64,000 nt of DNA from Demequina lutea. GTDB lineage: Bacteria > Actinomycetota > Actinomycetes > Actinomycetales > Demequinaceae. The DNA is taken from positions 19,099 to 83,098 of the forward strand of contig QKAX01000152.1 of assembly GCA_003246255.1 (NCBI GenBank), written 5' to 3'. How positions within the stretch are numbered: position 1 is the first letter of the stretch; each line of letters begins with the position of its first letter. The notes under the pieces are model-generated. The model did no database searches and had not been told where the DNA came from. It saw only the letters and a list, made by a program, of their open reading frames with translations. A program made the translations under genes and the position numbers. Below, one piece after another: positions 1-64,000 of the stretch.

Positions 1-476
1 ACGTCGAAGCGGCTCACCGTCACTGGGCGTGCGGGAAGCTCCACGTCCTCGCCCGACCGCACGCGCGCGTACGAGCGCTTGCCGTCCACCTTGATGGCGC
101 TCACGGCGCTCGGGCGCTGCTGAATGTCCCCGGTGAGGTGGGCAATCGCCGCCGCGATCGCCGCGTCCGAGACGCCCGAGGCATCGGCCGACGCCGCCAC
201 CTCGCCCTCGGCATCGTCCGTGACGGTGGATTGGCCAAGGCGAATCGTCGCGTCGTAGGACTTGTCGTGGCCCGTCACGTACGTCAGCAGGCGCGTGGCC
301 TTGCCCACGCCGAGCACGAGCAGCCCGCTCGCCATCGGGTCGAGCGTGCCGGCGTGGCCCACCTTGCGCGTGCCCAAGAGACGCCGAGACCGGGCCACCA
401 CGTCGTGGGACGTCCAGCCTTGCGGCTTGTCCACGAGCAGGAGGCCCGGCGTCGGGTCATCGGCCTCACGGGCCAC
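1..476 (-). CDS. truB: tRNA pseudouridine(55) synthase TruB, N-terminal part (runs off the window edge)
   Basis: Reverse translation from GTG at 476 reads [27 protein letters not shown]...[24 protein letters not shown], the TruB catalytic-Asp region. It lies directly downstream of rbfA. It is absent from the ORF track because it is open at the window edge. Confidence 0.85.
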
Positions 477-479
477 TGG

Positions 480-917
480 CTATGCCTCGTCGTCCTCGTC
501 GGCGGGGTGCTTGTACGGGTCGGCGTCGCCGGCGTACGTGGCTCCCTCGCGCAACTTGGCAAGTTCCTGATCACGCAGGTGCGCCTCGTGCAGCGCCTTG
601 TCGAGCGAGGCGGCCGTCTCCGGCACCGCGTCGAGGTGGAACTCGAGCGATGGAGTGAGGCGGATGCCCAACTCGGCGCCCACGAGGGACCGCACGCGGC
701 CCTTCGCGGAGGCGAGCGCCTTGGCGGTGTTCTCGCGGTCCTCGTCAGAGCCGAGCACCGTGTAGAACACCGATGCCTGCTGAAGGTCACCGGTGACGCG
801 CACATCGGTCACTGTGACGAACCCCAGGCGGGGATCCTTGATTTCGGTCTCCAGCGCGCGGGCCACGATCTTCTTGATCGTGCCCGCGAGCCGGAGCGCA
901 CGGGGGCTGTCTGCCAT
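480..917 (-). CDS. rbfA: ribosome-binding factor A
   Basis: The ORF 480..1004 contains [52 protein letters not shown], which is typical RbfA. The ATG at 917 overlaps the infB TAA by 1 nt (TAATG). Confidence 0.9.
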
Positions 918-3682
918 TACGACCTCGGGATCTCGACCATCTCGAAGGTCTCGATGATGTCGCCCACCTGGATGTCGTTGAACTTGCCCAGGCCGATACC
1001 GCACTCGAAGCCATCGCGGACCTCGGTGACGTCATCCTTGAAGCGACGCAGCGTGTCGATGACGGGCTCGCCGATGACGACGCCCGCACGCACGACCTTG
1101 GCCTTCGCGTTGCGCTTGATGAGACCCTCGCGGACGATGCAACCGGCGATGTTGCCAAACTTGGACGAGCGGAAGATCTCCTGGATCTCCGCCGCGCCCA
1201 CCTGGCGCTCCTCGAACTCCGGCTTGAGCATGCCCTTGAGCGACGCCTCGACGTCCTCGATCGCGCGGTAGATGACCGAGTAGAAGCGCATGTCGACGCC
1301 CTCGCGGTCGGCCAGATCCTGGACACGCTCCGCGGGACGCACGTTGAAGCCGATGATGATCGCGTTGTCCACGGTCGCCAGGTTCACGTCGTTCTGCGTC
1401 ACGGCGCCCACACCACGGTGGATCACGCGCAGCTGCACCGAGTCGTCGATCTCGATCGCCAACAGCGCGTCTTCGAGCGCCTCAACGGCACCCGACACGT
1501 CACCCTTGATGATGAGGTTGAGGGTCTCGACCTTGCCGTCCTCGAGGGCCTTCGTGAAGTCCTCGAGCGAGATGCGCTTGCGGCGCTTGGCGAGCTGAGC
1601 GGCACGCTCGGCGGCCTCGCGCTTCTCGGCGATCTGACGGGCTGTGCGGTCGTCCTCGGCCACCAGGAAGGTGTCGCCTGCGCCGGGAACCGACGTCAGA
1701 CCGATCACCATCACGGGGCGTGCGGGCAGCGCCTCAGCAACGGGCTCGTCGTGCTCGTTGAACATCGCACGCACGCGGCCGTACGCCGTGCCAGCGACGA
1801 TCGCGTCGCCGACGCGCAGCGTTCCCGAGTTGACAAGCACCGTGGCCACGGGTCCACGACCCTTGTCCAGGTGAGCTTCCACCGCCACACCTCGCGCGTC
1901 CTTGTTGGGGTTCGCACGCAGGTCGAGACCGGCGTCGGCAGTCAGCAGCACGGCGTCGAGAAGGTCGTCGATGCCCTGACCCTTGAGCGCGGAGACGTTC
2001 ACGAACATCGTGTCGCCACCCCACTCCTCGTCCACCAGGTTGTACTCGGTGAGCTGCTGGCGGATCTTGTCGGGGTTCGCACCCTCCTTGTCGATCTTGT
2101 TGACCGCCACCACGATCGGCACATTGGCCGCCTGAGCGTGGTTGAGGGCCTCGATCGTCTGTGGCATGACGCCGTCATCCGCGGCGACCACGAGGATCGC
2201 CACGTCTGTCACCTGCGCACCACGGGCACGCATGGCGGTGAACGCCTCGTGACCAGGGGTGTCGATGAAGGTGATGGCGCGCTCGACGCCATCGTGGGTG
2301 CGACGCACCTGGTAGGCACCGATGTGCTGGGTGATGCCGCCGGCCTCGCCGGAGACGACGTCGGCCTTGCGGATCGAGTCGAGGAGTCGAGTCTTACCGT
2401 GGTCAACGTGACCCATGACCGTCACGACCGGAGGACGCGCCTCGAGGTCCTCGTCGGTCTCGGCAGCCAGCTCGGCCTCCAGGTCGAGGCCGAAGTCCTC
2501 GAGCAGCTCCTTGTCCTCCTCCTCGGGGGACACGATCTGGATCTTGTAGCCCAGCTCCACGCCGAGGGCCTGGAAGGTGTCCTCGTCGAGCGACTGGGTC
2601 GCGGTGGCCATCTCTCCCAGGTGGAAGAGCACTGTCACGAGCGACGCGGGGTTGACATCAATCCGCTCGGCGAAGTCGCTCAGCGTGGCGCCGCGACGCA
2701 AGCGGATGGGCGTGTTGCCGTCTCCACGAGGGATCTGCACGCCGCCGATGGCGGGAGCCTGCTGCTGCTCGTACTCCATCCGCTTTGCGCGCTTGGACTT
2801 ACGGCCGCGAGCCGGCTTTCCGCCCTGACGACCGAACGCACCGGCGGTGCCACCGCCGCGACCACGGCCACCAGCTGCCGGACGCGAACCGGGAGCCGCG
2901 GCACCGGGGCCGCCGCCGAAGCCGGGGCGAGCGCCACCGGGACCGCCCGCTGCGCCGCCGGGGCGGGGAGCGAACGAGCCGGGACGACCACCGGGGGCCG
3001 GACGGGCACCGCCGGGTGCGCCACCGGGACGCGGACCAGCACCGGGACCGCCGGGACGACCACCGGGGCCGGGACGGCCTCCAGCCGCACCGGGACCACC
3101 GGGACGCGCGGCCTGGAACGGGTTGTTGCCACCCGGACGCGGACGGGGGCGCGGGCCACCGTCACGCTGCTGGAACGGGTTGTTGCCACCCGGACGGGGG
3201 CGCGGTCGCGGCATGTCGGAGGGCAGCGGGGCCTTCGGACGCGCAGCATCGGCCGATGCCTCGGGCTTGGCTTCAGCCTGCGCGGCAGGCGCGGCGGGGC
3301 GGGGGCCGGGGGCCGGTGCCTTGCGCTCGGCAGGCGCCGCCTGAGCGGCGGCAGCGGCGGGCGCGGGGGCCGGGGTCGGCTCCGGCGTCGTCACGGGGGC
3401 AGCCTCAACGGCGGCCTCTGCGGGCGCGGGCTTGGGGGCAGGCTTGGGCGCGCCGGGCTTAGCGGCGGGCCTTGCTGCTGCGGGCTTGGGTGCGGTTGCG
3501 GCGGGCTTTGAAGCGCCTGCCGACGACGCGGGGAACGCCTCCTTTGCCTTGCGCACCACGGGTGCTTCAAGGGTGGAAGACGGACCCTTCACATACTCAC
3601 CGAGCTCGTTGAGCTTGGTGATGAGGTCCTTGCTGGAAACTCCAAGTTCCTTCGCGATCTCATGAACGCGGGGCTTTGCCAC
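917..3682 (-). CDS. infB: translation initiation factor IF-2
   Basis: GTPase motifs are present ([20 protein letters not shown]). The N-terminus [14 protein letters not shown] starts at GTG 3682, preceded by GGAGAA. There is a long Pro/Gly/Ala-rich linker. Confidence 0.95.
3113..3196 (-). repeat. exact 27-nt in-frame direct repeat inside the infB linker region (copies at 3113-3139 and 3170-3196)
   Basis: ctggaacgggttgttgccacccggacg occurs twice, 57 nt apart. It encodes the duplicated peptide RPGGNNPFQ in the disordered IF-2 N-terminal region. Confidence 0.8.
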
Positions 3683-3690
3683 AATTCTCC

Positions 3691-3711
3691 TGTCTTGGTC
3701 CGACCAAGACA
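3691..3711 (-). promoter_or_regulatory. perfect 10+1+10 palindrome (RNA hairpin) abutting the infB Shine-Dalgarno
   Basis: TGTCTTGGTC-C-GACCAAGACA at 3691-3711. The SD complement (ttctcc) is at 3685-3690 and the GTG is at 3682. No U-tract follows, so it is not a classical terminator. Confidence 0.4.
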
Positions 3712-3807
3712 GGGTCGAACCATCGTTACTGCGGGGCACTCATTTCGAGGTACTCATCGGATTGCCATGGGCTTTCATCCCGTCCGGTCGATGGTGGGGT
3801 GCGGTCC

Positions 3808-4083
3808 TCACGAGGAGCTAAACGCCGGGTGCTCGGCCAGGGCCGACGCATCCGCCTCGGGCGCACGTAGGGCGCGTCCGATTGCGCGACGCTTCATCGC
3901 TAGCGAGAGGCATCGCCCGTCAGGGTGGAGCCATGCTCCCCTTCCGGGCGACGTTGCTGCTTGATCGACCGCGGCGCGGCCGTCGAGTAGCACCACTCGC
4001 ACGAGAACCGACCGAGCGCCCTTGCCTCGGCAACCGACGCACGTCCGCTCTTGCACATGGCTCGGGGGGCGCGCATCAGCCAC
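3808..4083 (-). CDS. ylxR: YlxR/DUF448 family RNA-binding protein
   Basis: ERTCVGCRGKGARSVLVRVV motif. It sits in the conserved position between nusA and infB. The start may instead be the internal GTG at 4056. Confidence 0.8.
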   Translation of the reverse strand: MADARPPSHVQERTCVGCRGKGARSVLVRVVLLDGRAAVDQAATSPGRGAWLHPDGRCLSLAMKRRAIGRALRAPEADASALAEHPAFSSS

Positions 4084-4127
4084 GTTGGTGGCGTTCGGCT
4101 CGTCCAGTCTACCGCTCCCTCGTCAAT

Positions 4128-5111
4128 TCAGGCACCCGGCGTGTCGCCGGCCTCGTCGGAGCGGATGTCGATGCGCCATCCAGTGAGTCGCGCGGCGAGG
4201 CGGGCGTTCTGGCCCTCCTTGCCAATCGCGAGCGAAAGGTGAAAGTCGGGAACGACCACGCGCGCCGCGCGGGCCTCGGCATCCACGACCTCGACGGACA
4301 CAACGCGCGAGGGCGACAGGGCGTTGCCCACGAACGTGGCGGGATCCTCGTCCCAGTCCACGATGTCAATCTTCTCGCCGCGCAGTTCGCTCATCACGGC
4401 ACGCACGCGGGCACCCATGGGGCCGATGCACGCGCCCTTGGCGTTCACGCCGGGAACCGTCGCGCGCACTGCCATCTTGGAGCGGTGGCCGGCCTCACGG
4501 GCGAGGCTCATGATTTCGACGGTGCCGTCGGCGATCTCGGGCACCTCCATCTCGAACAGGCGGCGCACCAGGCCGGGGTGCGTGCGCGACAGCGTGATGG
4601 CGGGGCCCTTCTGGCCACGCGCCACCGTCACGACGTAGCCGCGGATGCGCTGGCCGTGCTCGTACGTCTCGGTGGGCACCTGCTCGTGACCGGGCAGCAA
4701 CGCCTCGATGTCGCCGATATCCACGTGCACGTTCTTGGGGTCCGCGCTCTGCTGGATGATGCCGGAGACCAGCTGACCCTCCTTGTCGGCGTACTGGCCG
4801 AGCACTGCATCGTCGCCCGCCTGGCGCAAGCGCTGCACGATCACCTGGCGGGCCGTCGCGGTGGCGATGCGGCCAAAGTCGTCGGGGGTGTGCTCAAACT
4901 CGGGGCCGAGCTCGCCCTCTTCCAGCTCCTCGCGCGCGCGGATGGTCACCTTGCCGGAGTCGCGGTCAACGATCGCGCGGGCGTGCGCGTAGGCGCCGGG
5001 AGTCTTGTGATACGCGCTCAGAAGCGCCTGCTCGATCGCATCGACAAGCACGTCGAGCCGCAGGTCGCGCTCCTTTTCAAGGCCCTTCAGGGCGATCATG
5101 TCGATGTCCAC
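4128..5111 (-). CDS. nusA: transcription termination/antitermination factor NusA
   Basis: [37 protein letters not shown] matches actinobacterial NusA N-termini. S1 and KH regions follow. GTG 5111 lies immediately after the rimP stop (5114-5116). Confidence 0.93.
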
Positions 5112-5113
5112 GG

Positions 5114-5581
5114 CTACTCCTTGTTCCACTCCAGGACGATCGTGCCGCGCACGATGTCGTCCCAGCCCAGCATCGTCTTCTCCCCCTCGGTGGCGCCCTC
5201 GAGCGTCACGCCCTCGTCGCCCACGGCAAGCACGCGGCCCTCGACCGGGCCGCCCTGCTTGAGCGTCACCGACACCCTGCGCGTGCGTGCGCGGGCAAAG
5301 TGCCTGCGCTCGGTGAGGGGGCGGTCGGTGCCGGGGGTCGAGACCTCCAGCACATACGCGCCGGCGGGCACGTTCGCCTCGTCCAGCGCGGCGCCGATGG
5401 CACGCGACGCCTCGGCAATCGCGTCAAGATCGGCGGAGCCCTCGGCGTCCTCAGGCAAGTCAACGGTGATGAGCACTCGCGAGCGCTTGCCAGCGGCGCT
5501 GACCTTGACCTCGTCGATGATCAGGCCCGCAGCTTGCGCGCCAGGTGCCGCCAGGTCGGCGATCCGGTCGTTCACGTCCAT
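5114..5581 (-). CDS. rimP: ribosome maturation factor RimP
   Basis: [21 protein letters not shown] motif. The ATG at 5581 is preceded by GGGGAGG with 6-nt spacing. The track ORF extends to a GTG at 5632. Confidence 0.85.
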
Positions 5582-5674
5582 CCGTAGCCTCCCCGCGCGC
5601 TCTGCGCGTTCCGTTTCTTCACTTGCCAGCACCGATTCTAGTGACCGCTACCGGGCCGTGCGAGACTAGCGCAC

Positions 5675-6682
5675 ATGACGCACCGCTCGGCACACAGGGG
5701 GCTCACGGGGTGGGCAGCGGTGGCCGTCGCGGCCCTCGCGCTCACGGCGTGCGGGGTGCGCTGGGAGACGGCGCCGCTCGCGCAGCCAACGCCTGACGCG
5801 CAGACGCTCGCTCGCGACACCCTTGCCGTGGCCGAGCAGGTCGTCGCGGAGGCAGTTGCCGCGGACCCATCGAGCGCGGGCTCCGCTGCGCTCAGGCTCG
5901 CACAGGCTCACCTCGACGTCCTCGGACCCGTCTACGTCGCCTACCCGTCGGCCGAGCCCTCCCCCGCCCCGGTGCCCGCGCCGCCCCCAGTTGACGTGGC
6001 CATCGCCGCCGCTCGCGTGACGGCAGGCGAGGTCGCATCGGACCCCTCGCTCGGCGAGATCGCGCGCATCGCCGTGGCCCTGGACCTGAGCTGGGCGCTC
6101 GAGCAGACGCTCGCCGCGGCTGTGGACGCCGGCACGATGCGTTCGGCCCCGGAGGGCGATCAGCCACTGCCGCTGCCCGATGGCTCACCGAGCAGTGCAG
6201 GCTTCTCGCCGGGCGCTGACACGGCCCTCTCGCAGGCCGAGATCGCGACGCTCGCCGCGGCTCACGATCAGGCGCGGTTCGTCTACGAGACTGTCGCCGC
6301 ATGGGAACAGGGTGACGAGCGCTCCACAGCGATGCTGCTGGCCTCCGCGCATCAGCGGCGCTCTGATGCTCTTGCCACGACACTCGCGGAGGATCCACGG
6401 ACGCCGCTCTACCAGCTGAGCGCTACCGATCTTGGCGACGCCACTGCACGCGAGCGACTCGCTGTGAGCGTCGAGGTCGACCTGGGCGCGCGCTATGCAG
6501 CCCTGGGGGTCCAGGCCGCCGCGCCTGATCGAGCGTGGCTCATGAACTGCGCGTACGACTCGTATGCGCGCGCCATGGCGTTGCCCGGATTCAACGCAGG
6601 CGACCTGCCTGCACTGCCGGGGCTTGAGGTGACGGCGTCCATCAACGCGGCCACGCCGTCGGCGTCAGGCGACGAGGGCTAA
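5675..6682 (+). CDS. Ala-rich lipoprotein of unknown function (possibly DUF4439/ferritin-like)
   Basis: Signal peptide with lipobox LTAC (MTHRSAHRGLTGWAAVAVAALALTAC). It is divergent from rimP, as in other actinobacteria. Its stop overlaps the convergent GDPD stop. Confidence 0.6.
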   Translation: MTHRSAHRGLTGWAAVAVAALALTACGVRWETAPLAQPTPDAQTLARDTLAVAEQVVAEAVAADPSSAGSAALRLAQAHLDVLGPVYVAYPSAEPSPAPVPAPPPVDVAIAAARVTAGEVASDPSLGEIARIAVALDLSWALEQTLAAAVDAGTMRSAPEGDQPLPLPDGSPSSAGFSPGADTALSQAEIATLAAAHDQARFVYETVAAWEQGDERSTAMLLASAHQRRSDALATTLAEDPRTPLYQLSATDLGDATARERLAVSVEVDLGARYAALGVQAAAPDRAWLMNCAYDSYARAMALPGFNAGDLPALPGLEVTASINAATPSASGDEG

Positions 6683-7404
6683 TCGCCCAGCACCGCGTCC
6701 CTAGTCTCCACCGCGTCTCCGGGGAGATCGGTGATGATGCCGTCAATCCCCGCCTCGATGAAGCGAATCCACAGGTCCATCTCGTTGACAGTCCAGGGCC
6801 TCACAGCAATCCCCGCGTCCAGCAGGCCCTCGATCGCACCGGGAATGAGCAGGTTGGGGTAGAACGGATGCACCTCATCAAAGCCCGCGCCCTTGAGGTA
6901 ACGCCACGGGTCCACGAGGCCGTCTCCGTACAGTGCCGCGACGCGCGCCTCGGGGTCGCGCTGGCGCAGATTGCGCAGCGTGTAGTGGTTGAAGGACGAG
7001 AACACCACCCGATCGGCCATCCCGGAGGCGTCGCGGGTCGCAATCAACGCGTCCTCAATGCCCTCGTAGTAGGCGTCCGCGCTCTTCGCCTCGACGTTGA
7101 GCTCGACCCCCGTGGGCGCGAGCAGGTCGTAGACCTCCTCGAGCGTGGGGACACCGTGGAAGCCCCACACGCCGCCCACGTCCACGTGGCGCAGGTCCTC
7201 GAGAGTGAGTCCACCGATGCGCGCCACCTCGCCCTCGGGCAACACCACCTCGGCATCGTGCCGCACCACGAGGTGGCCGTCTGAGGTGAGATGCACGTCG
7301 AGTTCAATGCCGTCCGCCCCTTCTTCGACCGAGAGGTCAAAGGCGGCCAGGGTGTTCTCGGGCGCTCGAGTGCGCGAGCCGCGGTGAGCCCAGATTTTTG
7401 TCAC
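6679..7404 (-). CDS. glycerophosphodiester phosphodiesterase
   Basis: WAHRGSRTRAPENTLAAF...GADGIELDVHLTSDGHLVVRHD is the GDPD catalytic signature. Confidence 0.88.
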   Translation of the reverse strand: MTKIWAHRGSRTRAPENTLAAFDLSVEEGADGIELDVHLTSDGHLVVRHDAEVVLPEGEVARIGGLTLEDLRHVDVGGVWGFHGVPTLEEVYDLLAPTGVELNVEAKSADAYYEGIEDALIATRDASGMADRVVFSSFNHYTLRNLRQRDPEARVAALYGDGLVDPWRYLKGAGFDEVHPFYPNLLIPGAIEGLLDAGIAVRPWTVNEMDLWIRFIEAGIDGIITDLPGDAVETRDAVLGD

Positions 7405-7453
7405 GAACCGACGCTATCGCTCTCTGGTTGCCGTCAGATGTCCGACGCTCGGG

Positions 7454-9256
7454 TTAGGCAGGCAGCGCGGCGCGGACGGCCGCGACGGTCCGGGCCACGA
7501 CGTCGGCCACGGGAAGCTCGAGCGCGGCGCCGGTGGCCCGCGTCTTGAGCTCCGCGGTGCCCGTCTCGAGGCCGCGACCCACCACCAGGATGTACGGGGC
7601 ACCGAGCAGCTCGGCGTCCTTGAACTTCACTCCAGGTGAGACCTTGGGGCGGTCGTCGTACAGGACTTCGATGCCCTGAGCCTCGAGCTCCTTGGCAAAG
7701 CGCTCGGCCGCCTCGAACACCGAGTCATCCTTGCCGGTTGCCACCACGTGTACGTGGAAGGGCGCCACCTGAATCGGCCAGCGCAGGCCCAGCTCGTCGT
7801 GGTTGTTCTCAGCCAGCAGCGCCACGGCGCGGGTGACGCCGATGCCGTACGAGCCCATCGTCACCACCTGCTGCTTGCCGTTGACGTCAAGCACCTTGAG
7901 GTCGAGCGCCGCCGCGTACTTGCGTCCCAGCTGGAAGATGTGGCCGATCTCGACTCCGCGCGCAAGCTCAAGCGGGCCCGAGCCGTCTGGGGCCTCGTCT
8001 CCCGCCCTGACCTCTGCACCCTCGATCACGCCGTCGCCCTCGAAGTCGCGACCAGCCGTGAGCTCGAACACGTGACGCCCTGGCTCATTTGCACCGGTGA
8101 TCCAGCGCGTGCCAGGCACCACGCGGGGGTCAAGCAAGTACGGGATGGCCGTGTCGCCCTCGTCGCCGCGCGCGATGCCCTCGGGGCGCGCCTGCGGGCC
8201 GAGCACGCCGGGGCCGATGTACCCCTTCACGAGCTGGGGATACGGCTTGAAGTCATCCTCGGTGGCGGGCTCGACTGTCAGGGGAGACAAGGCCGCCTCG
8301 AGGCGCGTCATGTCCGCCTCGCGGTTGCCGGGAAGTCCCACCACGAGCAGGCTGCGGTCGCCCTCGGGCGTGGTCACGGCGAGGACCACATTCTTGAGCG
8401 TGTCGGCTGCGGTCCACTCGCGGTCTGCGCGCGGGTGAGCCGAGTTGGCGACGTCGACGAGCGAGGCGATCGTGGGCGTGTTGGGGGTGTCCTCCACGTG
8501 GGCCGCCGGGGCATCGGACCAGTCGATGGCGGCGGGGACCGGAGTGGTCACAGCCTCAACGTTTGCCGCGTATCCCCCAGGCGAGCGCACAAAGGTGTCC
8601 TCTCCCACCTCGGTGGGCGACAGGAACTCCTCGGACTTGGACCCACCCATCGCGCCGGACTGCGCCTGCACGATCACGTACTCGAGTCCCAGGCGGCTGA
8701 AGATCTTGACGTAGGCCTGCCGCTGGTTCTGGTACGACGCCTCGAGGCCCTCGTCTGTCACGTCGAACGAATACGAGTCCTTCATGATGAACTCGCGGCC
8801 GCGCAACAGTCCCGCGCGGGGGCGCGCCTCGTCGCGGTACTTGGTCTGGATTTGGTAGATCGTGAGGGGCAGGTCCTTGTACGACGAGTACAGGTCCTTC
8901 ACCAGCAGCGTGAACATCTCCTCGTGCGTAGGCGCAAGCAGGTAGTCCGCGCCCTTGCGGTCCGCGAGGCGGAACAGGTTGGGGCCGTACTCGGTCCAGC
9001 GGTTGGTCGCCTCGTAGGGCTCGCGCGGCAGCAGGGCCGGGAAGTGCACCTCCTGGCCACCCGCGGCGTCCATCTCCTCGCGCACGATGTTCTCAACCTT
9101 GGCGAGCACCTTGAGGCCCAGCGGGAGCCACGTGTAGATGCCGGGCGCGGCGCGGCGGATGTAGCCGGCGCGAACCAGGAGCTTGTGCGAGGCGACCTCG
9201 GCGTCGGCCGGGTCCTCGCGGAGCGTGCGGAGAAAGAGAGTGGACATGCGAAGCAT
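7454..9256 (-). CDS. proS: proline--tRNA ligase (bacterial type with editing insertion)
   Basis: [35 protein letters not shown] is a conserved ProRS N-terminus. Length is 600 aa. Confidence 0.95.
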
Positions 9257-9300
9257 GTGCCCATGCTAGCCGTGCGCGGGGGGGACGAACGTGTGTCCGC

Positions 9301-10077
9301 CTACCCGTAATCTGGCGAGTCCTCGACGCCCATGAACTCCTGCAGCGTGGCGTGCCCCGACGCTCGCATCGCGGACGCGACGTCCGCCCCCACGTAGCGC
9401 AGATGCCACGGCTCCCAGCGATAACCGGTGACCGCCTGCCCTCCCTGCGGGTAGCTCTCCACGAAGCCGTACTCGTCCGCATGCTCAGCCACCCACACGC
9501 CCGCAGCCGTGCTAGCAAACACGGCGCTGCCGCGGTCCTCCTCGGTCACGTGCAGGTCCACGGTGAGGCCCGTCTGGTGCTCGGAGTACCCCGGTCTCGC
9601 CGAGATCGTGTCCGCATAGGCACGCCCATACTGCGCGACGTACTGCCCGTACTGCGCGCGCTGGTCGGCGTACGAGCGATACCCGCTCGACACGCGAAAG
9701 CCAGCGCCTGCGGCGCTCGCGTCGGCCGCCATGCGCACCAGCGCGTCGGCTGCGTCCGAGCGCAGGTACAGGCCGTCCCCGCCGGGGACTCCCGCGAGCG
9801 ACACGAGGGTCTCGGGGACGTAGTCCAACGGTTCGAGCGGCCTGCGCTTGGTGACCACCACGGTGACTGACGACGCGGTGGTCACGTCGTATCCCGCGTC
9901 CACCGTGGGCACGTGGTCAGTGGCCTGCGCGCCAGCGGGAGCGCTGACCGGCGGCTGCCGATCCGGGGCGGGGGCGCTACTGGGAGCCGGCCCTGCTGGG
10001 GCGCCTTGGCACCCGCTCGCCCCCAGGGCGAAGAGCGCCGCGAGGGCGAAGCCACGCGGATTCACACGGCGTCGCAT
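9301..10077 (-). CDS. M15 family (VanY-like) D-Ala-D-Ala carboxypeptidase, lipoprotein
   Basis: SGYRSYADQ, SEHQTGLTVDL and EPWHLRYVG motifs. The start at ATG 10077 gives MRRRVNPRGFALAALFALGASGC (lipobox). The upstream part of the track ORF is Arg-rich off-frame-like sequence. Confidence 0.85.
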   Translation of the reverse strand: MRRRVNPRGFALAALFALGASGCQGAPAGPAPSSAPAPDRQPPVSAPAGAQATDHVPTVDAGYDVTTASSVTVVVTKRRPLEPLDYVPETLVSLAGVPGGDGLYLRSDAADALVRMAADASAAGAGFRVSSGYRSYADQRAQYGQYVAQYGRAYADTISARPGYSEHQTGLTVDLHVTEEDRGSAVFASTAAGVWVAEHADEYGFVESYPQGGQAVTGYRWEPWHLRYVGADVASAMRASGHATLQEFMGVEDSPDYG

Positions 10078-10127
10078 GACCACCAGACTACGAGGGGGCG
10101 GACCGAGCGCGCCGAGCCACGCCCGAG

Positions 10128-11032
10128 TCAGAACATGACGGTGGAGAACTCGCCGACGCGCGCAAAGCCCACCTTGTCGTAGGTGCGCAGGGCTGCCTCG
10201 TTGAAGTCGTTGACGTACAGCGACACCGTGGCAGCGTGGTCCCTCCTTACCTGGCGTACTACCTCGCGCATGCCCGCCGTGCCCACTCCCCGCCCGCGCA
10301 CCTCCGGGTGAGCCCACACTCCCTGCACCTGCGCGACGTCGAGCCCCACCACGCCTACCTCGGCCTTGAACACGATCTCCCGGGTGCCGCCGACCTCGCC
10401 GTACTGCACATAGCTGCGCCCCTGGCGCACCAGCTGGGTCAGCCTGTCCTCGTATGCCTCGCGCCCATGGCGCAAGGGGTCGTATCCCACCTCACCGATG
10501 AACATGTGGACGGCCGCCGGCAGCAGCGCTGCATAGTCAGCCAGCGAGGCGCGTCGCAGCGGCTCCACTCGCACCGTCGGCTCGCCTCCTGGGCGCGGGT
10601 CGCCGCTGATGGCCATGGACACCTGGCGGCCCCGCACCTGTCGCGCCGGGCCCCACGTCTGTTCGAGCCTGCCCCACAGGTCGAGGGTCAGATCGCTCGG
10701 GCCGACGATGGCCGCGGGTCGCGCAAAGCGCACAAGGATCGCTGCGGCGAGCTCCGCGCGGAGGTCGTCGTCCTCGTCGGGATCGATCGCCACGATGGGC
10801 GTGAGGTTTGCTCCCGCCCACACCACGGCGACGAGCTCGCGGTGGCCGCGGTTACGCCGTCGCATGCACCACAGCCCCGTGGGTACGATGCCTGACTTCG
10901 CGGCGATCTCGAGGTGCATCGCTGGCACCACGCTTGCCACGGCGTCGGTCGCGCACAGACGGAGCGCCTCGGCGAGGTCGCGCCGCTGCACGGGATCCAG
11001 CGAGAACTGGCCCCTGCGCAGCAGCGAATCCG

Positions 11033-11036
<4 letters not shown>
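10128..11036 (-). CDS. GNAT family N-acetyltransferase (two-domain, DUF4081-like N-terminus)
   Basis: C-terminal [20 protein letters not shown] acetyl-CoA motif. ATGA overlap with the ispG stop. Same position as the GNAT gene next to gcpE in mycobacteria. Confidence 0.8.
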
Positions 11037-12184
<1,148 letters not shown>

Positions 12185-12208
12185 AAGTACTCCTTACAGT
12201 TCAGCCGC

Positions 12209-14662
12209 TCAGGCGACCCGGACGGGCGCCACGACATCGGCGTAGACAAGAACGAGGCTCATGAGGATGAGTATTCCGAACACTCCGTACGCGACCGGCA
12301 TCATGCGCGCGACGTCCACCGGCGCGGGCCTGGGGAGGTTGCGCACGCGCGCCCAGCCGTTCTTGATGCCCTGCCACAGCGCGGAGGCGACGTGGCCGCC
12401 GTCGAGCGGCACCAACGGAATCACGTTGAAGACGAACAGCGCGAGGTTAAGCCCCGCGAGCAGCAGCAGGAGCTGCGCCACGCGATCGGTGAGGGTGATG
12501 CCGGGGCCCTCAACCGAGGTGACGTCTCCGGCCGCGCGGCCGATGCCCACGATGCCCATCACGGACGACTCCGAGCGCTCCTCAAGGCCAATAGCCGCGC
12601 GAGCCACGTGATACAGCTGCGAGGGCAGCTGGGCCACGACGCCCACCGTCTGCCCCAGGTAGCTGCCTGTGTCCAGCACACCCTGCCACCACGGCTGACG
12701 CTGATACTCGACGAGCGAATACACGCCCAGGTAGCCGATGGTCTGGGTGGCCGACGCGCCGGCCGGGTCAGTCACCTCGCGCGACGCGGGCGTCAGGGTC
12801 AGGTTCAGGAGCTCGCCGTCGCGCTCCACCACCAGGTCGATGCTCTGGCCGGGTCGCTCCGACACGTAGCTCGTGAGGTCGCCCCACTCCCCAAGCTCCC
12901 GGCCATCGGCCGAGACGAATGTGTCCCCCGGCTGCAGTCCCGCGGCCACCGCGGGCGACGCCTGGTCGCCAGGGGCGCACTCGGTTGCGCCCGAGGGCAG
13001 CACGCACGCGATGGTGTCGCGCACGGTAAGAGTCTGCGCGGGGACGCCGATGCCGGAGACCACCACTGTGAACAGCACCGCGGCGATGATGAGGTTCATG
13101 ACGGGGCCGCCCGCCATCACGATGATCTTGCGCCACCAGGCGAGGTGATAGAACGCCCGCGCGTCATCGTCGCCGATCTCTTCCTCGGCGGCCTCGCGCG
13201 CATCGCGGATCAGGTTGCCCGCCCAGCCGCCGAACGTGACGGGCTTCACTGCACGCGCGGGGGGCACCATGCCCACGAGCCGCACGTAGCCGCCCAGCGG
13301 GAACGCCTTGAGCCCGTACTCGGTCTCGCCCCGCTTGGTGGACCACACAGTGGGGCCGAAGCCCACAAAGTACTCGGAGACCTTGACGCCAAACTTCTTG
13401 GCTGGCGCGAGGTGGCCGATCTCGTGGAGGGCGATGGACACCATCAGGCCCACGACCATGACGGCGATTCCCAGCGCGGCAAGCATGGCTCCACTGTAAG
13501 CCAGCGCGATGAGCGCGTCGGCTGTGCTTCTGGCGAACGCCTCCGCGTGGTCGACCGCGTCGAGGCTCACCTCGGAGGGCGCGTCGTACTGCTCCAGGAC
13601 GCGGCGCACCGTCTCCACGATCTCCAGGAAAGGGAGCCTGTCCGCCGCGAAGGCGGCCACCGCCTGCTCGTTCGCAGCGTTGAAGACGGCCGGGTGAAGG
13701 TCCGATGCGGCGGCGGCCTCGCGCGCGACGCTGATGGCTGGGAACGTCTGCTCGTCGAGGGGCTCGAACGTCCACTCCTGCGCGCGCGTCCAGTCCATGT
13801 AGGGCGTCACGTCGTCGAGGCGCTCGGGCCAGCTGAGGCCCAGCGCGATGGGCAGCCGCATGTCGGGCGGCGAGGCCTGCGCGATCGTCGCCCCGTCCAC
13901 AAACTCCACCATCGAGTGCACGATCGACTGGGGGTGCACCACCACGTCGATGCGCTCGTACGGCATGTCGAACAGCCAGTGTGCCTCGATCACCTCAAGC
14001 GCCTTGTTCACCAAAGTCGCCGAGTTCATGGTGACCACGGGGCCCATGTCCCAGTTGGGGTGTTTGAGCGCCTGCTCGGGAGTGACGTCGGCGAGCTCCG
14101 CGCGCGTCTTGCCACGGAACGCCCCGCCCGATGCCGTCAGCACCAGGCGCTTCACCTCGCCGGTGGTTCCGGAGCGCAGCGACTGCGCGAGCGCTGAGTG
14201 CTCGGAGTCCACCGGCACCATCTGATCTGGCCGTTGCAGCGCGCGAGTCACCAGCGCGCCGCCCGCCACAAGAGACTCCTTGTTCGCCAAGGCCAGCGTG
14301 GAGCCTGCCCCAAGGGCGGCGAGGGTGGGCCGCAGGCCCACGGATCCTGTGATGCCGTTCAGCACCACATCGGCACCGATGCCCGCGGCGGCGACCACGG
14401 CGTCCATGCCGCCCTCCACGGGGATGTCGCCGGCTCCCGCCGAAGCGAGCGCGTCGCGGACGGCCTGCACCGCATCGGAGTTCGCGACGGCCACGAGCCG
14501 GGGCCTCGTCGCGGCCGCCTGCTCGGCCACCCGCGCGGGATCCGAGCCGCCGGCCGCAAGCGCGACCACGTCAAACGCGTCGCGATGGCGCGCGATGACG
14601 TCAAGCGCCTGCACGCCGATCGACCCCGTAGAGCCCAGCAGCGACACAGTGCGAGGGGTCAC
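12209..14662 (-). CDS. dxr: single 817-aa ORF: 1-deoxy-D-xylulose-5-phosphate reductoisomerase (aa 1-392) fused in frame to an M50 site-2 metalloprotease of RseP/Rip1 type (aa 393-817)
   Basis: The Dxr part has LLGSTGSIG, NKESLV, DSEHSA and NWDMG motifs. The M50 part begins MLAALGIAVMVVGLMVSIALHEIGHLAPAKKFGV...FGPTVWSTKRGETEYGLKAFPLGGYV and carries a PDZ-like region. There is no stop codon in any frame around the junction (ATG at 13486). GTGA overlap with the upstream gene. Confidence 0.8.
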   Translation of the reverse strand: MTPRTVSLLGSTGSIGVQALDVIARHRDAFDVVALAAGGSDPARVAEQAAATRPRLVAVANSDAVQAVRDALASAGAGDIPVEGGMDAVVAAAGIGADVVLNGITGSVGLRPTLAALGAGSTLALANKESLVAGGALVTRALQRPDQMVPVDSEHSALAQSLRSGTTGEVKRLVLTASGGAFRGKTRAELADVTPEQALKHPNWDMGPVVTMNSATLVNKALEVIEAHWLFDMPYERIDVVVHPQSIVHSMVEFVDGATIAQASPPDMRLPIALGLSWPERLDDVTPYMDWTRAQEWTFEPLDEQTFPAISVAREAAAASDLHPAVFNAANEQAVAAFAADRLPFLEIVETVRRVLEQYDAPSEVSLDAVDHAEAFARSTADALIALAYSGAMLAALGIAVMVVGLMVSIALHEIGHLAPAKKFGVKVSEYFVGFGPTVWSTKRGETEYGLKAFPLGGYVRLVGMVPPARAVKPVTFGGWAGNLIRDAREAAEEEIGDDDARAFYHLAWWRKIIVMAGGPVMNLIIAAVLFTVVVSGIGVPAQTLTVRDTIACVLPSGATECAPGDQASPAVAAGLQPGDTFVSADGRELGEWGDLTSYVSERPGQSIDLVVERDGELLNLTLTPASREVTDPAGASATQTIGYLGVYSLVEYQRQPWWQGVLDTGSYLGQTVGVVAQLPSQLYHVARAAIGLEERSESSVMGIVGIGRAAGDVTSVEGPGITLTDRVAQLLLLLAGLNLALFVFNVIPLVPLDGGHVASALWQGIKNGWARVRNLPRPAPVDVARMMPVAYGVFGILILMSLVLVYADVVAPVRVA

Positions 14663-15216
14663 TGCGCGCCCTGGAGCACGTCGATAGCTCGCGCGAGGTA
14701 CGCGTCCACCGTGCGCTCGTCGTACGCCGCGCGCTTTCCCTTCGACGCGAAGGTCGCAGCGCGCAGTTCCTCCGCCGTGAGGGGGGCTCCCGTGTCGAAG
14801 AACGCGATCAGCCTGTCGAGGAGGTCATCAACCTGCCGGGCGTCGTACCCACGACGGCTCTTGACCGGTCCGCGGAAGCGCTGGCCAAGCGGGCGGCGCA
14901 GGCGCGGATACAGCACCTGTGCGCGCTCGGCGAGCTGCGACATCCATGCCTCCTGCCCGTAGGCACGCACAAACTGGTCCCGCGCCCGCGTCGCGAAGGC
15001 CGTCTCGAGGCGATCGAGCGCTGCGTCTACCGCGTCGGTCTTGTAGCCGCCCCGTGCCATGTCAAACGCCGCACGATGCACATCGAGCGCCGACATCGCC
15101 TGCTCGTCGAGAGCGGGGCGCTCGTAGGCCATGCGTGCCTGAGCAAAGAAGTCGTCCACCTGACCCCGGTGATAACCACGGGATAGCTGGTTCACGTGGG
15201 GGAACATGTCCCTCAT
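14659..15216 (-). CDS. DivIVA-domain repeat protein
   Basis: Four copies of a G-Y-x-x-x-x-V-D-x-(F/L)-L-like motif: [48 protein letters not shown]. The ATG at 15216 has an AAGGAGG SD and an ATGA overlap with the rlmN stop. Confidence 0.75.
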
Positions 15217-16334
15217 TCGCCCTCCTTGATCGCAAGCTGGCCGCACGCGCCATCGATATCGCTTCCACGAGTATCGCGGATGGTCACCGGGATGCCGTGC
15301 GACGCGAGCGTGTCGACAAACTCCTGTTCAACAGCCGGGTCCGACGCCGTCCACTTGCTACCCGGCGTGGGGTTCAGCGGGATCGGGTTGACGTGCACCC
15401 ATCCCTTTCCTCGCTCGGTGAGCTTCTTGCCCAACAGGTCGGCGCGCCACGCGTGGTCGTTGATGTCGCGAATCAGCGCGTACTCGATGCTCACCCGGCG
15501 GCCGGTGGCGTCGAAGTACCTGCGCGCGGCGTCGAGGGCGTCGTCCACGCTGTACCGCGTGTTGATGGGCACTAACTCGTTCCTCAGCTCGTCATCGGGG
15601 GCGTGCAGGCTGAGCGCAAGCGTCACCTGCAGGCCCTCCTTGGCGAGCTTGTCGATCGCAGGGGCGAGGCCCACAGTTGACACGGTGACGTGGCGAGCAG
15701 ACAGCCCAAAGCCTTCGGGCGGCGGCGCAATGAGGGTGCGCACGGCGGTGATGACTGACTTGTAGTTGGCGAGCGGCTCGCCCATGCCCATGAACACCAC
15801 GTTCGAGAGTCGCACCACCTCACCCAACTCACCATCGCGGGCGGCGCGCGCAGCGAGGCGTACCTGTTCGATGATCTCGGCGGCCGAGAGGTTGCGGGTG
15901 AGACCCATCTGGCCCGTGGCGCAGAACGGGCAGGCCATGCCGCAACCGGCCTGGCTCGTCACGCACAGCGTCGCGCGCTCGGGGTACTTCATCAGCACCG
16001 ACTCGACCTTGACGTTGTCGTGCAGCGCCCACAGGGTCTTGATCGTGGCGCCCTTGTCGGCCTCGAGCGTGCGCACCGGCGACATGAGGCTGGGGAACAG
16101 CACCTGCGCCATGTCGCCGCGTGCGCCAGCCGGCAGGTCCGTCATGTCGTCGGGATCCACAGTGAGGTGATCGAAGTAGTGGGCCGCGAGCTGCTTGGCA
16201 CGGAAGGCGGGTTGACCCATGGCCTTCACGGCCTCGACGCGCCCGGCGGCGTCGAGATCCGCAAAGTGAGTGGGGGCCTTGCCGCGCTTGGGCGCTGCCA
16301 TCTGTAGGAGCGGCCGCTTCGTTTCTTCCGTCAC
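15213..16334 (-). CDS. rlmN: 23S rRNA/tRNA (adenine-C2)-methyltransferase RlmN, radical SAM
   Basis: [21 protein letters not shown] radical-SAM cluster motif. GTG 16334 overlaps the cdsA TGA (GTGA). An ATG at 16301 is an alternative start. Confidence 0.9.
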
Positions 16335-17800
16335 AGGCCACCACCTCCCAACGTTCCGAGGAAGATTGCGAACACCACGTAGCCCACGGGTGCCGCGAAC
16401 AACAACGAGTCGATGCGGTCCAGGATGCCGCCGTGGCCGGGCAGCGCGCTCGACATGTCCTTGATGTGAATGTCGCGCTTGAGCGCGCTCTCGGCGAGGT
16501 CGCCAATGACAGCGGCGACGGTCGAGGCAAAGCCCACAGCCGCGCCGATGTACCACGCACCATCAAAGAAGAAGAAAGCGGCGACGGCGGCAGCGGCCGT
16601 ACCGAGCACCGCGCCACCGATGGCGCCCTCCCACGTCTTCTTGGGACTCACGCGCTCCAGCAGCTTGTGCTTGCCCCACAGCATGCCCGCGACAAGGCCG
16701 CCGGTGTCGTTGCCCACCACCGCGAGCACCACCACCACTACTCGCATCCAGCCCTCATCCGCGAGTTCGAGTAGAAAGAGGAACGAGCCCAAGAACGGGA
16801 TCCACAGGAGCGTCAACACACCAGCGAGGGAATCGGCCAGCGTGTTCTCCACGCGCTCATCGCCCAGGCGCCACGCCACGACGCCCGCAGAACCGATGAG
16901 CATCGCCACGACGAGTCCCTCGGGCTTGGCAAACCATGTCGCCACTCCCATGCCAAGGGTCGCTGCCACCAGCGGCACCACCGGGATCGAACGGCCGTGC
17001 CGAGCGACGGCGCGGGACCACTCGATGACCGCGCCCACGACGAAGGCATACAACACGCCCGCAAACACCAGCGGGTGGAGCCACGCGGCTCCGATGGCCA
17101 ACGCCAGCAGCACCACTCCCACCAGCGTGGCGACGGGCAGATTGCGCCCGCCCGACGACGGGGCGGGGTGCTCGTCGACGTCGGACGCACTCGCGGGAAC
17201 GGCCTGGAGCACCTCCGTGCGATCCTCGCCTGCCTCGGGGCCGCGATACTGCACGGGCTCTGCCGACCACTCCCCCGTGTGGGGCGCCGCCGCCATCGCC
17301 TCAGGCGTGAAGTCCTTGCCGATCACGAAGTCCTCGTCGGGACGCCCAAAGTCTGTCGTGTCCTCGGCGTCCGGCCACGGGTGCGACACCTGCGGGACGT
17401 CCTGGCCCGGTTCGATCTCAAGGGCGCCAGTCTCCGGGGCGTCGACTGGCGACAGGATGTCGTGACGCTCGTGCACCGGCTCGCCGTCGAGGTCGGCGCG
17501 CGCGGCGACAGCCGCCGGGGCGGCCGAGTCGAGCGGGGGGTCCACGGCGTCGTCTTCGGGGGCGAAGCCCTCGGGAGTAAAAGCGCGCCGCACGTCGTCG
17601 GTGTCTGCCTCGGCCACGCCCTCGTCGCGCGCGGTGCTGTGGCCGCGGCGCTCGAACATGCTGCGCTGCAGCTCGCGATACCGATGAGCCGAGAACAGGT
17701 CCGCTGCACGCAGGCGCCGGTTCGCCTGGCCAGCATCCGCCTCGGGGCTCTCGATGTCCTCCGGGGCGGAACGCGTGGACTCGGCGTCGTCGCCAGCCAT
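16331..17800 (-). CDS. cdsA: phosphatidate cytidylyltransferase with ~205-aa acidic N-terminal extension
   Basis: C-terminal [12 protein letters not shown]...[25 protein letters not shown] signature. The ATG at 17800 overlaps the frr TAA by 1 nt. Confidence 0.85.
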
Positions 17801-18357
17801 TAGACCTCGAGCAGCTCGCTCTCCTTGTGAGCGAGCAGTGCGTCGATCGCGTCGACGTGCTTCTTTGTCAGGATGTCGAGGTCCTTCTCGCCGCGCGTGC
17901 CCTCGTCCTCGCCCACGTCGCCATCCTTCACGGCAGCATCGATCGCGTCCTTCGCCTTGCGGCGCATGTTGCGGATGGTGACGCGGGACTCCTCGGCGCG
18001 CTGCTTGGCGAGCTTCACGTAGTCGCGTCGGCGCTCCTCCGTCAGCGGCGGCATATTGACGCGCAGCACCTGGCCGTCGTCAGACGGGTTGATGCCAAGG
18101 TCCGAGGAGCGCAGCGCCTTCTCGATGTCCTTCTTGGCGGTCGCGTCGTAGGGCGCGATCACCACTGTGCGGGGCTCGGGGATCGAGATCGACGCGAGCT
18201 GCTGCAGCGGCGTCGGCGCGCCGTAGTACTCGACCGCAATGTTGGCGAACATCGCCGACGACGCCTGGCCCGTGCGAATCGTGGCCATGTTGTCGCGCGC
18301 CACATTCAGCGCCGTGTCCATGTTCTCCTCGGCGTCGAGGAGGATCTCGTCAATCAC
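17800..18357 (-). CDS. frr: ribosome recycling factor
   Basis: VIDEILLDAEENMDTAL...LTEERRRDYVK. The GTG start at 18357 gives the canonical 185 aa. Confidence 0.93.
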   Translation of the reverse strand: MIDEILLDAEENMDTALNVARDNMATIRTGQASSAMFANIAVEYYGAPTPLQQLASISIPEPRTVVIAPYDATAKKDIEKALRSSDLGINPSDDGQVLRVNMPPLTEERRRDYVKLAKQRAEESRVTIRNMRRKAKDAIDAAVKDGDVGEDEGTRGEKDLDILTKKHVDAIDALLAHKESELLEV

Positions 18358-18379
18358 GTCTGTCCCTTCGTGCCGGCAC

Positions 18380-19123
18380 CTACGCGGTGACCAGCGTCCC
18401 GATTCTCTCACCCAGCAGGGCCCTGGTCACATTGCCGGGCTCCTCCAGGCCAAACACCACCATGGGCAGTTTGTTATCCATGCCCAGGCTAAACGCCGCA
18501 GCGTCCAACACCTTGAGTCCGTTGCGCAACGCATCGTCGTACGTGACGTGCGAGAGGCGCTCGGCCGTCTCGTCCTTGCGCGGATCAGCCGTGTACACGG
18601 CGTCCACGCCGTTCTTGCCCACGATCACCTCGGCACAGCCAGTTTCCAGCGCGCGTTGGACCGACACCGTGTCGGTGGAGAAGTACGGCATGCCAGCGCC
18701 TGCGGCAAACACCACCACGCGCCCCTTCTCCAGATGACGGATCGCGCGCAGCGGGATGTAGGGCTCGGCCACTTGGCCCATCGTGATGGCGGTCTGCACG
18801 CGGGTGACCACGCCCGCCTGCTCCAGGAAGTCCTGCAGGGCGAGGGCGTTCATCACGGTGCCCAACATGCCCATGTAGTCCGCGCGCGACCGCTCCATGC
18901 CAGCCTGGCTGAGCTCGGCACCGCGGAAGAAGTTGCCGCCGCCCACGACGATGGCCACCTGCACGCCCTCGCGGACTGCCTCGCCGATCTCCCCGGCGAT
19001 GCGGCGCACGACCACGGGGTCAAGCCCCACCGAGCCGCCGCCGAACATCTCACCGGAGAGCTTCAGCAAAACGCGACGCGCCGCGGGAGGGACCGAACCC
19101 GGTTCGGGATTGGAATCGGGCAT
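18380..19123 (-). CDS. pyrH: UMP kinase
   Basis: [13 protein letters not shown]...[10 protein letters not shown] motifs. Confidence 0.95.
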
Positions 19124-19164
19124 CGGGGCATCCTCCTCGCGGCGCGTGCTACAGGTTGTGAGAC

Positions 19165-20004
19165 TTAGGCTCCCACACGGAAACGGGCGAAGGCGACAAC
19201 CTCGCCGCCCGTCGCCTCGACGACCTTGCCGACCGTGGTCTTGGGGTCCTTGGCGAACGCCTGCTCGGGCAGCACGTTCTCCTTGTAGAAGCCGTTCATG
19301 CGGCCCTCGACGATCTTGGGCAGCGCGGCCTCGGGCTTGCCCTCGTTGCGCGAGGTCTCCTCGGCAACGCGGCGCTCGTTCTCCACGACATCCGCGGGAA
19401 CCTCGTCTCGCGTGAGGTACGCGGGCGAGTAGGCGGCGATGTGCATGGCCACGTCGCGAGCAACCTCGCCGGCCTTTGCGTCGGCGCCCACGAGCACGCC
19501 CACCTGAGCGGGGAGGTCCTTGTTGGTCTTGTGGAGGTACTCGGCAACAACCGGTGCCTCGACGCGTGCCACGCGACGCAGCACGATCTTCTCGCCCAGC
19601 ACGCCGGCGTTCTCGTCGATGACGTCCTTGACGGTCTTGCCGTTCAGGGGCGCCTCGAGAGCGGCATCGAGGTCAGCGGCACCAGCGTCGACGACGGCCT
19701 TGAGGACCTCGTCTGCGAGCGCCACGAACTTCTCGTTCTTGGCCACGAAGTCGGTCTCCGAGTTGAGCTCGATGAGCGTGCCCACCTGGCCCGACGCGGC
19801 GTCGGCGATGTGCGTGGCCACGAGGCCCTCGGAAGCGGAGCGACCCTCGCGCTTGGTGACGCCCTTGAGGCCCTTCACGCGGAGGATGTCAACTGCCTTG
19901 TCGATGTCGCCGTCGGCCTCGTCGAGGGCCTTCTTGACGTCGAGCATGCCGGCACCAGTGCGCTCGCGGAGCGCCTGGATGTCAGCGACGGTGTAGTTCG
20001 CCAT
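19165..20004 (-). CDS. tsf: elongation factor Ts
   Basis: [27 protein letters not shown] is the EF-Ts N-terminal UBA-like motif. Confidence 0.95.
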
Positions 20005-20012
20005 GTCAGTCC

Positions 20013-20894
20013 TTACTTGTCGTCGGCGGACGCCTCGGCGGCGTCGGCCTGCTTGGTCGTCTCTTCGGCAGCGGGGGCCTCTGCGACCTCAGCGGCTGGC
20101 GCCTCCTCGGTCTTCGCCTCAGCACCGTCCAGGAGCTCCTGCTCCCACTCGGCCAGCGGCTCGGCGTCGGCGGTCTCGGCGGCCTCGTCACCCGACTTCG
20201 CCGTGTAACGCTGCTTGATGCCGTCGGCGACGGCGTCGGCGATCACGCGGGTAAGCAGGCCCACCGAGCGGATGGCGTCGTCGTTGCCGGGGATGCCGTA
20301 TGACACGTCGTCGGGGTCGCAGTTGGAGTCGAGGATGCCCACCACCGGGATGCCCAGCTTCTGAGCCTCGTCCACGGCGAGGTGCTCCTTGTTGGTGTCG
20401 ACGATCCAGATGACGGAGGGCGTCTTGCCCATGTCACGGATGCCGCCGAGCACCTTGTCCAGCTTCTCCTTCTCGCGGCGCAGGCCCAGGAGCTCCTTCT
20501 TGGTGCGGCCCGAACCGGCCACGTCGTCGAAGTCGATCTCCTCGAGCTCCTTGAGGCGCGCGACGCGCTTGGAGACGGTCTGGAAGTTGGTCAGCATGCC
20601 GCCGAGCCAGCGCTCGTTGATGAAGGGCATGCCCACGCGAGCGGCCTGCTCGGCGATGGTCGACTGCGCCTGGCGCTTGGTGCCCACGAAGAGCACGGTG
20701 CCGCCGTGAGCGACGGTCTCACGCACGAACTCGTACGCGGTGTCGATCTTGGACAGCGACTGCTGCAGGTCGATGATGTAGTTGCCGTTGCGCTCGGTGA
20801 GGATGAAGCGCTTCATCTTGGGGTTCCAGCGGCTGGTCTGGTGTCCGAAGTGAACACCTGCATCGAGCAGCTGGCGCATGGTCACGACTGCCAT
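20013..20894 (-). CDS. rpsB: 30S ribosomal protein S2 (acidic C-terminal tail)
   Basis: [27 protein letters not shown]. Confidence 0.96.
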
Positions 20895-21184
20895 GGCTTG
20901 TCCTTGTCCGCACGCGCACGCGTGCTGAGGCGTGGGAGGGTTGCTCCCAGGTTTTGGTTGTCGATGCCGGCCGGGTGGACGGCATCCCTAGCGCCAACGC
21001 GGGTCAGCACCGAGTTGCCTCGGACCTTGCCTTCCCGGCGCCCTCCTGCATGCAGGCGGTCGAATGGCGCGCGTTGTCACCCGCTCGCACGGGTGCGCGA
21101 CTATCGTAGCCGATCCGGGCGCTCGCGTCGCGCTGCGAGCGTCGTCCCCTGTCCCGGTCCCGCTCCGAGTTCCACAAGGCACCG

Positions 21185-21880
21185 ATGTTCGACTCGCGTG
21201 CACTCGCCGCGCGACGGTGGCATCACCTCATGAGTCCACCGACAGTCGACCACCCGTCCGTCAACTCCGGGCGCGCTGGCGCCCTGCTCGTCGTTGCCGC
21301 ACTGCTCACTCTCGCCGCCTTCGCTGATGCACCTGCGGCGCAGGCATCGACCCCCGCTCCGACCACCACGCTCGCCCTTCCGGTCGACGGGGCATCGATC
21401 GTCTCGTTGGCCCGCCTGCCCGAGGCTCCCTGGAGGCCAGGACACCGGGGTATCGACGTGGGTGCGCGAACAGGCGAACAGGTGGTCGCCCCTGGGTCCG
21501 GCACCGTGGTGTTCGCCGGATGGGTGGTGAACAGGCCCGTGGTGACGATCGACCACGGGCGGGGGCTGGTGACCTCGCTCGAGCCCGTTGACGCGGGCGT
21601 TGTCGTGGGCACCACCGCCAGACGAGGGGAGCCCATTGGCACTGTGGCAGAGGCGCCTGGTCACTGCACCCCATCGATCTGCATCCACTGGGGAGTGAGG
21701 CTCGATGGCATCTATCAGGATCCGCTTGACTACCTCGAGGGTTTTGGGCCGGTGGTCTTGCTCCCGACGCCGTCACCCGCCACCGCGCTGGCACCCGCAC
21801 GGGGCGGTGCCGCGGGGCGCTACGAGAAGGCGCCCGACTTGATGAGGCTGTCGCGCAGCTTCTTGACGGCGGCGGAGTGA
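21185..21880 (+). CDS. M23 family metallopeptidase (secreted)
   Basis: PWRPGHRGIDVGA...GTVVFAG...ICIHWGVRLDGIYQDP motifs. The signal sequence may instead begin at the ATG at 21230. The 3' end overlaps the convergent sigma-factor gene by 61 nt. Confidence 0.8.
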   Translation: MFDSRALAARRWHHLMSPPTVDHPSVNSGRAGALLVVAALLTLAAFADAPAAQASTPAPTTTLALPVDGASIVSLARLPEAPWRPGHRGIDVGARTGEQVVAPGSGTVVFAGWVVNRPVVTIDHGRGLVTSLEPVDAGVVVGTTARRGEPIGTVAEAPGHCTPSICIHWGVRLDGIYQDPLDYLEGFGPVVLLPTPSPATALAPARGGAAGRYEKAPDLMRLSRSFLTAAE

Positions 21881-22629
21881 ATCTGCGACACCCGCGACTC
21901 GGTCACGCCGAGGATCTGCCCGATCTGCGCGAGAGTCAGGTTCTCGTAGTAGTAAAGGTGCAGCACCTGCTGTTCGCGATCGCGCACGCCCTGGATAGCT
22001 GTGGCCAGGAGAGTGTGGGTCTCGCGGGCCTCGACCGAGGTGGAGGCGCCCGGCACCGCCGTCGACGCAAACGTCTCGATCGCGATCGTGTCCGGCTCGG
22101 CGCCCAACGAGTCCAGCGCGGCCACGTGGCTCAACGTCACCTGCGCGCGCACCGTACGTACCTCGGCGACAGCCCAACCGAGCGCGCGCGCCACGTCCTC
22201 GTCGCCCACCTGACGCTGCAGCTGCTGCTCCAGATCCCGCACGGCCTGCTCCACCGCCCGCGCCTTCGTGCGGACACTGCGCGGCACCCAGTCGGCGGCA
22301 CGCAGCTCGTCGATGATGGCGCCGCGAATGCGAGTGGAGGCATACGTCTCGAACTTGAATCCCCGCTCGAGCTCAAACTTCTCGACTGCGTCGATGAGGC
22401 CGAACATGCCGTAGGACACCAGGTCGGCAAGCTCCACGGAGTCTGGCAGGCGCCCGATCATCCGCGTCGCCACCTGCGACACCAGCGGCGCGTAGTGCGT
22501 GATCAGCGCGTCTCGAGCAGCGAGTCGCGTGGCCTCGTCATCGCCCGCGTACGCACGCCATGTCGCCGCGAGGTCGTGGTCGCGAGTCGAGACGCGCGCC
22601 TGCGCGGTGTCGATGGTGTCGATGAACAT
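21820..22629 (-). CDS. whiG: FliA/WhiG family RNA polymerase sigma factor
   Basis: Region 2 (LVSYGMFGLIDAVEKFELERGFKFETYASTRIRGAIIDELR) and region 4 (LTLAQIGQILGVTESRVSQIHS). The ATG at 22629 has a GGGGAG SD. Same neighbourhood as whiG near rpsB in Streptomyces. Confidence 0.88.
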   Translation of the reverse strand: MFIDTIDTAQARVSTRDHDLAATWRAYAGDDEATRLAARDALITHYAPLVSQVATRMIGRLPDSVELADLVSYGMFGLIDAVEKFELERGFKFETYASTRIRGAIIDELRAADWVPRSVRTKARAVEQAVRDLEQQLQRQVGDEDVARALGWAVAEVRTVRAQVTLSHVAALDSLGAEPDTIAIETFASTAVPGASTSVEARETHTLLATAIQGVRDREQQVLHLYYYENLTLAQIGQILGVTESRVSQIHSAAVKKLRDSLIKSGAFS

Positions 22630-22639
22630 GCTTCTCCCC

Positions 22640-23551
22640 TTATGCCCGCGGGTGCGCGAGCGCGTAGGCGCTGCGCAGCCGATCGGCGGATACATGTGTG
22701 TAGCGCTGGGTCGTGGTCAACGACGCGTGGCCCAGCACCTCCTGAACCGAGCGAAGGTCGGAACCCCCCTGGAGCAGATGAGTCGCTGCGGTATGGCGCA
22801 GCGCGTGCGGCGCGATGCTCGGCACTCCCGCCGCGTTCGCGACCGTGTGCACCGCCTCGCGTACCTGGCGCTGATTGACGCGGCCACCACGCCTACCGAC
22901 AAAGAGAGCCTGGTGGGTCGCGCCGGCACCTCGCAGGCACGTCTCGCGGCCGTACTCGATCCAGCGATCGAGCGCTCGAGCGGCCGGGAGCCCAAAGGGC
23001 ACCACACGCTCCTTTGCGCCCTTTCCGAGGACGCGCACCGTGCGCTCCACAAGATCGATATCGGCCAGATCGACGCCGGTGAGCTCGCCCACGCGGATAC
23101 CTGTGGCGTAGAGGAGCTCCAGCATCGCCCAGTCACGCAGGTCGATCGGGTCGCCGGAGTCAGCACGCACCTGCGCGATGTCCATGAGTTCGCGGGCCTG
23201 GTCCACGCCCAGCACCGCCGGCAACGTCCGTGAGGGGCGCGCCGACGCGAGCCGCAGCGCGGGGTTGTGCTCGCACTCGCCTGAGCGGTGGGCCCACGCA
23301 AAGAAGGTGCGGATGGCCGCCCCCCTGCGGGCAAGGGTGGCGCGGCTCTTGCCGTCGCCGGCCTCGCTGGCGAGCCACGCGCGCAGGTCCGCGAGCGCCA
23401 CGTCCGTCCACGTGGAGTCGTCGTCGAGCCCCAGGTACGCAGCGAGCGACTCGACGTCGCTCACGTAGGCCCGCACAGTGTTCTCGGCCGCGCCGACGCC
23501 GTGGCGGAGGTACTCCGCGTAGCGCTCGATGAGCCCAGGACCCTGTGTCAT
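22640..23551 (-). CDS. xerC: site-specific tyrosine recombinase XerC
   Basis: ARGKERVVPF..., HALRHTAATHLLQGGSDLRSVQEVLGHASLTTTQRYTH (R-H-R-Y catalytic region). Confidence 0.92.
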   Translation of the reverse strand: MTQGPGLIERYAEYLRHGVGAAENTVRAYVSDVESLAAYLGLDDDSTWTDVALADLRAWLASEAGDGKSRATLARRGAAIRTFFAWAHRSGECEHNPALRLASARPSRTLPAVLGVDQARELMDIAQVRADSGDPIDLRDWAMLELLYATGIRVGELTGVDLADIDLVERTVRVLGKGAKERVVPFGLPAARALDRWIEYGRETCLRGAGATHQALFVGRRGGRVNQRQVREAVHTVANAAGVPSIAPHALRHTAATHLLQGGSDLRSVQEVLGHASLTTTQRYTHVSADRLRSAYALAHPRA

Positions 23552-23555
23552 GGCT

Positions 23556-24845
23556 TCACTGTGGCATCGTCACACCCGTCAAATCAATACCTTGATTCAC
23601 ATTTGTCACATCAGTAACGCGTTTCGGCGTGATCTGTGGCGTATTTGTCATGGTTCGCGGCTTTTCTAGCCGTGCGTGCGCCCACTCATCCCCCCGATGT
23701 CGCACGAGCCCCGCGACGTGGAGAGCCCCCGCCGCGGCCCGCGCCTCGAGCAACGTGAGGCCCGCCGCAGCCGCGAGCGACGCGAGAGGCCGTGGCCGAG
23801 CGCCGCATGCGTCGTAGAAGGAGCGCTCATGCGGCGAGCCGAACTCGGGGCGGAGCTCGTCTGACGGCGCCGCGTTCACTGGTCGCGATCCGCCGGACTC
23901 CCCCATAGCACCCGCCCACTCGGAGGCTGACGCCCACAACTCGAGCGCGTGGCTCGGCTCTGACACCAAGACCGCCGCCCCGTCACGTATCAGGCCGTGA
24001 CAGCCCGTTGACCCTGCGGAGGTCGCCGGCCCCGGAACGGCACCAAGCGGCCGCAGGAGCTCGAGTGCATGGCGCGCGGTGGACAGCGCACCCGACCGCG
24101 ATGCCGCCTCGACCACCACAGTGACGCGCGACGCGGCGATCAGCCTGTTCCTGCTGAGGAACCGCTGGCGACGAGGCGCCGAGCCGGGAGGAACCTCGCT
24201 GACGACGGCCCCGGTGGCTGCCACGTCGCGCAACACCTCCGCGTTTGCCACGGGATAGAGCTGGTCCACGCCACCCGCCATCACGGCAATCGTCAGGCCG
24301 CCCGCAGCCAGGACCGCGCGGTGCGCCGCCACGTCGATGCCAAAGGCTCCGCCCGACACGACCGGCGCTCCGGCATCGACGAGACCTCCTGCCAGAAGTG
24401 CCGCCATGTGGGCACCGTATGCGGTCGAGGACCGCGATCCCACCACGGCCGCGCCGTCGCGCCACGCCGCGTTGAGGTCGGCCGCGCCCCGCACGTACAG
24501 CGCGAATGGGGCCGCAGGCCCAAGGTCGTCGAGCGCGACCGGCCAGCCTTCGTCGCCCCTCACGATCACGTGACCGCCCACGAGGGACGTCCGTCGCTCG
24601 TGTGGCGCAGCGGCAAGGTCGAGCCGCCTGCCCCACCGCTCGAGGCCCGCCCCCAGCTTCTCGGCAAGACCCTCTGAGCACAGCGGCGCGAGGGCCATCA
24701 CCGCGCCCACCGGATCCGCCTGGCCGGACCTCACCCAGCCGAGGGCCTCGGCCGCTCCGCACACCTCAACAAGTGCACCCGCCACCGCGTCACCCGGCTC
24801 CACGATCGCGCTCCACGCGATGAGCGCGTCCCTCTCGCTCGTCAC
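23556..24845 (-). CDS. dprA: DNA-processing protein DprA
   Basis: VVGSRSSTAYG...VVSGGAFGIDVAAHRAVL...RFLSRNRLIAA Rossmann-like DprA core. GTG 24845 overlaps the comM TGA (GTGA). Confidence 0.88.
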   Translation of the reverse strand: MTSERDALIAWSAIVEPGDAVAGALVEVCGAAEALGWVRSGQADPVGAVMALAPLCSEGLAEKLGAGLERWGRRLDLAAAPHERRTSLVGGHVIVRGDEGWPVALDDLGPAAPFALYVRGAADLNAAWRDGAAVVGSRSSTAYGAHMAALLAGGLVDAGAPVVSGGAFGIDVAAHRAVLAAGGLTIAVMAGGVDQLYPVANAEVLRDVAATGAVVSEVPPGSAPRRQRFLSRNRLIAASRVTVVVEAASRSGALSTARHALELLRPLGAVPGPATSAGSTGCHGLIRDGAAVLVSEPSHALELWASASEWAGAMGESGGSRPVNAAPSDELRPEFGSPHERSFYDACGARPRPLASLAAAAGLTLLEARAAAGALHVAGLVRHRGDEWAHARLEKPRTMTNTPQITPKRVTDVTNVNQGIDLTGVTMPQ

Positions 24846-26365
24846 AGAGCATCCCCATCGCGGGACCTGAGCACCATCGCGGTGGTCACATGCGTCGATG
24901 CAGGCTCGGAGTCTCCCGCAAGGTCGGCGAGGGTCCACGCGACGCGGAGCGCCCTGTCGACGCCGCGCGCGGAGAGCAGCCCCTTGTCTAGCGCAGCAAG
25001 CGCGGGCTTGGCCGCTGGCGAGGGAGTTGCGGATCGCACCCATGCGGACGACGCCTGCGCGTTTGTCACCCACGGCGCGCCAAGGAAGCGCCTCCCCGCA
25101 GCTGCACGCGCCACCGCAACCCGCTGAGCGACATCGGCGGTCGACTCGGTCGCGTCCGCCGCGCCGCGGCGCACGGGCAGCACATCCATTTGGATGTCCA
25201 CCCTGTCCAGCAGGGGTCCGCTCAGCCTGCCAAAGTAACGCCGGCGCTGCAGCGCAGTGCACGAGCACCTATCGCCGCGCGCGTAATAGTGTCCGCACGG
25301 ACACGGATTAGCGGCGAGCACGAGCTGGAACCGAGCCGGGTAGCGTGCCGCGCCGTACGCACGATGCAGCACTATCTCGCCGCTCTCGAGCGGCTGTCGA
25401 AGCGTCTGCAGCACAGCGCTGGGGAACTCCGGAGCCTCGTCAAGAAACAACACCCCGGCATGTGCGAGCGACACGGCGCCTGGCCTAGCGATGCGCGAGC
25501 CGCCGCCCACGATCGACGCGGCAGATGCGGAGTGATGCGGAGCCTCAAACGGCGGCCGCGTCAGCAGCCCCGCCGCCGCATCGAGCGAACCGGCCACCGA
25601 GTGCAGCGAGGTCGCCTCGAGCGCCTGGGTGGTGTCCAAGTCGGGCAGCAGCCCGGGGAGGCGCGACGCGAGCATCGTCTTGCCAGCTCCGGGTGGCCCC
25701 ACCATCAGCAGGTGATGCCCGCCAGCGGCCGCGACCTCGAGCGCCCACTTGGCCTCCTCCTGACCGCGTACCTCCGCGAGGTCCGGCACGTGCGCGGCGG
25801 GAGCCGCGGCAGGCGGCTGCGCGGCGCGTCGGGGACGTGACGCCGGACGCGCGTCCTCGTTGCCGTACAGAGCTGCGACGTCGGCGAGCGTGTCGACGCC
25901 CGTCACCTCGGCGCCGGGCACCAGCCGCGCCTCCGCGGCATTCGCGGCTGGCACGACGATGCGGGTGTGCCCTGCGGCCACAGCGGCGGCCACCGAGGGC
26001 AATACACCGCGTACAGCGCGCACCTCGCCGTCGAGCCCAAGCTCGCCCAGGAACACGGCGCGCGACGGGGCTGCGCGGTCGATCGCGCCTGAGCCCGCCA
26101 ACACCGCGACGGCAATGGACAAGTCCGTGACGGATCCGGACTTTGGGAGCGAGGCGGGCGAGAGATTCACAGTGATGCGCCGCTGCGGCCAGGTGAGGCC
26201 CGACGACGCCACGGCCGCTCGCACGCGATCGCGCGACTCGTTGAGCGAGGCATCGGGAAGTCCCACCAGCACAAAGGCCGGCAGCGACGCCGCAAGGTGC
26301 GCCTCGACCTCGATCACGTGCCCCTCGACGCCCACGAGCGCGACGGACAGGGAGCGCCCGATCAC
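24842..26365 (-). CDS. comM: YifB/ComM family Mg-chelatase-like ATPase
   Basis: LMVGPPGAGKTMLA Walker A, GVLFLDEAPEF Walker B, Lon-like N-terminal domain. GTG 26365 overlaps the yraN TGA. Confidence 0.9.
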   Translation of the reverse strand: MIGRSLSVALVGVEGHVIEVEAHLAASLPAFVLVGLPDASLNESRDRVRAAVASSGLTWPQRRITVNLSPASLPKSGSVTDLSIAVAVLAGSGAIDRAAPSRAVFLGELGLDGEVRAVRGVLPSVAAAVAAGHTRIVVPAANAAEARLVPGAEVTGVDTLADVAALYGNEDARPASRPRRAAQPPAAAPAAHVPDLAEVRGQEEAKWALEVAAAGGHHLLMVGPPGAGKTMLASRLPGLLPDLDTTQALEATSLHSVAGSLDAAAGLLTRPPFEAPHHSASAASIVGGGSRIARPGAVSLAHAGVLFLDEAPEFPSAVLQTLRQPLESGEIVLHRAYGAARYPARFQLVLAANPCPCGHYYARGDRCSCTALQRRRYFGRLSGPLLDRVDIQMDVLPVRRGAADATESTADVAQRVAVARAAAGRRFLGAPWVTNAQASSAWVRSATPSPAAKPALAALDKGLLSARGVDRALRVAWTLADLAGDSEPASTHVTTAMVLRSRDGDAL

Positions 26366-26760
26366 GCGATGGCCTGCAGGTGCGTCACGCGTGCGGCGCC
26401 GGCCTTCGGGAGCGTGATGGCCACAAGGTCCACGCGCACGCCCGCAAACCCTCCGCCGTGATCCGCAAGCCACTGCGCCACGAGCCCCCGAAGGCGCGCA
26501 GCCTTGCGATGCGTCACCGCCTCAAGGGGCCCGCCGAAGGCATCCGAGCGGCGGGTCTTGACCTCCACCGCCACCAGCACGTCGCCGTCCACCGCGACGA
26601 TGTCGATCTCGCCGCGCGCGCACCGCCAGTTCCTGTCGACCACCGTCCAGCCCGCTTCCACGAGCGTTCTGGCGGCGAGCCGCTCTCCGTACTCGCCCAC
26701 CGCGTCCTTTGCCGCCACCGTGCACCTCCTGCGAGCACACTGGCGCGGGGGCAGGGGCAC
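26362..26760 (-). CDS. yraN: YraN family (UPF0102) endonuclease-like protein
   Basis: GEYGERLAARTLVEAGWTVVDRNWRCARGEIDIVA...VEVKTR motif. The true start may be the GTG at 26718. Confidence 0.8.
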   Translation of the reverse strand: MPLPPRQCARRRCTVAAKDAVGEYGERLAARTLVEAGWTVVDRNWRCARGEIDIVAVDGDVLVAVEVKTRRSDAFGGPLEAVTHRKAARLRGLVAQWLADHGGGFAGVRVDLVAITLPKAGAARVTHLQAIA

Positions 26761-26826
26761 GCGGCGCGGTCACCCCGCAAACCGGTGGAAGGAGGCCGAG
26801 GACCGGGCCTGGGGACGACGCTAAGG

Positions 26827-28176
26827 TCAGGCGACCGCGTCGTCGTCCTCCTCGAGCTCCACGGGCTGCTGCGCATCGGTCGACAGGATCAGCCGTGCCC
26901 CCACCGCCGCCAGCACGAGCATCGCCACGCCGCCAATAGCGAAGGGCATGACGAGCGAGACGCGGCCCACCAGGCCGCCCAGGACGCTCGCCACGGGGAT
27001 GAGGCCCCACGCGATGGTGCGTGCAAAACCGAGCACGCGACCCATGAGCCGTTGCGGAATGACGGCCTGCCTGGCGCTCGCCCACGGCACGTTCCACGTG
27101 GACACGCCGCCCGCGCTCAGGGCGTAGGCGATCATCGCGCACCACACGTTGGGCGACACCGCGACCAGCACCAGGCCCGCGCCGCCCGCGACGGTGGCCC
27201 ACAACATGACGCGACCCCTGCCCCAGCGCTTCACCAGCATCGGCGCCACGACCGAGCCGGTGAGGCCTCCTACTCCGATCGACGATGCGACGAGGCCCAG
27301 CAGCGCCTCGGGCACCGCGAAGCGCTCAAGGAAGATCAGCAGCATGGTCGCCTGCGCGAATGTCAGCGACGCCGCGACGGTGGACGTGAGCAGCGTCATC
27401 CAGCGCAGGAACGGGTGGTTCCACAGGTAGGCGATGCCCTCGCGCAGCGAGACGGACGGCCCCGCGCCGCCGGCGACCCGAGCCTCGGCCGCAACGCCGT
27501 CGGCCGCCTTCACGACCGCGCGACCCCGAGCGGCGCGCGCCGCGACGGCGGGCAGCGCGAGCGAGAGCGCCACCGCCACGCCGTAGCCGCCACCCGCAGC
27601 CACGAGCGGAGCGATCGCGGCCATGGCAAACAGCGCCGCGCCGATGGGAGTGGCAACAAAGAGGTCCACCGCGACCTGCGCGGCCTGCACGCGGCTATTC
27701 GCCTTGTCGCGCAGCGCGGGCCTCACGACGGTGGGCAGCACCGCGTTGGTCGCGTTGTCGAAGAACACCTCGCCCACGCCGTACAGCAGCACGGTGACGG
27801 CCACCCATGCGACGGTCACGGAATCGGTGAGCACGAGCGCCACCAGCAGCGCCGATGCCGCGAGCCGCAGCACGTCGGCGGCCGCCATCACCTTGCGGCG
27901 GTCGTAGCGGTCAATCACGCCGCCCGAGTACACGCCCAGCGCGAGCCACGGGATCACGCCCAGCGCGCCGAGCACCGAGATGGCCAGCGGGTCGCGAGTG
28001 AGCGACGCCGCGAGCAGGGGAAGCGCGACGCGCCCCACGCCGTCGGCGAGATTGGAGCCGATCGCGGCGATCCAGAGGCGATAGAACGCGGCGCTGAGTT
28101 TCTGCGGCGCGGGCGACGCGGCGTCGGCCACCGCCTCGGGCGCGGGTCCTGCCGCGGGGGTCACGGGTGCGGTCAT
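26827..28176 (-). CDS. MFS transporter
   Basis: About 12 hydrophobic segments. The N-terminus is FYRLWIAAIGSNLADGVGRVALPLLA. ATG 28176 overlaps the regulator TGA (ATGA). Confidence 0.85.
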   Translation of the reverse strand: MTAPVTPAAGPAPEAVADAASPAPQKLSAAFYRLWIAAIGSNLADGVGRVALPLLAASLTRDPLAISVLGALGVIPWLALGVYSGGVIDRYDRRKVMAAADVLRLAASALLVALVLTDSVTVAWVAVTVLLYGVGEVFFDNATNAVLPTVVRPALRDKANSRVQAAQVAVDLFVATPIGAALFAMAAIAPLVAAGGGYGVAVALSLALPAVAARAARGRAVVKAADGVAAEARVAGGAGPSVSLREGIAYLWNHPFLRWMTLLTSTVAASLTFAQATMLLIFLERFAVPEALLGLVASSIGVGGLTGSVVAPMLVKRWGRGRVMLWATVAGGAGLVLVAVSPNVWCAMIAYALSAGGVSTWNVPWASARQAVIPQRLMGRVLGFARTIAWGLIPVASVLGGLVGRVSLVMPFAIGGVAMLVLAAVGARLILSTDAQQPVELEEDDDAVA

Positions 28177-28766
28177 CGGTTCAGCTCCTCGGGCTCGATC
28201 GGCGTGAAGACGTTCGCGGTGAGTAGCACGGTGCGCGCGCCCTCGGGGGCCTCGCGGTCGCCAAAGCGGTTCTTGATGGTGGACAGCAGCGCCTCGATCT
28301 GCTCGGTGACCTCGCCGAGCTCCGCAGCGGTGAGGCTGAGCTTGGCCGCCGTGAGCAGGGCGTTGTCGGTCCACTCGTCCGGGAGCACGCGGTCCGCATG
28401 GCGCATGTAGTCGTCGATCTCGCGGTGACGCTGATCCGCCCACTGGCGCGCGATCATGCGCCCCGCCTCGATGGCCGCGGGCTCAAACCCCGTGCCCGCG
28501 CCAATCGCCACGCCGCCGGGCACGCGCTCCCAGTACCGCTCGCGCTTGGTGCCCTTGCCCTCCACCTCGCGCACGAGGCCGTGACGCTGCAGCTGACGCA
28601 GGTGATAGCTCGTCGCGCCCGAGGACTGGCCGAGCCACTCGCCCAGCATGCTCGCGGTGGCAGGGCCGCGCTTCCAGAGCTCGTCAAAGATCTCTACGCG
28701 CAGTGGGTGCGCGAGGGCCTTGAGCGCCGCGGCGTCGAGTTCTCTGCGGGGCACTGAGTTCGTCAT
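28173..28766 (-). CDS. ArsR-family winged-helix transcriptional regulator
   Basis: LKALAHPLRVEIFDELWKRGPATASMLGEWLGQSSGATSYHLRQLQRHGLV HTH region. The ATG at 28766 lies 3 nt from an 18-bp palindrome. Confidence 0.82.
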   Translation of the reverse strand: MTNSVPRRELDAAALKALAHPLRVEIFDELWKRGPATASMLGEWLGQSSGATSYHLRQLQRHGLVREVEGKGTKRERYWERVPGGVAIGAGTGFEPAAIEAGRMIARQWADQRHREIDDYMRHADRVLPDEWTDNALLTAAKLSLTAAELGEVTEQIEALLSTIKNRFGDREAPEGARTVLLTANVFTPIEPEELNR

Positions 28767-28769
28767 GAC

Positions 28770-28787
28770 TGCAAAGATATCTTTGCA
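28770..28787. promoter_or_regulatory. perfect 18-bp palindrome, putative operator of the ArsR-type regulator/MFS operon
   Basis: TGCAAAGATATCTTTGCA at 28770-28787, with an extra half-site TTCTTTGCAA at 28793-28802. It is AT-rich in a 70% GC background and lies immediately 5' of the regulator ATG. Confidence 0.6.
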
Positions 28788-28825
28788 AGGGATTCTTTGC
28801 AACAGGAGCTGGACGCGGAAACAAC

Positions 28826-28852
28826 GATGCCCCGCCGGCCAGGCGGGGCATC
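28826..28852 (-). terminator. stem-loop terminator downstream of the DUF2469 gene (end of the rplS-lepB-rnhB-DUF2469 unit)
   Basis: GATGCCCCGCC-ggcca-GGCGGGGCATC: 11-bp GC-rich stem with a 5-nt loop, about 20 nt after the stop at 28873. On the minus strand it is followed by GTTGTTTCC. Confidence 0.6.
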
Positions 28853-28872
28853 GGGACGAGGGAGGAAGGCGG

Positions 28873-29199
28873 CTAGCGCCCGCCCTTCAGCTGTCGAATG
28901 TCGGGCATCGCATCGTCGTGATCGAGCTCCTCGATGTTCACGTCGCGGAACGTCACCACGCGCACGTTCTTCACCAGGCGAGCCGAGCGGTACACGTCCC
29001 ACACCCAGGCATCGTTCATGGTGACCTCAAAGTAAATGTCGGAGCCGCTCGCCCGCACCTGCAGGTCCACCTTGTTGCACAGGTAGAAGCGCCGCTCGGT
29101 CTCCACCACGTAGCGAAACAGGCCCACCACGTCGCGGTACTCGCGGTAGAGCGCCAGCTCCGCCTCGGTCTCGTAGTTCTCCAGGTCTTCACTGCTCAC
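28873..29199 (-). CDS. DUF2469 family protein
   Basis: VSSEDLENYETEAELALYREYRDVVGLFRYVVETERRFYLCN. This is the conserved actinobacterial ~108-aa protein downstream of rnhB. GTG start at 29199. Confidence 0.82.
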   Translation of the reverse strand: MSSEDLENYETEAELALYREYRDVVGLFRYVVETERRFYLCNKVDLQVRASGSDIYFEVTMNDAWVWDVYRSARLVKNVRVVTFRDVNIEELDHDDAMPDIRQLKGGR

Positions 29200-29233
29200 C
29201 CCACCATCATGGCCGATGCCGGGGCCACACGTC

Positions 29234-29890
29234 TCACGCCGACGCGCCGGGCAGCTTCCACGAGACGCGGTGAAGGGGGCTCGGGCCCAGTTCCCGCAGC
29301 GCCGCCAGGTGCACCGCGGCGCCGTAGCCCTTGTTGGATTCCCAGCCGTACGCGGGGTAGTCCGCATGCGCCGCGCGCATCATCGCGTCGCGCTCGACCT
29401 TGGCCAGCACCGAGGCCGCCGCGATGGACGCGCAGCGGTTGTCGCCCTTGACCACCATGGTCACGGGCGGGGTTGGCACAGGCTCGCGCTCGGCGAACAG
29501 GTCCGCCGGCGGCGCGGTGAGCCAGTCGTGCGTGCCATCGAGCAGCACCGCGTCCACAGCGACCCCAGCATCGGCGAGCGACGCGAGGCCCCTCAGGCCG
29601 GCGAGGCGCAGCGCCCCCACGATGCCCACGTCGTCAATCTCGGCCGGCGACGCATGGCCCACCGCGCGTCCCACGCCAAAGACGCCCAACGCGTCGAGGA
29701 GCCCCTCGCGCGCGGCGCGGGTGAGTTGCTTGGAGTCGGCCAGCCCATCCGGCCAGGCCTCGCATCGGGACACGGCCACCACGCCAACGGAGACGGGGCC
29801 CGCAAGGGCGCCGCGGCCCACCTCGTCGATGCCAGCCACCACGGCGGCGCCAGCGTCCCACAGCGCGGCCTCGAACTCGAGCGAGACCAC
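29234..29890 (-). CDS. rnhB: ribonuclease HII
   Basis: VAGIDEVGRGALAGPV...DSKQL motifs. Confidence 0.93.
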   Translation of the reverse strand: MVSLEFEAALWDAGAAVVAGIDEVGRGALAGPVSVGVVAVSRCEAWPDGLADSKQLTRAAREGLLDALGVFGVGRAVGHASPAEIDDVGIVGALRLAGLRGLASLADAGVAVDAVLLDGTHDWLTAPPADLFAEREPVPTPPVTMVVKGDNRCASIAAASVLAKVERDAMMRAAHADYPAYGWESNKGYGAAVHLAALRELGPSPLHRVSWKLPGASA

Positions 29891-29892
29891 GG

Positions 29893-30537
29893 CTACTGCG
29901 TCGGGTAGGGGTTCCCGAACGTCTGCCAGTGGTCGAGGGGCCAGACGGTCACGAAGACGGTGCCCACCACGGAGTCGGCGGGGATGGTGCCGCCGCCCGG
30001 ATCGCCCAGGTGGGCGCGGGAGTCGGCGGAGTTGGAGCGGTTATCACCCAGGACCCAGAGGCGCCCCTCGGGCACCTCGATGGACCAGGGGTACGTGCAA
30101 CTCTGCGTGTCGGGCTTGAGGTAGTCCTCTTGCAGCGGCTCGCCGTTGACGGTCACGATGCCGTCGGAAGGGTCGCACGCAACGGTGTCGCCCGGCAGGC
30201 CGATCACGCGCTTAACCAGGTGCTCCCCCGCGTCGTTCGGGAGCAGGCCAACAAACGTGGCCACGTCGTCCCACACGCGGGTGAGGCCCGTGGGCTGCGG
30301 CGTCTGCGAGGCAGACAGCCAGCCGCCGGGGTCTTTGAACACGACGATGTCGCCGTGGCGCAGGTCGAGCGGTCCGGGCCGCCACAGCGACACGAGGATG
30401 CGGTCGTTGACCTGCAGGGTGTTCTCCATGGAGCCCGATGGGATCCAGAAGGACTGGAAGACGAACGTCTTCAGAATCAGCGACAGCGCGAGCGCGCTCA
30501 CCGTGACGATGAGCGCCTCACGCAGCCACCACCACAA
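29893..30537 (-). CDS. lepB: signal peptidase I
   Basis: IPSGSMENTL (catalytic Ser box), GDNRSNSADSR box. The start codon is TTG at 30537, the first possible start in frame. Confidence 0.9.
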   Translation of the reverse strand: MWWWLREALIVTVSALALSLILKTFVFQSFWIPSGSMENTLQVNDRILVSLWRPGPLDLRHGDIVVFKDPGGWLSASQTPQPTGLTRVWDDVATFVGLLPNDAGEHLVKRVIGLPGDTVACDPSDGIVTVNGEPLQEDYLKPDTQSCTYPWSIEVPEGRLWVLGDNRSNSADSRAHLGDPGGGTIPADSVVGTVFVTVWPLDHWQTFGNPYPTQ

Positions 30538-30596
30538 ACGACGACCGACGGAGGGGGAAGCCCCCTCCGTCGAGTCGTCGTCGGTGTAAGAAATGA

Positions 30597-30944
30597 CTAG
30601 TTCTCGCGCTTCTCGCGGATACGAGCCGCCTTGCCGCGCAGGCCGCGGAGGTAGTAGAGCTTCGCGCGACGCACGTCACCGCGACGGTCAACCTCGATCT
30701 TCTCGATCGTGGGAGCGTGCAGCGGGAAGGTGCGCTCGACGCCAACGCCGAACGAAATCTTGCGGACGGTGAACGTCTCGCCCACGCCCTTGCCCTGGCG
30801 GGCGATCACGACGCCCTGGAACACCTGGACACGCGAGCGGTTACCTTCAATAACCTTCACGTGCACCTTGAGGGTGTCACCGGCACGGAAGGCCGGGATG
30901 TCGTCGCGGAGCTGAGCCGCAACGACGTTGTCAAGCTTCTGCAT
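30597..30944 (-). CDS. rplS: 50S ribosomal protein L19
   Basis: [36 protein letters not shown]. Confidence 0.96.
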
Positions 30945-31188
30945 GACTGTCTCTCCTCGCGCTTGCCACAGGTCTCCCGCGATCTCTGCCTGATGGCATT
31001 GAAAGTGAACGTGCGCCGCGGGCTAAGCCGAACCCCCTGTGGCAGGTCCCGGCGCCGCGCGCACCGACGGACAATTCTGCCATACGCATCCCGCCTGGTC
31101 GAGCCACACGAGGCGCGGCGTGCATCACCCGACGACGACGCCGGGCCCGTGCCCGGCCGACGCCGCCACAAGGCGCCGCTCGGCAGCG

Positions 31189-31572
31189 TCACTCGGCCGC
31201 CGCGTCGGACTCAAGGGCGCGCGACAACTCAGCGAGGCGCGTCAGAAAGCGGCGCTCGTCGAGACCCTTGCGACGCAGCCAACCGGTGACCTCGTCGTTG
31301 TGCTTGCTCGCGTTGCACGAGGCGCACGCGGGCACCACGTTCGCCACCGTGTAGCGCCCGCCGCGAGAGATGGGCTGGATGCAGTCCTTTTGCAGGGCGC
31401 GATCCGTGGCACCGCAGTACGCGCACCCGCCCCAGCCGGCCACGAGCGCCTGCCATTCGGCGGCGGTCAGGTCGTTGTCCACGCGTGCAAGCCTGCGTTG
31501 CCGACGCTTGGCATACCTCGCGCGCGTTGCGGCAGTCTTGGCCCTCGCGGGAACCTGCCGACGGTCGCTCAT
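31189..31572 (-). CDS. small HNH-family nuclease-like protein (variant motif)
   Basis: CAYCG...KDCIQPISRGGRYTVANVVPACASCNASKHN: the two Cys pairs and GG...N...CN..K spacing of the HNH fold. A Cys occupies the position where the first catalytic His (DH) is expected. Confidence 0.75.
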   Translation of the reverse strand: MSDRRQVPARAKTAATRARYAKRRQRRLARVDNDLTAAEWQALVAGWGGCAYCGATDRALQKDCIQPISRGGRYTVANVVPACASCNASKHNDEVTGWLRRKGLDERRFLTRLAELSRALESDAAAE

Positions 31573-31620
31573 GCGACGATCGTACGGCCACCGCGGCGAG
31601 CCACTGCGGAGGCTCCGCGG

Positions 31621-32340
31621 CTAACCCTCGCGATCGTCGGCCGGGAGCAGATCGGGCCTGCGCTGGCGGGTGCGCTCGAGCTGCTGCTCGCGACGCCATG
31701 CGGCGATCTTGCCGTGGTGGCCGCTCAGCAGCACGTCGGGCACATCGAGCCCGCGCCACGAGGCGGGGCGCGTATACGAGGGGTACTCGAGCAGGCCGTC
31801 CTCGTGAGACTCCTCCTCGAGCGAGGCCGCGTTGCCCATGAACCCAGGAATCAGCCGGGTGATGGCCTCGATCATGGCGAATACTGCCACCTCGCCGCCG
31901 TTCAGCACGTAGTCGCCGACGCTGACCTCCAGCACGCGGAATCCCTGCGCCGCGTAGTGCTCGGGGACGCGCGCGTCGATGCCCTCATAGCGGCCGCACG
32001 CGAAGGCGATTTGCGGCGCTGCGCTCAGCTCGCGCGCGAGTGCCTGCGTGAACGGAATGCCTGCAGGCGTGGGCACCACCAGGACGCCTTCCGGCCGCAG
32101 CAGGTCGTCGAGCGCGCGGCCCCACACGTCGGCCTTCATGACCATGCCAGCTCCCCCGCCAAACGGGGAATCGTCCACCGTGCGGTGCGGGTCAGGCGTG
32201 CCGTCGGCCTTGATGGCCGCCCACTCGCGCAGATCGTGCACGCGCGCGTCCACGAGCTCGGCCTGGCGCGCCTTGCCCAGCAGCGAGACGTCAAGCACCG
32301 AGAAGAACTCGGGAAAGATCGTGACGATGTCGAGGCGCAC
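31621..32340 (-). CDS. trmD: tRNA (guanine37-N1)-methyltransferase
   Basis: [13 protein letters not shown]...GGGAGMVM...YEGIDARV...DYVLNGGE motifs. GTG start. Confidence 0.95.
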
Positions 32341-32342
32341 GG

Positions 32343-32869
32343 CTACGCGCCCGCCCCGCCGTGCGTCTCGCCCGTGTCCTCCATCTCCTCGCCGGAGAGC
32401 AGCCCGTGAGGGGGCGTCACGATCCGACCGCCCTCGATATCCACCTCGGGCACAAAGGCCTCCACCATAGGAATCATGGCGCGGTGGCCGTTGGGCTCCT
32501 TCACCACGAGCACGTCCTGCGCGGGCATCGCCATGACGTCAACGACCTTGCCAATCGCCGAGCCATCGGGGCGCACTGCGGCGAGGCCAACCAGCTCGCC
32601 CACGAACCACGCGTCCTCTTCCTCGTCCTCGACGGCCTCCATGACCAGCTCCACGCCGCGCGCGTTCTCGGCCGCGGTGCGGTCGCCGATCTGCTCAAAG
32701 CGCAGGTACCAGCGGCCCGCCTGGTCGCGCACCGAGGTGATCGTCAGCGGGCCAGCGCTGGCAGGCTCCGTCTCAACAGGCGCTCCTCGGGGATGTCGGT
32801 GCGCAGTTCGACCGATACCTCACCCTTGAGACCGTGAGCGCGCCCGATGCGCGCGACAGTGACCTTCAT
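32343..32869 (-). pseudogene. rimM: 16S rRNA processing protein RimM, interrupted by a frameshift (or an assembly indel)
   Basis: The N-terminus [31 protein letters not shown] (ATG 32869) is in one frame and stops at 32744. The rest (..[41 protein letters not shown]...PRC-barrel) is in another frame, which has a stop at 32820-32822. The start-to-stop span is 527 nt, which is 2 mod 3. Confidence 0.75.
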
Positions 32870-32966
32870 GGCGACAAGCCTAGAGGGGGCGCCGACGCGC
32901 GGCGCACCCGACGCGTGGCGCTCGCCACGTCTCGGAATAGCCCACAGCGCGCGGGGCGTTTCCCTC

Positions 32967-34628
32967 ATGACCCCGGGGGCCACACACGACGAAGGGCGAG
33001 CGGTGAGTTTCGACGACGACGCAACCGAGCACGCACCCGAGTTGAGCACGCCGCTCGGCTCGGAGGAGGACCTGCGCGCGGTGCCTGACGCGAGCGGCGA
33101 GACCCCGCGAGTGCTGGTCCTTGGAGCAACCGGCTACCTCGGTGGCCGCCTGGTTCCCCGGCTGCTCGCCGGCGGGTATCGAGTGCGAGTGCTGTCGCGG
33201 TCGGCGGCGCGTGTAGCAGAGATGCCGTGGTCGGGCGCACTCGACGTGGTGGAGGGAGACGCCTCCGACGCCGGCGTGGTGGCCGAAGCGATGCGCGGCG
33301 TCGACATCGTCTACCACCTGGTGCACTCGATGTACGGCGGCCGCGATTACGACGCCGTGGACCGCGGGATCGCGCGCCACGTGGCCGATGCCGCGGCGGC
33401 GGAGGGCGTGCGGCGCATCATTTACCTGGGCGGCCTCCACCCCGACGACGCGAAGCTGTCGCACCACCTCGAGTCGCGCCGCGAGGTGGGCACGATCCTG
33501 CTGGACTCCCCCACGCCCACGCTGGTGCTCAACGCGGGTGTGGTGATCGGCTCGGGCTCCGCATCCTTCGAGATGATCCGCCACCTCACCGAGGTGCTGC
33601 CGTACATGCCCGCGCCCAAGTGGGTACGTAACCGCATCCAACCCATCGCGGTGCGCGATGTGCTGCACTACTTGCTCGCGGCGGCGCGCGTGCCAGACGA
33701 CGTCAACCGCGAGTACGACATCGGCGGCCCCGACGTCATGACCTACGCCGAGATGATGAACGGCTACGCGGCGGCGGCGGGGCTGCCCAAGCGCGGCATC
33801 ACGGCGATCCCCGTGCTGTCTCCCAGCCTCGCCTCGCACTGGGTGGGGCTGGTGACGCCCGTTCCGCACCAGATCGCGCGCCCGCTGGTCGAGTCCCTGC
33901 TACACAACTGTGTGGTGGAGGGCGACCCAGTGTCGGACGTGATCCCTCCGCCCGAGGGCGGCCTCACCAGCTACGACGACTCGCTTCGATGGGCGATCGG
34001 CCGCGTGGAGATCGACCAGGTGGAGACGAGCTGGGTGGACGCAAGCGTCATGGGCGCGCCCAGCGAGCCGATGCCCAGCGACCCCGACTGGGCCGGCCGC
34101 ACCGTCTTCACGGACTCGCGCAGCAAGAAGTCGAGCGCGATGCCGGGCGCCGTGTGGCGCGTCCTGTCCCAGGTGGGCGGCGAGACCGGCTGGTATTCGG
34201 CGTCGGTGCTGTGGGCCGTGCGCGGATTCATGGACCGCCTCGCCGGCGGCGTGGGCCTGCGCAGGGGCCGCCGCACCACTCGCCGCATCCGCGTGGGCGA
34301 CGCCGTGGACGTGTGGCGCGTGGAGCACGTGGACCGCGGCCGTCTGCTCAGGCTACGCGCGGAGATGCGCGTGCCAGGCAAGGCGTGGCTCGAGCTCGCC
34401 GTCGACCCCACCGAGAACGGCTCGGTCTACCGCCAGCGCGCGGTGTTCTTCCCGCGAGGGCTCACGGGGCGCCTGTACTGGCTCGCGATGCTCCCGTTCC
34501 ACGGGCTCGTGTTCAGCGGCATGGTGAACCGCATCGTCGCCGAGGCGGAGGGCACGGCGCGCAGTCGCAAACGACGCAGCAGCAGGGCCCGCCGCAAGGC
34601 CGCTCGGCGCGAGAGCGCCTCGGCCTAG
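32967..34628 (+). CDS. NAD(P)-binding SDR-family protein with C-terminal DUF2867-like domain
   Basis: [15 protein letters not shown] Rossmann motif. The C-terminal 200 aa resemble DUF2867 ([21 protein letters not shown]). A basic tail follows. The ATG at 32967 avoids overlapping rimM. Confidence 0.8.
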
Positions 34629-34634
34629 AAAGCA

Positions 34635-34673
34635 CTCAGCCCCGGCCCCCCTTGCGGGGAAACCGGGGCTGAG
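34635..34673. terminator. bidirectional stem-loop between convergent genes
   Basis: CTCAGCCCCGG...CCGGGGCTGAG: 11-bp stem with further inner CCCC/GGGG pairing. It lies between the stop at 34628 (+) and the stop at 34686 (-). Confidence 0.65.
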
Positions 34674-34685
34674 CTGCGGCGTCGC

Positions 34686-34916
34686 TTACGCGACGTCGAC
34701 GATGTTGACTCGCACGTCATCGCGCGCAATGGCGTCGATGACTGTGCGGAGCGAAGAAGCGGTGCGGCCGTGGCGGCCGATGACGCGCGGCAGGTCGTCC
34801 GGGTGGACCACCACATTGAGCGTCACACCCCGACGGCCCGAGCGCTCCGTGACGCGCACGTCGTCCGGGTTACGAACGATCGAGCGGACCAGGAACTCGA
34901 GGGCCTCGAGGGTCAT
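34686..34916 (-). CDS. KH-domain RNA-binding protein (YlqC/UPF0109)
   Basis: VIGRHGRTASSLRTV GXXG-type KH motif. Conserved position directly after rpsP. Confidence 0.88.
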   Translation of the reverse strand: MTLEALEFLVRSIVRNPDDVRVTERSGRRGVTLNVVVHPDDLPRVIGRHGRTASSLRTVIDAIARDDVRVNIVDVA

Positions 34917-34919
34917 GGC

Positions 34920-35432
34920 TTACTTCTCCTCCTCGTCGAGGGTGCCCTCGACCTTGTCGTCAGCGTCCGACGGATCGCCCTCGGCGATCTCCACGTCGAC
35001 CTCGGTGCCCTCATCCGTGGGAACCTCGCTCGACTCGTCAGCGACGGTCTTGGCGGCTTCCTTGGCGGCAGCGGCCTCGGCCTTGAGCTTCTCGGCGGCG
35101 TCGGCGTGCGCCTTGATGGCGGCCTCGGCGTCGGCCTTGCCCTCGGCAAACTTGACGGTGCTCTTGGCATCCTTGTCGCCCTTGAAGATGCCCCAGTCAC
35201 CCGTGAGCTTCAGCAGCGCGGCGACCTGCTCCGAGGGCTGCGCGCCCACGCCGAGCCAGTACTGCGCACGCTCGGAGTTGATCTCGATGACCGAGGGCTC
35301 CTCCGTGGGGTGGTACTTGCCGATCTCCTCGATGGCACGGCCATCGCGCTTGGTGCGCGAGTCCATGACGACGACGCGGTAGTAAGGGGCGCGCTTCTTG
35401 CCAAAGCGCTTCAGGCGAATCTTGACAGCCAT
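34920..35432 (-). CDS. rpsP: 30S ribosomal protein S16 with long acidic/Ala-rich C-terminal extension
   Basis: [32 protein letters not shown] from the ATG at 35432. Confidence 0.94.
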
Positions 35433-35557
35433 GACTGTCTCTCCTTGCATTCGGTGTGAGCCGGGCGGGCCGATGCCCTGCCTGACAAGACGAATTGCCG
35501 CGCGGACGCGCGACAGCCCTCAAGTATGCCAGAAGAGGGGCGCGGCTGGCGACACCC

Positions 35558-36346
35558 TCAGTGGTGCAGCACGGAGGGCCACCCGGCGGACGACTCCGCG
35601 GCAAACGTGCCGTCGTCGTGCGCCTTGGTGATGACCAGCACCTCGAGGCCCTCGTCGAGCGCCGCCGAGAGAGTCTCCTCGCCGCCGGCAGCGATGGCCG
35701 TGGCCCACGCATCGGCCGAGACGAGGTCAGGGCCAACGACGGAGACCTGGATGTAGTGCTGCGCGCCCTCGCCCGTCTTGGGGTCCCAGATGTGCAGGCC
35801 GTGCTGCGCGATGCCCGAGGTGGCGAGCGCGCGGAACTTCCCGCCGAGCGAGATGACGTCCACCACGGGTGTGCCCGTGGGGTCGCCCTGCACGCGCGGA
35901 TCCGCGATGCCGAGCTGCCATTCCGTGCCCTCGCCGGACACCAGGATGTCTCCGGCGGCCCCCACCATCCACGCGGCGGGACCCATGCGGTCAAAGGCCT
36001 GCGCCCCGCGCGCCACGGCCCAGCCCTTCACCAACCCAGAGGGGTCGAGGTGATCGGGCCTGCGCGCGTCGAAGCCGCCATGCGTGGCCGAGCGGTACCA
36101 CTCGCACGCCTGCAGAATCTCGAGCATCTCGGGCTCGCACTCGTCCACCGCGAGCTCGCCGCGGTTGAGGCGGCTCAGCTGCGAATCCTCGATGAACAGC
36201 GAGAACACCTGGTCCGCCCACAGGAGCTCGTCATGAAAGGCCTTGACCGCCTCGGCGGCCGCCTGATCCGACGGCGGCAGACTCATCTGCACCGTGAAGG
36301 GCATCCCCATGGCGTGCACAGTGCTCGCGTAGGTGGCCAAACTCAT
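35558..36346 (-). CDS. apbE: FAD:protein FMN transferase (ApbE family); no signal peptide with this start
   Basis: AMGMPFTV..., DPSGLVKGWA, ALATSG motifs typical of ApbE/Ftp. The ATG at 36346 overlaps the TGA of the small upstream ORF (ATGA). The upstream part of the track ORF is Arg-rich off-frame-like sequence. Confidence 0.8.
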   Translation of the reverse strand: MSLATYASTVHAMGMPFTVQMSLPPSDQAAAEAVKAFHDELLWADQVFSLFIEDSQLSRLNRGELAVDECEPEMLEILQACEWYRSATHGGFDARRPDHLDPSGLVKGWAVARGAQAFDRMGPAAWMVGAAGDILVSGEGTEWQLGIADPRVQGDPTGTPVVDVISLGGKFRALATSGIAQHGLHIWDPKTGEGAQHYIQVSVVGPDLVSADAWATAIAAGGEETLSAALDEGLEVLVITKAHDDGTFAAESSAGWPSVLHH

Positions 36347-36489
36347 GACGTGGCTTCTCCTTCCGATGCGGGCGCCTGCGTGGGCACCACCAGCGTGAGC
36401 GTGGGCAGCTCCTTGGGTGAAACGGCGTAACCCGCCGCAACGATTCCCGCGCACAGCACGAAGACGCCGATGGCGCGCGCGGGCCTCAT
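36343..36489 (-). CDS. 48-aa single-TM peptide (below the ORF-track cut-off)
   Basis: MRPARAIGVFVLCAGIVAAGYAVSPKELPTLTLVVPTQAPASEGEATS. Its ATG overlaps the stop of the FMN-binding gene by 1 nt, and its TGA overlaps the apbE ATG. Confidence 0.55.
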   Translation of the reverse strand: MRPARAIGVFVLCAGIVAAGYAVSPKELPTLTLVVPTQAPASEGEATS

Positions 36490-36896
36490 CACTGCTGTGC
36501 CTCGTCCAGTGCCCCGGCGATGGACTCGATGTAGGCGGGCGACGTGAACGACGCTCCGGACACCTCGTCCACGTTGGCGCTCTGCGCCGCCAGGACGCGC
36601 GCCTCAAGCTCGGGCACAGCGAACGAGTTGACCTGCAACGACTCCGGGTCTTGAGTGCCCGCCTCCACCGGATCGACGGCGGTGATCACGCCACCCTCGA
36701 TGGTGACCTGTGCCTGGTAGCCGCCCTTGATGTTGGTGACTCGCGGGCCCACGTACACGCCATCCGCGTACGTGGCCGAGGCCGCGGTATCGTCGCCCCC
36801 TGCCGCGGGGGCCGCTGGCTCATCGGCCGCGCCGGACGAGCACGCCGCTAGCAAAGACACGGACGCGGTAGTCCAGATCAGGGTCTTGGTGGTCAT
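36489..36896 (-). CDS. FMN-binding domain lipoprotein (flavinylation motif present)
   Basis: MTTKTLIWTTASVSLLAAC lipobox. NVDEVSGASFTS fits the Dxx[ST]GA[ST] ApbE target motif. ATGA overlap with the upstream reductase gene. Confidence 0.82.
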   Translation of the reverse strand: MTTKTLIWTTASVSLLAACSSGAADEPAAPAAGGDDTAASATYADGVYVGPRVTNIKGGYQAQVTIEGGVITAVDPVEAGTQDPESLQVNSFAVPELEARVLAAQSANVDEVSGASFTSPAYIESIAGALDEAQQ

Positions 36897-38263
36897 CGAT
36901 CCTCCTCGTGGAATCCAAACGCTTCCCGATGCACGCTCTCGCGCGCCACTCCCGACGCCCTCGCATCGTCCTCGACGGCGTCGGCCCATCGGCCCGGGCC
37001 GCAGATGTACACATCGCGCTCCGCGACGTCACTCACCAGGCCTGCGAGCGTCGCGTCGGAACCCCTCGCCGCCCAGCCCGCCCCGCGAGCGCCGTCAAGG
37101 ATGTGAAGGCGCGCGCCAGCCGCCTTGGCGAGCGTCACGACCTCGTCGCGCAGCGGCGCCTCGTCGAGGGCGCGCACGCGCCAGATGACGTCGACCTCGC
37201 CATCGGCGGGCGTCCAGCCGCTCAGGAGCGCCCGCACGGGCGTGATGCCGATGCCTGCGGCCACGAGCACTGCCCCCGGCTTGGTGCGCGCGCGCTGAGT
37301 GAAGACGCCGAACGGGCCCTCGACCACCACTCGTGTGCCGGGCTCCAGGGTCGCGAGCGCGGCCGAGCCGTCGCCCGCGGGCCGCGCCGTGAGGCGAAGG
37401 CCGTCGCTCGCGAGATCCGACACCGTGAAGGGATGCGCCGCGCGCCAGCGACCGGCGTCGAGGAACCTCCACAGCAAGAACTGACCGGGTTCTACCCTCA
37501 GCCGGGCAACGTCGGGACCGGAGACCCGCACGGACGTCGCGCCGCCGGGCTCGCTCAGCACCGACTCCACACGCAGTCCGCCGCGTGCTGCACGCACGGC
37601 TGGCACCACGAGGCGGAAGACCACGACGGAGCCAAACGCCACCACGTAGATGGCGAACCAGAACCACCACGCCGCTCCCCCGTTGCGGAACGTCGATCCC
37701 TCAAGGAACTGGTGAGGCACGGCCGCGGCGATTCCGATGTACGTCAGCAGGTGCACAGCGTGCCACGTCTCATAGCGCCAGCGCCTGCGCACGATCGCGA
37801 TGGACGTGGCCAGCACCACCAAGAACGCGCCGAGCGCGATCTGCGCGGCGGCGAGATACCAGGCGGATGTGCCCAGCTCGATCGACGCCTGCCACACCGG
37901 CATGCCCGCGTGGTACGCCGTCATCGCCACGATGATGCCCGCGTGGGCCAGCATCGCGATCACTGCAAACTTGCCGAGGGACGTGTGCGCCGCCACTGCG
38001 CGGTCGTGACCGAGCACCTTCTCGACGAACGGAACCCGCGCCACGAGCGTCACCTGGGTGAGCATCAGTACGGCGGCGATGAGGCCGAGCGCGCGGCCCA
38101 CGATGTACACCCAATCGACAGCGGTGACCGTAAGAAGACCGCCGTCGGCGATGAAGAGCGAGAGCGCCACCGACGCGAGAATCCACGGAGTGGCGGCAAG
38201 GCCGTCGGCCCACCACGACCGCGCGGAGGCGCGTCGGGCGGCGAGTGTCGCGTCGGCGGTCAT
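36893..38263 (-). CDS. NOX/ferric-reductase-like membrane protein: di-heme TM domain plus FAD/NAD(P)H (FNR-type) domain, paralog 1
   Basis: His pairs HTSLGKFAVIAMLAH (i, i+14) and HLLTYIGIAAAVPH (i, i+13). Motifs HPFTVS, AAGIGITP and YICGP. ATG at 38263. Confidence 0.82.
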   Translation of the reverse strand: MTADATLAARRASARSWWADGLAATPWILASVALSLFIADGGLLTVTAVDWVYIVGRALGLIAAVLMLTQVTLVARVPFVEKVLGHDRAVAAHTSLGKFAVIAMLAHAGIIVAMTAYHAGMPVWQASIELGTSAWYLAAAQIALGAFLVVLATSIAIVRRRWRYETWHAVHLLTYIGIAAAVPHQFLEGSTFRNGGAAWWFWFAIYVVAFGSVVVFRLVVPAVRAARGGLRVESVLSEPGGATSVRVSGPDVARLRVEPGQFLLWRFLDAGRWRAAHPFTVSDLASDGLRLTARPAGDGSAALATLEPGTRVVVEGPFGVFTQRARTKPGAVLVAAGIGITPVRALLSGWTPADGEVDVIWRVRALDEAPLRDEVVTLAKAAGARLHILDGARGAGWAARGSDATLAGLVSDVAERDVYICGPGRWADAVEDDARASGVARESVHREAFGFHEEDR

Positions 38264-38353
38264 CGGCGGCCTTTCTGGTCGTCTGGCTGCGAGGCTTGCC
38301 CTCGCAACGCGCGAGCTGCGCCAGCCATTCCCGGTAGCCGGCGCCAATCGGAC

Positions 38354-39769
38354 TTACCAGACGTACTCCTCGCGGTGCAGGCGCTGTTCGGGGACGCCGC
38401 AGCGGCGCGCCTCGTCAAGGATCTGGCCCGCCCACTCCTCGGGGCCGCACACGTACACATCCGATGCCGCGAGCGCTGGTGCAAGCTGCGACATGCGGGC
38501 GGCAAGCCCCTCGGGAAGCCACCCGTGACCACGTCGGCCGGTCAGCAGATACAACGTCGCGCCGCGCTCACGCACCATCTCGCGCACCTCGTCGAGATGG
38601 GGAATCTGATCCTCGGTGCGAGCGCGCAGCATCACCACGATGGGCGCCGAGCCATCCAGGCCCTCAAGCACCGACACGATGGGCGCGATGCCCGATCCGG
38701 CGCCCACAAGCACCATTCCGGGGCTCTGGCGCAGGTCGGCTCGGAAGCGGCCGAGGGGACCCTCGACCATCACGCGGGTGCCCACCTGGAGCGTCGCGAT
38801 GTCCTCGGTGTGGTCGCCCACCACCTTGACGGTGATGCGGAGGTACTCGTTGCTGGGTGCGGCTGAGAGCGAGAACGGGTGCGCCTGCGCCCACATGCCG
38901 GCCGTGAGGAAGCGCCACTCGAAGAACTGCCCTGGCAGCGCCTTCATGCGGTCGAGGCCGCGGCCCCGCACCCACACCGACACCGTGCCGTCGGCGTGGT
39001 GGTCCACGCGCGCCACTCGCAGGTCGTAGCGGAAGAAGGAGACAAGGGGGCGGCCGATGCGCCACGCCAGGAAGCCGCCCACCGCCACCGCCCACAGCGC
39101 GATCCAATACCAGCGGGCGAGGGTGGCGAGCCCGGTACCTGCCCACCCGGCGAACGTGGTGCCACTGCTGAACTGGTGAGGAATCGCGAAACCGACGGAG
39201 ACGTACGTGAGCAGGTGCACCACGTGCCACGTCTCGTACCTCCACGCAGCCCGCACCGCCGCAAGCGACGTGCCGATCACGGCGAGCAGCAGCCAGAATC
39301 CGATGACGGAGAGCGTCATGTCGCTGCCGAAGTGCAGCAGGAAGGACCATGACTGGTCCCACCACCCGGTCTGGGTGCGCGCGCCGTATCCCAGCACCAG
39401 CGTGATGACGTGCGCGGCCATCGCGAAGAATCCCATGCGACCCAGCTGGCCGTGCATCAACAGGGCACGATCGTGCCCGATGCGACGCTCCACCCACGGG
39501 ATGCGCGCGGCGAGGATGAGCTGCACCATCATCATCTGGCCCGCAACGATGCCCGTCGCACGGCCGATCGTGGTGAGCGCGTCTCCCACGCTGGAAATGG
39601 GCGCTCCCATCGCAAACATGAGCGACAGGGCGCCCGCTCCGGTGAGCCAGAAGACTGATTCGAGGGTGTCGGTGCGGGCCGCGTCGCGCTCCCACGTGCG
39701 CGCGAACATGGCCGCGAGGCCGTTGCGCTGCTTCACGTGAGGAAGCTCCCGAGTGGCGGTGGCGGTCAT
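38354..39769 (-). CDS. NOX/ferric-reductase-like membrane protein, paralog 2
   Basis: HGQLGRMGFFAMAAH and HLLTYVSVGFAIPH His pairs. Motifs HPFSLS, GAGSGIAP and VYVCGP. ATGA overlap with the upstream FMN-binding gene. Confidence 0.85.
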   Translation of the reverse strand: MTATATRELPHVKQRNGLAAMFARTWERDAARTDTLESVFWLTGAGALSLMFAMGAPISSVGDALTTIGRATGIVAGQMMMVQLILAARIPWVERRIGHDRALLMHGQLGRMGFFAMAAHVITLVLGYGARTQTGWWDQSWSFLLHFGSDMTLSVIGFWLLLAVIGTSLAAVRAAWRYETWHVVHLLTYVSVGFAIPHQFSSGTTFAGWAGTGLATLARWYWIALWAVAVGGFLAWRIGRPLVSFFRYDLRVARVDHHADGTVSVWVRGRGLDRMKALPGQFFEWRFLTAGMWAQAHPFSLSAAPSNEYLRITVKVVGDHTEDIATLQVGTRVMVEGPLGRFRADLRQSPGMVLVGAGSGIAPIVSVLEGLDGSAPIVVMLRARTEDQIPHLDEVREMVRERGATLYLLTGRRGHGWLPEGLAARMSQLAPALAASDVYVCGPEEWAGQILDEARRCGVPEQRLHREEYVW

Positions 39770-40341
39770 GCGAGGCCGGCCGACTGCATCGCGCTCTGCA
39801 CGGACAGCAGGATTCCCTGCGACGTGTACGACGCGCCAGAGACGCCCGAGACGTTGTAGGTCTGCGCCTCAAGCACGCGAGAGATGATGGTCGGCTCGGA
39901 CCGTGACTTGATCTGCGTGGACTCGCGATCCGTGTCGCCGTCCTGGAGGATGTTCACGGCCGTGATCACGCCGTCGGAGACCGCCAGGGACACCTGGTAG
40001 TTGCCGTAGCGGGTCTGCACAGTCGCGCCCGTGTACGTGCCGGTCACGCCTGCGGGCGCGGCGGGGGCGGTCTCGGCGGGAGCCGCCTGCGTCGACGTGT
40101 CGGTGGTGGCGGTCTCGCTGGGCGTCGCCGTCTCGCTGGGCGTGGCCGACTCCGACGCGGTGGGCGACTCGCTCGCCGTCGGGCTGGGCGACGTGGTGGT
40201 GCTATCGGTGGTCGCGTCGGCGACGAGTGACAGGCCCGACGATTCAGCCGATGCGGCAGTAGCGATCAGTCCGGCGGCCCAGCCTGCACCGATCATCACG
40301 GTGCCGACGGTGCCAACCACCGCAGCCCTGCTCTTCCTCAT
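39766..40341 (-). CDS. exported FMN-binding domain protein with Ser/Thr/Pro-rich linker
   Basis: MRKSRAAVVGTVGTVMIGAGWAAGLIATAASA signal. Linker is SPTASESPTASESATPSETATPSETAT. NVSGVSGASYTS motif. The ATG at 40341 is preceded by GGAGGA. Confidence 0.82.
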   Translation of the reverse strand: MRKSRAAVVGTVGTVMIGAGWAAGLIATAASAESSGLSLVADATTDSTTTSPSPTASESPTASESATPSETATPSETATTDTSTQAAPAETAPAAPAGVTGTYTGATVQTRYGNYQVSLAVSDGVITAVNILQDGDTDRESTQIKSRSEPTIISRVLEAQTYNVSGVSGASYTSQGILLSVQSAMQSAGLA

Positions 40342-40431
40342 GATTCCTCCTGGATGCCCGATCCGGCCACTCACCGCGGCCGTCTATTACCCAGGTTCGT
40401 CACCGCACCTCACAAAACGCTGTGAGTGTCG

Positions 40432-41517
40432 TCACAGTGCGCGGTGACCTTTGAGGAATACCGCAGAGGGATGTGTGATGGCACCGATCTCCGCACGGGG
40501 ATCCGCGTCAAGCACCACCACATCTGCGGGGTCTCCCTCCGCCAGGACTGGCGCACCCAGGAAGCGGCGCGCCCTCCAGGTGGCCGCGGCGACCACGTCG
40601 GCGGCTGGCATGCAGCGAGCCATCTCGGCGGCCTCGCGCCCCAGGTCGCCGTGTGCGATCGACGTGCCTGCGTCGGTGCCCACCAGGAGCACCACGCCTG
40701 CGTCGTGCATCTGGCCTACCTGTTCGTAGCGGCGGTCGTACATGCGCTGCATCCGCGCGGCGAAGCGCGGGAACTTGTCGCGACCCTGAGCGGCAAACGA
40801 CGCGAAGTTGGCGATCTGCAGCAACGTGGGGATCACCGGGATCCCGGCGGCTGCCGCGCGTTCCATGTGCGCCTCGGACATGCCGGTGCCGTGCTCGATC
40901 GAGTCGAGGCCCGCGTCGAGCAGCGCATCAACGGACTCCGTGGCAAACGTGTGAGCAGTGACCCTGGCTCCCTCCGCGTGGGCGGCCGCCACGGCATCGG
41001 CGAGTTGCTGGGGCTCCCATAGCGGGGTGAGGTCCGCCTCGTCGCCCAGATCGCGGTCGATCCAGTCGGCGATGATCTTGACCCAGTCGCCCGATGCCCT
41101 CGCCTGGCGCGCCGCCTCGGCCGGAAGCTCGTGCGGCTCGACCTCCACGCCGTAGCCCTTGAGGTAGCGCTTTGGGCGCGCGATGAAGCGACCCGAGCTG
41201 CGCACATCGGGCACGTCGGTGCGGCCCTCAATGGCAACGAGGCTCGTCGCGGAGCCGGTGTCGCGCACCAGCAACACCCCGGCATCGCGCTCCACGTGCG
41301 CCTGCTTGAGCACCAGGTCCCCATCGACGGGACCGGTGGGGCCCACCGACAGGTGGCAGTGCATGTCCACAAAGCCGGGCAGCGCCCAGCCGGACACGCT
41401 CTCCACCTCGGTATAAGCGGGGCGCTCGTACGTGATGCGCTCGCCGAGCACCCAGGCCCTGGCGTGCTCGACGCCGTCGTCGGCGAGCACCGGGCCCGTG
41501 AGCTCGTACGCTGTCAT
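40432..41517 (-). CDS. amidohydrolase family metallo-hydrolase
   Basis: PGFVDMHCHL (HxH metal site), ...HTFATESV..., GTDAG... ATGA overlap with the ffh stop. Confidence 0.82.
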   Translation of the reverse strand: MTAYELTGPVLADDGVEHARAWVLGERITYERPAYTEVESVSGWALPGFVDMHCHLSVGPTGPVDGDLVLKQAHVERDAGVLLVRDTGSATSLVAIEGRTDVPDVRSSGRFIARPKRYLKGYGVEVEPHELPAEAARQARASGDWVKIIADWIDRDLGDEADLTPLWEPQQLADAVAAAHAEGARVTAHTFATESVDALLDAGLDSIEHGTGMSEAHMERAAAAGIPVIPTLLQIANFASFAAQGRDKFPRFAARMQRMYDRRYEQVGQMHDAGVVLLVGTDAGTSIAHGDLGREAAEMARCMPAADVVAAATWRARRFLGAPVLAEGDPADVVVLDADPRAEIGAITHPSAVFLKGHRAL

Positions 41518-43109
41518 CCGCGCAGGTATTTGTTGAGGCTCGGCAGGCTATTGGGGTCGAACTCCGGCTGCTGCGGCTGCGCTCCTAGCCCAAAGGCCGA
41601 GCCCGCCGGGGCCTGGGCCGGCCCGCGATCCTGCTGCGCTCGCTCCTGCTGAGCACGCTTCGCGGGATTGCCCGACTTGCCCTTGACCTTGCGCTGCGGC
41701 GCCTGCTTGCCCTTTGACTTCTTGCCGCCTGGCAGCCCACCGAACGCGCCAGGCCCGCTGCCCATGCCGGGCATCGCTGGCATGCCGCCACCGCCCGCCA
41801 TGGCCTTCATCATGCGCTGCGCGTCGTCGAACCGCTTGATGAGCGAGTTGACCTGTGCCACCGACGTGCCGGAGCCCGCCGCGATGCGCGAGCGGCGCGA
41901 GCCGTTCAGCACCTTGGGGTTGTCACGCTCCTGGGGCGTCATCGACTGGATGATCGCCTCGGTGCGCGTCAGCTCCTTCTCGTCGAGGTTGTCGATCTGC
42001 TCGCGCATCTGACCCATGCCGGGCAGCATCGTGAGCATCTTCTGCAGCGAGCCCATGTTCTTGAGCTGCTGCATCTGGCTCAGGAAGTCCGTGAGAGTGA
42101 AGTCCTCGCCCTTGGACATCTTGTCGGCCATGCGCTGCGCCTCGGCCTGGTCGAACGTGCGCTCGGCCTGCTCGATCAGCGTGAGGATGTCGCCCATGTC
42201 CAGGATGCGGCTGGCCATGCGCTCGGGGTGGAACACCTCGAGGTCGTCGATCTTCTCGCCCGTGGAGGCAAACATGATCGGCACGCCCGTGACCTCGCGC
42301 ACGGACAGCGCGGCGCCACCGCGCGCGTCGCCGTCGAGCTTCGACAGCACCACGCCCGTCATCGCGACGCCCGCCTGGAAGGCCTGCGCTGTGGACACGG
42401 CGTCCTGACCGATCATCGCGTCGATGACGAACAGCACCTCGTCCGGGTCGATCGCCTTACGAATGTCGCCGGCCTGGCGCATGAGCTCCTGGTCGACGCC
42501 CAGGCGGCCAGCCGTGTCGACGATCACCACGGAGTGCTGACGCTTCTCAGCCTCCTTGATGGCGTTCTTTGCCACCTTGACCGGGTTGCCCTTGGCCTTC
42601 TCGTCCTCGCGGGTGACGCCGCGCTCGGGGGCGAAGACGGGAACGCCCGCTCGCTCGCCGACCACCTCGAGCTGGGTCACCGCGTTGGGGCGCTGCAGGT
42701 CCGCCGCCACGAGCAGCGGGGTGTGCCCCTGCTGCTTCAAGTGGTGCGCGAGCTTGCCGGCGAATGTGGTCTTACCGGCACCCTGAAGACCCGCAAGCAT
42801 GATCACAGTGGGACCCGACTTGGCGAAGCTCAGCGACCGCGTCTGACCGCCGAGGATCTCGATGAGCTCCTCGTTGACGATCTTGACGACCTGCTGGCCG
42901 GGGTTCAGCGCCCCCGACACCTCGGCCCCTACCGCGCGCTCGCGGATGCGACCGATGAAGGTGGTGACAACTGGCAGCGCGACGTCGGCGTCGAGCAGGG
43001 CGCGCCGAATCTCGCCGAGGGTCTGGTCGATGTCCGCCTCGGACAGTCGGCCCTTGCCCCTCAGGGTACGGAACGTCGCTGTGAGGCGATCGGACAGGCT
43101 CGCGAACAC
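41514..43109 (-). CDS. ffh: signal recognition particle protein Ffh
   Basis: VFASLSDRLT..., GLQGAGKTT, DTAGR, M-domain with Met-rich segment. GTG start. Confidence 0.96.
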   Translation of the reverse strand: MFASLSDRLTATFRTLRGKGRLSEADIDQTLGEIRRALLDADVALPVVTTFIGRIRERAVGAEVSGALNPGQQVVKIVNEELIEILGGQTRSLSFAKSGPTVIMLAGLQGAGKTTFAGKLAHHLKQQGHTPLLVAADLQRPNAVTQLEVVGERAGVPVFAPERGVTREDEKAKGNPVKVAKNAIKEAEKRQHSVVIVDTAGRLGVDQELMRQAGDIRKAIDPDEVLFVIDAMIGQDAVSTAQAFQAGVAMTGVVLSKLDGDARGGAALSVREVTGVPIMFASTGEKIDDLEVFHPERMASRILDMGDILTLIEQAERTFDQAEAQRMADKMSKGEDFTLTDFLSQMQQLKNMGSLQKMLTMLPGMGQMREQIDNLDEKELTRTEAIIQSMTPQERDNPKVLNGSRRSRIAAGSGTSVAQVNSLIKRFDDAQRMMKAMAGGGGMPAMPGMGSGPGAFGGLPGGKKSKGKQAPQRKVKGKSGNPAKRAQQERAQQDRGPAQAPAGSAFGLGAQPQQPEFDPNSLPSLNKYLRG

Positions 43110-43137
43110 GGCACTCCCTTCACGTGTGCGGTGCCGA

Positions 43138-44910
43138 CTAGCCTACCTGGGGCCCACCCGCCGCGGAGCGCACGGTGGCCGACAGGGTGTCGACAAGCTG
43201 CTCGCGCCACGATGTCCACGCCTTGGGGCTTGCCGCCCTGGCATCGGCCTCGGTGAGCGCGCGCAACATCTCAAACAGGTCGAGCCTGCCGTCGAGCCGC
43301 GCCACCAGCTCGCGCGCCACCGTGGGGTCGTTCGGATCGCGGGCCGTGGCAAAGTCGGCGAGCGTGAGATGCTCACGCACCAGCGTCGCCATGTCGGCGA
43401 TGAAGGCGGGCTCGAGGCCCATCTGCGCGCCGAGGTCAGGAATCATCGCGGCACCCTCGATCGAGTGGTCGGCGACGCCCGCCTGTTTGCCGATGTCGTG
43501 GAACAGCGCCGTGTGCAGCAACAGGTCGAGGTCCTTCACTTGGCGCTTCATGCGACCGGCGATCACCACTGTCTCCACCATGTGACGATCCACCGTGTAC
43601 ACGTGGAAGGCGTTGCGCTGCGGGCGGTTGCGCACCGCCGCCCATTGCGGCAGCCACCTCACCACCTGTCTGTCCACGTCGAGCGCCTCCCACACGCCCA
43701 CCAGGTGGTTCGACGCGCGCAGGAGGTCGGCAAAGTGCTGGCGAGCCTCGGCCGGCCACGGGCGCGGAGGCTCGGGGCACGTCGTCAGTGTCTCCAGCAG
43801 GCTCGGCGTGAAGCCAAGTCCGCGCGTCGCGGCCGCGGCTGCTGCTCGCAGCGGCAGCGTCACGTCGCCGGAGGCGTCGTGACCCGGCGCGAGCGCGAGG
43901 TCGCCGTCCACATCGATGAGGCCTTCGGCTACCGGCACGTGGCGTGGGGCTGTACCACGCCGACGAGCGAGGAAGGCTCGGGATCCCACGCCAGACTTCT
44001 CGAGCGAGCGCCGCGCGCCGCGCTCAGTGGTGTCTACGGCGAACGCGATGGTGCGGCCCGCGTCGGCGATCGAGCTCAGCAGATCGTCGACGTCGTCGTA
44101 TTTCATGTGCTCGGCGACCTCGGCGGCGACGTGCCTGCCCACGATCTGCACAGCGCGCCCGGAGACGATCTGCAGTGCATCGCGCACGTCGAGCAAGTGA
44201 TTCGCGGCGTCGTCAACGGCTCCGTGCGGCTTGTCGGTGAGCCAGGTCGCCGCGAGCGCAGTGAGGCTCACGTAGTCTCGCAGTCCGCCGCGCGACTCCT
44301 TGAGGTTGGGCTCAATGAGGTAGGCGAGCTCGCCAAAGCGTTCAGACCGCGCGCGCGAGGCGGCCAGCAGTTCGGGCAGGCGGGTGCGAGCAGCGGATCG
44401 CCAATCGGCGAGAATCGCCGAGCGCGCCTGCTGAGCCAGCGAGTCGTCACCCGCAATGTGGCGCAGATCAAGAAGACCCGCAGCCGCAGCGAGGTCCTTC
44501 GACGCTACCTGGCGGCACTCGACGAGCGAACGTGTCGAATGGTCGAGCGGAAGCGACGCATCCCAGATGGGATACCAGAGCTTCTGGGCGGCGTCCGCGG
44601 CCAGCGCCTTGCCTGCCGACGTGCCGTCGTGCAGGAGCACCAGGTCGAGGTCCGAGTACGGACCTGCCTCCCCCCTGCCGACGCTGCCGACGGCGGCCAG
44701 GGTCAGGCCCTTGGCCGCGCCGACGACAGTCACAAAGTGCTCCGTGAGACGCGCGTAGACGAGCTCGGCCAGCGCGGCCCTCCGCTCGCGTCCCGGGTGG
44801 TCGGCGAGAGAGGCGGCTAGCTCCGCCCTCTCACGCTTGAGGTCCCGCACCCCAGCGGGATGCGGGACCTCAGCGTGCGAGTCGTCACGGACAGAGTCCG
44901 AGAGACCCAT
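43138..44910 (-). CDS. glnD: [protein-PII] uridylyl/adenylyl-transferase GlnD, short form (nucleotidyltransferase + HD domains only)
   Basis: GSVGRGEAGPYSDLDLVLLH NT motif, HTALFHDIGK HD motif. The ORF ends about 120 aa after the HD motif. Downstream of amt-glnK. Confidence 0.85.
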   Translation of the reverse strand: MGLSDSVRDDSHAEVPHPAGVRDLKRERAELAASLADHPGRERRAALAELVYARLTEHFVTVVGAAKGLTLAAVGSVGRGEAGPYSDLDLVLLHDGTSAGKALAADAAQKLWYPIWDASLPLDHSTRSLVECRQVASKDLAAAAGLLDLRHIAGDDSLAQQARSAILADWRSAARTRLPELLAASRARSERFGELAYLIEPNLKESRGGLRDYVSLTALAATWLTDKPHGAVDDAANHLLDVRDALQIVSGRAVQIVGRHVAAEVAEHMKYDDVDDLLSSIADAGRTIAFAVDTTERGARRSLEKSGVGSRAFLARRRGTAPRHVPVAEGLIDVDGDLALAPGHDASGDVTLPLRAAAAAATRGLGFTPSLLETLTTCPEPPRPWPAEARQHFADLLRASNHLVGVWEALDVDRQVVRWLPQWAAVRNRPQRNAFHVYTVDRHMVETVVIAGRMKRQVKDLDLLLHTALFHDIGKQAGVADHSIEGAAMIPDLGAQMGLEPAFIADMATLVREHLTLADFATARDPNDPTVARELVARLDGRLDLFEMLRALTEADARAASPKAWTSWREQLVDTLSATVRSAAGGPQVG

Positions 44911-44925
44911 CGTTACATGGGCTCC

Positions 44926-46547
<1,622 letters not shown>

Positions 46548-46606
46548 TGTTTTCTCTCCCTCCGCGGGCCGGGCGGCCAGCAGTACTGCCACCCTTTCGC
46601 AGGTTG

Positions 46607-46644
46607 GTTTCGCGCTGACCGCCGAAGTGTTTCCCTTCGGTTAC
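46607..46644 (-). promoter_or_regulatory. GlnR-type box (a-n6-b-n6-a-n6-b) upstream of amt-glnK-glnD
   Basis: In gene orientation: GTAAC-cgaagg-GAAAC-acttcg-GCGGT-cagcgc-GAAAC, compared with the actinomycete consensus gTnAc-n6-GaAAc-n6-GtnAC-n6-GAAAc. It ends 60 nt upstream of the amt ATG. The second a-site is degenerate. Confidence 0.45.
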
Positions 46645-46694
46645 GAAAACTGAGGCCAGGTAAAACTCGTGTTGCGCACGTGTGCCGCCACGCC

Positions 46695-47339
46695 CTACGA
46701 CACCTGCTCCACGCCGTCGAGCAGCCATTCGCCGCCCACATTGACGAAGTCGTACTGCCACACCTCGACGTACTCCTGACCGTCCGATGTGTACGTCTCG
46801 GTCGCAATGATGGTCGCGTCGGAGTTGACGATGTCGGTCGACGTGACTCGCGTCTCCCAGTCGTCGAGCTCCGCAAACCACGAGTAGTCGGACTCCGCGC
46901 AGTACTCCGATTCCGTGAGTCCGCCCGCAGTGGCATCCGAGAGCAGCGCATACTCGGCTCCGCAGTCGCCGGCTCGCCACGCGTCAACAAGCCCTGCGTA
47001 GGCGTCTCGCGGACCCGACGTCGCATTGAGGACCAGCGCGACCACCGCGGCAATGATCCCGCCGATGATCAACACGATCGCGCCGACGCCTAGCAGGATC
47101 CACAGCCACAGCTTTGACTTCTTCGCGGGGGGCTCCCCAGCACCCGGATACGCGATCTGCTGCGGCGAAGCCGGGTACGACGTCGTCTGCACGGGCACCG
47201 GCGGCGGCGCGGGCGCTACCGGCGCTGCCGGAACCGGCGCCTGCTGCGCGCCGTGCGCCGTGTGCTCGGTCCACTGCACCCCGTCCCAATAACGCGTGGT
47301 GCCGCTGCCGTCGTCGTACCAACCAGCCGGTGTGGTCAT
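46695..47339 (-). CDS. DUF2510-domain single-pass membrane protein, paralog A
   Basis: MTTPAGWYDDGSGTTRYWDGVQWTEH, Pro-rich linker, TM segment LWLWILLGVGAIVLIIGGIIAAVVALV, Cys-containing C-terminal domain. GGAGG SD before the ATG at 47339. Confidence 0.8.
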   Translation of the reverse strand: MTTPAGWYDDGSGTTRYWDGVQWTEHTAHGAQQAPVPAAPVAPAPPPVPVQTTSYPASPQQIAYPGAGEPPAKKSKLWLWILLGVGAIVLIIGGIIAAVVALVLNATSGPRDAYAGLVDAWRAGDCGAEYALLSDATAGGLTESEYCAESDYSWFAELDDWETRVTSTDIVNSDATIIATETYTSDGQEYVEVWQYDFVNVGGEWLLDGVEQVS

Positions 47340-47443
47340 CGTCCCCTCCTCGTCGATGCCAGACATCGTGGCGTCCACCGTCGCATCAGTCAATGACCCC
47401 GCGCGAGTGGCGCACCTGAACGCGCCGCGCGAGGTCCGCTGGG

Positions 47444-48136
47444 TCAGGTGGTCGCGTCGTAGTAAAACCAGCGCCCGTCGACCTGGCGAAACTCGTACGT
47501 CCACTGCTCGGTGTACGGATCGCCTTCCCACGTGTACGACTCGGTGGTGGTCACGTACGCCGTCGCACCGTCGACCTCAGAGTCCACCACCGTGTAGTCC
47601 CATCCCTCCATCTCGGCGAACCACTCGTAGTCGACTCCATCGCAGTACTCGGCAGTTGTCATTCCCTCGGTGATGTACGGGTGCATGAGCGCGTACTCTG
47701 CCGGGCAGTCCTCGGCTCGCCACGTCTGGACAAGTGCAGCGAGCTGGTCTTCCGGGGTCACCGTCGCGGCACGCGCCACCAGCACGATCGCCGCGATGGC
47801 TCCGCCTACCAGCACGAGCACGCCCACGAGACCCAGCGTGACCCACAGGCCAAGCCTCGACGTCTTGAGCGGCGCGCCAGGCGCCAGCGCGACGGGCGAC
47901 GTGGCGTAAACGGCAGCATGCTGGCCCCCGTAGACATCGACGCCAGGCTCCGCAAATCCCCCCGTGCCTGTGTGCTCCGACCCAAGGGCTGCCACCGCCG
48001 CGGCGGGCGCTTGTTCGCTCGCCGCGCTCACGGGTGGCTGCCCACCGGCCAGGGCGACGTGCTGCGTCCACCCCTGGCCGTCCCAGTAGCGCAGCTGGCC
48101 CGTTCCGTCGTCGTACCACCCAGCAGGCGTCATCAT
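47444..48136 (-). CDS. DUF2510-domain single-pass membrane protein, paralog B
   Basis: MMTPAGWYDDGTGQLRYWDGQGWTQH, a TM segment, and the same C-terminal domain (WRAEDCPAEYAL...EYCDGVDYEWFAE). GGAGG SD before the ATG at 48136. Confidence 0.8.
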   Translation of the reverse strand: MMTPAGWYDDGTGQLRYWDGQGWTQHVALAGGQPPVSAASEQAPAAAVAALGSEHTGTGGFAEPGVDVYGGQHAAVYATSPVALAPGAPLKTSRLGLWVTLGLVGVLVLVGGAIAAIVLVARAATVTPEDQLAALVQTWRAEDCPAEYALMHPYITEGMTTAEYCDGVDYEWFAEMEGWDYTVVDSEVDGATAYVTTTESYTWEGDPYTEQWTYEFRQVDGRWFYYDATT

Positions 48137-48212
48137 CGTGCCCCTCCTCTGTCGATGGCCACCATCGTGTCGGCACGCACGCGTGCGGTCAATTGCCGCC
48201 GCGCCATGCGGC

Positions 48213-49334
48213 TCAGTCTCCCAGCAGGCCGTCCACGAAGCCTTCGACATCGAAAGGCGCCAGGTCGTCGGCGCCCTCCCCCAGCCCCACAAACTTGACG
48301 GGCACGCCGAGCACCCGCTGCACGGCAAGCACGATGCCGCCCTTGGCAGTGCCATCCATCTTTGTCAGCACGATTCCGGTGAGCGGCACCGCCTCGCCAA
48401 AGACACGCGCCTGCGCGAGCCCGTTCTGTCCCGTGGTCGCATCGATCACGAGCAGGATCTCGCGGGGCTCGGCCACCTTGGACACCACACGGTGGATCTT
48501 TCCCAGCTGGTCCATGAGGCCCGCCTTGTTCTGCAGGCGGCCCGCGGTGTCGATGAGCACCACGTCGGCGCCTTCATCGCTGGCGCGCTGCGTCGCCTCG
48601 AAAGCGACGGAGGCCGGATCGGCCCCGTCCACGTCGGAGCGCACGGTCACCACTCCCACGCGGGAACCCCAGGTCTCGAGCTGATCGGCCGCGGCGGCGC
48701 GGAATGTGTCTGCGGCGCCCAGCACCACTGACTTGCCCTGCGCCACAAGAACGCGGGCGATTTTTCCCACCGAGGTGGTCTTGCCCACTCCATTGACGCC
48801 CACCACGAGCACGGGGCTCAGGTCGCCGCCGCTGCTGAGCGCGAGGAACCTGTCGAGCTCCGGATCGATCGCGGCCACGAGGGCGTCGCGCAGCGCCTCC
48901 TTGGGGCTCGCGTCGCCAGCGTCAACGCGGCCGCGCACCTGCGCGAGAATCTCCTCGGTGGTGGCGGCGCCCACGTCGGCGAGCAGCAGCGCCTCCTCCA
49001 GCTCGTCCCACGCCGACTGATCGAGGTCCCGACGGCTAAAGAGGGACGCGAGCCGCGAGCCGAGCGAGCCCCCCAAGCGCGCGCGTCGCGCGGCGAAGCG
49101 ATCAGCCGGAGCCTCCGGCATGTCGGCCTCGGAGAGCGGCGGCACCGCGGGTGCGCCGGGTGCTGGAGCCGCGGTGGGCGTGCTACGGACAAGGGGTGAC
49201 AACTCGGCGTTCTGCTTGCCCGTGGCGCGCCCACGCCCGCGCCACACGGCGAGCGTGCCAGCCCCGACCACGACGAGAGCGACGATGCCGACGACGAGAG
49301 CGTCAGCGCTACCTGGAATCCACGAAACGTCCAC
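48213..49334 (-). CDS. ftsY: signal recognition particle receptor FtsY (N-terminal TM anchor)
   Basis: VVGVNGVGKTT, DTAGR and TKMDGTAKGG motifs. GTG start. Confidence 0.94.
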   Translation of the reverse strand: MDVSWIPGSADALVVGIVALVVVGAGTLAVWRGRGRATGKQNAELSPLVRSTPTAAPAPGAPAVPPLSEADMPEAPADRFAARRARLGGSLGSRLASLFSRRDLDQSAWDELEEALLLADVGAATTEEILAQVRGRVDAGDASPKEALRDALVAAIDPELDRFLALSSGGDLSPVLVVGVNGVGKTTSVGKIARVLVAQGKSVVLGAADTFRAAAADQLETWGSRVGVVTVRSDVDGADPASVAFEATQRASDEGADVVLIDTAGRLQNKAGLMDQLGKIHRVVSKVAEPREILLVIDATTGQNGLAQARVFGEAVPLTGIVLTKMDGTAKGGIVLAVQRVLGVPVKFVGLGEGADDLAPFDVEGFVDGLLGD

Positions 49335-49393
49335 TGGCTAAGTGTGGCAAAAGCCAGCGACATTCGCGCCAGCCCGCGCGGGGCGGCGCGATG

Positions 49394-49654
49394 CTACGAG
49401 CGAGATGCCGAGCGCTCGAGGTGGATCAGCTCGCGGGCCTTCGCATCCTCGTCACTGAGCACGTCCACCATGTCCCAGTCGCCCTCGTCGCGCGGCACCG
49501 ATGTGAAGTTGTCGAGGCCCTCCTTGCGTGGGGCGAGGCCAAGCAGCACGCGAAGAAGGTGAAGACCGCGGCCCTCAGCAAAGAAGGCGAGCGCGAAGGC
49601 GATGAATGAGATCACCACTCCCCACGCGAGCACATCCATCATGGCGTGAAACAT
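49394..49654 (-). CDS. hypothetical small membrane protein (86 aa)
   Basis: MFHAMMDVLAWGVVISFIAFALAFFAEG TM segment followed by an acidic tail. GGGAGAGG SD before the ATG at 49654. No recognisable family. Confidence 0.5.
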   Translation of the reverse strand: MFHAMMDVLAWGVVISFIAFALAFFAEGRGLHLLRVLLGLAPRKEGLDNFTSVPRDEGDWDMVDVLSDEDAKARELIHLERSASRS

Positions 49655-49812
49655 CGAGACCTCTCCCAAAAGCGGACAATTCAGACAAAGTGTCTCGCCG
49701 TTGAGACTGCATGACAAGCGCTGTGCGAGCGCCCTCATTGCCGATTGTAGAACGCAGCCGTGCCCGGTTTCGTTCCTGATGCCCAGGTAGAGCGCCGCGT
49801 GGAGAGCCTGCG

Positions 49813-52800
49813 TTACACGGCCTCGCTGCTGAGGCGCTGGCTCACCACTGTGGTGACGCCGTCGCCACGCATCGTGACGCCATACAGGGCGTCCGCGACC
49901 TCCATGGTGCGCTTCTGGTGAGTGATCACGATGAGCTGAGAGTCGTCACGCAGCTCGCGAATAATGTCGAGCAGTCGACCCAGGTTGGTGTCGTCCAACG
50001 CTGCCTCGACCTCGTCCATGACGTAGAACGGGCTGGGGCGCGCCTTGAAGATCGACACGAGCAGCGCCACCGCCGTGAGCGAGCGCTCCCCGCCGGACAG
50101 CAGCGAGAGCCGCTTGACCTTCTTGCCCGCGGGACGTGCCTCGACCTCGATGCCCGTCTCCAGCATGTTCTTGGGGTCGGTGAGCACCAGGCGACCTTCG
50201 CCTCCGGGGAACAGCCGCGGGAAGACCACATCGAACGCGCGAGCGGTATCCGCGTAGGCCTCGGCGAAGATCTGCTCCACGCGCTGGTCGATCTCCGTCA
50301 CGATGTCCAGCAGATCCTCGCGCGACTTCTTGAGGTCGGCGAGCTGGTCCTGCAAGAACTTGTGCCGCTCCTCCAGCGCCGCGAACTCCTCCAGCGCGAG
50401 AGGGTTGACCTTGCCCAGCTGGCCCATGGCTCGCTCGGCGTGGCGCAGGCGCTTCTCTTGCAGCTCGCGCACGAACGGCTCGGTCGTCGCCTCGCCGTCC
50501 TCACCCACGACGGGAACGTCGCGCTGCGGCCCGAACTCCTCGACCAACTGTTCAGGGTCCATACCGAGCTCGTCGATGGCGCGCTGCTGCAGCTGCTCCA
50601 GGCGCACCTGCTGCTGCGCGCGAGCGACCTCGTCGCGGTGCGACTCGTCGGTGAGGCGATGGAGTTCGCCGGAGAGCTGGTCGGCCTCGGCTCTCACGCC
50701 AGCGAGGACACCCGTGCGCTCGGCGCGACGAGCCTCGACCTCGGCGCGCTTGTCGTCAGCCTTGGCCACCGCCTCGTCGATGCGCGGCATGGTCGCGGCG
50801 ATGCCGGCGATGACCTCGCGGGCGGCATTCGCCTGACGTTCCCGACGTTCGGCGGCCTCCTGCGCGCGGGCGCGCGCATCCTTCTCGGCTTCCACTGCGC
50901 GCTCGAGGCTCTCGGCGCGCGAGGCGAGTGCCCTTGCACGCTCCTCTGCCGTGCGCAACGCGAGCCGGGCTTCGGTCTCGCGGCCGCGCGCACGACGCGC
51001 GGCCTCCTCGTCCTCGTCGCGGCGCAGCTGAGCCGACTTGGTGTCGGCCTCGGTCTGCTCGGGCTCGGCCTGCGCGGCCGTCAGGCGCTCCACAAGACCC
51101 GCGAGGTCGGCCTGGTCAGCCGCAATGCGCTCGTGCGCCTGCTCGATCTGAGTGCCCAATCGCTCAGCGTCTGCGCGCGCGGCGCGCCCCGAGGCCGCGA
51201 ACTGGCCAAGCTGCTCCGCCACGGCGGCCATGCGCGCGTCGGACTCGTTCAGGCGAGTCAGCGTCGCATCGTGAATCTCGCGCGCAGCCTGCTCGGCCTC
51301 GGTGGCGGTCTTGAGCGCGAAGCGCCCCTTCTCCGCCGCGGCCGTTGCGCGGTCGCGTTGCGCGCACGCATCGTCGTAGGCGGCCTGCACGTGCATGATG
51401 CTCGGCGCGTCGCCCGCACCGCCCGACGCCGTTCGCGAGCTCAGCAGGTCTCCCCTGCGCGTCACGGCCTCGACCTCGGGGTGCGCGGCGACCAGCGCGC
51501 GAGCCGCGGCCAGGTCGTCGACCACGGCCACGCCGCTCAGGAACGAGCGCACGGCCGAGGTGATCGCATCGGCGCCTTCCACCAGGTCCGACGCCCACGC
51601 GGCGCCCTCGGGAAGGCTCACGGAGGGATTCGTGACGGTCGCCGCGGCGTCGCCCACCAGGAATCGGGCACGCCCGGCGTCCTCGTCGCGCAGCCAGCGA
51701 ATCGCGTCGACGGCGTCGTCCACCGAGTCCACAGCGAGAGCCTCGGCGAGCGGACCGAGCGCCGCCGCGATCGCGTCCTCAGCGCCATCGGCCACGGTCA
51801 CGAGCGACGCGACCGTGCCGCGCACAGCCCGCACACCCGCGGCGAGCAACTCGCCCGCGCCGTCCTTGCGCGCAAGCGACATGCTCAGCGCCTCGGCCTT
51901 TGCCGCCCACGTGGCCTCGTCGCGCTCTGCGGACCGCAGCGCCTCGCGCACGCGCTCCAGCTCCGCCTTGGCCTCCTCCCAGGCCTCGACAGCGCCCTCG
52001 TGTGCCGCGTCGAGGTCCTCCTCGCCGCGCTCCACGTCCACCACTGTGGTCTCGAGCCGCTGGAATTCGGTCGTGGCCTCATGCGCGCGCTGCTCGGCGG
52101 CCTCGAGGCCCTCGCGTAGGCGGCCGATCTCGGCCTCCATCGCCTCGATGCGTGACCTGCGAGCTGCGACGTTACCCGCGAGGCGCGCCACGCCCTCGCG
52201 GCGGTCGGCGACCGAACGCAGCAGGTTGGCGAGAGTCTTGGCGGAGGCCTCGGCGGTCGCCTCGGCCTCGCCACGAGCCGCGATCGCTGCCTCAAGACCT
52301 TCCGCGGCCTCGCGCACCTCGGCGTCGAGCTCCTCGCGCGCCACGTGCGCGCGCTCCAGTTGCTCGGCCATCTCTACGAGGTCGGTGATGGGCTGCGACT
52401 CGACGGCGGAGCCGAGCATGCGCACGCGCTCCTCGGCGAGCGCTCCCAGGTTGCGCAGGCGCTCCCTGATGGAAGAGAGGCGGTAGAAGATGTCGTTGGC
52501 CTTGCTGAGAGCCGGCGTCGCCTCAGCGGAGGCGCGCTCAAGATCAGCGAGCCGCGAGCGCGCTGCGGCCAGGGACTCCTCCACTGCTGCCCTGCGAGCG
52601 AGCAGCGCTGACTCATCTGCCTGATCCTTGGCGATCGCCTGCGACAGGGTGGCCACGTCGTCGGCCAGCAGCCGCGACCTCGCGTCGCGCACCTGCGCCT
52701 GAATAGTCTGCGCCTGCCGCGCCACCTCGGCCTGCTTGCCCAGCGGGCCAAGCCCGCGACGAATCTCGGCCGTGAGGTCCTGCACGCGCGTGAGGTTGCC

Positions 52801-53355
52801 CTGCATGGCGTCGAGCTTGCGCAGCGCCTTCTCTTTGCGGCGGCGATGCTTGAGGATGCCCGCGGCCTCCTCGATGAAGTGTCGGCGCTCCTCTGGCGTG
52901 GCGCGCAGCACCGCGTCGAGCTGGCCCTGGCCCACGATCACATGCATCTCGCGGCCGAGGCCCGAGTCGCTCAGCAGGTCCTGAATGTCCATGAGGCGGC
53001 ACGCGTTGCCGTTGATCGCATACTCGGAGCCGCCCGAGCGGAACAGCGTGCGGCTGATCGTCACCTCGGTGTACTCGATGGGCAGAGCGCCGTCCGAATT
53101 GTCGATGGTGAGCGACACCTCAGCTCGACCCAAGGGCGGGCGGCCGGAGGTGCCGGCGAAGATGACGTCAGCCATGTTGCCGCCGCGCAGGGTCTTTGCT
53201 CCCTGCTCACCCATCACCCACGCGAGCGCATCCACGACGTTCGACTTGCCGGAGCCGTTAGGCCCCACCACACAGGTGATACCAGGCTCAAACTCGAGCG
53301 TGGTCGCCGACGCGAACGACTTGAAGCCGCGAAGCGTCAGCGTTTTCAGATGCAT
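49813..53355 (-). CDS. smc: chromosome segregation protein SMC
   Basis: GPNGSGKSNVVDA Walker A, long coiled coils, hinge, LSGGERSLTAVALL signature, FYVMDEVEAALD Walker B. Confidence 0.97.
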   Translation of the reverse strand: MHLKTLTLRGFKSFASATTLEFEPGITCVVGPNGSGKSNVVDALAWVMGEQGAKTLRGGNMADVIFAGTSGRPPLGRAEVSLTIDNSDGALPIEYTEVTISRTLFRSGGSEYAINGNACRLMDIQDLLSDSGLGREMHVIVGQGQLDAVLRATPEERRHFIEEAAGILKHRRRKEKALRKLDAMQGNLTRVQDLTAEIRRGLGPLGKQAEVARQAQTIQAQVRDARSRLLADDVATLSQAIAKDQADESALLARRAAVEESLAAARSRLADLERASAEATPALSKANDIFYRLSSIRERLRNLGALAEERVRMLGSAVESQPITDLVEMAEQLERAHVAREELDAEVREAAEGLEAAIAARGEAEATAEASAKTLANLLRSVADRREGVARLAGNVAARRSRIEAMEAEIGRLREGLEAAEQRAHEATTEFQRLETTVVDVERGEEDLDAAHEGAVEAWEEAKAELERVREALRSAERDEATWAAKAEALSMSLARKDGAGELLAAGVRAVRGTVASLVTVADGAEDAIAAALGPLAEALAVDSVDDAVDAIRWLRDEDAGRARFLVGDAAATVTNPSVSLPEGAAWASDLVEGADAITSAVRSFLSGVAVVDDLAAARALVAAHPEVEAVTRRGDLLSSRTASGGAGDAPSIMHVQAAYDDACAQRDRATAAAEKGRFALKTATEAEQAAREIHDATLTRLNESDARMAAVAEQLGQFAASGRAARADAERLGTQIEQAHERIAADQADLAGLVERLTAAQAEPEQTEADTKSAQLRRDEDEEAARRARGRETEARLALRTAEERARALASRAESLERAVEAEKDARARAQEAAERRERQANAAREVIAGIAATMPRIDEAVAKADDKRAEVEARRAERTGVLAGVRAEADQLSGELHRLTDESHRDEVARAQQQVRLEQLQQRAIDELGMDPEQLVEEFGPQRDVPVVGEDGEATTEPFVRELQEKRLRHAERAMGQLGKVNPLALEEFAALEERHKFLQDQLADLKKSREDLLDIVTEIDQRVEQIFAEAYADTARAFDVVFPRLFPGGEGRLVLTDPKNMLETGIEVEARPAGKKVKRLSLLSGGERSLTAVALLVSIFKARPSPFYVMDEVEAALDDTNLGRLLDIIRELRDDSQLIVITHQKRTMEVADALYGVTMRGDGVTTVVSQRLSSEAV

Positions 53356-53416
53356 GTGGCGAGTCTAGGGGACGCGCGCGATCCCACCGGGGCCCGGCGG
53401 ACAACGCGGGACGCCG

Positions 53417-54010
53417 CTAGGGCTGGATGGGGTCCAGATCGGCGCCGGGCACCTCGGGATGGTGTGCATGCGCGTCGGCAAGCAACACCTGACGCTTGGC
53501 GCCCCAGTAGTCCATGATCGCAAAGAGGACGCCCGAGAGCACAAAGGTGAAGTGCAGGCCGATCCGCCACGCGATCGACGTGTAGTCGGCATCCTCACCC
53601 TTGCCGTCGATGGCCACAAAGTCCTTCAACAGCAGGATCACGGAGATCGCGACGAGCGAGCCGATCAGCTTCATCTTGAGGCCGGAGAAGTCCACATGGC
53701 CCATCCACGAGGGACGATCCTCATTGCCCTTCGCCGCCTCGATCTTTGACACGAAGTTCTCGTAGCCGGCGAAGATCACAATCACGACGAGGTTGCCCAG
53801 CAGGGCAATATCGATGAGCGACAGGATCGCCACGGTGATCTCGTCGGCTTCTGCCTCCAGCGAGAAGTCGGCGATGAGATGCCACAACTCGATGAAGAAC
53901 TTGACGAGGACCACGCCGAGGCCTGCCACGAGCCCCACGTACATGGGTGCAAGCAGCCACCGGGTCGCAAAGAGTCCACGCTCGAGGGCGTGCTCAGCTG
54001 AGGTGCGCAT
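53417..54010 (-). CDS. UPF0114 (YqhA) family membrane protein
   Basis: RWLLAPMYVGL...ILSLIDIALLGNLVVIV...GLKMKLIGSLVAIS pattern typical of YqhA. Confidence 0.7.
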   Translation of the reverse strand: MRTSAEHALERGLFATRWLLAPMYVGLVAGLGVVLVKFFIELWHLIADFSLEAEADEITVAILSLIDIALLGNLVVIVIFAGYENFVSKIEAAKGNEDRPSWMGHVDFSGLKMKLIGSLVAISVILLLKDFVAIDGKGEDADYTSIAWRIGLHFTFVLSGVLFAIMDYWGAKRQVLLADAHAHHPEVPGADLDPIQP

Positions 54011-54033
54011 GGGGTACGCCGAGTCCGTTCTTC

Positions 54034-54456
54034 TTAGGCGAGGCCTGGGAACCAGATAGCGATCTCGCGCGCGGCGGACTCAGGACTGTCCGAACCGTGC
54101 ACGATGTTCTGGATCACCTTGGTGGACCACTGCCGCGCGAGGTCTCCGCGGATGGTGCCGGGCGCCGCGACAGTCGGGTCGGTTGCACCAGCGAGCGACC
54201 GGAAGCCCTCGATCACGCGCTCACCCTCTGCCACCACCGCGAGCGACGGTCCTGAGGACATGAATTCCACCAGCGACTCGTAGAACGGCTTGCCGATGTG
54301 CTCCTCGTAGTGCTTCGCGAGCAGCTCCTCCGTGGCGGTGCGCATCTCCACCGCCACGAGCGAGTACCCCTTCGCCTCAATGCGGCGAAGAACCTCGCCG
54401 CTGAGTCCGCGCTTGACGCCGTCGGGCTTGACAAGGATCAGGGTGCGTTCAGTCAT
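54034..54456 (-). CDS. ndk: nucleoside-diphosphate kinase
   Basis: [12 protein letters not shown]..., NIVHGSDS active-site His motif. Confidence 0.96.
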
Positions 54457-54511
54457 GGTGCGAGCCTATAGGTCGCGGCGTTGCTGCGGAACGGCATGCC
54501 AGGATGGGCAC

Positions 54512-55018
54512 ATGATCACGCTCGACGACTTTGACACGTACCCCGACTTTCCCGTCGAGGGCATCCTGTTCTACGACATCGCGCCGATCCTGGCGTCGCC
54601 CGAGCGGTTCCGCGCCGCGTGCGACGCTCTCACCCCGTCGTCGAGCGAGCCGGTGGACCTCATCGCGGGGGTCGATGCCCGCGGCTTCATCTTTGCTCCC
54701 GTCATCGCTCAGGACCTCGGGGTGGGGATGACGATGGTGCGCAAGAAGGGCAAGCTTCCAGGCGACCTATTGGAGGCCGACGCCACGATCGAGTACGGCG
54801 CGTCGGAGCTAGTGATCAACCCGGCAGGCGTCGAGGGCAAGCACGTGCTTGTCGTAGACGACGTGCTTGCCACAGGCGGCACGGCTCTTGCGGTCGCGTC
54901 GATGTTGGGTCAGGCCGGCGCCGCCTCGGTGTCATTCGCGTTCCTGCTCGAGATCGGCGCGCTTCCGGGCCGCGACGTGCTCGCCGCCTACGCGGTGCAC
55001 TCGGCAGTCGTGGTCTGA
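54512..55018 (+). CDS. apt: adenine phosphoribosyltransferase
   Basis: FPVEGILFYDI, GVDARGFIF and VLVVDDVLATGGTA PRPP-binding motifs. The ATG at 54512 avoids overlapping ndk. Confidence 0.92.
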   Translation: MITLDDFDTYPDFPVEGILFYDIAPILASPERFRAACDALTPSSSEPVDLIAGVDARGFIFAPVIAQDLGVGMTMVRKKGKLPGDLLEADATIEYGASELVINPAGVEGKHVLVVDDVLATGGTALAVASMLGQAGAASVSFAFLLEIGALPGRDVLAAYAVHSAVVV

Positions 55019-55033
55019 GCGCCCTCGCGGCGT

Positions 55034-55525
55034 CTAGGGCGCCTGCTGGGCCGCCTCGACGCCCACCGGCTTGTAGCCCGGCGACCACCTGGCCGCGAGC
55101 AGGACGAGCGGCACGAGGACGAGCGATGCCGCGACGATTTGAAACGACACGTAACCCCAGTTCACGCTGAGAGGTACCACCTGCTGGGCTCGCAGCCAGC
55201 CGGAGTGAGTGGCGAGCGCCCACAGCATGAGGCCGCCGCCGAACAGCAAAATGAGGATGAGCGCCCACGGCGGCATCTGGGGGGTCTTGGGGTGCTCGCG
55301 CAGGTACTCGGACCAGTGAGCCAGCGCAAAGAACGAGGCAAGGAACACCAGTGAGAGCCCCACGAAGAGTGACACTGTCACGCTCAGCGGGGCCACACCA
55401 TCGTCCTCACCCAGCGACGTCGCAAGATTGATCAGCGACAGCCGCTCCAGGGAGTAGAACGCCATCGCGAGGCCCAGCAACCCCGCCGCCAGCCGCGCGG
55501 CCATTCCCCACATGAAACGGCTCAT
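55034..55525 (-). CDS. hypothetical polytopic membrane protein
   Basis: Four to five hydrophobic segments. The ATG at 55525 overlaps the upstream TGA (ATGA). No recognisable family. Confidence 0.6.
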   Translation of the reverse strand: MSRFMWGMAARLAAGLLGLAMAFYSLERLSLINLATSLGEDDGVAPLSVTVSLFVGLSLVFLASFFALAHWSEYLREHPKTPQMPPWALILILLFGGGLMLWALATHSGWLRAQQVVPLSVNWGYVSFQIVAASLVLVPLVLLAARWSPGYKPVGVEAAQQAP

Positions 55526-55947
55526 GACTCTCCTGCCTCGGCTGCGGCCCGCTCGGCCCGCTCGCGATCGATGCGAGCCCCCCACCGCACGCCAAGCGCG
55601 TAGACGCCCAGGAACACGATGCCTACGAAGGCGATGCTCGGCACCCAGAACCCTCCGGCAATCAGGGGAAGGTGCAGGGCCCAGCCTAGCCACCTGCCCC
55701 ATCGGGCCGACGCTCGGGCCGAGGCGAGAGCAAACAGGGCGGCAAGCATCATGCCCGCGAGCCAGATGACTCCTGGCGCGATGTCGACAGTGCCACCTCG
55801 GCTGAGGCCCCATGTCACCAGCGTGGCAAAGAAGGTGGCGAGCGACTCGAGCAGCAGCGTGGTCTGCGTGAAGATCGCGAGCGCCGATCGCTGGGGGCGA
55901 GACCCCGCCGTGGCGGCCGCGCCGTGAACTGCGGGGGTGTCAGTCAT
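55522..55947 (-). CDS. DUF4233-like membrane protein
   Basis: Small four-TM protein directly after folC, in the same position as the mycobacterial folC-DUF4233-ndk arrangement. ATGA overlap with the folC stop. Confidence 0.65.
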   Translation of the reverse strand: MTDTPAVHGAAATAGSRPQRSALAIFTQTTLLLESLATFFATLVTWGLSRGGTVDIAPGVIWLAGMMLAALFALASARASARWGRWLGWALHLPLIAGGFWVPSIAFVGIVFLGVYALGVRWGARIDRERAERAAAEAGES

Positions 55948-57338
55948 CGTCCGACTCCAGGGGTGCGGGGGCGATCGGCGCCAAACAGAATGCGCGTCTC
56001 AGCGACGAGGGTGATCGAACCCACCACGAGCACTCCTGCGCCCATGTCGGCCTCTGACTCGGAGCGCTGAACCGCCGCGTCGATAGCGCTGGGAAGGTTC
56101 GGCTCGACGATGACGCGGTCCTCGCCAAAGTGCCGCACCGCGATCTCGCCCAGTTCGTCAGCGGGGATCGCGCGCGGCGACGCCGACTGCGTGATCACCA
56201 CGGAGTCGAGGAAGCCCTCGAGACCAGCAAGGATCCCGTCGGCGTCCTTGTCCTCGAGGATGCCCACCACGCCGGCGAGGTGTTCAAAGGTAAAGGACTC
56301 CTCGATGGCATCGGCGAGCGCATCGACACCGTGCGGATTGTGGGCGGCGTCGACGATCACAGTGGGCGAGGTCCGCACGATCTCGAGCCTGCCTGGGCTC
56401 GTGACCTGACCAAAACCCTGCTCCACGACGTTCGGGTCAAGCGAGCTCGACTCGCCGCCGTCGGCCATGAGCGCCTCCACCGCCGCAAGCGCGAGCGACG
56501 CGTTGCGCGCCTGGTGCGCGCCAAAGAGCGGCAGGAAGATGCCCTCGTAGACGGCCGCAGGCGAGCGCAACGTCAGCATCTGGCCGCCCACGCCCACCTG
56601 GCGCTCCATCACCTCAATGTCGCCACCCTCCCGGTGCACCACGCGAGCGGGACCCACAGCGGCGTCGATCACGTCCGCCGCCGCAGGTGACTGCTCGGCC
56701 AGGATCAGGTCGCAGCCGGGCTTGATGATGCCCGCCTTCTCGGCTGCGATGTCGGCGAGCGAGGAGCCAAGCCAGCGCTCGTGATCCATGGCAACCGGGC
56801 CGATCACGGCGACGGTGGCGTCGGCCACGTTCGTAGCATCCCACGTGCCCCCCATGCCCACCTCAATGACCGCGACGTCAACGGGAGCGTCGGCAAAGGC
56901 GGCGTATGCCAGCACGGTGAGCACCTCGAAGAAGCTCATGCGCGGGCCGCCATTCGCGGCCGAGCGGGCGTCAACAAGCTCGATGAGCGGTGCGACGTCC
57001 TGCCATACCTGCACGAACGCGGCACGGGTGATGGGCTCGCCGTCGATCTGAATCCGCTCGCGCACGCTTGTCAGGTGCGGTGACGTGAACAGTCCCGTGC
57101 GCAGGCCGAGGGCGCGCACGAGCGACTCGACCATGCGCGCGGTGGACGTCTTGCCATTGGTGCCCGTGAGGTGCACCACCTTGAACGCGAACTGCGGGTT
57201 GCCAAGAAGGTCGCACACCTCGCGCACCCGGTCGAGCGTCGGCTCAAAGTCGTGCTCGGGGTTACGGCTGAGGATATGCTGGTAGATGGCCTTCTCGGCG
57301 TCCTCGGGGGACAGTCCGCCGATGGTGAGATCGGTCAT
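55944..57338 (-). CDS. folC: folylpolyglutamate synthase/dihydrofolate synthase, copy 1
   Basis: VVHLTGTNGKTSTARM P-loop, GLFTSPHL, EVGMGGTWDATN, DAAHNPHG. Confidence 0.92.
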   Translation of the reverse strand: MTDLTIGGLSPEDAEKAIYQHILSRNPEHDFEPTLDRVREVCDLLGNPQFAFKVVHLTGTNGKTSTARMVESLVRALGLRTGLFTSPHLTSVRERIQIDGEPITRAAFVQVWQDVAPLIELVDARSAANGGPRMSFFEVLTVLAYAAFADAPVDVAVIEVGMGGTWDATNVADATVAVIGPVAMDHERWLGSSLADIAAEKAGIIKPGCDLILAEQSPAAADVIDAAVGPARVVHREGGDIEVMERQVGVGGQMLTLRSPAAVYEGIFLPLFGAHQARNASLALAAVEALMADGGESSSLDPNVVEQGFGQVTSPGRLEIVRTSPTVIVDAAHNPHGVDALADAIEESFTFEHLAGVVGILEDKDADGILAGLEGFLDSVVITQSASPRAIPADELGEIAVRHFGEDRVIVEPNLPSAIDAAVQRSESEADMGAGVLVVGSITLVAETRILFGADRPRTPGVGR

Positions 57339-57384
57339 ACGTCAAGTGTGGCACGTCGACGCCACGCGCCGACGCGACGAGCGC

Positions 57385-58791
57385 TCAGGCGGCCACAGGC
57401 GAGTTCGCGTCTCCGGCGGCGTCGGTGCCGGTGGTCTCGGCCGGCGTGAGCACTGCCCGCACCTCTCCCACAAGGGTGATGGAGCCAGTGCACAGCACGG
57501 CGCCGCTGGGTCCCGCGAGCTCGACGGCTCGCGCGAGCGCCTCGTCCACGCTGAGAGCCTCGGTGACGCGGGCATCGCCAAACGCCTCGCGCGCAAGGTC
57601 TCCCAGTTCGTGCGGCTCCATCGCACGAGGCGATGACGTGCGCGTCACCACGACAGCATCGACCAGCGGCTCGATGCCCGCCAAGATGCCGGCGCCATCC
57701 TTGTCACTGAGCACCGCGATGACACCCACCAGGGCGCGCTCCCCCACCGTCTCCCTCAACGAGGCAGCAAGTGCGGAAATGCCATGCGGGTTGTGGGCGG
57801 CGTCCACGAGCACCATCGGCGATGTCGCCACCTGCTCCATGCGCCCGGGCGACGAGGCATTGGCAAAGCCCTCGCGCACGCGCTCGATGGGGAGCTCGCG
57901 CGGGATGCCGTGGCCCAAGAACGCCTCGGTGGCCGCGATCGCCGTGAGGGCGTTCTGTGCCTGGAAGTCTCCGTGCATCGGCACCTCGACGTCGGCGTAC
58001 GTGGCCGCCGCCGTGCGGAGGGTCAAGGTTTGGCCGCCGGCATGCGCCTCGCGCGCCTCAACCGACATGTGCGCGCCCTCCCACAGCAGCGAGGCATGCC
58101 GCTTGCGAGCGGCGGCGGTGATCACCACCGCCGCCTCGTCCACCTGCAGCGCGCTCACCACTGTGGCGTGAGACTTGATGATGCCGGTCTTCTCGAGCGC
58201 CACTCCCGTCACAGAGTCGCCAAAGTACGCGGTGTGGTCGAGACCCATGGGCGTGAGGACGGCGACCTCGCCATCCACCACGTTGGTGGCATCGCGTCGG
58301 CCACCGATTCCCACCTCGACCACAGCGCCGTCAACGCGAGCATCGGCAAAGGCGACGAGACCCAGCACCGTGAGCACCTCGAAGAAGCTCATACGCGGCC
58401 CACCAATGCGCAGCGAATAGGTATCGACGCGATGAATCACCGGTGCCACGCGCTGCCACAGCTCCACGAGGGCCTCCTGGCCAAGCGGTGCGCCGTCGAT
58501 CTGGATCCGCTCGCGGAGGCTGTGCAGGTGAGGCGACGTGAACAGCCCGGTGTGCAGCCCGTGGGCGCGCAGCAGCGCCTCCGTCATGCGACTCGTGGAC
58601 GTCTTGCCGTTGGTGCCGGTGACGTGAACAATCCGCAACGAATCCTGCGGATCGCCCAGGTACGACAGCGCTCGCGACACGCGCCGAAGCTTCGATTCAT
58701 GGTCTCCCTCGGGCCGTCTGTCGAAGATGTGAGCGTGGATCTCACGCTCCGCGTCGGCAAGCGTCAACCCAGGGAAAAGGGGGGTGGTCAT
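57385..58791 (-). CDS. FolC-family Mur-ligase-type synthase, copy 2 (tandem paralog)
   Basis: IVHVTGTNGKTSTSRM, GLFTSPHL, EVGIGGRRDATN, DAAHNPHG. By eye it is roughly half identical to copy 1. Confidence 0.88.
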   Translation of the reverse strand: MTTPLFPGLTLADAEREIHAHIFDRRPEGDHESKLRRVSRALSYLGDPQDSLRIVHVTGTNGKTSTSRMTEALLRAHGLHTGLFTSPHLHSLRERIQIDGAPLGQEALVELWQRVAPVIHRVDTYSLRIGGPRMSFFEVLTVLGLVAFADARVDGAVVEVGIGGRRDATNVVDGEVAVLTPMGLDHTAYFGDSVTGVALEKTGIIKSHATVVSALQVDEAAVVITAAARKRHASLLWEGAHMSVEAREAHAGGQTLTLRTAAATYADVEVPMHGDFQAQNALTAIAATEAFLGHGIPRELPIERVREGFANASSPGRMEQVATSPMVLVDAAHNPHGISALAASLRETVGERALVGVIAVLSDKDGAGILAGIEPLVDAVVVTRTSSPRAMEPHELGDLAREAFGDARVTEALSVDEALARAVELAGPSGAVLCTGSITLVGEVRAVLTPAETTGTDAAGDANSPVAA

Positions 58792-59054
58792 GCGCCTATT
58801 GTGAGGCCTTCTCGGCCGGCGTCAAGACCGTCTTTCTTGACCATGCATCGAGCCCCCGTTACCCGCCATTTAGCAGGGATGATGCTCCGGTTCGGAGAGG
58901 AGATCGCACGCGGATGATAAGACACGAAAGTCGATGCTCTTGCACGCCGCCGAGCCCCCGTCGCGGCCGCTCCACGCGTGCGCCATTTGTCCGTTTTGTG
59001 GATGCCGTCACATCGGCGCTGCGCGCCAGCCCTCACGCCGCTAGGGTGGCCCCC

Positions 59055-60239
59055 ATGGCACACCGGGGGTTGGCGCGGGCTGCGGGATGCGCAGGCGTGC
59101 TGACGCTCGTGCTCACCGCGTGCGCAACACCTCCCCAGGTGGCGCCCCCGAGCCCATTGAGCAACGACCTCGCGGCCGTGCGCGCCGACCCTGCCGCTGC
59201 CGCGCCCGAGCCGCTCCCCACCGGCATGGCCTCGTCAATCGTGTACGTGCGCAATGGCAATCCTGACGGCACGGCGTCGATACCGCTGGCCGCGCAGGAG
59301 GCCACGACGTCGGCGCCCGATCACGTCGTGGGCACTGGCACCGCTGCGTCGTGCACCTCGGAGGCGCTGGCCTCGGCGGTGCGAGGTGGCGGCGTGGTGA
59401 CGTTCAACTGCGGAGCGAGCCCGCTGACCATCAACCTCACACAGACGCTCATGCTGTGCAACACGGACACCTGCCAGCACCCGTGGCAGGGCGGAACTCC
59501 GGTCGAGCGGCTCGTTGTCGATGGCGGCAACCTCATCACCATCTCGGGCCAGGACCAGCGCGGCATCTTCTATGCGAATTCGTGCGAGGAGAGTTTCGGA
59601 TGGCTGAGCGGGCGTTGCGACCTCGAGACGAGGCCCGCTGTGGTCTTTCAGAACATCACCCTGACGCACGGCAACGCCACGTCGAGCCCTGCGGGCGTTG
59701 ACCCGATCGAGGGCGGCGGCGCGATCGCGATGCGGGGAGGCAGCTTCACGGCCTACAACGTGTCGTTCATTGACAACCGGTGCATGGTCGCATCCTCCGA
59801 TGGTGGCGGCGGCGCCGTGCGACTCACCGGCCAGCAGGGCACGTCCTACATTGTGAACTCCACGCTGGACGGCAATCGCTGCGCGAACGGCGGCGCGATC
59901 TCAGGTCTGCATGCGAGCGTCCAGGTGCTCAACTCGATGGTCACCAACAACACGGCGACGGGTAGTGGCGCGTCGAGCGGACAGGGCGGAAATGGCGGCG
60001 CGCTTTACGGCGACGGCAATCTCTATCACTACCTCGTGGACGGCACCATCATCAGCGGCAACTACGCCGACGAGGGCGGCCCCGGCATCTTCTACGTTTC
60101 CAACAACCGCACGGGCACGCTGACGATCCGCGACTCCACGATCGTGGACAACACGGGCGAGAACTTCTACACCGCTCCGTACCGCGACATCTTCTACCTG
60201 GGCGGCGGGTTCACTGTCAGCGGTTCCACTGTCCAATAG
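59055..60239 (+). CDS. lipoprotein with Pmp-like GGA(I/L/V)/FxxN parallel beta-helix repeats
   Basis: MAHRGLARAAGCAGVLTLVLTAC lipobox. Repeats: GGGAIAMRGGSF..FIDN, GGGAVRL..TLDGN, NGGAISG..MVTNN, NGGALYG..IISGN, ..TIVDN. Confidence 0.75.
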   Translation: MAHRGLARAAGCAGVLTLVLTACATPPQVAPPSPLSNDLAAVRADPAAAAPEPLPTGMASSIVYVRNGNPDGTASIPLAAQEATTSAPDHVVGTGTAASCTSEALASAVRGGGVVTFNCGASPLTINLTQTLMLCNTDTCQHPWQGGTPVERLVVDGGNLITISGQDQRGIFYANSCEESFGWLSGRCDLETRPAVVFQNITLTHGNATSSPAGVDPIEGGGAIAMRGGSFTAYNVSFIDNRCMVASSDGGGGAVRLTGQQGTSYIVNSTLDGNRCANGGAISGLHASVQVLNSMVTNNTATGSGASSGQGGNGGALYGDGNLYHYLVDGTIISGNYADEGGPGIFYVSNNRTGTLTIRDSTIVDNTGENFYTAPYRDIFYLGGGFTVSGSTVQ

Positions 60240-60276
60240 GGCAAGGCCCGATGCGGCCCGCCCGCCATCGCGCGCG

Positions 60277-61113
60277 CTAGCGGGGGTCTGGGCCCGTCGC
60301 GATCGCGCGTCCCGCCTCGCCCGACCACTGCGACCACGATCCGGGGAACAGCGCGGCGTCGATGCCCGCCTCGGCGAGCGCCGCGATGGTGTGCGCGGCG
60401 CTCACGCCGGAGCCGCAGTACACGGCCACCGGCTGCGAACCATCCGCGCCCAGCTCCGCGTAGTGCTCACGAAGCGCATCTGCCGCCAGGAAGGCGCCGT
60501 CGGCGCCGACGTTGCCCGTGGTGGGTGCATTGAGCGCGCCCGGGATGTGCCCGGCCTGGGGATCCATGGGCTCGATCTCGCCGCGGTAGCGCTCGCCCGC
60601 GCGGGCGTCGAGCAACACGCCCGTCGCCGGGAAGGCCTCCGCCTCGTCGGCCGTGATGGTGGGCATCGCGTCCCAGTCGAGCGTAATGAAGCCGGGCGTG
60701 GGCTCGCCGGCGCCCTCCTCAAGGGGCAGTCCGGCCGCGCTCCACGCGCCGAGGCCGCCACTCAGGATGCGCACGTCGGTGAGGCCCGCGTGGCGCAGCA
60801 GCCACCACGCGCGGGACGAGCCGAAGCCGTTCCAGTCGTCGTAGGCCACCACGGGATCGCCGTCCTCGAGGCCCCACGAGCGCGCGGCCGCCTGCAGCGC
60901 CTCGCGTGTGGGGAGCGGGTGGCGACCCTGGCCCTGTGCCGAGTGATCGCTCAGCTGCGTCTCGAGGTCCACGTACACGGCGCCGGGGATGTGCCCCGCG
61001 GCGTACGGCCCGCTGCCGTCGGTATCCATGAGGGTCCAGCGCACATCGAGGATTCGCGGCGGGATGGACTCCAACTGCTCGGCGAGCTCGGCCGGGGTGA
61101 TGAAGACGGACAT
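60277..61113 (-). CDS. sseA: thiosulfate/3-mercaptopyruvate sulfurtransferase (double rhodanese)
   Basis: Two rhodanese repeats. Active-site loop is VYCGSGVSAAH. Confidence 0.85.
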   Translation of the reverse strand: MSVFITPAELAEQLESIPPRILDVRWTLMDTDGSGPYAAGHIPGAVYVDLETQLSDHSAQGQGRHPLPTREALQAAARSWGLEDGDPVVAYDDWNGFGSSRAWWLLRHAGLTDVRILSGGLGAWSAAGLPLEEGAGEPTPGFITLDWDAMPTITADEAEAFPATGVLLDARAGERYRGEIEPMDPQAGHIPGALNAPTTGNVGADGAFLAADALREHYAELGADGSQPVAVYCGSGVSAAHTIAALAEAGIDAALFPGSWSQWSGEAGRAIATGPDPR

Positions 61114-61122
61114 CGCTGCTCC

Positions 61123-64000
61123 CTACGCCTTCGCCACGTCGATGGCCTCGTCGCCCGCGGCCACCGTGAGGGTAGTCGCGAGCACCTCGGCCGCGATCAG
61201 CTCGCGGTGGGTCTCCACGGCGGCCACACGCTCGGCCGGGACCGTGAGCCCCAGCACGATGCGGTCTCCCACGTTGAGGCCCGCAGCCTTGCGCGCGTCC
61301 TGGATCGAGCGAATCAAGTCGCGGGCGTAACCCTCGGCCTCGAGCTCCGGGGTGAGCGCCGTGTCGAGCGCCACGAAGCCTCCGGACGCCAGCACGGACG
61401 CGGCCACCGCGTCGTCGCCCTCTCCACCGATGACAGTGACGAGCTCGTACTCCCCCGCCTCCAGCGCGATGCCACCCGAGGTGACCACGCCGTCGGCCTC
61501 CGACCAATCGCCGGTCTTGGAGCCCTTGATGGCCTCCTGGACCTGCTTGCCGATGCGCGGGCCGGCGGCGCGAGCGTTAACTGTCAGGCGGCGCTCCACG
61601 GGGTGCGCGGCCGTGAACTCGGCCTCGGTGATGAGCGAGACGGCCTTGACGTTGAGCTCGGACGCCACGAGGTCCGCGTAGGGCTCGAGGGCGCCGGGAG
61701 CGGCCACCGCGACGGTCAGCGCGGGCAGCGGCTGACGCACGCGGATCTGCTCCTTCTTGCGCAGCGCGTGTGCGGCCGAGACCACCTCGCGCACCTGGTC
61801 CATCACGTCGCCCAGGGTGTCGTCGGCCCAGGCCTCGGGCGCCATGGGGTAGTCCGCGAGGTGCACCGAGCGGCCGCCGGTGAGCCCGCGCCACACCTCT
61901 TCAGTGGTGAGCGGCAGCAGCGGGGCTGCCAGGCGTGTCACTGTCTCCAGCACGGTGTAGAGCGTGTTGAAGGCCGCGGCGTCCTCCTCCCAGAAGCGGT
62001 CGCGCTGCGTGCGGACGTACCAGTTGGTGAGCAGGTCCATGTACTGCGCGAGCGCCTCCGAGGCGCCCGGCACGTCGAACACGTCCATCTGCTCGGTGAC
62101 TGTGCGCACGAGCTCCGCGGTCTTCGCGAGCATGTAGCGGTCCATGACGGGCAGCCCTGCCACCTCGTCGTCGGCCACCGCGCGGCCCAGCACTCCCTCG
62201 CCGCCGTTCGCGGCGCCCGCGTACAGCGTGAAGAAGTAGTACGTGGACCACAGCGGCAGCATCACCTGGCGCACGCCCTCGCGGATGCCCTGCTCGGTGA
62301 CGATCAGGTTTCCTCCGCGGAGGATCGGCGAGGCCATGAGGAACCAGCGCATCGCGTCCGAGCCGTCGCGGTCAAAGACCTCGTTGACATCCGGGTAGTT
62401 GCGGCGCGACTTTGACATCTTGGTGCCGTCGTCACCCAGCACGATGCCGTGGCTGATGCACGTCGTAAACGCGGGGCGGTCGAACAGCGGGGTCGCGAGC
62501 GCGTGCATCACGTAGAACCAGCCGCGCGTCTGGCCGATGTACTCGACGATGAAGTCCGAGGGGTTGTGGGTGTCGAACCACTCGGCGTTCTCGAACGGGT
62601 AGTGCACCTGCGCAAACGGCATCGAGCCCGAGTCGAACCACACGTCCAGCACGTCGGGGATGCGGCGCATGGTCGACTGCCCCGTGGGGTCGTCCGGGTT
62701 GGGGCGCGTGAGGTCGTCGATGAACGGGCGGTGCAGGTTGGGCTCGCCGTTCTCGTCGAGCGGCAGGCGGCCAAAGTCGGCCTCGAGCTGCGCGAGCGAG
62801 CCGTACACGTCGGTGCGCGGGTACTCGGGGTTGTCGCTCACCCACACGGGGATGGGCGTGCCGAAGTAGCGGTTGCGGCTCACGGACCAGTCGCGCGCGC
62901 CCTCGAGCCACTTGCCAAACTGGCCGTGCTTGATGTGGTCGGGCACCCACGTGATCTGCTCGTTGAGCTCCACCATGCGGTCGCGGTAGTCCGTGACGCG
63001 CACAAACCACGAGCTCACGGGCTTGTAGATGAGGGGGTTGCGGCAGCGCCAGCAGTGCGGGTAGCTGTGGTCGTAGGTCTCGTGGCGCAGGATCACGCCG
63101 CGCTCCTTGAGGTCCGCGATGATCTGCTTGTTCGCGTCAAAGACCTGAACACCCTGGTATTCAGGCACCAGCGCGGTGAAGCGGCCCTTGGAGTCCACCG
63201 TCTCAACCGGAGCCACACCCTTGGCACCCAGCACCGCGAGGTCGTCCTCACCGTAGGGGGCCAAGTGAACGAGCCCGGTGCCGTCCTCGGTGGACACGAA
63301 GTCGGCGGTCCACACGCGGTGCGCATTCTCGTTGCCCACAAAGTGCCCGAACGGCGGGGTGTACTGCAGGCCCTCGAGGTTAGCGCCCTTCACTGTGGCG
63401 AGCGTCTCGACGCCTTCGCCCAGCTCGCGGGCATAGTGGCCCACGCGCGACGCGGCGAGCACCAGCTTGCGGCCCGCGAACGCTCCCTCGACGGGGCGCA
63501 CCACCACGTAGTCGATGTCGGGGCCGACGGCGGCGGCCAGGTTGCTGGGCAGCGTCCAAGGGGTCGTAGTCCAGATGACCACCTCGGCGCCGGCCAGGTC
63601 GCCGGGGGCGTCGATCAGCGGCATCGCCACCGTCAGCGCCGGGTCCTGACGCATCTGATACACGTCGTCGTCCATGCGCAACTCGTGGTTGCTCAGCGGC
63701 GTCTCGTCGCGCCAGCAGTACGGCAGCACGCGGAAGCCCTCGTAGGCGAGGCCCTTGTCGTACAGCGACTTGAACGCCCAGATCACCGACTCCATGAACG
63801 TGACGTCGAGCGTCTTGTAGTCGTTCTCAAAGTCCACCCAGCGCGCCTGGCGCGTGACGTACTCTTCCCACTCCTTGGTGTACTTGAGGACCGAGGTCTT
63901 GCACGCCTCGTTGAACGCGGCGATGCCCATCTCTTCGATCTGGGACTTGTCGGTGATCCCGAGGATGCGCTCGGCCTCGAGCTCCGCGGGCAGTCCGTGC
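61123..64000 (-). CDS. ileS: isoleucine--tRNA ligase (type 2), N-terminus beyond the window edge
   Basis: KMSKS loop (TKMSKSRRN), WCISR-like [10 protein letters not shown], editing-domain [11 protein letters not shown]. The frame stays open to position 64000 (..[29 protein letters not shown]). Confidence 0.95.

Follow-up and report, generated by a model that had tools for sequence, protein, structure and literature searches.

The occurrence of two flavocytochromes, two FMN_bind proteins and a flavin transferase among ribosomal and SRP genes of Demequina (Micrococcales) raises the question of which redox system they constitute and how long they have resided there. The window analyzed is the whole stretch of 64,000 nucleotides. 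Reading of its ORFs gave six co-directional genes on the minus strand, at 35558-40341, in the order FMN_bind A (FMNbA), NOX2, NOX1, FMN_bind B lipoprotein (FMNbB), a 48-aa membrane peptide and ApbE (Table 1), as an earlier sequence-only reading had listed them. The domain content, motifs, NOX fold, FMN_bind export signals, orthology and synteny established here make it probable that this region is a single operon-like cluster, consisting of two paralogous modules of an actinobacterial "MsrQ-like" or NOX-type flavinylation-associated electron-export system. The cluster is thus a fairly ordinary member of a published kind, with odd local details.

Table 1. Coordinates in the window of the cluster genes and of the associated sites.
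Feature	Coordinates	Strand	Description
FMN_bind A	39766..40341	-	191 aa; ATG, AGGAGG before start
NOX2	38354..39769	-	471-aa NOX-type flavocytochrome b; Ferric_reduct, FAD_binding_8, NAD_binding_1
Spacer between modules	38264..38353	-	~90 nt; sole non-overlapping junction within the cluster; sequence read
NOX1	36893..38263	-	456-aa NOX-type flavocytochrome b, NOX2 paralog; Ferric_reduct, NAD_binding_1
FMN_bind B	36489..36896	-	135-aa lipoprotein; GAGGAGG before start
48-aa single-pass membrane peptide	36343..36489	-	similarity to FMNbC N-terminus
ApbE	35558..36346	-	262 aa; FAD:protein FMN transferase family; GGAAGGAG before start
Terminator-like hairpin upstream of the cluster	40420..40437	-	overlaps amidohydrolase stop codon; consensus scan only
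Terminator-like GC-rich hairpin, ApbE stop to rpsP	35496..35515	-	consensus scan only

The six genes had been described as chained by overlaps. All four overlaps were read from the sequence at the expected positions: FMNbA and NOX2 share an ATGA (39766-39769), as do NOX1 and FMNbB (36893-36896) and the 48-aa peptide and ApbE (36343-36346), while FMNbB and the peptide share the central base of a TGATG (36489). The chain is nevertheless broken between the NOX2 stop at 38354 and the most likely NOX1 start, read as the ATG at 38263, about 90 nt further on; no Shine-Dalgarno sequence was found for the alternative TTG at 38347. The same junction is occupied by spacers of 92-243 nt in the loci L011, L013 and L015, and the ATGA-overlapped start of NOX2 is kept in relatives. 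On the basis of this gap, the cluster is divided into two translationally coupled blocks, FMNbA-NOX2 and NOX1-FMNbB-peptide-ApbE, whose boundaries coincide with those of the two modules. A consensus scan detected four terminator-like sites for 1.7 expected. The hairpin upstream of the cluster hints that the latter might have its own transcript, and the one preceding rpsP might mark the 3' end of the operon.

The domain assignments of the two large proteins were confirmed by Pfam matches above the curated cut-offs: Ferric_reduct (2e-15), FAD_binding_8 (3e-5) and NAD_binding_1 (1.7e-5) in NOX2, Ferric_reduct (3.6e-13) and NAD_binding_1 (6e-6) in NOX1, where FAD_binding_8 is not matched. These paralogs, 40% identical, each carry two His pairs spaced i/i+14 and i/i+13, namely H106/H120 and H185/H198 in NOX2, H93/H107 and H171/H184 in NOX1. 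They are followed by HPFS at 297 (HPFSL), GSGIAP at 358 and CGP at 441 in the former and by HPFT at 277 (HPFTV), GIGITP at 337 and CGP at 421 in the latter. The four predicted heme His, HP, GxG..P and CGP are invariant across 35 homologs. Hajjar et al. 2017 characterized bacterial NOX by two bis-His motifs (His-X12/14-His), at least 20 residues apart, in TM helices 3 and 5; both proteins display this bis-His arrangement and pass the motif filter of that study through HPFTV/GIGITP and HPFSL/GSGIAP. A hydropathy scan places both His pairs of NOX1 and the first pair of NOX2 within hydrophobic segments, and in the AlphaFold model of NOX2 the pairs fall in helices 99-132 and 178-195, H198 belonging to the next short helix (198-201). 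The spacing and the motifs noted from the sequence are confirmed, and the scan and the model support the location of the pairs in membrane helices. Structure prediction and Foldseek comparison were applied to NOX2 only of the two reductases. The model (pLDDT 86.8, pTM 0.82) predicts a six-helix ferric-reductase domain followed by an FNR-like FAD/NAD(P)H dehydrogenase domain, which is the NOX fold. Its best matches are the SpNOX structures 8QQ7, 8QT6 and 8QTA (E 4.5e-16 to 1.1e-15; TM 0.75-0.77 normalised to SpNOX), and the next ones human NOX2, DUOX1 and NOX5.

FMNbA and FMNbB both match Pfam FMN_bind (PF04205) above the curated cut-off, at 7.4e-8 and 8.9e-5 respectively, as well as SaFMN3-D2 (PDB 8P2A), at 3.1e-9 and 1.3e-10. 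The latter domain is covalently flavinylated by ApbE and has an Em of -184 mV (PMC10339131). FMNbA has its signal anchor at the N-terminus (MRKSRAAVVGTVGTVMIGAGWAAGLI), followed by a linker rich in Thr, Ser and Pro and by the FMN_bind domain; the hydropathy scan locates its hydrophobic segment at residues 6-32, after MRKSR. The predicted flavinylated residue is Ser171 in SGVSGAS (39829-39849), where SGAS is aligned with the flavinylated SGAT of SaFMN3-D2. A Ser replaces here the usual leading Asp of D-x-x-[ST]-G-A-[ST]. According to the review PMC12052999, an Asp-to-Ala change has only minor effects, and Ser is an accepted target residue. FMNbB combines a full match to the motif, DEVSGAS (36549-36569, predicted target Ser116), with the lipobox LLAAC (residues 15-19, 36840-36854), and this lipobox is kept in the B-type orthologs of L011, L013 and L015. 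The orthologs of FMNbA are the A-type FMN_bind proteins of the same three loci and that of D. capsici module 2. Export signals were judged by hand and by hydropathy rather than with SignalP; the anchor and the lipobox agree with the earlier proposal that both proteins are exported, and both would carry covalent FMN.

The transferase is identified by a Pfam ApbE match of 9.1e-33 (above the curated cut-off), by similarity at 3e-12 to the E. coli and Salmonella ApbE structures 4XGW/2O18, and by the family motifs GLVKGWAV, ALATSG, HIWDPKTG and DAWATAI. Its start, preceded by a strong Shine-Dalgarno sequence, lies 12 residues ahead of the conserved AMGMPFTV motif. A canonical ApbE also possesses an N-terminal lipoprotein or secretion signal. 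Here, neither signal peptide, nor lipobox, nor hydrophobic segment was found by hydropathy and sequence inspection, and the subfamily shows no signal peptide in related loci or in the best 150 of 1147 representatives. This ApbE is predicted to be cytoplasmic, contrary to the sequence-only reading, which had assumed flavinylation outside the cytoplasm. Since the targets are exported, this biogenesis step is at odds with the canonical picture, and a signal-less ApbE beside clearly exported targets constitutes a new local point.

The "MsrQ-like" flavinylation-associated electron-transfer systems were defined, with a model of their electron flow, by Méheust et al. (2021 eLife, PMC8238504) on the basis of a PF01794 gene no more than five genes away from one for ApbE or FMN_bind. 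In the present cluster, two PF01794 proteins stand beside two PF04205 genes and one PF02424 gene; the FMNbB lipobox and the FMNbA anchor provide the signal peptide or lipidation of at least one target, and the NAD_binding_1 matches correspond to a further feature of the 2021 description. In the literature searched, this class was found in bioinformatic descriptions only and no experimental characterization was encountered, in keeping with its having been called sparsely characterized. An improbable alternative is that NOX1 and NOX2 are stand-alone SpNOX-like NADPH oxidases, which would produce superoxide from O2 at the outer heme, with FMN_bind and ApbE as neighbors of separate function or simply as modulators or scavengers. 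The top structural match, SpNOX, is indeed a constitutively active O2 reducer, and a 61%-identical NOX2-like gene exists in locus L019 without FMN_bind or ApbE. However, ATGA overlaps couple each NOX to an FMN_bind gene, and the adjacency of NOX, FMN_bind and ApbE, observed in 20 loci (Demequina, Sinomonas, other Actinomycetota and metagenomes), holds in very divergent Actinomycetota (36-41% identity). Moreover, 1797 MsrQ-like clusters were found by Méheust et al. (PMC8238504), and natural MsrQ-FMN_bind fusions have been reported (Huang et al. 2024 mSystems, PMC11334425). As a separate observation, a point against the electron-export model is that SpNOX, the nearest of the solved structures, passes electrons to O2 directly, with no flavoprotein partner.

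The 48-aa peptide is similar (53% identity, 2e-9 by tblastn) to the N-terminal part of FMNbC, a protein of 268 aa encoded in D. pelophila by a third FMN_bind gene; both this species and D. mangrovi have that gene intact. L001 and L011 have a corresponding short ORF, and amino-acid-changing differences are far fewer than silent ones (pN 0.21-0.33 versus pS 0.65-0.72). By this comparison the peptide is the kept N-terminal anchor of FMNbC, the linker and FMN domain having been deleted, and this is also a new local point. Its nature as a truncated third FMN_bind gene had been missed in the first reading.

Every one of the nine further Demequina or Demequina-related loci examined has the same system between ffh-amidohydrolase and rpsP, built from one or two modules and arranged in at least five gene orders, with NOX identity falling to about 40-45%. 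This neighborhood comparison, which covers Demequina and Demequina-related loci, indicates that the system has long resided at this locus throughout the genus and, for the genus, contradicts the accessory insertion previously proposed. A recently acquired island might be suspected from the housekeeping genes on each side and from the fact that Sinomonas, Actinoplanes and Kutzneria carry the same system elsewhere in the genome; it is most improbable in view of the nine loci, and the GC content of the cluster (0.67-0.74) is similar to that of its flanks. Flanking repeats, tRNA-type signatures and mobility genes were looked for and none was seen. D. globuliformis and D. litorisediminis have a single NOX, of which NOX1 is the ortholog (50-53% identity versus 40-43% for NOX2); in D. 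capsici, the ortholog of NOX1 lies in module 1. Judging from orthology, module 1 (NOX1-FMNbB-ApbE) is the original occupant of the ffh/rpsP locus, to which module 2 (FMNbA-NOX2) was added later, with a single ApbE in common. The idea of two modules served by one flavin transferase is thereby upheld; the ancestral module with a later-added pair sharing its ApbE is another new local point.

In the electron-export model, each NOX would accept a hydride from NAD(P)H in the cytoplasm onto the FAD of its C-terminal dehydrogenase domain, and single electrons would then reach the inner and the outer b-heme, held by the His pairs of helices 3 and 5. The outer heme would reduce an FMN phosphoester-bound to the Ser of the small FMN_bind protein on the external side of the membrane, FMNbA being presumably tethered by its signal anchor and FMNbB by lipid. 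The single ApbE would install FMN on both. This route, already put forward from the sequence, is that of the published MsrQ-like model (PMC8238504) and is consistent with the NOX fold. The presence of heme, FAD and covalent FMN, their incorporation, the course and direction of electron flow and the assignment of each NOX to its neighboring FMN_bind protein are presumed. The likeliest terminal acceptors would be Fe(III) chelates, O2 or another soluble extracytoplasmic oxidant, and no acceptor gene (VIT1, iron transporter, reductase) is found in the cluster. A special case of the same model, possible although rather doubtful, is an assimilatory ferric reductase in which external FMNH2 would reduce Fe(III)-siderophores or Fe(III) chelates for uptake. 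The domain architecture is that of fungal FRE and plant FRO (Pfam Ferric_reduct), and Méheust et al. counted 153 MsrQ-like clusters that include a VIT1 iron transporter and proposed iron reduction (PMC8238504). On the other hand, an iron-transport gene is absent in or beside the cluster in every Demequina locus examined, no IdeR/DtxR box was detected in the window with up to three mismatches allowed, and a cluster surrounded by ribosomal and SRP genes is more likely to be expressed constitutively than under the control of iron.

Several known systems can be compared with this electron-export cluster. SpNOX (PDB 8QQ7, 8QT6; PMC5676040, PMC11031084) has the same two-domain fold, bis-His spacing and FAD and NADPH motifs as the Demequina reductases, and needs no regulatory subunits; sequence identity is only 16-18%, and SpNOX reduces O2 directly with no FMN_bind or ApbE partner, whereas the Demequina acceptor is presumed to be a flavoprotein. 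E. coli MsrQ (YedZ), acting with MsrP and Fre, is likewise a b-type membrane cytochrome with a ferric-reductase domain that feeds an extracytoplasmic partner, but it has no fused dehydrogenase domain, and its partner is the molybdoenzyme MsrP, without ApbE or a covalent flavoprotein. The MsrPQ methionine-sulfoxide repair system was itself rejected as a candidate: no MsrP-like gene is present in the cluster and both reductases have fused FAD/NAD domains. SaFMN3 of Streptomyces azureus (PDB 8P2A; PMC10339131), an actinobacterial secreted FMN_bind protein with an ApbE-installed phosphoester FMN, is the closest solved homolog of FMNbA and FMNbB. It comprises three tandem domains with a Thr acceptor, while each Demequina protein has just one, with Ser as the predicted acceptor, and is anchored through a membrane segment or a lipid. 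The cytoplasmic ApbE of Klebsiella pneumoniae, which serves fumarate reductase as cited in PMC12052999, is also devoid of a signal peptide; its target is a cytoplasmic enzyme, whereas the nearby candidate targets of the Demequina ApbE all carry export signals. The main text of the MsrQ-like papers (PMC8238504, PMC11334425) is silent on an ApbE without signal peptide. With the MsrQ-like systems, a class broadly conserved in Actinobacteria, the Demequina cluster shares the proposed route from NAD(P)H through heme to an extracytosolic flavin; it differs from them by its two reductase modules on one ApbE, by its non-canonical gene order (FMNb-NOX-NOX-FMNb-pep-ApbE) and by retaining a third FMN_bind gene reduced to its anchor.

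The cluster located between the ffh-amidohydrolase genes and rpsP is best interpreted as two parallel modules, FMNbA with NOX2 and NOX1 with FMNbB and ApbE, in which electrons would be transferred from NAD(P)H to FAD, then through two successive hemes, to a covalently bound FMN. This route is the best-supported reading and probably the correct one. It had been proposed from the sequence alone, together with an accessory insertion and an extracytoplasmic ApbE; the route and the domains were supported, the other two elements were not. The mechanism itself is already published for a whole class, so the proposal restates an existing hypothesis and the cluster is a further member of this class. Méheust et al. 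2021 named "MsrQ-like" a PF01794 gene found inside a flavinylation-associated cluster, reported 1797 such clusters in 1468 genomes with broad conservation in Actinobacteria, and proposed that they carry out NAD(P)H-driven transmembrane electron transfer onto a flavinylated protein (PMC8238504). AlphaFold models, including that of a natural MsrQ-FMN_bind fusion, were added by Huang et al. 2024 (PMC11334425). In the literature searched, neither an experimental study of the MsrQ-like class nor a demonstration of the substrate that it reduces was found.

The six genes were delimited by ORF listing and inspection of the start codons. They had been described as a single chain of stop/start overlaps. 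All four overlaps listed are indeed present, but the NOX2/NOX1 junction is a spacer of about 90 nt (92-243 nt in the relatives), and the cluster therefore consists of two translationally coupled blocks. Two terminator-like hairpins, weak predictions of a consensus scan, flank the cluster. The sigma-70 promoter scan returned no site, and an Rfam scan of positions 34000-43500, with E values up to 1, gave no regulatory RNA match. The KH-domain gene and rimM are separated by an NmrA-like NAD(P)-binding/DUF2867 gene of opposite orientation, which is shared with the relative locus L018 and is missing in most other Demequina loci.

Coordinates of the cluster genes in the window and of individual features in the window and in the relative loci
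Feature	Sequence	Position	Strand	Description
FMN_bind A (FMNbA)	window	39766-40341	minus	191 aa, ATG behind AGGAGG
NOX2	window	38354-39769	minus	471 aa
NOX2 H99, codon	window	39473-39475		extra His
NOX2 H182, codon	window	39224-39226		extra His
NOX1	window	36893-38263	minus	456 aa
FMN_bind B (FMNbB)	window	36489-36896	minus	135 aa
48-aa peptide	window	36343-36489	minus	
ApbE	window	35558-36346	minus	262 aa, ATG behind GGAAGGAG
NmrA-like/DUF2867 gene	window	32847-34628	plus	
NOX2-like gene	L019	8001-9398		solitary
Extra gene	L020	12761-13390		209 aa
Extra gene	L021	13074-13538		154 aa
B-type FMN_bind	L011	12837-13250		SGSS
B-type FMN_bind	L013	12956-13441		SGSS
FMNbC	L013	13441-14247		acidic linker

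The domain content was verified by a Pfam search, which found, above the curated cut-offs, Ferric_reduct and NAD_binding_1 in both reductases, FAD_binding_8 as a further domain of NOX2, two FMN_bind domains and one ApbE domain; the NCBIfam matches (FNR family and ApbE) were all below threshold. The bis-His pairs, spaced i/i+14 and i/i+13, and the HPF[ST], GxGxxP and CGP motifs are located where they had been reported, the His pairs fall within hydrophobic segments or long predicted helices, and these ligands are invariant in 35/35 homologues. The AlphaFold model of NOX2 (pLDDT 86.8, pTM 0.82) resembles along its full length SpNOX, the NADPH oxidase of Streptococcus pneumoniae (8QQ7, 8QTA and 8QT6; E 4.5e-16 to 1.1e-15, TM 0.75-0.77), and the next structural matches are human NOX2, DUOX1 and NOX5. 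Both reductases also satisfy the sequence filters of Hajjar et al. 2017 for bacterial NOX. A reading of these enzymes as purely O2-reducing NOX is disfavoured, however, by a gene linkage that is both tight and ancient. Iron reduction, which has been proposed for MsrQ-like clusters with VIT1 (PMC8238504), is plausible as a special case of the main model but finds no local support, with no iron genes in or beside the cluster and no IdeR/DtxR box in the window (TWAGGTWAGSCTWACCTWA, up to 3 mismatches).

Two additional His of NOX2, H99 and H182, are likewise invariant in 35/35 homologues; one belongs to a GHD motif immediately ahead of helix 3 and the other to a W-H-x-x-H motif that directly precedes the inner heme ligand in helix 5. 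Situated on the cytoplasmic side, they might be part of the FAD-to-heme interface. NOX-type genes were also encountered on contigs of a different nature. The 229.6-kb contig L019 (JGI 3300033553 Ga0371479_10055759) carries a solitary NOX2-like gene, 61% identical to NOX2 of the window, adjoining a thioredoxin gene and devoid of FMN_bind or ApbE neighbors. Its surroundings match phage families (DNA primase phrog_6444, 5e-91; phrog_33734, 4e-79) and include NlpC/P60 and transglycosylase tail-like domains, so this contig possibly represents a jumbo phage, or else a large mobile element, bearing a NOX-type gene; an IMG/VR search gave no close relative. Five IMG/VR contigs classed as viral (L022-L026, UViG_3300032271_001005 and four others) bear distant NOX-type genes with 32-34% identity, three of them with an FMN_bind-like ORF 2-5 kb downstream.

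The proposed electron acceptors are both homologous to SaFMN3-D2 of Streptomyces azureus (8P2A), a domain flavinylated by ApbE in which a Thr-phosphoester FMN was confirmed by crystallography, with an Em of -184 mV and reactivity with O2 (PMC10339131). The acceptor residue is Thr in SaFMN3-D2 and Ser in the two proteins of the window; Ser is accepted by ApbE, less well than Thr (PMC12052999). FMNbB has the complete D-x-x-S-G-A-S motif, and in FMNbA the leading Asp is replaced by Ser. The export attributed to both proteins is supported by the lipobox LLAAC of FMNbB, kept in its orthologues, and by the N-terminus of FMNbA, in which positive charge is followed by a hydrophobic stretch of about 23 residues, so that the two FMN domains are predicted to be extracytoplasmic. 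In the relatives L011 and L013 the B-type orthologues have SGSS in place of the SGAS retained in the window (Ala to Ser). A third FMN_bind protein, FMNbC, has in D. pelophila a very acidic and repetitive linker (among others, DRDTEDRES and DDHDDDRDSEDRESD repeats) between anchor and FMN domain, which hints at metal-cation binding or at a long spacer.

The best homologues all come from Demequina (Micrococcales, Demequinaceae), and the window itself lies on a contig of metagenomic origin, 89.8 kb long. In nine out of nine other fetched Demequina or Demequina-related loci, the system is found at one and the same position, flanked by ffh-amidohydrolase and by rpsP-KH-rimM-trmD; the scan of genome contigs yielded 10 loci, one of them Demequina, and the amidohydrolase search Demequina-type matches only. 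The arrangement varies. D. globuliformis (L020) and D. litorisediminis (L021) contain a single NOX-FMNb-ApbE module, D. capsici (L016) a pair of canonical triplets with one ApbE apiece, L018 the order FMNb-NOX-FMNb-NOX-ApbE, and D. pelophila (L013) and D. mangrovi (L015) the order FMNbA-NOX-NOX-FMNbB-FMNbC-ApbE; L001 and L011 share the order of the window, where the 48-aa peptide replaces FMNbC. Identity matrices support orthology between the single-module set and NOX1, the B/C-type FMN_bind and ApbE of the window, which make up module 1, the ancestral module. FMNbA clusters with the FMN_bind protein of the second triplet of D. capsici, a species in which NOX2 has no clear orthologue. The canonical triplet also occurs in Sinomonas and other Actinomycetota, at other genomic positions. 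The GC content of the cluster is the same as that of its flanks and no mobility signatures were seen; a repeat search detected no mobile-element borders, its sole match being the expected paralogous stretch of 75 nt, 75% identical, between NOX1 and NOX2. The accessory insertion suggested by the sequence-only reading is therefore unsupported for this genome; the system has long been established at the locus and has been rearranged there. The two single-module species carry between apbE and rpsP an extra gene with no Pfam match, absent from the window.

Over residues 1 to ~37, the 48-aa peptide can be aligned (alignment A2) with the N-terminal anchors of three FMN_bind proteins, namely FMNbC of D. 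pelophila (268 aa), FMNbC of D. mangrovi (218 aa) and the one belonging to module 1 in D. capsici. By tblastn, the match to the D. pelophila protein has 53% identity (2e-9). The acidic linker and the FMN domain are absent in the window, L001 and L011, and the RTGA overlap of the ORF end with the apbE start codon is retained in these three lineages. Among them pN is 0.21-0.33 and pS 0.65-0.72, a ratio close to that of the neighboring genes and drawn from a small sample (48 codons, three sequences, saturated synonymous sites); this suggests that translation of the anchor-only ORF continues under constraint. The peptide is not essential for ApbE, since it is missing altogether from L018. In a smaller second reading, it may be maintained by selection as an FMN_bind anchor helix acting as a subunit docked onto the NOX membrane domain. 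A frameshifted ApbE anchor, or a programmed-frameshift fusion, was rejected: the homology is to the FMNbC anchor and not to ApbE, the RTGA overlap is preserved, and L018 possesses an ApbE but no such peptide. No slippery sequence was seen by eye at the peptide/apbE junction.

The ApbE itself has no hydrophobic segment and starts 12 residues ahead of the conserved AMGMPFTV. An alternative upstream start with a signal peptide was rejected, since the codons that precede the start in the same frame encode a hydrophilic stretch rich in Arg. The cluster-linked ApbE of Demequina, Sinomonas and four Actinomycetota MAGs are all likewise signal-less. A HMMER scan of 1.84 billion representatives gave 1147 matches (E <= 1e-10); the best 150 of these have a median length of 261 aa, the conserved N-terminal motif, which could be located in 123 of them, begins no later than residue 30 in about 113, and the longer N-terminal extensions are never hydrophobic. 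Two of three representatives sampled lie directly after an FMN_bind gene (L027, also with NOX, and L029), the contig of the third being too short to show its neighbors. The flavinylation by ApbE outside the cytoplasm that had been assumed is thus at odds with an enzyme, and a subfamily, devoid of signal peptide whose targets are exported. This mismatch is the main anomaly of the cluster. A 2025 review describes cytosolic ApbE solely for cytosolic targets and reports that a seven-residue tag suffices for flavinylation (PMC12052999); it is therefore conceivable that FMN is attached to an unfolded precursor before export. Tat export of a pre-flavinylated FMN_bind was rejected, the anchors having no consistent twin-arginine motif. 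As a tentative proposal, which we hold to be possible rather than probable, this ApbE and the short subfamily of about 1,000 representatives linked to actinobacterial NOX-FMN_bind-ApbE triplets would be cytoplasmic and would flavinylate Sec- or lipoprotein-exported FMN_bind proteins as unfolded precursors; or the enzyme would cross the membrane by an unrecognised route.

Taken alone, the window adds an expected case to a family that is already catalogued, and what is new locally (the module history, the anchor relic and the signal-less ApbE) is modestly interesting. In Demequina, nevertheless, a single fixed locus provides a natural series, with one or two modules, two or three FMN_bind partners and an anchor-only relic, that could help to sort required from dispensable parts. 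The MsrQ-like class, whose bacterial reductases are related to the NADPH oxidases of eukaryotes, may be the main quinone-free route carrying cytoplasmic reducing power across the membrane in many Actinobacteria. The association of a signal-less ApbE with exported targets is in concrete conflict with the accepted extracytoplasmic flavinylation of such targets. If a cytoplasmic or unusually exported ApbE were confirmed, FAD export would no longer be needed in these monoderms, and the logic of biogenesis would be unlike that of the characterised ApbE systems with exported targets.
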